In this document: in pieces, positions 1 through 26,382 of the stretch | How the letters are laid out: each line of letters begins with the position of its first letter | How positions within the stretch are numbered: the stretch's first letter is position 1 | From: a virus | Taxonomy: Duplodnaviria; Heunggongvirae; Uroviricota; Caudoviricetes | Direction: 5' to 3' (one strand) | Length of the DNA: 26,382 nucleotides | Virus record (IMG/VR): IMGVR_UViG_2526164661_000013 | Program-made: the position numbers and the translations under genes | Notes under the pieces: generated by a model | The model's input: only the letters and a program-made list of their open reading frames with translations | The model's database searches: none | Told to the model about the DNA's origin: nothing

Positions 1-97
1 AAAATAATCTCGGTGTGAGATGCTTTACGTCTTCCAAGCCCCCTTCCTTGCCGTAAATGGAAAGATACATCTAATTATAGAATTTATATGTTTTACC

Positions 98-673
98 CTA
101 CGGCAGTGCTGGCCATTCAATATCCTGTGCAGTTGACGTATCAACACGGTTCAGCAATACCCGATACTTTTTCCATGCTTCCAGCAACGAGATTTCTTCC
201 TCCGTTGCAATTTCCAGATCTGCAGCATCCTGAAGCGGCGCAATATGCTCACTGGCTACCTGCATCAGGTTGTTTTTTGTTTCTTCCGCCTCCCGGATCC
301 GGAACAGTTTTTCTGCTTCCGTATCCTTCACCCAGGCTGTGCCGTTCCACTTCTGAAACTCCCCTTCCGGCGATAACCAGGTAACATTTTCCGGTAACGG
401 ACCGAGTTCAGAAATAAATAACGCGTCGCCGGAAGCCACGTCATAAACCGTTTTACCCCGATGATCTTCAACGAGATGCCACGATGACTCATCACTGTTG
501 AAAACAGCCACGAAGCCAGCCGGAATATCTGGCGGTGCAATATCGGTACTGTTTGCTGGCAGACCTGTATGAGGCGGAATATATGCATCACCTTCACCAA
601 TAAATTCATTAGTTCCGGCCAGCAGATTATAAATTTTTATGGTCCGTGGTTGTTCACTCATTCTGAATGCCAT
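98..673 (-). CDS. tfa: Tail fiber assembly protein (lambda Tfa-like chaperone), 191 aa
   Basis: Translation [39 protein letters not shown]... is near-identical over its length to lambda Tfa as I recall it. The start codon overlaps the stf stop as TAATG (671-675), suggesting translational coupling. Confidence 0.9.
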
Positions 674-996
674 TATGCAAGCCTCACAATATAGTTAAAT
701 GCGATGTTTTTGACGGTGTTTTCCGCGTTACCAGCAGCGTTAACGGTGATGGTGTGTCCATGTGAACCAATCGCAACGGAGTGCGTATGAGCACCAATAC
801 CGACAGTATGTGCGTGAGCACCTGCAGATGCAGCTGTGCCGCTGACACTATGAGTGTGCGCTCCTGCAGCACTTGTATTCACACTGGCCGCAGACACTAC
901 CTTATGTACTGACCCATTTTGTGACCACTGGCTGACTGCTGATGCGCCTGTGACACTATGAGTATGGTTTCCGGCACTTGCGGCTGTACCGCTCAC
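673..996 (-). CDS. stf: C-terminal segment of the side tail fiber (His-rich HTHS/HAHT repeats), in the same frame as the upstream stf ORF but separated from it by an in-frame TAG
   Basis: The ORF ends ...[31 protein letters not shown], matching the lambda Stf C-terminus as I recall it. The frame is open from 1050 down to 676; the ORF track start at 996 is a GTG (Val in context). It is in the same reading frame as ORF 1051..3705. Confidence 0.7.
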
Positions 997-1050
997 ACTG
1001 TGCGTATGCGCCCCGATGTTATTCGTGGATTTAGTGCCGTAATCAAACGA

Positions 1051-3699
1051 CTATGTGGTTTTCGTCCCCAAATCCGTACTGGATGCGCTGGCGCTGTGGG
1101 TATGCGATTTAATGCCGTCCTGTTCCTGAGACAATACGGCCCGACCACTGGTAGGTTTGCCCTTAATCGTCCAGCCACGCATATCAGGGATCACGCCTGA
1201 CGGATAAGCCGCTGCAAGTTTCGGGTATGCAGATTTGTCAAAAATCTGCCCCTGCATCAGGGCATAGCCAGACGGAACGGTATCTGATGGCCACGGGATT
1301 GGTGCACCGACTGGATAAAACTCTGCAGGAGGATGAGCCGAGGTGTAAAGCTGCGCCCACGGCGACCAGTTTGCGTCGGTCGTATCCCGTCGTGAACGAA
1401 TAAATGCCGGAGCATGAGCACCGCTTGTACCACTCCAGCCGATGAGTAACTCACCTTCGCCAACGGCTGTCATCCCTTTCAGGTGAATGATATTTCCATA
1501 CGCTGTTGGATATCCGTTGTTATACACCTCGTATAACTCAAGACCTGTTGCCCCCTGCGTATTGTCTGTCAGCGCGGTTACCCGACCTTTTGAAGACAGA
1601 TTAACTGATGATACTGCTGTTCCACCTGACGGTAACGCCCCGATCTCTGATGCCGTTGGCTTATTTCTGGAGTTATAGTCCCTTCGCCAGCCAGGTGAAT
1701 AATCTGTTCCGTGATTAATATAGGTAAACTGGGCGTTAGTTGTTCCACCACCAGTGGAGGTGGTCGGTGTGGTAATGCGGATCGTCATCGCTGATTTTAT
1801 CCCCATTACTTCAATGACAGCTCCGGCGAGATGAATATTACCGCAGTCAGTATCAGTAATGATTTTATTATTGCCATAAGACCAGGAACCCTTGCACATC
1901 CAGTAGGGATGGTTAAATGCTCCCTGAGAATCCAGCCACTCGATAAACTGTGCAGTCGTCCAGTTTCCTGTTATTGTGCTTACTGACCCACCAAAGGCAC
2001 GGCAGGCACCAATATTTTTCGTAAAGGTGTCTTTGCCAGGGATATCCGCACCGTTCTGATCTTTCTGCAGACGTTTCTCAGCATTGTCATAGGCTGTTTT
2101 TACTGCCTTTGGTGTCGCGGCAAGCGTTTCAGACGTGCTGTTGGTCGCGCTGCTTAGCTGGATTATCCCTTTCTGTGCTGTCGTTGCATCCTGTGCGGTG
2201 TATTTCCCGTTAGCCAGGTCATACGCGGCCTTAACGGCTTTTGGTGTTGCCGCCAGTGACTCGGAAGTGCTGTTAGTCGCACTACTGAGCTGTACTATCC
2301 CCTTTTTCGTCGTGCTCGCATCCTCAAGCGCCACAGCGGATGCAATATCCTCTGCCCGTTTTGCTGCTGTCTCGGCGCGCGTTGCTGCGGATTCTGCCGT
2401 ACTCTTGCTCTGTGCTGCCGCCGTCGCACTGCCAGCAGCCTCTGTTGCCTTCGTGGATGCCGTCGTGGCGCTGCCCTTCGCTGCTGACGCTTGTCTGGTC
2501 GCCTCATCTTTTGAAGCAGACGCCGATGAGGCCGATGACGCCGCCGAACTGGCGGACGATGCGGCAGCCGTTTTTGAGGATTCTGCGCTGGTTTCCGACG
2601 CTTTCGCGTTCGTTTCGGATGTCTTCGCTGCGGAAGCTGACCTCGCTGCTGCGCTGGCCTGTTCAGTGGCTTCGCCAGCCTTCGTTGTGGCTGTTGAAGC
2701 GGATGATGCGGCGCTTTCTGCCGATTTTCCGGCGGCGATGGCACTGGCTGAGGCCTGCCCGGCACTTGTTGACGCGGCACTAGCAGACGACGCAGCCGCT
2801 GTTTTTGAGCCTGCCGCAGCTGAGGCGCTCTGTCCCGCTGCCGTCTCAGAAGACCTGGCGTTCGTCTCGGACGTTTTTGCCGCCTTCGCGGAATTTCCTG
2901 CCGCTGTTGCCGAGGAAGCTGCGCTACTGGCGCTCGAGGATGCGTTCGTTTCTGATGATTTTGCCGCCTCTTTTGAAGCCGCCGCATCCCGGGCTGAGGT
3001 GGCAGCTTCTGACGCTTTCGTGGTCGCGGTGGATGCAGAAGTGGCTGCTGATTGTTGTGACGCTGCCGCATTCGTTTCTGACGTTTTCGCGGCACTGGCA
3101 CTGGTAGCTGCCGCGCTTTTTGAGGACTCTGCAGCGGCAGCACTTTTTGATGCTTCAGTGGCCTTTGTTGATGCCGTTCCTGCGCTGGAAGACGCTGACT
3201 GAGCCGACGAAGCGGCCTGTCCGGCTGACGTGCTGGCTGCGCGTGCTGAGCCTGTAGCATCAGTCGCATGGGTTGCCGCCTCACGGGCAGATGTGCCGGC
3301 ATCGCCGGCTGACTTCTTCGCGACTGCCGTGTTCTGTGCCACCACGGACGCGTTACGCGCCACCTCTTCCACCATCAGTTCAAAACGGCGCAGTGCCTCC
3401 GGACGGGCATCATCCTCCGTCATGGCACCGAGAAAATCATTCAGCGTACCGGGTCGGGAATCTTCATACACGGTGATGGTCCCGGCATGTGACGGCGGGA
3501 ATCCCTCCACCAACAGAATAACGCTGTACTGCCCGTACTCAACGTCCATGCTGTAACGCCCGGCTTCATCCGGATTTTCTGAGGCCAGCGTGTTCACCAC
3601 CACCGTGGTACTGTTACGTTTTGCTTTCAGCTGGATTGTGCAGTTCTGTACCGGTTTTCCTGTGCCGTCTTTCAGTACACCTGAAATCTTTACTGCCAT
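1051..3699 (-). CDS. stf: Side tail fiber protein Stf, N-terminal and central part (882 aa from the MAVKISG start), terminated by an in-frame amber codon at 1051-1053
   Basis: [26 protein letters not shown]... matches the lambda Stf N-terminus. The long Ala/Ser/Thr-rich central region and the C-terminal ...[55 protein letters not shown] segment also resemble lambda Stf. The likely start is the ATG at 3697-3699, preceded by GTGGGGTGAAT. Confidence 0.85.
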
Positions 3700-3710
3700 A
3701 TTCACCCCAC

Positions 3711-3737
3711 AAAAAAGCCCGCCTGAACCGGCGGGCT
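3711..3737 (-). terminator. Intrinsic terminator-like hairpin downstream of lom (minus strand): 8-bp GC-rich stem, 6-nt loop, followed by T6
   Basis: Plus strand reads aaaaaa-AGCCCGCC-tgaacc-GGCGGGCT. On the minus strand this is hairpin then TTTTTT, sitting between the lom stop (3764) and the stf start (3699). Confidence 0.55.
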
Positions 3738-3763
3738 GTCATAACACTGTGTTACCTGGCTAA

Positions 3764-4363
3764 TCAGAATTTATAACCGACACCCACGATGAAACCGTCA
3801 GTGCGCCAGTCGCCACTGCCGGAACCTTCATAAGCGACATCAATGGCCACGGACTCGGTCGGGTTAAACTGCACGCCAGCCCCCCACGCCAGAGACGTGT
3901 TGCTGTGGCGACCGTCATCACTTCCGGTTAGCACATCGTGCGTTTTCCCCTTATTGTCAGTTACGCGGAGATAATCCCCGGAGAAAGTCGACACACGGCT
4001 GTAAGCCACACCCGCCATCGCATACGCGCTGAACCATTCATTCACGCGTACAGACGGCCCCGCCATCACGCTGAACCAGCGGTTACGCACGGAATCTTCA
4101 TACCAGCGGGTATCGCTGTAACGGGTCAGCTGGCGATTCTTGTCTCCTGCATAGCTGAACGACGTCACCATCCCCAGTGTGTCCGTAAACTCATAACGGT
4201 ATTTCACGTTAATCCCGTTAAGATCATCGCTGCCGGGAACGTTCGTCGAGGCATGAAGATACCCCGCGCTCAGCGTGGACTGATGTTCAGATGCCCATGC
4301 AGGCGCACCGGATACGGCCAGACAAATGGCTGCGGAAAAAATGGCGGCATAAAGTTTACGCAT
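3764..4363 (-). CDS. lom: Lom outer membrane protein (Ail/Lom/PagC family 8-strand beta-barrel), 199 aa with N-terminal signal peptide
   Basis: MRKLYAAIFSAAICLAVSGAPAWA signal sequence; the C-terminus ...AYEGSGSGDWRTDGFIVGVGYKF matches lambda Lom as I recall it. Position between J and stf is as in lambda. Confidence 0.9.
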   Translation of the reverse strand: MRKLYAAIFSAAICLAVSGAPAWASEHQSTLSAGYLHASTNVPGSDDLNGINVKYRYEFTDTLGMVTSFSYAGDKNRQLTRYSDTRWYEDSVRNRWFSVMAGPSVRVNEWFSAYAMAGVAYSRVSTFSGDYLRVTDNKGKTHDVLTGSDDGRHSNTSLAWGAGVQFNPTESVAIDVAYEGSGSGDWRTDGFIVGVGYKF

Positions 4364-4387
4364 AATTACCTCTCGCTTTTCTGCAAT

Positions 4388-4414
4388 AAAAAAGGCACCA
4401 TTTCTGGTGCCCTT
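4388..4414 (-). terminator. Intrinsic terminator-like hairpin downstream of J (minus strand)
   Basis: Plus strand reads aaaaaa-GGCACC-atttct-GGTGCC. On the minus strand this is GGCACCagaaatGGTGCC followed by TTTTTATT, in the 69-bp J-lom gap. Confidence 0.5.
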
Positions 4415-4432
4415 ATATGGGTTATAACAATT

Positions 4433-7400
4433 TCAACGAATACTGATGCCGGAAGCGGCTTTTTTGGTCACAATCACCGTACAGTCGGTGATATTGCCTG
4501 CCCCCTGATTGCCTTTCTGGAAAATCTTAAACTCCAGAGTGACGCTACCACCACCACTAGGCATATCAATAACTGCACTGTAACTACCGGGAATGGCCCC
4601 TTTAGTTTCTCTGGATGCGATTAATACGCCGTTTTTGCGAACTTCAAAACCATAACCCGTGTATCGCGTGCCTCCTGGGTTATTTCCGCTCCCCGGATCG
4701 TCATACGCTATACCGTTAAAAATAATGGGCGGAATAATAATCTGGCGGTCAAAGTTATGATCATCGCTGATGGTGACTGTAACCGTACCGTTTGGTGTTT
4801 CCGTGTTACCCCACGTACCGACTTTTTTCGGGAAGGCTTTTGATACAGCTTTAACGAAATCCCCTCTGACCTGGGTCGCCTCCAGCATGCCCTTAATCGT
4901 ACAGTTCTGGTTAATCGTGACATTGTTGAGCGTTCCTGAGTTCGCATTCACACTACCACTGATATCCGCATTTTTAGCGGTCAGCTTTCCGTCTGATGTC
5001 AGGGAAAATACCGGAGGACTGCCACCGCTGGTAATGGTGGGGGCTGTCAGGCGCTTCAGGAACACGTCGTTCATGAATATCTGGTTGCCCTGCGCCACAA
5101 ACATCGGCGTTTCATTCCCGTTTGCCGGGTCAATAAACGCGATACGGTTAGCGGCAACCAGAAACTGGCTCAGCTTGCCTTCCTCCGTGTCCTCCATGCT
5201 GAGGCCAATACCCGCGACATAATGTTTGCCGTCTTTGGTCTGCTCAATTTTGACGCCCCACATGGCATTCCATTTATCGTTAGCGTCCTTCCACTCTTTC
5301 GAAAACTCATCCAGTCTGCTGGCGTTATCCTCCGTCAGATCAACTTTTTCCAGCAGCTCTTTACCGAGATGGGATTCGGTTATCTTGCCTTTGAAAAAAT
5401 CCAGGTAACCTTCCGCATCATCGCTCGCCCGACCGACGGCCTCCACGAATGCCGATTTGCCAACGGTGTTCACACTGCGGATATAAAAGTAATAATCATG
5501 GCCCGGTTTGATATTGATACTGGCGGCTATCCAGTACAGCCCCGTGCCAAGGTAGCGGGCTGTGGTTTCAACCTGCCTGATATCGGTAATCCGCGTTTCC
5601 GAGAACCAGAACTCAAACTGTACCGTCGGATCATAAACCGCAAGATGCGGCGTGGCAGTTATCTGAAAATAGCCCGGCGTCAGCTCAATCCGCGACGGCG
5701 CTGCCGGGGCGGCAATCCGGAACGATACCGACGCCGGATCGCCCTGCTGTCCCCGGGCATTTACCGCCCGGACCGTCAGCGTGTAACGCCCCAGCGCCAG
5801 CTGCCTGAAGCGGTAAGTGGTTTCCGTCGTCCGGGCCGTGCTGACCAGCCGCTCACTGCCGTCATCGGCGGCCACGGTCAGGCGAAGCATAAAGCTCACA
5901 CCCTTCACTACCTTCGGCGTGTCCCAGCGCGCCAGCACCTGATACTCCCCACTGTCTGCGGTGACTTCTGCGGTCAGGTGCTGCACCGCTGGCGGCGTGA
6001 CACCATTCACCGTGCCGCTCTGGTCGCCGTCAAAGTGCGCTCCGTTATCCACGATGGCCTCTTTTTCCGGCACATGCTGCACGGCAGTGATGGCATACGT
6101 GCCGTCGTCGTTCTCACGGATACTCACACAGCGGAACAGGCGCTGGCGCAGCGTCGGCAGCTTCAGCCCCCACACGCTGTATCCGGCAACGCCGTCAGGA
6201 ACACGGCTCACTTTCACCTTCACGCCGTCGGTGACGGACTGAACCTCCACGCTGACCGGATTGCCACTTCCGTCAACCAGGCTTATCAGCGTGGTACCGG
6301 AGGATGGCAGCGTGATTTCACGGTCGAGCGTCAGCGTCCGGGTCTGGCTGTTCACCGCCAGCACACGCCCGCCGGTGCTGATCCCCGCATAGTCATCATC
6401 ACAGATTTCAATGACATCGCCCGGTACATGGCGAAGCCCTTCTGCGCCCACGCTGAAGTCCACGGTCTGCGTCTCCAGCAGCTCCGTTTTAATCAGCCAC
6501 AGCCCGGCGCGGTGTGCCTGCCCCCGGCTGGTACAGCCAAAGGCATCCATCTTCGTGACGTTACGACCATAACGGACAATGGCCTGCGTATCCTCCACAA
6601 GCTCTGTCGCCGTCTCCCAGCCGTTATTCGGGTCAATCCAGTTCACCTCAACGGCATTATGACGGTCCTTCAGGGCGCTGAAGCTGTAGCGGAACGGCGC
6701 GCCATCATCCGGCATCACCACATTACTGCGGTTATAGGTCCACACCTTATCCGATGGCCGGTCCTGCACGAACGTCAGCGTCTGCCCGTTCCATACCGGC
6801 ATACAGCGCATCGCCGAGCAGAAATCACTGAGCACATCCCACGCCTTGCGCTGCGTGGTCAGGTACGCATTACAGGTGATACGCGGTTCCGTGCCACCAA
6901 AGCCATCCGGCACCGACTGGTCGCAATTCTGGCCGATGACATACAGCGCCCATTTATCCACATCCGCCGCACCAAGACGTTTCCCCATGCCGTAGCGCGG
7001 ATGGGTCAGCATATCCCACAGACACCAGGCCATGTTGTTGCTGTATGCCGGTTGTAACGTTCCGTCCCAGATACCGCTGTATTGTCGCGTCTGCGGGTTA
7101 TAGTTCGACGGCACCTGCAGAATGCGCCCGCGAAGATGATAATTACGGCTCACCTGCTGGCTGCCGAACTGCTCCGAATCCACCTGTACGCCGACCAGTG
7201 CCGTGTTCGGGTAGCACTGTTTCACATCGATGATTTCGGTGTATGACGACCAGAGCGTTTTGTTCTGCAGCTGGTCTGTGGTGCTGTCCGGCGTCATCCT
7301 GCGCATCCGGATATTGAACGGGCGCGGCGGCAGGTTACCCACCACCACCGAGGCCAGATACTGTGAGGTGGTTTTGCCTTTAATGGTGATGTCTTTTTCC

Positions 7401-7846
7401 GTCACCCAGCCACCGTTACGTTGTATCTGAACCAGCAGGCGGACTTCCGACGGATTCCTGTCCCCCTTTGAGGTGGTTTCCACCAGTGCCTGCACGCCGA
7501 AGGTAAAACGCAGTCGGTCAATGTTTGCCGACGTGATGGTCCGGGTGATCGGCGTGTCGTATTTCACTTCCGTACCCAGCACCGCCTCGGAGCCGGAGGA
7601 TTCAAATCCCTCCGGCGGTGTCTGCTCCTGCTCACCGGCCCGGAACACCACCGTGACGCCGGAGATGTTGGTATTCCCCTCAGTGTCCAGCACTGGCGTA
7701 CTGTTCAGCAGCACGCTTTTTAATCCATCCACCGGACCTTCAACCGGCCCTTCGCTGATGGCATCGATCACACTCAGCAACTGCGTGGACTTCAGGTTGT
7801 CCTTCGCTTCGCGCGGAGTATGCCCCTTACTGCTGCCTTTACCCAT
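4433..7846 (-). CDS. J: Tail tip / host specificity protein J (central tail fiber), 1137 aa
   Basis: [54 protein letters not shown]... matches lambda gpJ over roughly the first 980 residues. The last ~150 residues are unlike the lambda C-terminus I recall. Confidence 0.95.
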
Positions 7847-7868
7847 TCCTCACGCTCCATAAACGACA

Positions 7869-7888
7869 AAACCGCCCGGAGGCGGTTT
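7869..7888 (-). promoter_or_regulatory. GC-rich hairpin in the I-J intergenic gap (possible attenuator or RNA processing site)
   Basis: AAACCGCC-cgga-GGCGGTTT is a perfect 8-bp stem with a 4-nt loop. On the minus strand it is followed by TGTCGTTTAT and then the J ribosome-binding site and start. Confidence 0.35.
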
Positions 7889-7906
7889 CACATAAAACGT
7901 TTTTCA

Positions 7907-8554
7907 TCAGCGACCAATCACCACAACCTGACCACCATCCCCTTCGTCTGCCGTGCTGATCTCCTGAGAGACCACCCGCGACCCCACGCGCATTTCACCG
8001 TACAGAACGGGCAGAACATTGCCCTGGGCAACCATGTTATCCAGTGAGGAGAAATAGGTGTTCTGTTTGCCGTTATCTGTACTTGCTGCCGTGGGCGTCC
8101 TGGCTTTCGGTGCCAGCATCTGCGCCACTCCGCCCAGGATCATACTGGCCCCTGCCGCATACATGCCCGATACAGCCGCGGCACCCAGCCAGCCCACAGG
8201 GTTCCACCATGCCACCGCAATCAGCGCCGCCCCCAGCACCACCTGAAACACACCGCCACTTTTAGCTCCCGCCAGACGCGGCACGATGTGGATCACGGCA
8301 CCATTTGCCAGCGGCTCATTAAGACGGGCAGACAATTCGGTTTCACCTGCATCACGCCCGGCAATGCGTACCTGGTACCAGCCGTCGCTCAGTTTCTGAC
8401 GAAACGCCGGGATCTGCATGGCCAGCGCCCGGATGGCTTCGGACCCCGTTTTCACTCGAAGGTCGATGCGGCGGCCAAATCGTTGTAAATCCCCGTAAAG
8501 GCAGATGCGTGCCATGCCCGGTGACGCCAGAGGGAGTGTGTGCGTCGCTGCCAT
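7907..8554 (-). CDS. I: Tail assembly protein I, 215 aa
   Basis: MAATHTLPLASPGMARICLYGDLQRFGRRIDLRVKTG... and the C-terminus ...NGKQNTYFSSLDNMVAQGNVLPVLYGEMRVGSRVVSQEISTADEGDGGQVVVIGR match lambda gpI. Its 5' end overlaps the 3' end of K by about 100 nt in a different frame. Confidence 0.9.
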   Translation of the reverse strand: MAATHTLPLASPGMARICLYGDLQRFGRRIDLRVKTGSEAIRALAMQIPAFRQKLSDGWYQVRIAGRDAGETELSARLNEPLANGAVIHIVPRLAGAKSGGVFQVVLGAALIAVAWWNPVGWLGAAAVSGMYAAGASMILGGVAQMLAPKARTPTAASTDNGKQNTYFSSLDNMVAQGNVLPVLYGEMRVGSRVVSQEISTADEGDGGQVVVIGR

Positions 8555-9204
8555 TTGTCGGTGTACCTCTCTCGTTTGCTCAGTTGTTCAGGAATATGGT
8601 GCAGCAGCTCGCCGTCACCACAGTAAATGGCGGCATGATTCGGCACCGATGAACCAAAACAGCACAGCAGCACATCGCCCGGCTGCGCCGCTGACAACGG
8701 CACCTGATACAGCCCTGTAGCCTCCAGATTATCCAGATAGAGATTCTGACCGTTACGCCACCAGTCATCCTCGCGATGAAAATCCGGCATCTCAATCCCC
8801 GCCAGATGGTAAGCATCCCGGAACAGCGTGTAACAGTCCGTCACCCCGTGCTCAAAGCGCCGCCCGGAAAGATGTGGCACACAGCGGAACTTGTGAATCG
8901 CCCCCCGGCAAACCAGCCACCACGGCAAATCACTCTGCACCTGCAGCCGCCGGTCGGTCTCACTCAGCCAGGGCAGACCACCGGGGTGACTGTGGACCAG
9001 CGCCACAATCTCACCCTGCATCTCTGCCCGCAGCCAGTCCTCCGGCGACATCCGGAAATACTCCTCCGGCTCACCGGAGATATTCACGCAGGGAAAATAT
9101 CTTTCCCCCTCCGGTGTTCTCACCACGAAGCCGCACGACTCCGCTGGCGCACATCGCCGGGCGTGCGCCAGAATCGCTGATTCTGTCTCTGTCATGGGAT
9201 TCAC
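8452..9204 (-). CDS. K: Tail assembly protein K (JAB/MPN metalloprotease-like N-terminal domain with HSHP motif, plus NlpC/P60-like C-terminal domain), 250 aa
   Basis: ...ESAILAHARRCAPAESCGFVV...EIVALVHSHPGG... is lambda gpK-like. The ATG overlaps the L stop (ATGA at 9201-9204). Confidence 0.9.
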   Translation of the reverse strand: MNPMTETESAILAHARRCAPAESCGFVVRTPEGERYFPCVNISGEPEEYFRMSPEDWLRAEMQGEIVALVHSHPGGLPWLSETDRRLQVQSDLPWWLVCRGAIHKFRCVPHLSGRRFEHGVTDCYTLFRDAYHLAGIEMPDFHREDDWWRNGQNLYLDNLEATGLYQVPLSAAQPGDVLLCCFGSSVPNHAAIYCGDGELLHHIPEQLSKRERYTDKWQRRTHSLWRHRAWHASAFTGIYNDLAAASTFE

Positions 9205-9899
9205 TGCGAAAGTTTGTTAATGGAAAGGAAGCCGCCAAAGTTGCCGACGTTATTGCGAAACTTACAGCCGCTCAGGCATTTGCTGCATTTATCCTTCGTG
9301 ATATCGGAGGTCGGCTGGTCATATTCATCCGCGACCGCCGGACCGTGATAACCGCACTCATCACCGCGATAGGTCCAGGTGCAGGTATTAGCCAGCATGA
9401 TGCGCCCCGGAAAAACAGCGCCGTCCGTTTCCGTCGGCGTGGACAGTACAAAAGAGGCACTCACCGCGCTCAGTTCGCTGCACTGCTCGATGCGCCAGCG
9501 GCTGATCACCTCCTGCTCCGGATCGGCGTCACTGTTTCCGTTGACGAAGTTCACCGCATCCAGAAAACGGGCGTAAACCTTACGCCGGACCACCGTTCCT
9601 CCGACCAGACTCTGCAGGTCTTCCGCCATCCCGGTGACCATGCCGTGCAGGTTAGAAACCGTCAGTGTCGGACGGGCAGCACTGCCTTTGCCGTTCAGTT
9701 CAAATCCCGTCCCCTGAATGGGATACGCCTGATACTGTCGCCTCTGCCAGGTGACCGGCTCACCTTTATCGTTCTGCTCATTACAGAAAAAATAACGTTC
9801 TCCACCGACCACTGTCAGATCGATTTCCCAGAGCACCACCTGGGCTGACTGAGTGAGGCGTGTCGTCTCATGATGTGTTTCCTGTGGAATATCCTGCAT
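9201..9899 (-). CDS. L: Minor tail protein L, 232 aa
   Basis: MQDIPQETHHETTRLTQSAQVVLWEIDLTVVGGERYFFCNEQNDKGEPVTWQRRQYQAYPIQGTGFELNGKG... is lambda gpL-like and has the same length (232 aa). Confidence 0.9.
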   Translation of the reverse strand: MQDIPQETHHETTRLTQSAQVVLWEIDLTVVGGERYFFCNEQNDKGEPVTWQRRQYQAYPIQGTGFELNGKGSAARPTLTVSNLHGMVTGMAEDLQSLVGGTVVRRKVYARFLDAVNFVNGNSDADPEQEVISRWRIEQCSELSAVSASFVLSTPTETDGAVFPGRIMLANTCTWTYRGDECGYHGPAVADEYDQPTSDITKDKCSKCLSGCKFRNNVGNFGGFLSINKLSQ

Positions 9900-9908
9900 C
9901 AGAGACTC

Positions 9909-10238
9909 CTATGCCACGACCTGTTCAAAATCTGCCGTTATGGTTACCCACAACGCCCCCACGCTTGCCGACCATTTACGACAAACCACCCTGATCGGCT
10001 TCCAGTCATAAGGTGGCGTCCACTGAAATGCGCGGACGCCACCGTGCCGTTCCAGAAAGGCTTTTAAAGATGGGTGTTCACATTTACGAACACGTATCGT
10101 CACGCTGTAAATCGACAACTGGTTATTCAGTCCCGCCGCACGACGCTGTTCATAACCATCGCCCAGCTTCACTGTCACCACTTTCGGCTCTGATACCACA
10201 TTCATATCCGGGCGCACTTTCCAGTGAAACGTCTCCAT
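9909..10238 (-). CDS. M: Minor tail protein M, 109 aa
   Basis: METFHWKVRPDMNVVSEPKVV...GDGYEQRRAAGLN...FEQVVA resembles lambda gpM and has the same length (109 aa). It sits directly after H. Confidence 0.85.
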   Translation of the reverse strand: METFHWKVRPDMNVVSEPKVVTVKLGDGYEQRRAAGLNNQLSIYSVTIRVRKCEHPSLKAFLERHGGVRAFQWTPPYDWKPIRVVCRKWSASVGALWVTITADFEQVVA

Positions 10239-13200
10239 TACCGATATGCTCCACTTAACCGACCACCATCACGGGCCTGCTGTTGCATAAAGTCCGCTGC
10301 CGCTTTTTTCCCAAGGTCATAAACCACCTTCAGGGCAGCCGGACCTATCTGCCCGTTCGTGCCATCGTTATTGATCTCGATGTTGTACTGCGGGGAAAAC
10401 ATCGCCATACCTGAACCCCCAATATCCGCCACAACCCCCAGCTTACCGTCAGCACCACGACGCAATGGCAGAATGGCTTCAGGTCCCGCTTCCCCCATCA
10501 CACCCGCGCCTTTTGCAAAAGCAAAAAACGTCGGACGGTTAACCACCGTGCCACTGTAACGACTCAAATCAGCAGACTGATAAATCCCCCCATTGGCATT
10601 CAGGGAAAGGCTGCTGAGATCAAATCCCAGTACACTGCCAATCCCTTTTATCGATTTCATCATGGTTGCCTGCGCCAGGATTTTCGCCATATCTGACAGC
10701 ACAGAAGAGGTGAAGGATTTGAAATTGAGTTTGCCGGTAGTGACAAAAGTTGCCAGGCCATTTCCCATGTTGCTGAAGGCTGACGAGAACACCTGTTCTG
10801 CTGTTTCTGCCGTATTATCTGCATCCACGGTAAAATCCTGAAATGCACGCAGGACTCCGTTTTTCCAGTTACCCTGCACAACTTCAAGCTGTTGCCAGTA
10901 ACGGCGATTCTCATTCAGTTGTCGGTTCAGGCTCTCCGTCAGCGCCTGCTCGGCCTTTCTGTAGTCATCCGTGTTATATGTCCCTTTCTGCTCACTATCC
11001 CGCCTCAACTGCTCCAGCTGTTGCTGGTATTTCTGGCGAAGACTCAGTTGTACCTGATATCGCTGTCGCTGCTGATCACCCATACCCACCGTGGCGATAT
11101 CCAGGTCATGTTGCTGACGCTGAGCGCGCTCTTCTTCAGCCAGTTGACTGGTCAGCTGAATTGTTTTTTTCTTCAGCTCGTTGAGTGCCGTCTGTTTCTG
11201 AAGCTCCTGCTGTTTTACATCCAGCAGCGTCAGTGCCTGAATCAGTTCATCTTTACGGGCCAGCACACTCTTTTCATCTGCCGTCAGTTTTTTCCCGTCC
11301 AGGTCGCTGATGCGCTGCTGCAGAGCCAGAAGCTGTTTATGCGCTTCTGTCATCCTTTCCGTGGCAATGCCTGCTGACTGTCTGGCAGCAGCAATCTGTC
11401 CTTCCACCTGTGCCTGTTGCTGACTGTACTGCAGCAATAACCGGGTGGCCTCATCATTACGGGTTTCGCGTGTTTTTTTCTTACCGGATGCCAGGGCTTT
11501 CTCGTAACGTTCATTTTCACGTTGTATCGCCGCATCCCTGACAGCCTGATCGGCGTACTGCATGGCATTAATACGCGCAATTTCACGCTGATGTCGTGCT
11601 GCTTCCGTTTCATTCATCCGGTTCAGTGCAGCATTTTCAGCATTACGGCGTTTCTGTTGCTCCTGATAATTCCGCTCTGCCTGCTCTTTTGCATCCTGCA
11701 AATCCTTCTGGCGTTTTTTCTCCTGAAGATCGTTAAGACGCTGCTGATCGTATTCAACCTGAGAAGATGATGCCGTCCAGGGGAGTCTTTTCGCCCGCGA
11801 CACTTTCTCCTGTAAAGCGGCAATCTGTTCATCCAGCGAGTCTTCACGACCAATATTCATGGCCGCATCCCAGAAACGACTCCACAAATCAGACAGATAC
11901 TTCAGCGTACTGCCAAGCGCATTGAGGTTATTATCAATATCCGCAGTACGCCGACCGGTTTCCTCTGCCAGTGCAGACATGGCTATCCGTGCAGCATCAC
12001 TGGACCGCCCCTGCTCCCCAAGGACGCGTATCTGCTCAAGCTGAGTGGCAGTAAGAAAATGCAGCTCATTGTCCAGAGCCTTCGCGGCATTTACAGGATC
12101 ATCCTTCAGCCGCTTAAACTGATTTATGGTATCGCTGACCGACTGGCCAACCGATCGCTCCATCTGTGCGGCAGCTCTCGCCACCATACCGATATCGTTT
12201 CCACGAAATGCACCACTCCCCACCACCTGAGCCAGCGCACCGGCTGCAGCATGTTGCGTGATACCATTCCCGGAAATAGCACGACTGAGCGTCCACAGCT
12301 GCCCGGCAGTGACTCCGGCATAATGCCCCGTCAGCGACAACTGGCGGTTAAATTCTTCCCCCTCCTTCTGACCGTCATACCAGGCTTTACCCAGACCATA
12401 GACGGCCGCGGCAATACCGCCAATAACCCCGCCAAGCATCATGCCTTTCGGTGACATCAGTGTGTCTATCCATCCGGCACGGTTAGCCAGCGTTATCCCG
12501 GATCCCCTCAGCGCCCCTAAATTGCCGCGGGCCAGTTCACCTATCAGAACGCCTATCTCCTGGCGGGCTGCTGCACTTTTCAGACCCAGCGAATGCGTGG
12601 CTTTTCCTGCCTGCTCCATTTTGCGGATATACACTTCTGCAGCACTGCTTACCCCCAGCTGGGCTGCCTTAGCACGAAGCAACTCAGAAGATGAAAGATT
12701 CAGGCGGGTTGCCTGCTCTTTAAGCTGACGGATAAACGCCACTTTCTGTCGGGTAGCCTCTTCCTCAGCCTGTGTAAGAACACGGGTTTTCGCAGTAACC
12801 TCAGAAATCAGCGCCAGATAATCCTGCTGACCAATCCCGCCACTGTTTCTGGCCTGTCGGATCTGCTGCTGAATACGCTGTAATTCCTGCAGCCCCGCAC
12901 TGGCCTGTTTCACACTGTCAATCTGACGATAAAACGCAGCAGCCGCTTTATCCTGAGCCTCCGCCAGAGCCATGGCCTGCGCCTGTTCCTCGCGCATTTT
13001 CTGGCTCAGTGCCTCCATGCGCTGGCGGGTTTTCTCCACCTCGCGGGCCATGCGTTCATGAGCCTGTGCGTTCTTCTCCACCGTCTGCGCATGGACGGAT
13101 GCGGCTGTTGCAGCCGAAGAAGCTGCCTGCGTTGTCTGCCGGGCGGCCTGAGTCTGACGCTCCATAAAACGCTGCATACGGGCAGAAGACCGTTCTGCAT

Positions 13201-13303
13201 CGCTGGCTGCACCATTCAGAAGGTTTTTGATACGGGGAATTTCATTTTTAAACTCTGCCGCATCAATCCCCAAATCAATGACCAGGTTGGCTATCTGGTC
13301 CAT
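10238..13303 (-). CDS. H: Tail tape measure protein H, about 1021 aa from the MDQIANLVIDLG start
   Basis: The N-terminus MDQIANLVIDLGIDAAEF and the C-terminus ...NNDGTNGQIGPAALKVVYDLGKKAAADFMQQQARDGGRLSGAYR resemble lambda gpH. The middle is a long Gln/Glu/Arg/Lys-rich predicted coiled coil. A strong ribosome-binding site GGAGGTG lies 7 nt upstream of the ATG at 13301-13303. Confidence 0.9.
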   Translation of the reverse strand: MDQIANLVIDLGIDAAEFKNEIPRIKNLLNGAASDAERSSARMQRFMERQTQAARQTTQAASSAATAASVHAQTVEKNAQAHERMAREVEKTRQRMEALSQKMREEQAQAMALAEAQDKAAAAFYRQIDSVKQASAGLQELQRIQQQIRQARNSGGIGQQDYLALISEVTAKTRVLTQAEEEATRQKVAFIRQLKEQATRLNLSSSELLRAKAAQLGVSSAAEVYIRKMEQAGKATHSLGLKSAAARQEIGVLIGELARGNLGALRGSGITLANRAGWIDTLMSPKGMMLGGVIGGIAAAVYGLGKAWYDGQKEGEEFNRQLSLTGHYAGVTAGQLWTLSRAISGNGITQHAAAGALAQVVGSGAFRGNDIGMVARAAAQMERSVGQSVSDTINQFKRLKDDPVNAAKALDNELHFLTATQLEQIRVLGEQGRSSDAARIAMSALAEETGRRTADIDNNLNALGSTLKYLSDLWSRFWDAAMNIGREDSLDEQIAALQEKVSRAKRLPWTASSSQVEYDQQRLNDLQEKKRQKDLQDAKEQAERNYQEQQKRRNAENAALNRMNETEAARHQREIARINAMQYADQAVRDAAIQRENERYEKALASGKKKTRETRNDEATRLLLQYSQQQAQVEGQIAAARQSAGIATERMTEAHKQLLALQQRISDLDGKKLTADEKSVLARKDELIQALTLLDVKQQELQKQTALNELKKKTIQLTSQLAEEERAQRQQHDLDIATVGMGDQQRQRYQVQLSLRQKYQQQLEQLRRDSEQKGTYNTDDYRKAEQALTESLNRQLNENRRYWQQLEVVQGNWKNGVLRAFQDFTVDADNTAETAEQVFSSAFSNMGNGLATFVTTGKLNFKSFTSSVLSDMAKILAQATMMKSIKGIGSVLGFDLSSLSLNANGGIYQSADLSRYSGTVVNRPTFFAFAKGAGVMGEAGPEAILPLRRGADGKLGVVADIGGSGMAMFSPQYNIEINNDGTNGQIGPAALKVVYDLGKKAAADFMQQQARDGGRLSGAYR

Positions 13304-13626
13304 AACGCACACCTCCGGAAATACCTTCCCCAAGATGCATCAGTTCTTCGTCCGTTCGCTCCGGTATCCCGTTCTCTTCCGGTAAAAGGCTGAAATCAGC
13401 CACCGCAGCATCACTGCTGCCGGACACCATTCTCACGATCAATGCCTTCAGCGAGGCAAACTGCGCATCCATCCACACATCACTGAAGCTCTGCATCCGG
13501 AAATAATCGCCCCACTCACCAAGCTCAGTGGCCGACATTTCCGACAGCATCCGCCGCCAGTCTGCCCGCCGGAACTCCCGGGCAAGCCGCATGACAAACT
13601 GCATTTCCCGCGTCAGGACTTTTCCG
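13275..13626 (-). CDS. T: T segment of the tail assembly chaperone G-T fusion, in the -1 frame relative to G and reached by programmed ribosomal frameshifting near the 3' end of G
   Basis: The -1 frame is open across the G stop and continues as ...VLTREMQFVMRLAREFRRADWRR... to a stop at 13275. This is the conserved G/GT arrangement of lambda-type tail modules. Confidence 0.65.
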
Positions 13627-14002
13627 GCGTCAGCGCCTCATGCTCATCATCCACGGCATTATCAATGGCCCCCATACCGCTCAGCGACAGAACCATCTCC
13701 GCCCCCGCACCCAGGGCATCATACGACCATGTTGTAATAACGGATGCGCAAAGCGTCTCTACATCCTTAGACTGATCCGCATTCCACAGTGAGCGGGAAA
13801 CCAGCCAGGCATTGATATCCATCCCCATCCGCAGAAAAGCAATCTGTCGTTCAGCCTCCGGCAGTTCTCCCTCCCCGGCATCAAACTTTGCCGTTCGCTG
13901 CTGAACAAACGTCAGATATTCAATTCTCTGCAGCCCGGACAGCTCACTGAGCACCACGGACTGTTTTTCATAATTAAACGTGTCCTGTTTCAGAAACATC
14001 AT
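13613..14002 (-). CDS. G: Tail assembly chaperone G, about 129 aa from the MMFLKQDTF start
   Basis: MFLKQDTFNYEKQSVVLSELSGLQRIEYL... resembles lambda gpG (MFLKTESFEHNGVTVTLSELSALQRIEHL as I recall it). The ribosome-binding site AGGTGGAG precedes the ATG. The track start at 14041 falls inside the upstream hairpin and is unlikely to be used. Confidence 0.8.
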   Translation of the reverse strand: MMFLKQDTFNYEKQSVVLSELSGLQRIEYLTFVQQRTAKFDAGEGELPEAERQIAFLRMGMDINAWLVSRSLWNADQSKDVETLCASVITTWSYDALGAGAEMVLSLSGMGAIDNAVDDEHEALTPEKS

Positions 14003-14014
14003 GTTCTCCACCTG

Positions 14015-14038
14015 CAAAAAAGCCCCGCATAACCGGGG
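14015..14038 (-). terminator. Intrinsic terminator-like hairpin between V and G (minus strand)
   Basis: Minus strand reads GCCCCG-gttatg-CGGGGC followed by TTTTTT. The plus strand shows aaaaaaGCCCCGcataacCGGGGC at 14015-14038. Confidence 0.5.
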
Positions 14039-14059
14039 CAAATGATGAGTATCGTCCTG

Positions 14060-14803
14060 TTAACCTGCTGCGCTGACAGTCACCGCAGTCACAGCCACAA
14101 AATTCCCGTCAGCGGTCATGCCCACAATGCTGACACTGCCCTGCTTCACGCCTTTTACCGTGGCCACAAGTCCGTTCAGGGTAACCGTGGCAGTCTGTGG
14201 ATCTGACGAATGCACACTGATCGCTTTGTCACTGGCTCCGTCAGGTTTTACTGTAAAGGTCAGCGTGGTGGTTGCTCCCACTTTTACACTGGCAGACGCC
14301 GGTGATACTGTCAGCCCGGTAACGCTCACGGTTTCAGTGCCTTCCTCTGCCAGATACGGACGCCCCACACCGCTGATTTTCACAGTGCGGGTCATCACGT
14401 CTTTTGAGGCAATGGTTTTACCCAGTGAGCTCAGCCAGCCACGGAAAACATCAACAGTGCCGTTGGGATATTTGATACGAAACGCGCAGACTTCACCGGA
14501 GTCGAACAACTGAACCAGTTTTTTCTGCCCGCTGTCACCCGGACGCCAGGCCAGCGTCGCCGAAGTATCACCAACGGATTTCTGCCCCTGGGTTGTCGTT
14601 TTCCAGTCTGCATCTTCATCATCGAGATAAGTGTCATCTTCTGCATCAGCGGTCATTTCGCCAGGTTGCAGATCCTTCACCATCGCAAGACGCAGCCAGT
14701 CAGTGTCCGACAAAGGGTTCGCAAACGCATCGCCGTTGCCGGTATACATCCAGAACGTCGTCCCCGCACCTTTCGTCTTTGCCAGTGGATTTGGTGTGGT
14801 CAT
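14060..14803 (-). CDS. V: Major tail protein V with C-terminal Ig-like domain, about 247 aa from the MTTPNPLAKTKGAGTTFW start
   Basis: Resembles lambda gpV (MPVPNPTMPVKGAGTTLW...FPNGTVDVFRGW...). The ribosome-binding site AGGAGGTG lies just upstream of the ATG at 14801-14803. Confidence 0.9.
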   Translation of the reverse strand: MTTPNPLAKTKGAGTTFWMYTGNGDAFANPLSDTDWLRLAMVKDLQPGEMTADAEDDTYLDDEDADWKTTTQGQKSVGDTSATLAWRPGDSGQKKLVQLFDSGEVCAFRIKYPNGTVDVFRGWLSSLGKTIASKDVMTRTVKISGVGRPYLAEEGTETVSVTGLTVSPASASVKVGATTTLTFTVKPDGASDKAISVHSSDPQTATVTLNGLVATVKGVKQGSVSIVGMTADGNFVAVTAVTVSAAG

Positions 14804-14813
14804 TACCACCTCC

Positions 14814-15215
14814 TTAATTCGTGTACGTGATCTGGTACGTGATTTCCGCCATCGCCCAGGTGGCCATCTCATTATCACGTTGATAGTTAAAACCGAGTGG
14901 GATCAGGGTGTCGATGAGTCCGGAAAGTGCCGGTATATCATTCAGGGCAGGGAAAATGGTGCTCTCCATCCACATATCCAGCTCTGAATCCGGTGCCTGT
15001 GCCCGGATGAAGACGGCAATATGCAGAACAGCCTGCCAGTCATCTTCATCCGTCATTTTTCCGGTGTACTGAGCATCACTCAGCCACACCGCCACGGCAG
15101 GCAGTTCCTGCGCATCAATAAATGCCGGAAGCCCGTCAAAAAACGTGGCGCTGTCTCCACACTGTTCCCGAAGGCGTGCCAGTACGGCCTGGCGGATTTG
15201 TGTATGTCGGTTCAT
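14814..15215 (-). CDS. U: Tail terminator protein U, about 133 aa
   Basis: ...ATFFDGLPAFIDAQELPAVAVWLSDAQYTGKM...PDSELDMWMESTIFPALNDIPALS... is lambda gpU-like. The ATG at 15213-15215 overlaps the Z stop (ATGA). Confidence 0.85.
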   Translation of the reverse strand: MNRHTQIRQAVLARLREQCGDSATFFDGLPAFIDAQELPAVAVWLSDAQYTGKMTDEDDWQAVLHIAVFIRAQAPDSELDMWMESTIFPALNDIPALSGLIDTLIPLGFNYQRDNEMATWAMAEITYQITYTN

Positions 15216-15790
15216 CGGGTCAGCCATAACCTCAGTTGTTGTTTCAGTGCATACCCCAGCTGTTTCGGCATTTCCGCAGCAATGATGTGGTCGCGGGCAT
15301 CTTCAAATGCCTGTGTCAGCGGTCCGGACAGCGGGATTTTCACCACATCAATGGGGTAACGATTTTTGCCATCAATACGTCGCATCACATGCCAGCGACC
15401 ATTCGCCAGTTGCTGAATAAACGCATCCCGGAAAAGATATTTACCCACCTTCAGCACACTGCCACGGTACTGCAGTTTTCCACCACGCCGGGCCAGTCTG
15501 ACCCGGGCTGTCCCTAGCTTAATGGCGGGCAGATTGCCCCGGTTAACGCGGATCCTGGCCGTCATTTTTCCTGACGGACTGGCTTTAAACACCCGGACAC
15601 GCTGACGTACCAGTTTCAGGGGGATCCCTTTCACCTGGTTATCTCCCGCAACGGTATTCCCGGCAACCTGCCGGGTGGCAACCGAGACCGCTTTCTGTGC
15701 CACACGGTTTATCGCCCATGCGCTGGCCTGTGGCACCATACGGGTATCAAGGCTGTTCAGATTGCGGATGGCATTCTCAAGCCCCTTCAT
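15212..15790 (-). CDS. Z: Tail completion protein Z, 192 aa
   Basis: Same length (192 aa) and position as lambda gpZ, immediately upstream of U with an overlapping stop/start. Confidence 0.8.
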   Translation of the reverse strand: MKGLENAIRNLNSLDTRMVPQASAWAINRVAQKAVSVATRQVAGNTVAGDNQVKGIPLKLVRQRVRVFKASPSGKMTARIRVNRGNLPAIKLGTARVRLARRGGKLQYRGSVLKVGKYLFRDAFIQQLANGRWHVMRRIDGKNRYPIDVVKIPLSGPLTQAFEDARDHIIAAEMPKQLGYALKQQLRLWLTR

Positions 15791-15801
15791 CCCACACCTC
15801 T

Positions 15802-16077
15802 TTACTCAATAAAGATCATTGGCTTACCGTTAAAACGTTCATGCCGTGTGACCGTCCATTGTTGTCCGTCATAAACAACGCGATCCCCGCGCCGTGGGCG
15901 GTATCCCGAAGAAAACACCACCAGAGAGACCGCAGGTCCGGACAGAGCATTCAGCTCTGCCAGTGTTTCTCCCGGGATCACAGTCATATCGACATCATTA
16001 ATCGAGGCTGTCTTTCCCATCTTTCTGACCGTGATCGCATCCATACGCGCTGCCAGCCGGGAAAAGGGATCAGACAT
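15802..16077 (-). CDS. Head-tail attachment / head completion protein (gpFII-like position), 91 aa
   Basis: Small ORF between the capsid-proximal gene and Z, in the synteny position of the head-tail joining protein in Gifsy-2-like and lambda-like modules. The sequence is not clearly lambda FII-like. Confidence 0.5.
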   Translation of the reverse strand: MSDPFSRLAARMDAITVRKMGKTASINDVDMTVIPGETLAELNALSGPAVSLVVFSSGYRPRRGDRVVYDGQQWTVTRHERFNGKPMIFIE

Positions 16078-16393
16078 TGAGTTTTACCGGCACTTCTTCT
16101 GCACTGGTTCCGGCATCTGCCCATACAACCCCGACCAGCGGATCAGAGCCGCTGTTAGTCAGCTGAACTTTTCCTGACTTCAGATAAACCTTCTTACCCG
16201 TTTTCATGTCATCCGTTTTCAGCTTAGGCAGCATAAACACACCTTCGGTTATGCCGTCGCCTGTTTCTCCCTGTGGAATATCGGTCAGCGCCACCGCAAA
16301 AACATCACCCACCTGCACCAGATCTCCGCTGCTGATGGCTGCACTGGCAACAATCGCCACCGTTTTTCCTTCTTCTACAAAATTCTTTGCCAT
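16070..16393 (-). CDS. Small head protein, about 107 aa from the MAKNFVEEGKTV start (possible head decoration protein; homologues are often misannotated as ATP-binding sugar transporter-like)
   Basis: Located directly downstream of the protease-capsid fusion gene, with a GGAG ribosome-binding site before the ATG at 16391-16393. The family assignment is by synteny and recollection only. Confidence 0.45.
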   Translation of the reverse strand: MAKNFVEEGKTVAIVASAAISSGDLVQVGDVFAVALTDIPQGETGDGITEGVFMLPKLKTDDMKTGKKVYLKSGKVQLTNSGSDPLVGVVWADAGTSAEEVPVKLNV

Positions 16394-16436
16394 AACTGTC
16401 TCCGCACAGCCCCGTTCAGGGGCTGATTTCAGGTAC

Positions 16437-16456
16437 AAAAAAAGCCCTTACGGGCC
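16437..16456 (-). terminator. Short GNRA-tetraloop hairpin plus T7 downstream of the capsid gene (weak terminator/attenuator candidate)
   Basis: Minus strand reads GCCC-GTAA-GGGC followed by TTTTTTT. A second perfect 7-bp hairpin (CAGCCCC-n5-GGGGCTG, 16407-16425) lies just upstream of the next gene's ribosome-binding site. Confidence 0.35.
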
Positions 16457-16479
16457 ATCAGAGTTGTTGTCTGCGACGT

Positions 16480-18438
16480 TTACGCCGTACATTTCACCAG
16501 GCCGCGGTGATCAACTGGCGCAACACCAGCGTCAATACGCACTTTCGTTGTCACGCCATCCACACTGAAGCCCTCCATCTGATCAATATATGGCGTATCC
16601 ACACCGTTGAGATAAGCCACTTCAATCGTATCGGAGCCTTTGGACGCAGCCAGGTAGAAGGTGGTCTGGCTGTTATCATCAAGACGAGGCTCTGCAATAA
16701 CGGTCGCAAAATCTTTCACCGGGTTAATAATACCGGCGTTAATGTCAGCCCCCTTGACACTTGAGGAGCGAATGACCTGGTTAGCAACAGACTCCATCGC
16801 CGTCGGTACCAGTACGAACGCAGGACGAATATTCAGATGACGCTCACCCTCTTTCTGAACGCGCATCAACTGGCGGGCTTTATCCAGCGATGCCACGTCC
16901 ATTGCCGCGCTCTCCAGTACGTTTGCATGTTTCGCTTTATCGAACAGACTTACATTATCTGTGGAGATTTTCGGGTTAGACGTCAGAATGGCATAAACCA
17001 GATCGGCAATAGTGGATTTCGCCGCACGGCCCAGCTTCATCGGGACATCGGTCAGCATATTCAGATCATCATTGATAATGGCCTGACGGGTGATACTGAA
17101 CAGCTCGCCATAGGTCGCCAGTGCAATAGTGGCCTGTTTATCTCCGGTGGTGACGTATTTATATTCTGCCCCTTCACGCACCTGACGCAGAGCACTGAAG
17201 CCCCCCATACCCACACGATGGGCAATTTTAAAATCAGACAACTGACCTTTCCGCGTCCACTGTTCATAGGTTTCAGGGGCATCTTCCCAGCCCTGCAGAA
17301 TGGCTTTGTTCGCAACATCCAGCAGAATATTACCGAAGTCAGACGTACTGTGTGTGAACGCCGCACCGACCATCTGCATCGGGTTATAACTGGAAACACC
17401 AATACCACGTTCAGTCAGTGACATACGGGCATATTCACGCAGGGTCATCCCGTTGTAGACATTATCACGTTCAGTTTTTTCAAACCCGGCGCGCGCCATC
17501 AGCGCCTGGCGGATCCCGTCCCCCACAAAATTACCGTTACCGGCATAAATATGAGCCGGGGTATTTTTATTGGATGGCGTGGACTCGCGCCCCATCTCGT
17601 TCAACAGCTTTTCGCGGGCCTGCTCCAGCGAACATTCAGGATCGGCAAGACACTGAGCCTGCAACGACTGATAACGCCCGCCAAACATGGCAAACAGATC
17701 ATTAATACCGTTTACACGCGCTTTTTGCTCTGCCAGGACCTGCGCACGGATGCTGTTTTCATCCACCACGGGTGCTGCTGCCTGCACTGGCGTCCGGGAG
17801 GCTGCAGGTCCATCATCCTGTACGCGTGGAGCACTGTTGCGTGGCGGAGTAATCATATTTCGAATGGATTCCGGCATCTTTTTAAATTCCTCTGTACGTT
17901 TTGACTGAATACATGCCATTGCCTTAACGGCTGGTGTCACCTGATCAGCAAATCCCTGTGCCAGACATTCGGCACCGGACATCCAGGTCTCATCCGCCAG
18001 CATGGCAGCAATTTCATCGGTGGTTTTCCCGGTTTTCTGTGCATAAGCGGGTAACAGAACCGCCTCAACTTTATCGAGCAGGTCGGCATAGGTGCGCATG
18101 TCCTCCGCATCACCGCCCGTAAAGCCAAATGGTTTATGAATCATCATGAAGGAGTTTTCCGGCATAATGACCGGGTTTCCCACCATCGCAATGACCGACG
18201 CCATTGACGCCGCCACACCGTCGACATAAACGGTAATGGACGCACCATGTGTTTTCAGTGCATTAAAAATGGCGATGCCTTCAAAGACATCGCCACCCGG
18301 TGAATTAATATGGAGATTAATGTGGGTGATATCGCCCAGTGCATTCAGATCACTGATAAACTGCTTCGCCGTAACACCCCAGAAACCAATCTCGTCATAA
18401 ATATAAATATCCGCGTCACTCTGGTGACCTGCCTGCAT
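16480..18438 (-). CDS. ClpP/S14-like prohead protease fused to major capsid protein, about 652 aa from the MQAGHQSDADIYIYDEIGFW start
   Basis: The N-terminal part (...INSPGGDVFEGIAIFNALKTHGASITVYVDGVAASMASVIAMVG...MIHKPF...) looks ClpP-like. The long C-terminal part has the size and position of a major capsid protein. The start lies 11 nt after the portal stop, with an AGGA ribosome-binding site. Confidence 0.8.
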   Translation of the reverse strand: MQAGHQSDADIYIYDEIGFWGVTAKQFISDLNALGDITHINLHINSPGGDVFEGIAIFNALKTHGASITVYVDGVAASMASVIAMVGNPVIMPENSFMMIHKPFGFTGGDAEDMRTYADLLDKVEAVLLPAYAQKTGKTTDEIAAMLADETWMSGAECLAQGFADQVTPAVKAMACIQSKRTEEFKKMPESIRNMITPPRNSAPRVQDDGPAASRTPVQAAAPVVDENSIRAQVLAEQKARVNGINDLFAMFGGRYQSLQAQCLADPECSLEQAREKLLNEMGRESTPSNKNTPAHIYAGNGNFVGDGIRQALMARAGFEKTERDNVYNGMTLREYARMSLTERGIGVSSYNPMQMVGAAFTHSTSDFGNILLDVANKAILQGWEDAPETYEQWTRKGQLSDFKIAHRVGMGGFSALRQVREGAEYKYVTTGDKQATIALATYGELFSITRQAIINDDLNMLTDVPMKLGRAAKSTIADLVYAILTSNPKISTDNVSLFDKAKHANVLESAAMDVASLDKARQLMRVQKEGERHLNIRPAFVLVPTAMESVANQVIRSSSVKGADINAGIINPVKDFATVIAEPRLDDNSQTTFYLAASKGSDTIEVAYLNGVDTPYIDQMEGFSVDGVTTKVRIDAGVAPVDHRGLVKCTA

Positions 18439-18451
18439 CCTGAACCAAGAA

Positions 18452-19960
18452 TTATTCTTCGGACTGGTCGTCGGTGTGCTGCGGCTCCTGTCGTTTCGTT
18501 GCGGCACTGCTGCCTCCTTTATCACTGGCCGGATCGGTATCAAATACCAGATCCAGCTTGCGGTTTTCATCAATTTCGGCCTTGCGCCGACGTTTGACAT
18601 CATCTGGATTACGACCACCTGCACGTACCCAGTCTGATTCTGTCGCCGCTCCACCACGAATCTGAATTTTCCAGGCCTCAGCCTCCTTAACAGGGTCAAT
18701 CCACGGCATCACCGGTCCGGAATACACCGCGGTATACAGTGAAGATCGGTCCAGATCGCGGGGTAGCCTGATAACACCGGATACCACAGCCTGTTTCAGC
18801 CAGGCACGGTACATCGGGCGGGTGACGGCACCAATAAACCAGTCCTGCAGGATCAGGTAGCCATCAGTAGATTCAACCAGCTCCTGACGCTGGGCGCTGT
18901 AAGTGCCGTTATAGTTGCGCGCTGTACTGGAAAAACTCAGACGACTGCCCGCAGCCACGGCACGCAACTGACCATTACGAAAAGTTTCAAGGTTAGGATT
19001 GGGGCGATCCGACTTCACCATTCCGATTTCTTCGCCGGGTTTCAGATCGTCGTAAATAATGCCTGGCTGAATGGTAAGCTCGCGTTCATTCTCCTTGCTG
19101 TCATTACCATCCGTTTCATAGCTCTGTCCGTCGCCTTTCCGGATGTACATCCCCAGAGCAGCGGCGATCCTTGCTGCAGTCAGCTCAGAATCTTCATACT
19201 CTTTCAGAGCACTGAGGCGGATCAGCACACCGGACAACAAAGACGTCCCGCGCATCTGGTGCAGACAGCGAACAAATTTAAGATGCAGCATTCGCTCTGC
19301 ATCCACTTCTTTGGTTTCCATCTGCCGCCCGGATACGGGACGGCTTTTATACACCAGATATTTTTCGGGACGCCCCCAGTCATCAACAAACACGCCCTGA
19401 TTCAGCCTGTTGCTCTCATCACTGGTCATGGGAATAAAGTCCGGCTCAAGCGCCTCCAGCCAGAAATGAACACCGGCAGAAGGCGTCAGGCTGTTTATGC
19501 GCCCGGAAACCATCTGGGCAAACACCTCACCATCGCGCAGCCAGGTACGCAGCATCAGACGTTCCAGCATCGGACGGGTAAACTGCCCGGTGACCTCCGG
19601 ACTGACAGACCATTCACTCCATCGGGTACGTATCTCCGCTGCCAGATCACGGGCAATGGCCCCATTGCGTAATACCGGATGTGGCTCGACAATAATCCCG
19701 TTTTTCCCCACCACCCGTTCTTCCAGCTTGTCAAATACACCAATGACCAGATCGTGGTTGTTATCAAGGTAACGAGCCTGCTCACGTAACGACACGGCCC
19801 CGTACTGGCTTAACTGGTCGGCAGTTCGGTTCTCCCGTCGGGCTTTGTGTGTCCGCGTCGTTTTTACGGCCTCATAAGCCTGGATCACCGCACGGGAACG
19901 CAGCCTTGCCGCTTTCCATCCTGGTGAAAAAACGCCAATCACATCATCAAGAATTGCCAT
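18452..19960 (-). CDS. Portal protein, about 502 aa from the MAILDDVIGVF start
   Basis: Size and position (between gpW and the prohead protease) fit a portal protein. The start overlaps the W stop (TGATG). It is not lambda gpB-like in sequence. Confidence 0.8.
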   Translation of the reverse strand: MAILDDVIGVFSPGWKAARLRSRAVIQAYEAVKTTRTHKARRENRTADQLSQYGAVSLREQARYLDNNHDLVIGVFDKLEERVVGKNGIIVEPHPVLRNGAIARDLAAEIRTRWSEWSVSPEVTGQFTRPMLERLMLRTWLRDGEVFAQMVSGRINSLTPSAGVHFWLEALEPDFIPMTSDESNRLNQGVFVDDWGRPEKYLVYKSRPVSGRQMETKEVDAERMLHLKFVRCLHQMRGTSLLSGVLIRLSALKEYEDSELTAARIAAALGMYIRKGDGQSYETDGNDSKENERELTIQPGIIYDDLKPGEEIGMVKSDRPNPNLETFRNGQLRAVAAGSRLSFSSTARNYNGTYSAQRQELVESTDGYLILQDWFIGAVTRPMYRAWLKQAVVSGVIRLPRDLDRSSLYTAVYSGPVMPWIDPVKEAEAWKIQIRGGAATESDWVRAGGRNPDDVKRRRKAEIDENRKLDLVFDTDPASDKGGSSAATKRQEPQHTDDQSEE

Positions 19961-20178
19961 CAGAACCTCGCCAGCCGGTACCCGGGATGCCCCCGTCGTC
20001 GTGTAATCAGAGCCGCAAGGCGGCGCTCCCACTCCTGCCGCCCCTGCCGGATCTCAGATAAGTTTTCCATGGTCATCTGCTGACCATTAAAAGTGACGGA
20101 TTTTCCGTCCAGCACCGCCATTTCAGCTTCCGTATAACGCTGAATCATGGCTTCAATATCATTCTGATTCATAACCAT
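19960..20178 (-). CDS. W: Head-tail joining protein gpW-like, 70-72 aa
   Basis: Small ORF between the large terminase and the portal, ending ...ITRRRGHPGYRLARF (lambda gpW ends ...QRRRGPAGFYV as I recall it). The second ATG at 20170-20172 overlaps the terminase stop (ATGA). Confidence 0.75.
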   Translation of the reverse strand: MVMNQNDIEAMIQRYTEAEMAVLDGKSVTFNGQQMTMENLSEIRQGRQEWERRLAALITRRRGHPGYRLARF

Positions 20179-22271
20179 CCTCCGGAAGTCAGCCAGGGGT
20201 TAACATCGTCAGTTACTGTTTTCTTCCGTTTTTGTTTTTTAACAGGCGTGGGTACCGGTTCCGGTGAGGGTGACGGTTCGGTACTGTCCGGGACACACTC
20301 CAGCCAGGTTTCCCGGCTCGCCCACTCCGGTGCATCCGGCCAGCGGATCTTTTCGTATCCATGCAGAATGACCAGAGCCTCGGCATACACCATCAGGTCA
20401 AAAGCTTCGTTGGCACCGCGACCCGGCTTACTCCATTTCCCGTCACTGCTCCGCTCTTCATACGTCAGTTCGTCGTAAAACCAGCTCCCCAGCCAGTCAG
20501 GGAAATGCACATAGCCGGGACCTAGCGAGTCACGCCATAACGCGTTATTCACCCGGTCTTTCAGGGCATCCGTCTGAAGAAGCCAGAGCGGCACATCACC
20601 TGCGGCCTGCGCCCGTCGGCCCGTTCGTCCGGTGTTATCAGGGAATGTACGGGTGATCAGTTTTGCTCGCCGGATGCTGTCGCCCTTAAACAGGTAAATA
20701 CGTTTACCAAGGCCATCACGACGGCAACGACGCCAGAATTTATAGGCATTATCAGTGACCCCGTCTTCACCGCCGGAGTCCACCGCCATTGCCATCAGTC
20801 GCATTTGTTGAGAAGGGTCGGAGGCCAGCGGCCAGCTTTTATGAAAAACATCCGTCAGCAGGACATCCCAGTCTTCCGGATAGCTGGCCGGATCAATTCG
20901 CTGGCTCTCCCCGTCGCTGTCACCGCGCAATGACTGCGTGATGTTGTAACGATCAATAATCCAGCGTTCGCCACGGCTGCCATAGCCCGTTACCTGAACC
21001 ACAAAACGGCGATGACGTCCCGCCTGCACATCCACTGTCGCCACAAGGAAATTAACGCCATCCGGCACACTGCGGGAAGGAACTGGCTCTGCCCGCTGCT
21101 CAAGCAATTCACTTTTTCGTTGCTCCATGCTGGCGCGGGGAAGATAAGGTAATCCCCAGTCGGTATTGATAACCGTCTTGAGTGTCTCTTCACTTCCGGT
21201 TGTCTCGTATTCCTGTTCTGCAGTAAGCAGTTTGTAAACGAGTTGCGAGAGTGTCTGATAAGCAGCTGCCGGACCCTCCATCCAGAATGACGCAATACGT
21301 GAACGCCGGGGATCACCATAACGACTGCCATCTGCATTGATGGATTCACCATCCCGTAACCAGACCCCACGTCCGTTCAGCTCGCGTTTTTGTTCAGGCA
21401 AAATCCGTCCTGAACAGGAAGGACACTGAATATAAGCCGCCTCACTTGCCAGCACAGGATCGGCAATATCACGGAAACCAGCAACCACATCGCCGCAGGG
21501 CTGAAAATACTCACCACAGTGTGGACAGGGCCAGTACCAGCGACGGCGATCGCCACGGTTATAGAGCGACAGGATCCCCGTGGTTGGTGGAGCCTCATGC
21601 GGTGAAGTCCGTCGCCATTTCACATCCTTCACATCCCTGCCGGGGGAACTCTCCACCAGCGTCATACCACTGGACATAAATGTGGTGGTACGTTTTGAGG
21701 CAAGAGAGAAGGCATCCCCCTCACCATCAATATCTTCCGGAAAACGGTCATAATCCGTCAGCGCCACGCATTTATAATCTGATGAAGACATGATATTGAC
21801 TGACGGCCAGCCGATTTTCAGGTAGTTGCCAGCAAGGAATGTTCTGTCATAAACGTTGTTGTCATTTTTGTTCGGACTCAGGCGACTGACCACTTCCGGG
21901 CTGACGCGAAACGTTCTGGCGAGTCGTTTTTTGGAGTGTTCGCGGGCTTTTTCCTCCGTCATCTGAATGATCAGCATATCAGCAGGATCGCAAATCACGT
22001 TGTAAATCACCCAGCCGTCAATCAGGCCGATAGTCTTGCCGGTTCGTGCCGGGCCAACAAATATCACTGCGTCGTATTCACGCGAGGCCAGGCAGTTCAT
22101 AGGCTCAATAACATACGGTGCCACCAGCGGATCCCATGGGACTGAGTTCCCTGCCCCCATGGGCACCCGCATATACTGAGCAACGGCATCAGCAACCCGC
22201 ATTCGTCTCGGTGCGCGAAGGATATAACCTGAATCGGTTCGTGCTGCCTTTGCGGTTTCCTGATTCAGCAT
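20169..22271 (-). CDS. Terminase large subunit (GpA family), 700 aa
   Basis: Contains the Walker-type motif VGPARTGKT and the zinc-finger-like WYWPCPHCGEYFQPCGD, comparable to the lambda gpA CPHCGEE region. The start overlaps the small-subunit stop (TAATG). Confidence 0.9.
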   Translation of the reverse strand: MLNQETAKAARTDSGYILRAPRRMRVADAVAQYMRVPMGAGNSVPWDPLVAPYVIEPMNCLASREYDAVIFVGPARTGKTIGLIDGWVIYNVICDPADMLIIQMTEEKAREHSKKRLARTFRVSPEVVSRLSPNKNDNNVYDRTFLAGNYLKIGWPSVNIMSSSDYKCVALTDYDRFPEDIDGEGDAFSLASKRTTTFMSSGMTLVESSPGRDVKDVKWRRTSPHEAPPTTGILSLYNRGDRRRWYWPCPHCGEYFQPCGDVVAGFRDIADPVLASEAAYIQCPSCSGRILPEQKRELNGRGVWLRDGESINADGSRYGDPRRSRIASFWMEGPAAAYQTLSQLVYKLLTAEQEYETTGSEETLKTVINTDWGLPYLPRASMEQRKSELLEQRAEPVPSRSVPDGVNFLVATVDVQAGRHRRFVVQVTGYGSRGERWIIDRYNITQSLRGDSDGESQRIDPASYPEDWDVLLTDVFHKSWPLASDPSQQMRLMAMAVDSGGEDGVTDNAYKFWRRCRRDGLGKRIYLFKGDSIRRAKLITRTFPDNTGRTGRRAQAAGDVPLWLLQTDALKDRVNNALWRDSLGPGYVHFPDWLGSWFYDELTYEERSSDGKWSKPGRGANEAFDLMVYAEALVILHGYEKIRWPDAPEWASRETWLECVPDSTEPSPSPEPVPTPVKKQKRKKTVTDDVNPWLTSGGWL

Positions 22272-22765
22272 TACTCCTCCTGCTGTAATTCCTCCTCATC
22301 ATCCGCACCTGCTTCAGTCACCCGCAGGGCTACCTGATCGCGCAGATCATCAATAATGGACTGAACACGGCTCACAGCGGCAGGCTGCAGACCGCAGTCA
22401 CGTTCAAGAATATCCGGTAATGTCTCCAGCACCTGCACGACCGCTTTTGCCCAGATGGCAAACTCCCGTCTGACATCACTGGCCGGAATGAGTTGTGCCG
22501 TTTCCTGTTCGAACTTAAGACGCTCACGTTCAGACTGATACCAGGCTTTGCGCTCATGTGCGTCCATTTCGCCTTCTGCAACCGGCGGTGGTAATGCCAG
22601 AAATGCCGACACAATATCAACCACCCGATAAAGCTTGAGGTTGCTTTCATGCCCCCCTGCAACGGGTAGATTTTGCAGCCTTGCCGCAGCAGTCTGGCGA
22701 TGTACACCTGACAGTGCCGCCAATTGACTGATATTCAGCGTCAGATTTTTTAACTCTCGATCCAT
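22271..22765 (-). CDS. Terminase small subunit (Nu1-like), 164 aa
   Basis: Position immediately upstream of and coupled to the large terminase. N-terminal segment LNISQLAALSGVHRQTAAARL is helix-turn-helix-like. Acidic C-terminus. Lies about 180 bp downstream of the putative cosN. Confidence 0.75.
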   Translation of the reverse strand: MDRELKNLTLNISQLAALSGVHRQTAAARLQNLPVAGGHESNLKLYRVVDIVSAFLALPPPVAEGEMDAHERKAWYQSERERLKFEQETAQLIPASDVRREFAIWAKAVVQVLETLPDILERDCGLQPAAVSRVQSIIDDLRDQVALRVTEAGADDEEELQQEE

Positions 22766-22869
22766 ACCCGCTCCAGAATGTTTTAAACATGCATCTTGCG
22801 AACGACTTTAGGCAAACGGTGTTAGTGATGAACAAAAAACAATCAAAATCGACACCACAAAAATAAAAA

Positions 22870-22895
22870 TACTGTAATATCAATCTATTACAGTA
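22870..22895. promoter_or_regulatory. 10-bp perfect inverted repeat TACTGTAATA-n6-TATTACAGTA containing an IHF consensus match, in the cosB-equivalent region
   Basis: Read directly. 22878-22890 tatcaatctatta fits the IHF consensus WATCAANNNNTTR. It lies between the putative cosN and the terminase small-subunit start, as the I1 site does in lambda. Confidence 0.35.
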
Positions 22896-22929
22896 GTGGT
22901 GATGACGGATGAAATTTCAAAAACTAGCC

Positions 22930-22965
22930 TTTTTCCGCGACGCTCCCGCCCCGTGGCAGGGACCC
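22930..22965. other. Putative cos site (cosN-like nicking region)
   Basis: Minus strand reads CCACGGGGCGGGAGCGTCGCGGAAAAAGGCTAGTTTTTGAAATTTCATCC, resembling lambda ...ACGGGGCGGCGACCTCGCGGGTTTTCGCTATTTATGAAAATTTTCC. The distance to the terminase small-subunit start (about 180 bp) is the same as in lambda. Confidence 0.5.
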
Positions 22966-23317
22966 CCACTGGGAGGACCCGACAGCCTGACAACCGTGAC
23001 GAGCATCTGAAACAGAGCGTTACATAATGGCATGGGGATAATTCAGAAGGACATCACAGCATGCCCACACAAATTAGTGTGAGTGTCCTGTTTCTTACTA
23101 CGCGCAGGACTGACGAGCATGAGGGGAAAATACGCGAACCGAAATGCCTTATCTTCAGAAATGCAGCCGGCATCCGAACTGGACGATATTGTAAATTCAC
23201 CTAAATACGAGGCATTGCTGTAGTTGAATTGCAGTACTGTATTAGCCTTACAGTGACAGAATACGATATTGACTCTGTCACTTGTGAAATGGTCAGAATG
23301 GTTAGCAGTTATGGTGA

Positions 23318-23524
23318 TCAGTCAACCACCAGGGAATAATCCTTCGTATTCTTATCGTGCTTTACTAACGCGGCCTCAATTGCCCTGAATGCTTCCAGAG
23401 ATACTTGATGTTCTATACATGCAATTACAACATCCGGGTAACCCATCGAAATGGTGCTATTAAGCATAGTTTTTACACGAACCTGCTCCTGGGAGGGGGC
23501 ATCAGTGTATTGATCTTTATGCAT
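23318..23524 (-). CDS. Hypothetical small protein, 68 aa, in the cargo region
   Basis: ORF only; no family recognised with confidence. It lies in the lysis-to-cos cargo region of the prophage. Confidence 0.35.
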
Positions 23525-23821
23525 TTTGTCGCTCCATTCGTTTGCTCTTCACTTGCGGCTAAAAATATAACGTCAAATCACTCAGCATGAAAGAGTGAAA
23601 GTTTCAGCGCGTTTCCCTTACATAATCTGTCGTTTGTATTCTCTTCAGGCATACCGGAAAGACTAGGTATTGTCACACAACCAATACCATCGACAATCGA
23701 GATTTATATCTATTCAGTAATGTTTAAATATAACAAAACCCCGTAAAAACGAGGTTTATGGGTAATTTGTATTGTTGAATAGCATCTGATGAGAAATTGA
23801 TGCTAATACTATAAACATGCT

Positions 23822-23995
23822 AGATTAGATCAATCTTGATATCATAGCTTTCAAGACCAGTCATTTTTTCCCGTGCAGTAAACTGGATACTGGTAACTTC
23901 TTTCCCGGTCTTTTTCTTAAGCTCAATGATTTTTTTGTTATATATTCAGAAATATCTGCTTCTGTTTTTGTTTTTAACTCTTCAATGTTCATCAT
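23822..23995 (-). pseudogene. gnsB: gns-like gene (GnsA/GnsB family, 57-aa class) disrupted by a 1-nt frameshift in a homopolymeric A tract
   Basis: The ATG at 23990-23992 opens MNIEELKTKTEADISEYITKK, then the frame changes at the A7 run (plus-strand T7 at 23930-23936). The +1 frame continues IIELKKKTGKEVTSIQFTAREKMTGLESYDIKIDLI to a TAG at 23822-23824. Joined with A8, the product would be 57 aa and co-linear with GnsA/GnsB as I recall them. Confidence 0.6.
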
Positions 23996-24164
23996 TTCCT
24001 CTTTTAGTCTGTTATGACTGTCCTGGTACACAGTAGTGTCAATTATATGGAGCAAACGTATAAAAGATAAGATGAAACATCGCAATAATCAACATACGAC
24101 GGTCTAAATTTCACACAAACAGATAAAGATGATTATCATTTATTATCAATGCATTAGAATCAAA

Positions 24165-24356
24165 TCAATTCAAGAGTCTCATTGCTGCTTCCAGAATTTC
24201 TTCTGAAGTTACATGTCGATCCGCTGCTACATAAATGACTTTATGATCTCCGGTCAGAGATGGAAACCCTGCAGCCATTACAGTGAGGTGTGTTGTTTCG
24301 CCATTTGGATATTCACGCATGATGGTGTTAACTCCGGTCATCACTGGCACTACCAT
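24165..24356 (-). CDS. Hypothetical small protein, 63 aa, adjacent to the IS66 end
   Basis: ORF only. An in-frame stop 14 codons upstream means it is not an IS-truncated C-terminal fragment of a larger gene. Family not recognised. Confidence 0.35.
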   Translation of the reverse strand: MVVPVMTGVNTIMREYPNGETTHLTVMAAGFPSLTGDHKVIYVAADRHVTSEEILEAAMRLLN

Positions 24357-24446
24357 TGCTGGTTCAGAGTTAAAAAAACTATTATTTTTTTCATAATGTT
24401 ACCGTAATAGTAAGCGTGCAGCAAGAACCGTATTGACGGGGATGTG

Positions 24447-25985
24447 TTATTCAGTCGGCAGTGCTACGCGCCAGGGGAGCAGTTCGCCGACCCGGTTTAT
24501 CGGCCAGTCGGCTATGACGTCAAGGACATAGCGGAGGTAGCTTTCTGGCTCCACTCCGTTCAGTTTGCACGTCCCGATCAGGCTGTACAGCAGCGCTCCC
24601 CGCTCTCCTCCATGATCCGAACCGAAGAACAGGTAGTTTTTGCGGCCCAGACTGACCATCCGCAACGCATTTTCAGCGATGTTATTGTCCGCCTCAGCCC
24701 AGCCATCATCTGCATAGTACGTCAGCGCCGGCCACTGGTTCAGGGCGTATGCGAACGCTTTCGCCAGTTCTGAGTGTCGCGACAGGGTTTTCATCTTTTC
24801 ACGCAACCAGCTTTCCAGGGATTTCAACAGCGGTTTCGTTTTTCGCTGACGTTCAGCAAGCCGCTGCTCTGCCGGCATTCCCCTTATATCCGCCTCTATG
24901 GCGTACAACTGACCGATCTGCTCCAGGGCTTCTTCCGTCAGTGCTGACGGGATGCGGACGTGCACATCGTGGATCTTTCGGCGGGCATGAGCCCAGCAGG
25001 CAGCTTCCGTTATCCCACCATTGCGATACAGCTCGTTGAACCCGGCGTACGCATCCGCTTGCAGCACACCGCTGAAGCAGGCAAGATGAGTCTGCGGATG
25101 GATGCCTTTTCTGTCCGGGCTGTAAGCGAACCACACTGCAGGTGCCAACGCTGACCCGGCATTGCGGTCATCACGAACATACGCCCACAACCGCCCGGTC
25201 TTCGTCTTCCTATTACCCGGCAGCAGTACCTGGACCGGGGTATCATCGGCATGGAGTTTGCCGTCAGTCATGACATAGCCATGAAGCGCCTCTTCCAGCG
25301 GAGACAGCAGCCGGCAGCATGCATCCACCCAGCCCGACAGCAGTGAACGGCTCAGCTCCACACCTTGCCGGCCGTATATTTCTGACTGGCGATACAGCGG
25401 GGTGTGCTCTGCATACTTCGAGGTCAGCACGCGGGCCAGCAGCCCCGGTCCGGCGATACCCCGCTCGATGGGCCGCGAAGGTGCAGGTGCCTGCACGATG
25501 GCATCGCACTGAGTACAGGCATGTTTTTCCCGTACCGTCCGGATAACCCGGAAGGCACTACGCATCAACTCCAGCTGTTCGGCGGTATCCTCGCCCAGAT
25601 AGCTCAGTGAACCGCCGCAGTTCGGGCAGCACGGCGCCGCAGGCAACAGTCGCTTTTCGTCACGGGGTAGTGATTCAGGGAACGGCTTACGGGTGCGGGT
25701 CTGACGCAACGGACGCTGTACAGCCGGGTCATACACCCTACCAGTCAGCGTATCGCTCTCTTTCTGAAGCCGGTTCAGATCGGCTTCCATTTGTGCGATA
25801 CGGCGGGAGACTTTTTCGGAACGACTGCCGAAGTTCATCCGGCGGAGTTTATCCAGCTGCGCCTGCAGATGGTCTATTTCGCGCTCCCGGTTGCTCAGCT
25901 TTTCCTGCAGGGCGTGGATCAGCGCTTCCTGTTCGGCCAGGCGCTGTTTCAGCAGGAAGATGTCGTCAGAAGAGATGTCGTTCAT
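24447..25985 (-). CDS. tnpC: IS66-family transposase TnpC (orf3), 512 aa
   Basis: N-terminal leucine-zipper-like coiled coil ([24 protein letters not shown]), the zinc-finger-like CPNCGGSL...CTQCD motif and a DDE-type core are typical of IS66 TnpC. Confidence 0.9.
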
Positions 25986-26034
25986 AAGCCCGTATTTTAC
26001 CGGGCTTATTCTGTGACAACCAGGATAAAGAGAT

Positions 26035-26382
26035 TTACAGCATGGTCAGGGAGGTCAGCAACCGCTTGGGCTGTCGCCAGTCGATACCTTCCAGCAGCAT
26101 CGCCAGCTGCGCCTGCGTAAGGAACACTTTGCCATCACGGGCTGACGGCCAGGCGAAGCGCCCACGCTCCAGCCGTTTGGTCAGGAGGCACAGTCCGTCA
26201 CCGGTGGACCACAGCAGTTTAACCTGACTGCCGCTGCGGCCCCGGAAAATGAAAACATGGCCGGACATGGGATCGTCTTTCAGCGCCGTTTGTACTTTCG
26301 CAGCCAGGCCGTTGAAGCCATTTCTCATATCGGTGATACCGGCAACCAGCCAAATTTTGGTCCCGGAAGGTAACGGGATCAT
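26035..26382 (-). CDS. tnpB: IS66-family accessory protein TnpB (orf2), 115 aa
   Basis: [31 protein letters not shown]...[36 protein letters not shown] is characteristic of IS66 Orf2. The start codon is the last three bases of the window. Confidence 0.85.

Follow-up and report, generated by a model that had tools for sequence, protein, structure and literature searches.

A resident lambdoid prophage of the mEp460_ev081 type very probably carries a genuine nonsense (amber) mutation in its side tail fibre gene, stf, in which Ser codon 883 is changed from TCG to TAG by one C-to-A transversion. The window, i.e. the whole 26,382-nt stretch of DNA that we analysed (IMG/VR record IMGVR_UViG_2526164661_000013), is a lambda-like E. 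coli prophage of the mEp460_ev081 type. Aligned without gaps to Escherichia phage mEp460_ev081 (LR597641) over 21,794 nt, it shows 11 mismatches (∼99.95% identity); it also has an IS66-family insertion that the phage lacks, and its other structural genes are intact (19/19). The affected gene is dispensable, and the amber allele is in all likelihood an unremarkable loss-of-function mutation; loss of this gene is already known from laboratory lambda. Indeed, the side fibres of lambda are dispensable and were lost from the laboratory phage by a frameshift (PMC12617516).

The stf frame and its single amber codon

The stf gene lies on the minus strand, starting with an ATG at 3699 and ending with the TAA at 673–675, a CDS of 3027 nt. 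The 884-codon ORF (1051..3705) and the 107-codon ORF (673..996) lie on this strand in a common frame, with no stop among the 18 codons at 997–1050, and translation of 673–3699 gave 1009 codons with two stops: the TAG at codon 883 (1051–1053) and the terminal TAA. The first-pass annotation had proposed that the two ORFs are one stf frame broken by a single in-frame TAG, and both the ORF list and the translation agree with this, including the flanking peptide as it was given around the TAG. Its MAVKIS start at 3699 was also confirmed, as the ATG at this position matches annotated homologues of equal CDS length (3027 nt), and the GTG at 3705 is a mechanical ORF start only. The predicted read-through product is one long chain, as it had suggested, but of 1008 aa (882 + 1 + 125) rather than ∼1007. 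The changed base is window position 1052, which is A on the coding strand and T on the plus strand. Only 0.2% of shuffles of 676–1050 were free of in-frame stops, therefore the open frame downstream of the TAG is not a chance occurrence. Moreover, the 125 codons 3′ of the TAG encode a protein segment identical to that of the intact Stf of E. coli E9.

At the orthologous position, a TCG (Ser) codon is present in lambda, mEp460_ev081, E. coli E9 and Salmonella phage SPF_0923 (loci L001–L004), as it is in 124/125 fetched loci. Since the relatives have TCG, this comparison identifies the base change as a C-to-A transversion (TCG to TAG), consistent with the earlier expectation of a Ser codon altered at a single base. 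The lambda sequence given for this site was likewise correct (lambda orf-314 reads DLGTKTTSSFDYGTKTT), and the alignment with intact stf alleles that had been suggested as a check returned the sense codon. In mEp460_ev081, stf (Stf of 1023 aa) is alike to codon 882 bar one synonymous change, and the TAG is the sole non-synonymous stf change upstream of the tip patch described below; codon 883 of the phage is TCG, and its tip module differs from that of the window and is 15 residues longer. Codons 1–882 encode a sequence 100% identical over all 882 aa to an E. coli protein of 1023 aa (P0002).

The stop is rare and not conserved, and orthologues are one base away. Carriers of the TAG can be recognised by the k-mer ACCACATAGTCGTTTGATTACGG. 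A TAG-bearing 61-mer had no exact match at any of the 4,939 places covered in 3,377 complete E. coli records, nor in 21 phage and 94 plasmid records. A TAG-bearing 32-mer was absent from genome_contigs (species-representative genomes) and from metagenome_contigs (0 in each), and matched once in viral_contigs (IMG/VR), whereas the TCG 32-mer occurred at least 120 times in viral_contigs. At the protein level, a search for truncated relatives found no cluster of 882–884 aa among the best 120; the complete clusters among these were mostly of 1008–1037 aa, and the shortest listed had 995 aa. An exact look-up of the 882-aa product itself likewise gave no entry.

These data bear on whether the TAG could instead be the boundary of two separate genes, one for a shaft protein and one for a small tip protein. 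The 107-aa ORF (673–996) is called separately in at least 24 public contigs, as such an arrangement would predict. However, eight of the 10 contigs shown keep the motif and 8/8 of these have TCG, the separate calls arising from other upstream lesions or deletions; with the 107-aa ORF as a probe, no further amber carriers appeared among these 10 contigs of at least 24. Relatives annotate one continuous CDS, of 1008–1023 aa, and the stop is not a conserved gene boundary among them. Furthermore, in T4 gp37 the homologous domain is formed by one chain, which continues past this point and then runs back to the collar. The TCG codon in relatives, in 124/125 loci and in the contigs with the 107-aa ORF refutes the two-gene arrangement, which we consider next to impossible. 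For annotation, the 882-aa and 107-aa ORFs should be joined as one stf pseudogene or amber allele and not listed as two genes.

Alternatively, a suppressor tRNA, from either host or phage, or the sequence context might allow read-through of the stop, yielding fibre at a low or host-dependent level. The protein-coding frame is intact for 125 codons past the stop (identical to E9) and the downstream tfa is intact, as would be needed, but the intact frame is more simply explained by a recent origin of the stop or its import with the tip patch. The stop is found in one of 125 other loci and in none of thousands of E. coli copies, and TAG is the true terminator of the M-like gene and of tfa in the same element. 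No tRNA was found in the window, and the only tRNAs of mEp460_ev081 are tRNA-Met(CAT) and tRNA-Arg(TCT), neither of them a suppressor. Thus neither feature expected of recoding was found, i.e. a conserved stop, or an element-borne suppressor tRNA or TAG unused as a terminator, and we rejected read-through as an explanation, judging it extremely unlikely. The host may have a chromosomal amber suppressor outside the window.

Predicted loss of the gp37-like distal domain

The stf locus has the organisation of its family (Table 1). The genes lie in the order J – lom – stf – tfa, all of them on the minus strand, and lambda and mEp460_ev081 share this arrangement. Stf has the lambda-type N-terminal attachment domain (PF08400, residues 1–134, E = 2.6e-71, 238 bits against a cutoff of 26.6), followed by two matches to PF03406 and one to PF07484 at 798–845. 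At its C-terminus, a gp37-like region with collar, stem, tip and HxH motifs is encoded too. However, unlike its continuous relatives, stf is not a single uninterrupted frame here. With the TAG at codon 883 and continuous relatives, we conclude that the stf locus is probably an inactivated allele of the family and not a working member. Downstream, the ATG of tfa overlaps the stf TAA (TAATG), and relatives annotate this gene as a tail fibre assembly protein. The exact Tfa protein is widespread and elsewhere adjoins a pin-like recombinase.

Table 1. Features of the stf locus in the window
Feature	Coordinates	Strand	Encoded product or content	Basis
stf 5′ part, codons 1–882	1054..3699	−	N-terminal tail-attachment domain, Ala/Ser-rich shaft, two Phage_fiber_2 repeats, collar domain, first HxH motif	ORF and translation
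Amber codon TAG, codon 883	1051..1053	−		Sequence and translation
stf 3′ part, codons 884–1008 and TAA (673–675)	673..1050	−	Stem, receptor-binding tip, returning stem, last collar strand, six HxH motifs; untranslated unless the amber codon is suppressed	Open frame
Putative tip recombination patch	791..1101 maximal, 811–1052 minimal	−		Four-way alignment
tfa	98..673	−	Tail fibre assembly chaperone, 191 aa	PF02413 Caudo_TAP, E = 4e-43
lom, directly upstream of stf	3764..4363	−	Ail/Lom outer-membrane protein	PF06316, E = 1e-118; relatives' annotation
Terminator-like element between lom and stf	3716..3737	−	GC-rich hairpin followed by a T run	Consensus scan, pattern match only
J, intact	4433..7846	−	Central tail fibre / host specificity protein, 1137 aa	ORF; relatives' annotation

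The C-terminal 215 residues of Stf align with residues 785–1026 of T4 gp37, the needle of the distal long tail fibre (PDB 2XGF, E = 7e-88), to the last residue, and the TAG aligns with gp37 Ser900 (numbering checked against PMC6957217). In gp37, residues 882–1009 form a stem and tip inserted into a collar (811–881 and 1010–1026), and seven irons are bound (PMC6957217). Both proteins have seven HxH motifs and a collar-stem-tip-stem-collar topology, although the T4 tip subdomain (932–959) is unrelated in sequence to the tip in the window. The 882-aa product lacks 6/7 of the HxH metal-binding motifs (those starting at residues 898, 912, 948, 962, 971 and 980), the receptor tip and the returning strands, which bears out the first-pass description of the lost part as a His-rich distal domain.

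In a non-suppressing host, translation would halt past residue 882. The product would retain the N-terminal region that attaches to the tail, the shaft and the greater part of the collar, and would lack the equivalent of gp37 900–1026, that is, most of the iron-binding stem, the tip, the returning strands and the last strand needed to complete the collar. By comparison with gp37, the stem would be a trimer of intertwined chains that run out and back, with Tfa required as a chaperone for its folding, therefore the truncated chain is expected not to form a working fibre. Homology with T4 and lambda thus suggests that fibre function is lost and that virions would lack functional side fibres. As in lambda PaPa, adsorption would be slowed and plaque formation need not stop, since the window has intact copies of J and of all its other structural genes.

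An amber-suppressor host would be predicted to restore the full-length fibre. In T4, gp37 amber mutants at 913–978 were obtained as conditional mutants on suppressor hosts (PMC6957217). Amber codons in this domain of T4 behave as conditional null alleles that suppressor hosts rescue; those in T4 were engineered, whereas the one in the window is natural, and the T4 long fibres are essential, in contrast to the accessory side fibres of lambdoid phages. Work that induces this prophage, or uses its Stf for host-range engineering, should reckon with fibre-less particles; reversion of the codon or an amber-suppressor host would avoid this.

A short tip patch shared with a divergent prophage

The single viral_contigs match to the TAG 32-mer was a second IMG/VR contig, UViG_2526164661_000008 (L005), an independent, divergent prophage contig that has the same tip patch and the same TAG and is 2.8% divergent from the window elsewhere. 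In a four-way alignment, the window equals mEp460_ev081 at diagnostic sites ≥1102 and ≤790, and equals L005 and E. coli E9 (L002) at 1016–811, with 130 variable columns relative to mEp460_ev081 within 842–1000. The patch measures 262–311 nt, with a hypervariable core at 842–996, and the TAG at 1052 is common to the window and L005 only among the aligned sequences.

Because L005 has the same patch and the same TAG, we consider the TAG allele to be real and to have probably moved by recombination, as judged from these alignments. The competing possibility of a sequencing or assembly error, with C as the true base and stf intact, has some appeal given that the difference is a single base called from the assembly only, and that the allele is almost unique, the E. 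coli, phage, plasmid, genome and metagenome collections containing no exact match. Yet the same TAG is present at the same codon in L005 despite 2.8% divergence, and an identical stop produced by substitution error in two unrelated assemblies is very improbable. The window assembly also appears accurate, with only 10 other sites that differ from mEp460_ev081 and no indels. We therefore regard an error as most unlikely. The stf of L005 contains three more 1-nt indels, two of them in G runs, which may be sequencing errors and lower confidence in this contig; 3/3 of these indels fall within stf, but stf makes up half of the contig and this distribution is not significant as a sign of long-standing decay.

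The patch is otherwise identical in TCG-bearing alleles too (L002, L031 and L058). Judged by the one site they share, the TAG copies of the window and L005 are most likely identical by descent; alternatively, two independent C-to-A hits may lie behind them. We infer that the direction of transfer was into the mEp460_ev081-like backbone. A single origin of the TAG, on this tip type, is most likely, and it would have entered this backbone with the tip swap, when the ∼0.3 kb patch was presumably exchanged by homologous recombination between conserved motifs that flank the variable tip. If so, short-patch exchange of tip modules can move an inactivating mutation between prophages.

The idea that conserved His-box motifs serve as recombination boundaries in T-even adhesins belongs to the general background of the field, and Tetart and colleagues reportedly described such boundaries in 1998. 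Literature on 'His boxes' and mEp460 added nothing specific. For lambda itself, recombination with prophage stf/tfa was shown experimentally (De Paepe et al. 2014, PMC3945230). As proposed for the window, homologous recombination within diverged stf/tfa leaves short mosaic patches there and can inactivate the fibre. That exchange took place in the laboratory, with the Rac and Qin prophages and marker cassettes, whereas the exchange in the window is deduced from natural sequences.

Possible recurrent inactivation of stf

The first-pass annotation had also suggested that inactivation of stf in lambdoid elements may be a repeated event. To obtain a base rate, we sampled 50 loci with a complete stf of the family and required the Stf N-terminus, as the conserved motif alone is common to unrelated fibre genes with other N-termini and is unsuited to this purpose. 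Eight of the 50 genes were interrupted, at different sites, which partly supports repeated inactivation; the sample is small and includes two lambda copies and draft assemblies.

Such interruptions could reflect selection, if fast adsorption were costly in structured or biofilm-like habitats or through superinfection of lysogens and the TAG had spread by recombination as an advantageous allele. The same TAG occurs in two prophage backbones, 8/50 complete stf genes are interrupted at various sites, and at least 24 contigs retain the 107-aa ORF as an isolated remnant, with lesions of other kinds upstream. In the laboratory, lambda has lost stf, a high adsorption rate reportedly harmed isogenic lambda in a biofilm-like environment (PMC2762979), and stf/tfa inactivation reportedly lets lambda grow better in soft agar (PMC3945230). 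Set against this are two carriers of the TAG versus thousands of TCG alleles, a rarity as expected of an allele that drifts neutrally, or at a slight cost, in prophages, where virion genes are unexpressed. Some interruptions in draft assemblies may be errors, and two sequences are too few for a selection test. Selected loss is, in our judgement, unlikely. A related idea is a circulating, recombination-borne 'off' cassette, in which a tip module with a suppressible stop moves between lambdoid prophages and is kept because some habitats favour particles without fibres, or fibres produced in suppressor hosts only. The same TAG and ∼0.3-kb patch in backbones 2.8% apart, with the downstream frame preserved, leave room for such a cassette, which we nevertheless consider very unlikely. 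We favour an ordinary loss-of-function allele, one more natural case of an expendable accessory side fibre in lambdoid phages, and as such it opens no new question.

The closest precedent is lambda PaPa (Hendrix and Duda 1992, cited in PMC12617516), with the same gene family, the same J-lom-stf-tfa position and the same C-terminal gp37-like domain as the window. Its record contains the independent stf lesion that the first-pass annotation had mentioned, a frameshift seen as orf-401 and orf-314. As in the window, one small lesion splits stf into two same-strand ORFs and leaves the other virion genes intact; the side fibres are lost in lambda PaPa, and the same is predicted for the prophage in the window. 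The lesion in lambda PaPa is a 1-nt frameshift near codon 401/774, whereas that of the window is an amber at codon 883/1008, thus the N-terminal product would be much longer than that of lambda PaPa and the mutation would be suppressible. Lambda PaPa is a laboratory stock and the window allele is in a natural mEp460_ev081-type prophage; the fibre tip of lambda also differs in specificity type from that of the window.

The stf reading frame and its amber codon

Translation of the side tail fibre gene stf revealed exactly two stops in its frame, a TAG at 1051-1053 (codon 883) and the terminal TAA. Therefore the 884-codon ORF (1051-3705) and the 107-codon ORF (673-996) of the minus strand are one frame with one interruption, and the 18 codons between them are open, as the first-pass annotation had claimed. 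Its estimate of ∼1007 aa for the read-through product needed a small correction, the computed length being 1008 aa. The GTG at 3705 that opens the 884-codon ORF is a mechanical start; the ATG at 3699 has a GGGG Shine-Dalgarno-like run in front of it and is the start annotated in homologues. The open frame downstream of the TAG is not due to chance, because shuffling 676-1050 left just 0.2% of the sequences free of an in-frame stop, and the peptide encoded there shows homology to known fibre tips up to its last residue. Two shadow ORFs lie over the Ala/Ser-rich repetitive shaft of stf, one of 355 aa (2135-3202, plus strand) and one of 335 aa (2295-3302, minus strand, other frame), and are probably artefacts of biased repeat composition; the lambda record has a similar antisense annotation, orf206b, within stf.

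The protein begins with a prophage tail fibre N-terminal domain (Pfam; residues 1-134, E=3e-71), followed by two Phage_fiber_2 repeats and a collar domain at 798-845. Upstream of stf lie lom and then J, and the arrangement J-lom-stf-tfa is the lambda order. Where stf meets tfa, the TAA of the one and the ATG of the other overlap as TAATG. In tests of Stf family membership, the locus fell within the family at the DNA level and its frame was found to be interrupted, so we read it as an inactivated allele of a known gene.

Features of the stf locus and the late-region insertion
Feature	Position	Strand	Description
stf	673-3699	-	ATG at 3699 (MAVKISG...) to TAA at 673-675; 3027 nt, 1009 codons including terminator
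tfa, tail fibre assembly chaperone	98-673	-	Caudo_TAP match (Pfam)
Terminator-like hairpin	3716-3737	-	Strong; 8 pairs, 7 of them G-C, then TTTTT; between lom and the stf start; consensus match alone
IS66-family insertion sequence	24410-26382		Late region of the prophage; mEp460_ev081 is continuous at that place
tnpC of the IS66-family element	24447-25985	-	512 aa; PF03050, E=1e-105
tnpB of the IS66-family element	26035-26382		Cut by the window end

Origin and rarity of the TAG allele

The codon orthologous to 883 is TCG (Ser) in lambda, Escherichia phage mEp460_ev081 (hereafter ev081), E. coli E9 and Salmonella phage SPF_0923, and in 124 of the 125 loci fetched from public collections. Thus, the predicted single-base change from TCG is borne out as one C-to-A transversion on the coding strand. 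The lambda sequence given in the first-pass annotation was also right, with lambda orf-314 reading DLGTKTTSSFDYGTKTT. A conserved stop separating two genes, which would have spoken against an interrupted stf, was not found: relatives have TCG, and a length of 882-884 aa does not occur in the 120 top-ranked protein clusters with homology to the 882-aa product. Most of the complete clusters listed measured 1008-1037 aa, and the shortest 995 aa. Across all 882 residues, the truncated product is 100% identical to an E. coli protein of 1023 aa.

Searches with a TAG-centred 61-mer, which miss any TAG allele with a second mismatch within 30 nt, gave no exact match in 3,377 complete E. coli genome records (4,939 places; best 60/61), 21 phage records or 94 plasmid records. 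A 32-mer containing the TAG was likewise found in none of 185,579 species-representative genomes and in no JGI metagenome contig. In IMG/VR it occurred once, in a 6,018-nt contig (UViG_2526164661_000008, here L005); its TCG version occurs in at least 120 IMG/VR contigs. Apart from L005, the TAG allele is in no collection searched.

These results do not support recoding or programmed read-through of the TAG. The stop at codon 883 is not conserved, the M-like gene and tfa of this element both end in TAG, and no tRNA was found in the window. The near-identical ev081 carries only tRNA-Met(CAT) and tRNA-Arg(TCT) (39283-39535), downstream of Q-like genes and outside the window-homologous part, and neither is a suppressor. 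A chromosomal suppressor in the host would concern the host genome, which lies outside the window.

Prophage backbone and the recombined fibre tip

By sequence comparison, the window is the left arm of a lambdoid prophage nearly identical to ev081 (LR597641). From 22790 down to 997 it matches ev081 1-21794 with 11 mismatches and no gaps. Five mismatches precede the stop (four synonymous and portal R232C), one is the TAG itself, and the last five form the start of a divergent block. R232C (window 19267, CGT to TGT) is the sole non-synonymous difference from ev081 outside stf in 21.8 kb, and the structural genes, 19 in all from the small terminase subunit through lom, are each intact. The window runs across both ends of the linear ev081 record (22790/22791, cos region), so the element is a prophage or a circular form rather than a packaged linear genome. 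The junction between the IS66-family element and gnsB is also present in E. coli TW14425 (NZ_CP127265) at 99.2% identity.

A four-way alignment (window, ev081, L005 and E. coli E9) revealed a mosaic stf. At every diagnostic site at or above 1102 and at or below 790 the window equals ev081, and its ev081-type variants at 1244, 1210, 1152, 1102, 778 and 766 are absent from ten other carriers of the tip type. Across 1016-811 it equals L005 and E. coli E9, with 130 alignment columns differing from ev081. Together, these identities indicate an ev081-type phage in which a 262-311-nt patch (maximally 791-1101; codons 867/883 to 963/970) replaced the stem-tip-stem module. The patch borders are conserved protein segments on both sides, and the TAG lies at its left edge. 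Experimental work has shown lambdoid phages exchanging parts of stf/tfa in this way with resident prophages (PMC3945230).

Overall identity between L005 and the window is 97.2%, rising to full identity across 791-1101, TAG included. Within the patch, three TCG alleles (L002, L031 and L058) differ from the window only at position 1052. Two independent assemblies with different backbones thus have the same stop on the same tip haplotype, making a sequencing error very unlikely as the source of the TAG. The shared haplotype points to one origin with later recombination as the likelier history; a second, independent C-to-A hit at codon 883 in L005 or the window is formally conceivable. In addition, L005 stf contains three indels of 1 nt: a G gained at 1719 and a G lost at each of 1162 and 1142, both of these within runs of G. 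Its J, lom and tfa have none. These indels may represent further pseudogene decay or sequencing error.

Predicted fibre defect and stf lesions elsewhere

Alignment of the read-through protein with the crystallised T4 gp37 C-terminus (PDB 2XGF, E=7e-88) is end to end over its final 215 residues. With numbering checked against the residues named in PMC6957217 (H929, Y932, E934 and W936), the TAG corresponds to gp37 Ser900. In gp37, a needle, D11 (882-1009; stem 882-931 and 960-1009, tip 932-959), is inserted into a collar, D10 (811-881 and 1010-1026), and holds seven histidine-bound iron ions along its length (PMC6957217). Read-through Stf has seven HxH motifs (first His at 866, 898, 912, 948, 962, 971 and 980), six of them after codon 883.

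In a non-suppressing host, ribosomes would stop at codon 883 and release an 882-aa chain, predicted to retain the tail-attachment domain, the shaft, the outward part of the collar and one HxH motif, and to lack the equivalents of gp37 900-1026. Since each gp37 needle chain runs out to the tip and returns, completing stem and collar (PMC6957217), truncation where the outward stem begins should prevent a chain from forming an iron-clamped trimeric needle or receptor-binding tip. In agreement, T4 mutants with amber codons engineered into gp37 at 913-978 were obtained and grown on suppressor hosts as conditional mutants (PMC6957217), which fits a null effect of truncation in this domain. Lambda side fibres make adsorption 10-30-fold faster and leave plaque number unchanged (PMC12617516), so the phage would be expected to remain viable and to lack working side fibres. 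Given the stf-tfa overlap, termination 378 nt upstream of tfa may also lower tfa expression, through lost translational coupling or polarity.

Laboratory lambda lacks side fibres owing to a frameshift (PMC12617516), and this independent lambda PaPa lesion, mentioned in the first-pass annotation, is visible in the record as the orf-401/orf-314 split. It is the closest known case, alike in gene, position and consequence. The two differ in lesion type (suppressible nonsense in the window, frameshift in lambda PaPa), in position along stf (88% versus 52%) and in setting, the window being a natural prophage. The stf finding is real and its initial interpretation correct, but this kind of event is well known and the finding is ordinary.

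The broader suggestion that stf is repeatedly inactivated gained partial support. Among 50 fetched loci with the Stf N-terminus, the conserved site and a complete 3′ end, a small sample that includes draft assemblies, 42 were intact and eight (two lambda PaPa copies and L005 among them) were interrupted, at different positions. Selected loss of the side fibre is possible, with two carriers of the TAG. At least 24 contigs have the 107-aa remnant ORF called as a gene of its own. Of ten listed (L126-L135), eight keep the motif, each with TCG at codon 883 and with other lesions or deletions further upstream. The causes of these separate calls vary: frameshifts, deletions fusing the ORF to trkG-like or tail-chaperone genes, and another in-frame stop, 43 codons upstream, that occurs in 17 samples.

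Follow-up and report, generated by a model that had tools for sequence, protein, structure and literature searches.

The window analysed here, a 26,382-nucleotide stretch forming the IMG/VR virus record IMGVR_UViG_2526164661_000013, carries a copy of gnsB that was probably inactivated when one A:T pair was lost from a run of eight adenines (A8), within a more general decay of the prophage that carries it. Replication strand slippage at the longest homopolymer of the gene would account for the change from A8 to A7, the pair being lost from codons Thr19-Lys20-Lys21-Ile22 (ACA AAA AAA ATC). A homopolymer is an expected hotspot for such an event, and the same contraction has been repeated in E. 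coli populations. From the normal start, the A7 allele specifies a 43-aa peptide with only the first 21 residues of GnsB, and because over half of the GnsAB domain is lost, this product, and with it the A7 allele, is most likely non-functional. An earlier inspection of the letters of this DNA (hereafter the sequence-only reading) had considered both a decayed gene and one that is expressed stochastically. The former fits the neighbourhood better, since three other lesions are present in the same prophage.

The gnsB reading frame

The features of the locus are collected in Table 1. Direct reading and translation confirmed that a gns-like gene is broken here by a 1-nt frameshift at an A7 run, and the coordinates and translations given for the region in the sequence-only reading proved correct. 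In frame 0 the run has the phase A_AAA_AAA, that is, the third base of the Thr19 codon ACA followed by the codons for Lys20 and Lys21. Translation from the ATG at 23992 yields MNIEELKTKTEADISEYITKK followed by SLSLRKRPGKKLPVSSLLHGKK and then TGA, and translation from 23930 yields IIELKKKTGKEVTSIQFTAREKMTGLESYDIKIDLI, which ends at the TAG at 23822-23820. The A7 run had been named as the site at which the frame is restored, and this part of the claim stands; the direction of the shift, however, had been given as +1. Counted from the ATG, the downstream segment begins at offset 62 and is read in the -1 frame. The gnsB frame is regained when an A is inserted or when the ribosome slips by -1, but not when the ribosome shifts by +1.

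In a base-by-base alignment, A7 in place of A8 is the sole frame-affecting difference from intact E. coli gnsB alleles, and no further inactivating lesion was found in the ORF. The other difference is a synonymous change at position 23828 (TTA>CTA, Leu55), which is private to the window when compared with K-12 gnsB and its RefSeq relatives. The 250 nt upstream of the gene align with those of A8 alleles without any difference. Direct reading also revealed a second ATG one codon upstream of the gnsB start (23995-23993, minus strand).

Table 1. Features of the gnsB region in the window (positions are those of the window)
Feature	Position	Strand	Remarks
gnsB pseudogene (putative), A7 allele	23820..23992	minus	start ATG 23992-23990; restored-frame stop TAG 23822-23820
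GAGGA ribosome-binding site	23997..24001	minus	4 nt upstream of ATG 23992; same as in intact alleles
A7 homopolymer (plus-strand T7)	23930..23936	minus	A8 in intact alleles
ORF as encoded, 43 aa	23861..23992	minus	21 GnsB residues and 22 out-of-frame basic residues, then TGA
-1-frame segment	23820..23930	minus	GnsB residues 22-57 (36 residues) and TAG, from translation
Terminator-like hairpin followed by a T-rich tail	23736..23757	minus	downstream of gnsB
ynfN, frameshifted	24165..24394	minus	T8 tract is T7 (plus-strand A7, 24372-24378)
Partial IS66-family element	24410..26382	minus	terminus GTAAGCGTGC, from 24410; window stops within the element

Identity of the gene and of its prophage

When one A is added, the joined 57-aa product is co-linear with the GnsA/GnsB family, as the sequence-only reading had claimed. 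It matches the Pfam model GnsAB_toxin (PF08178) with 114.5 bits (cut-off 27) over profile positions 1-54 of 54, and it matches the chains of the GnsA crystal structures 4xo1/4xo2 with an E-value of 8e-20. The encoded 43-aa product obtains 45.1 bits against the same model and covers profile positions 1-32 only. As written, the locus is predicted to be a pseudogene of the GnsA/GnsB family and not a functional member of it, since its ORF comprises 43 aa with 22 out-of-frame residues instead of an intact single domain of ~57 aa.

By its alignments the gene is gnsB, because the repaired product shares 93% identity with K-12 GnsB and 65% with K-12 GnsA. Its identity to WP_001019206.1 is 98%, the range across K-12 GnsB, WP_001019207.1 and WP_001019206.1 being 93-100%, and repaired GnsB has 100%-identical counterparts on at least 80 prophage contigs of IMG/VR. 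The sequence that had been given for the family was right as to family; on comparison, it is exactly that of K-12 GnsA, not that of GnsB. A protein search of viral contigs returned no diverse gns homologues, with only 100%-identical intact copies among the matches listed, and the NCBIfam models gave no match for GnsB, YnfN or the 68-aa ORF downstream.

The gene order in the relatives is lysis cassette - cspI - ynfQ (YmcF-like) - ynfN - gnsB - hypothetical - DUF1441 - terminase. The element that hosts gnsB is a Qin/mEp460-type lambdoid prophage, in which gnsB is a 57-aa moron gene. The gnsB of E. coli K-12 (b1550, Qin cryptic prophage) is the same gene in the same position, within cspI-ynfQ-ynfN-gnsB in the interval from the lysis cassette to the terminase. 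It has the A-tract at codons 19-22, as the window does, but with A8 (ACA AAA AAA ATT) where the window has A7, and the upstream part of the K-12 cluster is replaced in the window by an IS66-family element. A further comparison is with gnsA (b4517), which belongs to the same Pfam family, has the same 57-aa length and likewise adjoins a csp gene and a YmcF-like gene. In contrast to gnsB, its tract at the homologous codons is A6 (GCG CAA AAA ATC), and it is preceded by ymcE, a putative antitoxin gene, whereas gnsB is preceded by the unrelated ynfN. Overexpression studies and crystal structures (4XO1/4XO2) exist for gnsA.

When GnsA or GnsB is overexpressed, unsaturated fatty acids increase and the secG-null and fabA6 mutations are suppressed (Sugai 2001, 2004, as cited in PMC10607373). 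The name "addiction module toxin" goes back to a proposed YmcE-GnsA pair (Wei 2015, as cited in PMC8484670). A cognate antitoxin (YmcE, PF15939) was not detected beside gnsB: ynfN gave no alignment with YmcE and no Pfam match, while YmcE itself obtains 188.9 bits against PF15939. The toxin-antitoxin label is consequently not supported by the context of gnsB, because the upstream ynfN is unrelated to YmcE. YnfN was also considered as a YmcE-like antitoxin in its own right and was rejected for want of similarity. YmcE and YnfN (positions 2348-2578 of locus L134 and 2726-2956 of locus L003, respectively) are both 76 aa long and occupy the same position after the YmcF-like gene, with no detectable similarity between them.

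The intact allele and the recurrence of its contraction

Intact alleles read ACA AAA AAA ATY (A8) at the site, in E. coli, E. ruysiae, Shigella and seven temperate phages. The three nearest relatives of the window, 99.9% identical to it over 23.4 kb, have A8, as do 5/5 species-representative genomes, including those of E. ruysiae and S. flexneri, and 7/7 sequenced temperate phages with the region (e.g., mEp460, 2H10, HannyBb and PhiR63_1). Judged by this distribution, A8 is the ancestral, intact state and the window a 1-nt contraction of it, since the closest relatives, the species-representative genomes and the temperate phages all share A8. The proposal that an A8 tract would restore the frame is borne out by an allele that exists and is the common intact form across genomes, metagenomes and phages. 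The sequence-only reading had further suggested comparing tract lengths with gnsA, gnsB and prophage alleles, which gave A8 for gnsB and A6 for gnsA, and searching other genomes for A8, which was found as the majority allele in all three of the censuses described below. It had staked its case on intact relatives sharing the run, and intact gnsB genes do carry an A-run at this codon position.

The length of the tract was counted in three independent censuses. Exact 86-89-mers on the window-type haplotype, searched in 5,426 complete E. coli genomes, found A8 548 times, A7 25 times, A9 once and A6 never. A pattern permitting any tract of 5-11 nt found 115 A8 and five A7 among 120 metagenome contigs (no A9 or A6), and 117 A8, two A7 and one A9 among 120 IMG/VR contigs (no A6). 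Hence, A7 is a minority allele of about 2-4.5% in all three, A9 accounts for 1% or less, and 95% or more of homologous loci carry an in-frame A8; long-read errors may account for some of the A7 found in complete genomes. In two related genomes, STEC1590 (NZ_CP129345.1) and STEC1589 (NZ_CP129269.1), the A9 query matched over 89 nt with one mismatch, which represents either A9 with a SNP or an interrupted 9-nt tract.

For seven A7 alleles the flanking sequence was long enough to be compared, and each falls on a different local haplotype, with both major gnsB clades represented. The alleles closest to them have A8 and show 0-3 differences per ~1.2 kb, and some A7 haplotypes are identical to A8 alleles outside the tract. 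The window and another A7 locus (L133) have rare flanking variants that also occur in A8 alleles, and A7 is found in several different prophage architectures. Because A7 occurs on at least seven haplotypes, with A8 alleles as nearest neighbours and in several architectures, the comparison indicates that the contraction from A8 to A7 has happened many times in E. coli populations. The run had been called slippage-prone, and the tract is indeed variable in nature, several haplotypes bearing A7 or, rarely, A9.

The A7 gnsB lesion is already known and flagged in the public annotation of other E. coli genomes. PGAP annotates identical A7 alleles as "frameshifted", and two frameshifted gnsB entries in RefSeq, BWI87_RS15310 (strain 13C1079T) and H7R36_RS12090 (WP5-S18-ESBL-08), have the A7 lesion and a 43-aa product identical to that of the window, as do 43-aa "gnsA/GnsB family protein" entries in GenBank (e.g., KDT30433.1). 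The exact 43-aa product is deposited and was found on 659 contigs and in 927 index blocks, mostly short-read drafts (Logan, ENA, NCBI), and its K-12-type equivalent on at least 1000 contigs. These known pseudogene entries differ from the window in their flanking haplotypes, and none has its IS66 junction or its CTA variant. An exact E. coli-type gnsB with A8, with ynfN upstream, was also encountered at positions 3285-3331 of a contig assigned to a metagenome-assembled genome of Veillonella parvula (JAGZPX010000007.1), which is most likely a mis-binned Escherichia prophage contig.

Decay of the prophage copy and the question of base calling

The neighbouring ynfN is frameshifted in a similar manner, its 76-aa ORF being divided between an N-terminal stub of 14 aa and an ORF of 63 aa. 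The ynfN tract is T8 in the nearest relatives of the window and T7 in the K-12 MG1655 reference and in ~12% of the fetched loci; T9 was seen in one fetched locus. The insertion of the IS66-family element lies 15 nt upstream of the start of ynfN, and its tnpC is intact (24447-25985, 512 aa; NCBIfam NF033517, 460.9 bits). The cspI-ynfQ side of the cluster is replaced, so that of the csp, YmcF-like and small-ORF neighbourhood present in the relatives the window retains ynfN only. The IS66/ynfN junction was not found in any complete E. coli genome and had no exact match in IMG/VR. At the other end of the window, a nonsense substitution in the tail-fibre gene (S883*, TCG>TAG, 1051-1053, minus strand) truncates a 1023-aa protein and is private to the window. 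With the contraction of the ynfN tract, S883* and the IS66 insertion all in the same copy, this prophage is accumulating inactivating lesions of several kinds.

The same comparison brings forward the principal alternative to a genuine deletion, which is that the source DNA has A8 in gnsB and T8 in ynfN, and that long homopolymers were under-called by one base in the manner of long-read or flow-based sequencing. Between positions 997 and 24409, the window differs from its nearest relative, 20Ec-P-124, by 16 substitutions and exactly two indels, and both indels are contractions from eight to seven: that stretch has just two 8-nt homopolymers (those of gnsB and ynfN), and each is one base shorter in the window. 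No homopolymer longer than seven occurs anywhere in the window. Contractions also far exceed expansions in complete-genome assemblies (25 versus 1-3), and under-calling is the direction of the known homopolymer bias of long reads. We therefore retain this explanation, because systematic under-calling would give the same pattern of two contracted 8-mers. Nevertheless, it seems unlikely. The 7-mers (4/4) and six-mers (26/26) are unchanged, and there are no further indels. A7 is abundant in short-read assemblies and in metagenomes, and is on that account a real natural allele; T7 in ynfN is the reference state of K-12 MG1655, and the double state of A7 with T7 recurs in other assemblies (loci L338 and L233). 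Furthermore, S883* and the IS66 insertion, in the same prophage copy, are not homopolymer lesions.

The tract as a possible switch

Given that both shorter and longer tracts exist, the question arises as to whether A8 is kept for its instability. One such proposal holds that the A8 tract of gnsB, and perhaps the T8 tract of ynfN, is a low-rate reversible switch in Qin/mEp460-type prophages, whose recurrent OFF alleles are leaky through slippage and give stochastic, low-level GnsB instead of a true null; this we regard as very improbable. A phase-variable contingency locus in the strict sense, in which A8 would be kept as a reversible ON/OFF switch of a putative toxin or modulator of membrane lipids, with A7 as its OFF state, appears highly improbable. 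Tract-length variants that would be ON or OFF do occur among close relatives, A9 as well as A7 being present and A7 having arisen many times. However, eight nucleotides is short compared with classical homopolymeric contingency tracts, which counts against a contingency locus, and the low frequencies of the A7 and A9 alleles fit a dispensable gene in which mutation and drift act on a hotspot.

None of the 240+ loci, which span two diverged gnsB clades, has an interruption in the tract, as would be expected of a run that is actively preserved. We rejected this conservation as evidence of selection, because the clades are only about 6% divergent in the gene and AAA is the preferred Lys codon. 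The T8 tract of the adjacent ynfN behaves alike or more so, to judge by the frequency of its T7 state, and this parallel suggests that 8-nt runs in these morons are prone to contraction in general. Finally, the family is labelled as a toxin (Pfam PF08178; Wei 2015, as cited in PMC8484670), in which case OFF variants could be advantageous; the YmcE-type antitoxin partner is, however, absent at this locus.

Possible slippage at the remaining heptamer

The deletion proposed here would have left behind a slippery sequence. The heptamer A_AAA_AAA (23936-23930) is an in-phase X_XXY_YYZ motif, and the ORF downstream of it is read in the -1 frame. If two Lys-tRNAs slipped by -1 in tandem on the heptamer, exact wild-type GnsB would be made, as it would from an mRNA with one extra A arising from transcriptional slippage. 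In E. coli, A_AA.A_AA.A without stimulators shows frameshifting of >0.10% against a background of ~0.055%, and in every frame AAAAAAA is under-represented among the genes of E. coli (PMC4066793). A strong overexpression vector gave 25-60% frameshifting at C-AAA-AAA (PMC1851650), and selection against slippage becomes evident at runs of ~9 nt in many genomes (PMC1088944).

At the gnsB site, the 80 nt downstream fold no better than shuffled sequences (z = -0.45), which gives no indication of a stimulatory RNA structure, no match was found in Rfam around the site, and the 15 nt that precede the heptamer contain no visible SD-like motif. The frameshift arrangement is also not conserved among homologues, the great majority of which have the in-frame A8. 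Most likely, then, any rescue would be low and adventitious, in the range of ~0.1% to a few per cent, and would not amount to a mechanism that is used, since the fold is no better than shuffles, Rfam gives no match and A7 is a derived minority state.

Programmed recoding, in which the A7 allele would be expressed through -1 frameshifting or transcriptional slippage at a set ratio of the 43-aa to the 57-aa product, is scarcely credible. In its favour, the heptamer is suitably phased, the protein obtained after a slip is exactly the wild type, IS1 and IS3 elements use the same motif, which is prone to frameshifting in E. coli (PMC4066793), and AAA-AAA frameshifting is strong in some contexts (PMC1851650). 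Against it, A7 is a derived minority allele on many backgrounds and not a conserved state, structural and SD-like stimulators and an Rfam match are lacking, the 22-residue out-of-frame tail has no sign of a selected sequence, and intact functional phages all have A8.

A known precedent is "savior" frameshifting, as described in PMC1088944, PMC1851650 and PMC5009743, in which disrupted genes are rescued by transcriptional slippage on 8-9 A or by -1 slippage on A_AAA_AAA or C_AAA_AAA. The likeness is that an indel in an A-run leaves an in-phase heptamer, as in the window. The window differs from these systems in that its run is 7 nt, shorter than the ~9 nt from which selection against slippage is evident in many bacterial genomes, and has no stimulatory element.

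Significance

gnsB is a small accessory gene of the prophage, and its loss through the contraction of A8, a routine and recurrent homopolymer frameshift, matters little alone. This loss does serve as an example of how prophage morons break first at their longest homopolymers, of a lesion that recurs independently in a few per cent of the E. coli carrying gnsB, and of how such lesions and homopolymer sequencing errors are indistinguishable without reads. Its recurrence, with many origins, and the in-phase slippery heptamer that the deletion leaves are mildly notable. If the A7 allele were appreciably rescued by slippage, it would provide a natural case of "savior" frameshifting in E. coli.

Other differences from the nearest relatives

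The 3' end of the tail-fibre gene (~842-996) could not be aligned with the three nearest relatives, and positions 1-841 and 997 onward are colinear with them; the segment is probably a mosaic exchange in the tail-fibre C-terminus. An inverted Pin-invertible segment at 1-996 was considered and ruled out, as 1-841 is colinear with the relatives and only ~842-996 is divergent. The substitutions of the window lineage are biased overall towards G:C>A:T. Two G>A changes relative to 20Ec-P-124, at 18448 and 20524, fall in Dcm sites (CCAGG to CCAAG and CCTGG to CCTAG, respectively), which is the classical signature of 5-methylcytosine deamination, and both are common to the window and strain KE48.

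Follow-up and report, generated by a model that had tools for sequence, protein, structure and literature searches.

Insertion sequences of the IS66 family encode tnpA, tnpB and tnpC in that order, with an ATGA overlap between tnpA and tnpB, and they have imperfect inverted repeats, some 20-30 bp long and tipped by GTAAGCG, and make 8-bp target duplications. These family features reportedly go back to Han and colleagues (2001) and to ISfinder, and the prototypes IS679 and IS66 are said to have gene order, ATGA overlap, GTAAGCG inverted repeats and 8-bp duplication alike. IS679 and IS66 are different elements of the family from the one described here and are likened to it by their layout. By the ISfinder convention, a copy with more than 95% nucleotide identity to a reference element is counted as an isoform of that element.

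The closest described system is ISEc8. The copies in EDL933 (O157:H7; L0013/L0014/L0015), in ETEC H10407 and in Stx2 phages have in common a length of 2,442 bp and 8-bp target duplications, and the paper on pEntH10407 gives the three ORFs as L0013 (133 aa), L0014 (115 aa) and L0015 (512 aa) (PMC2762410). ISEc8 has also been documented in a lambdoid prophage, where, as stx2a::ISEc8, it breaks stx2A (PMC6776261). The Stx2-converting phage 1717 (FJ188381) carries the element in its replication region, as opposed to the intergenic site in a moron region that is described below.

We analyzed a stretch of 26,382 nt from a viral record (IMG/VR IMGVR_UViG_2526164661_000013), here called the window. 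Its last 1,973 bp (24410..26382, minus strand) are homologous to named copies of ISEc8 and make up the tnpC side of the 2,442-bp element. With a probability of about 0.9, we read them as the end of an ISEc8 copy that transposed recently, in one strain only, into the gap between the ymcF/ynfQ terminator and ynfN, in the moron region of an mEp460/Qin-like lambdoid prophage.

Identity and boundary of the element

Two genes of the element lie in the window, both intact and both on the minus strand. The product of tnpC (24447..25985) is a DDE transposase of 512 aa, which covers the full Pfam profile DDE_Tnp_IS66 (PF03050; 9.6e-106), further matches Pfam zf-IS66, LZ_Tnp_IS66 and IS66_C (PF13005, PF13007, PF13817), and matches the NCBIfam IS66 transposase model NF033517 at 3.3e-138. 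It differs from WP_000998068.1 at a single residue, the rare substitution K259R. The tnpB gene (26035..26382) encodes the 115-aa IS66 accessory protein (Pfam TnpB_IS66, PF05717, 1.2e-38; NCBIfam IS66_TnpB, NF033819, 2.9e-35), identical to the RefSeq TnpB protein of the copies at loci L001, L023 and L027. As is usual for IS66 elements, tnpB stands directly upstream of tnpC on the same strand, and a spacer of 49 nt (25986..26034) separates the two.

The window cuts through ISEc8 at the tnpB start codon, and tnpA and the other inverted repeat lie beyond it. Contig AIGT01000015.1 (assembly GCA_000250075.2), which agrees with the window at 100% of the 6,936 nt compared, extends the element by a further 244 nt and breaks off in the 3' part of tnpA. 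The coding strand across the window end reads ...GCGATGATCCC, in which the tnpA stop and the tnpB start overlap as ATGA; in a near-identical copy annotated by RefSeq, tnpA and tnpB likewise overlap by 4 nt.

At the nucleotide level, the window element is 99.8-99.9% identical to many E. coli copies and 97.0-97.25% identical to the copies annotated as ISEc8 in Stx2 phages. When the 244-nt extension is included, identity is 99.86-99.91% to ETEC-type copies and to the sister copies in GCA_000250075.2, and 97.25% over 2,219 aligned nt to the feature "insertion sequence:ISEC8" in FJ188381, i.e., above the 95% that marks an isoform. The 1,973 nt inside the window match four sister copies in GCA_000250075.2 at 100%, so the differences from these copies fall outside the window alone. 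Given this identity to annotated ISEc8 and ORF sizes that match L0014 and L0015, the IS66-family element in the window is, judged by its sequence, ISEc8, a long-known member of the family. It resembles the ISEc8 reference in its 115-aa TnpB, its 512-aa TnpC and the repeat tips GTAAGCG...CGCTTAC. Its TnpC differs from that of the phage 1717 copy by 15 aa substitutions, and from the ETEC copies it is set apart by the private K259R and by a new insertion site.

The boundary of the element was set by comparison with other copies and not by the heptamer GTAAGCG, which is uninformative alone (the window has 2 matches, and chance would give 2.55). The 22-nt consensus of the inverted repeat, on the other hand, has a single match in the window, at 24410-24431, and none in 100 shuffles. 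Homology to copies in many unrelated flanks begins at window positions 24405-24410, where the few extra bases represent chance extension, while homology to the Stx2-phage copies begins exactly at 24410; the base equivalent to 24410 is also where the 2,442-bp "insertion sequence:ISEC8" of FJ188381 begins. In full copies, the ends align as GTAAGCGTGCAGCAAGAACCGT and, in reverse complement, GTAAGCGTACAGCCTGAACCGT, alike at 19 of 22 positions. The first of these is the tnpC-side terminal inverted repeat of the window copy (24410..24431, 22 nt) and the one repeat that this copy shows; its partner was observed in sister and related copies.

A preliminary description of this DNA had proposed an IS66-family element in the prophage cargo region, with complete tnpB and tnpC in canonical orientation and a terminus at 24410. 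Domain matches and homology bear out the element and refine its name to ISEc8, both proteins proved to be full length with ORF coordinates that are exact, and the terminus is confirmed by the start of homology, the FJ188381 annotation and the single match to the 22-nt repeat.

Insertion site and predicted far junction

Exact-sequence look-up of TerL and of the 63-aa ORF beside the element returned IS-free loci alone, and these were used as references for the empty site. The prophage is often found without the element, and 833 complete E. coli genomes match the flank (window 22700-24409) over at least 80% of its length. These genomes and all 14 of the IS-free loci carrying the flank stay collinear with the window as far as 24409. 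The sequence of the empty site is ...TTATTTTTTTCATAATGTTACCGTAATA/TGTGAGTATCCATCGACTAGACACTAAGCAAAAAAGCTCCCGAAGGAGCC... or, more briefly, ...GTTACCGTAATA/TGTGAG..., with the slash at the insertion point. Since the IS-free loci are collinear to 24409 and then continue with TGTGAGTATCC..., the target-site duplication would be CCGTAATA (24402..24409), precisely the 8 bp found immediately before TGTGAG at the empty site.

In KE48 (L002), read in the orientation of the window, the order is terL, terS (DUF1441), a 68-aa ORF, gnsB, ynfN, a 12-aa remnant and ynfQ/ymcF, followed by cspI, rzpQ, rrrQ, ydfR and the holin gene essD. The moron block is shared with mEp460, a viable lambdoid phage, whose record departs from the window to the left of 22832. 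The insertion point falls between the ymcF/ynfQ terminator and ynfN; the GC-rich hairpin at the end of ymcF/ynfQ is 35 nt away from it, and the ATG of the 76-aa YnfN of RefSeq follows 15 nt downstream. The genes of the element are co-directional with ynfN, gnsB and the terminase genes, i.e., with the late genes of the prophage, and the start codon of terS is 1,645 bp from the IS end. The lysis cassette should lie on the far, unassembled side of the IS.

The preliminary description had named the flanking 8 bp and had put the insertion at the edge of the cargo region, where lambdoid phages normally carry lysis genes and morons. On both points the empty sites agree with it, and they place the insertion among the morons that separate the lysis cassette from the terminase genes. 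It had further suggested that a lysis or cargo gene was disrupted or displaced, and had proposed a comparison with IS-free prophages. That comparison finds the insertion intergenic and no gene on the visible side interrupted, broken or displaced, so the suggestion of gene disruption finds no support.

In a simple insertion, TnpC would cut and join ISEc8 (IR-tnpA-tnpB-tnpC-IR, 2,442 bp) into a staggered 8-bp target. The far junction would then read ...GCTGTACGCTTAC/CCGTAATA/TGTGAGTATCC (i.e., ...GCTTAC/CCGTAATA/TGTGAG), or, in a longer form, ...CAGGCTGTACGCTTAC/CCGTAATA/TGTGAGTATCCATCGAC. The tnpA-side end would abut CCGTAATATGTGAGTATCC..., and the left inverted repeat (IRL) would lead into CCGTAATATGTGAG... 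beside ymcF and cspI.

Related copies behave in this manner. Perfect 8-bp duplications were found at eight of them: ATTTTTTT (L001), GAGGATAC (L024), TTTTTAAT (L025), GAACAGAA (L026), CGATAACC (L027), CCACTTTC (L031), CTGCCATT (L032) and AAACAATG (L033). Scans of genome, metagenome and viral contigs for the exact window junction and the predicted far junction found nothing for the window copy itself, and the sole match (L039, an IMG/VR contig, 14274-14332) is a junction of the type found in strain TW14425, which is discussed further below. The window junction is likewise absent from 5,426 complete E. coli genomes, in which the chimeric query for the far junction matched TW14425 alone.

A rare transposase allele and probable recent transposition

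The exact K259R form of TnpC was found by exact-protein look-up on only 10 contigs of a gene-position index. Five of them belong to GCA_000250075.2, where they represent five different loci, three of the five with intact duplications; in each of the remaining five, which come from other assemblies, it is the tib-locus copy that bears the allele. The rarity of K259R, with half of its contigs in one genome, points to recent strain-specific transposition. Six assemblies in all have K259R at the tib locus in common, and the tib copy was therefore the probable source of the strain-specific ones. Most simply, the substitution first appeared in the tib-locus copy and was carried to further sites by transposition within one strain; alternatively, it may have been spread by gene conversion between copies. 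If it was spread by transposition, then ISEc8 moved very recently, and the insertion in the prophage is peculiar to this strain, as one of a burst of at least five identical copies with the private TnpC allele.

We would like to note that the tib-locus ISEc8 itself (L023, L029-L030; ETEC H10407 and relatives) abuts other IS elements, namely a second IS66-family element in H10407 and IS21 in GCA_000250075.2. It has no target duplication, and IS-associated rearrangement therefore does occur in this lineage.

Possible effect on ynfN and gnsB, and alternatives to a simple insertion

The main consequence of the insertion would be 2.4 kb of extra DNA between ynfN-gnsB and upstream transcription. Foreign DNA of this length in a lambdoid late transcription unit could affect moron expression or the packaging length. 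A pattern scan detected no terminator-like hairpin between tnpC and ynfN, and read-through from tnpC into ynfN is therefore possible.

Both of the genes behind the element show changes in homopolymer length. In the window, ynfN is a 63-aa ORF (24165..24356, minus strand), whereas its RefSeq form has 76 aa and starts from an ATG at 24392-24394. The A-run at 24372-24378 has 7 A here against 8 in KE48 and TW14425, which puts the ATG of the 76-aa form out of frame and leaves the 63-aa ORF. A link between the 7-A run and the IS was considered and rejected, as the 7-A allele also occurs in IS-free loci and the run varies in length from 5 to 8. In gnsB (23861-23992, minus strand), the run of T at 23924-23930 is shorter by one than in IS-free loci (7 against 8); the gene is frameshifted after residue 21 and yields 43 aa against 57 aa, which makes it either a pseudogene or a homopolymer sequencing error.

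It might be argued that the insertion alters regulation, either by cutting ynfN-gnsB off from upstream transcription, of cspI or the late operon, or by driving these genes through tnpC read-through or a junction promoter. The geometry is favorable to such an effect, with a co-oriented IS that ends only 15 nt before the annotated start codon of ynfN, and with 37 nt from the tnpC stop to the IS end and no hairpin predicted in between. Nevertheless, we consider it unlikely. Along the minus strand, pattern scanning for an outward or hybrid promoter detected no sigma-70-like site at the IS end or close to it, and the count of promoter-like sites in the region equals the chance expectation from shuffled sequence. 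Moreover, ynfN already stands directly behind an intrinsic terminator in the IS-free state, and gnsB appears to be frameshifted here anyway. The earlier suggestion that the IS drives or silences the 63-aa ORF is accordingly a conjecture, with neither a promoter-like nor a terminator-like site detected by pattern scan at the IS end on the strand of the ORF.

Homopolymers also bear on whether the copy is functional. Compared with each of the sister copies, the 244-nt extension differs only by two 1-nt deletions, at IS positions 2108 and 2111 in tnpA (TT to T and GG to G), which would frameshift TnpA if real. The copy would then be defective and non-autonomous, mobile only with the help of sister copies. 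We regard this as quite unlikely, since each deletion removes one base of a 2-nt homopolymer close to the contig end and is probably an error of assembly, and since the flank too has two homopolymer-length differences from the reference loci, a pattern typical of sequencing or assembly error; all 1,973 IS nt within the window, for their part, match the sister copies exactly. The four homopolymer-run differences (the A-run, the T-run and the two in tnpA) could all be sequencing errors.

It is very improbable that the end at 24410 is instead a rearrangement junction without target duplication, produced by recombination between ISEc8 copies or by an IS-mediated deletion or inversion that separated the half of the prophage with the structural genes from the half with the lysis and early genes and left unrelated DNA on the far side: GCA_000250075.2 does have at least five identical ISEc8 copies able to recombine, the tib-locus copy has no duplication, and the contig ends inside the IS, to which point contiguity is covered, but of the four sister copies assembled in full, three are flanked by perfect 8-bp duplications, the visible junction lies precisely at the tip of the inverted repeat with an undisturbed flank, and the break of AIGT01000015.1 inside a multicopy IS is a usual and expected assembly artefact.

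A recent, simple transposition of ISEc8 thus remains our preferred reading. On this reading, the window holds a routine copy of a known IS in a routine place, ISEc8 in lambdoid prophages being already documented, and current knowledge of IS66-family elements and prophages is unchallenged. The IS does explain why the assembly breaks at this point.

Other insertions near the site and features of the prophage

The nearest counterpart to the window insertion is found in TW14425 (NZ_CP127265.1; L001, 8495-10937), where an ISEc8 with 1 nt of difference lies in the same orientation, in the same type of prophage and in the same stretch between ymcF and ynfN. It is 18 bp closer to ynfN, its TnpC has K259, and its duplication ATTTTTTT falls in the first codons of the 76-aa ynfN. 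As the junctions and the donor alleles both differ, the two insertions are independent. Of the 5,426 complete E. coli genomes, none but TW14425 has an IS66-type element in this setting.

Mobile DNA of other kinds is present close by. In several complete genomes, IS2 (IS3 family) lies inside ynfN, for instance at 3093-4317 of L040 (NZ_CP048107.1), so that the small ynfN region has taken up elements of more than a single IS family. In L014 (GCA_024768055.1, JAMJMZ010000001.1; ~5721-5815), a P2-like prophage with integrase, Cox and GPA replaces the cspI-ymcF side of the lambdoid prophage. Its junction falls within the hairpin of the ymcF/ynfQ terminator (core ...CCTTCGGGAGCTTTTTTGC), at a distance of ~40 bp from where ISEc8 is inserted.

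ISEc8 is otherwise not known to prefer particular insertion sites. We nevertheless considered whether, in this prophage family, mobile DNA lands preferentially in the ~60-bp stretch between the ymcF/ynfQ terminator and ynfN, on the basis of the two independent, co-oriented ISEc8 insertions 18 bp apart, the P2-like junction and the adjacent IS2; such a preference could reflect ISEc8 targeting of the local DNA or a feature of transcription termination. We hold it to be decidedly unlikely. With TW14425 the only match among 5,426 complete E. coli genomes, a strong hotspot is not supported, and the two known ISEc8 events, one of them in those complete genomes, give a weak hint of a locally favored target.

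Two further features of this prophage family may be mentioned. The block cspI-ymcF-ynfN-gnsB was found joined to either of two packaging modules (L004 and L012 versus L003 and L013), consisting of a DUF1441 terS with a 700-aa terL or of DUF3950 with a Nu1-type terS and a 641-aa terL. The presence of two packaging modules behind one moron block places a recombination boundary between the 68-aa ORF and terS. At the other end of the window, positions 132-330 (minus strand) match the Rfam family RF02111, "IS009", with 220.9 bits (gathering score 117), and this match falls within the region of a tail-fibre-assembly ORF (98-673).
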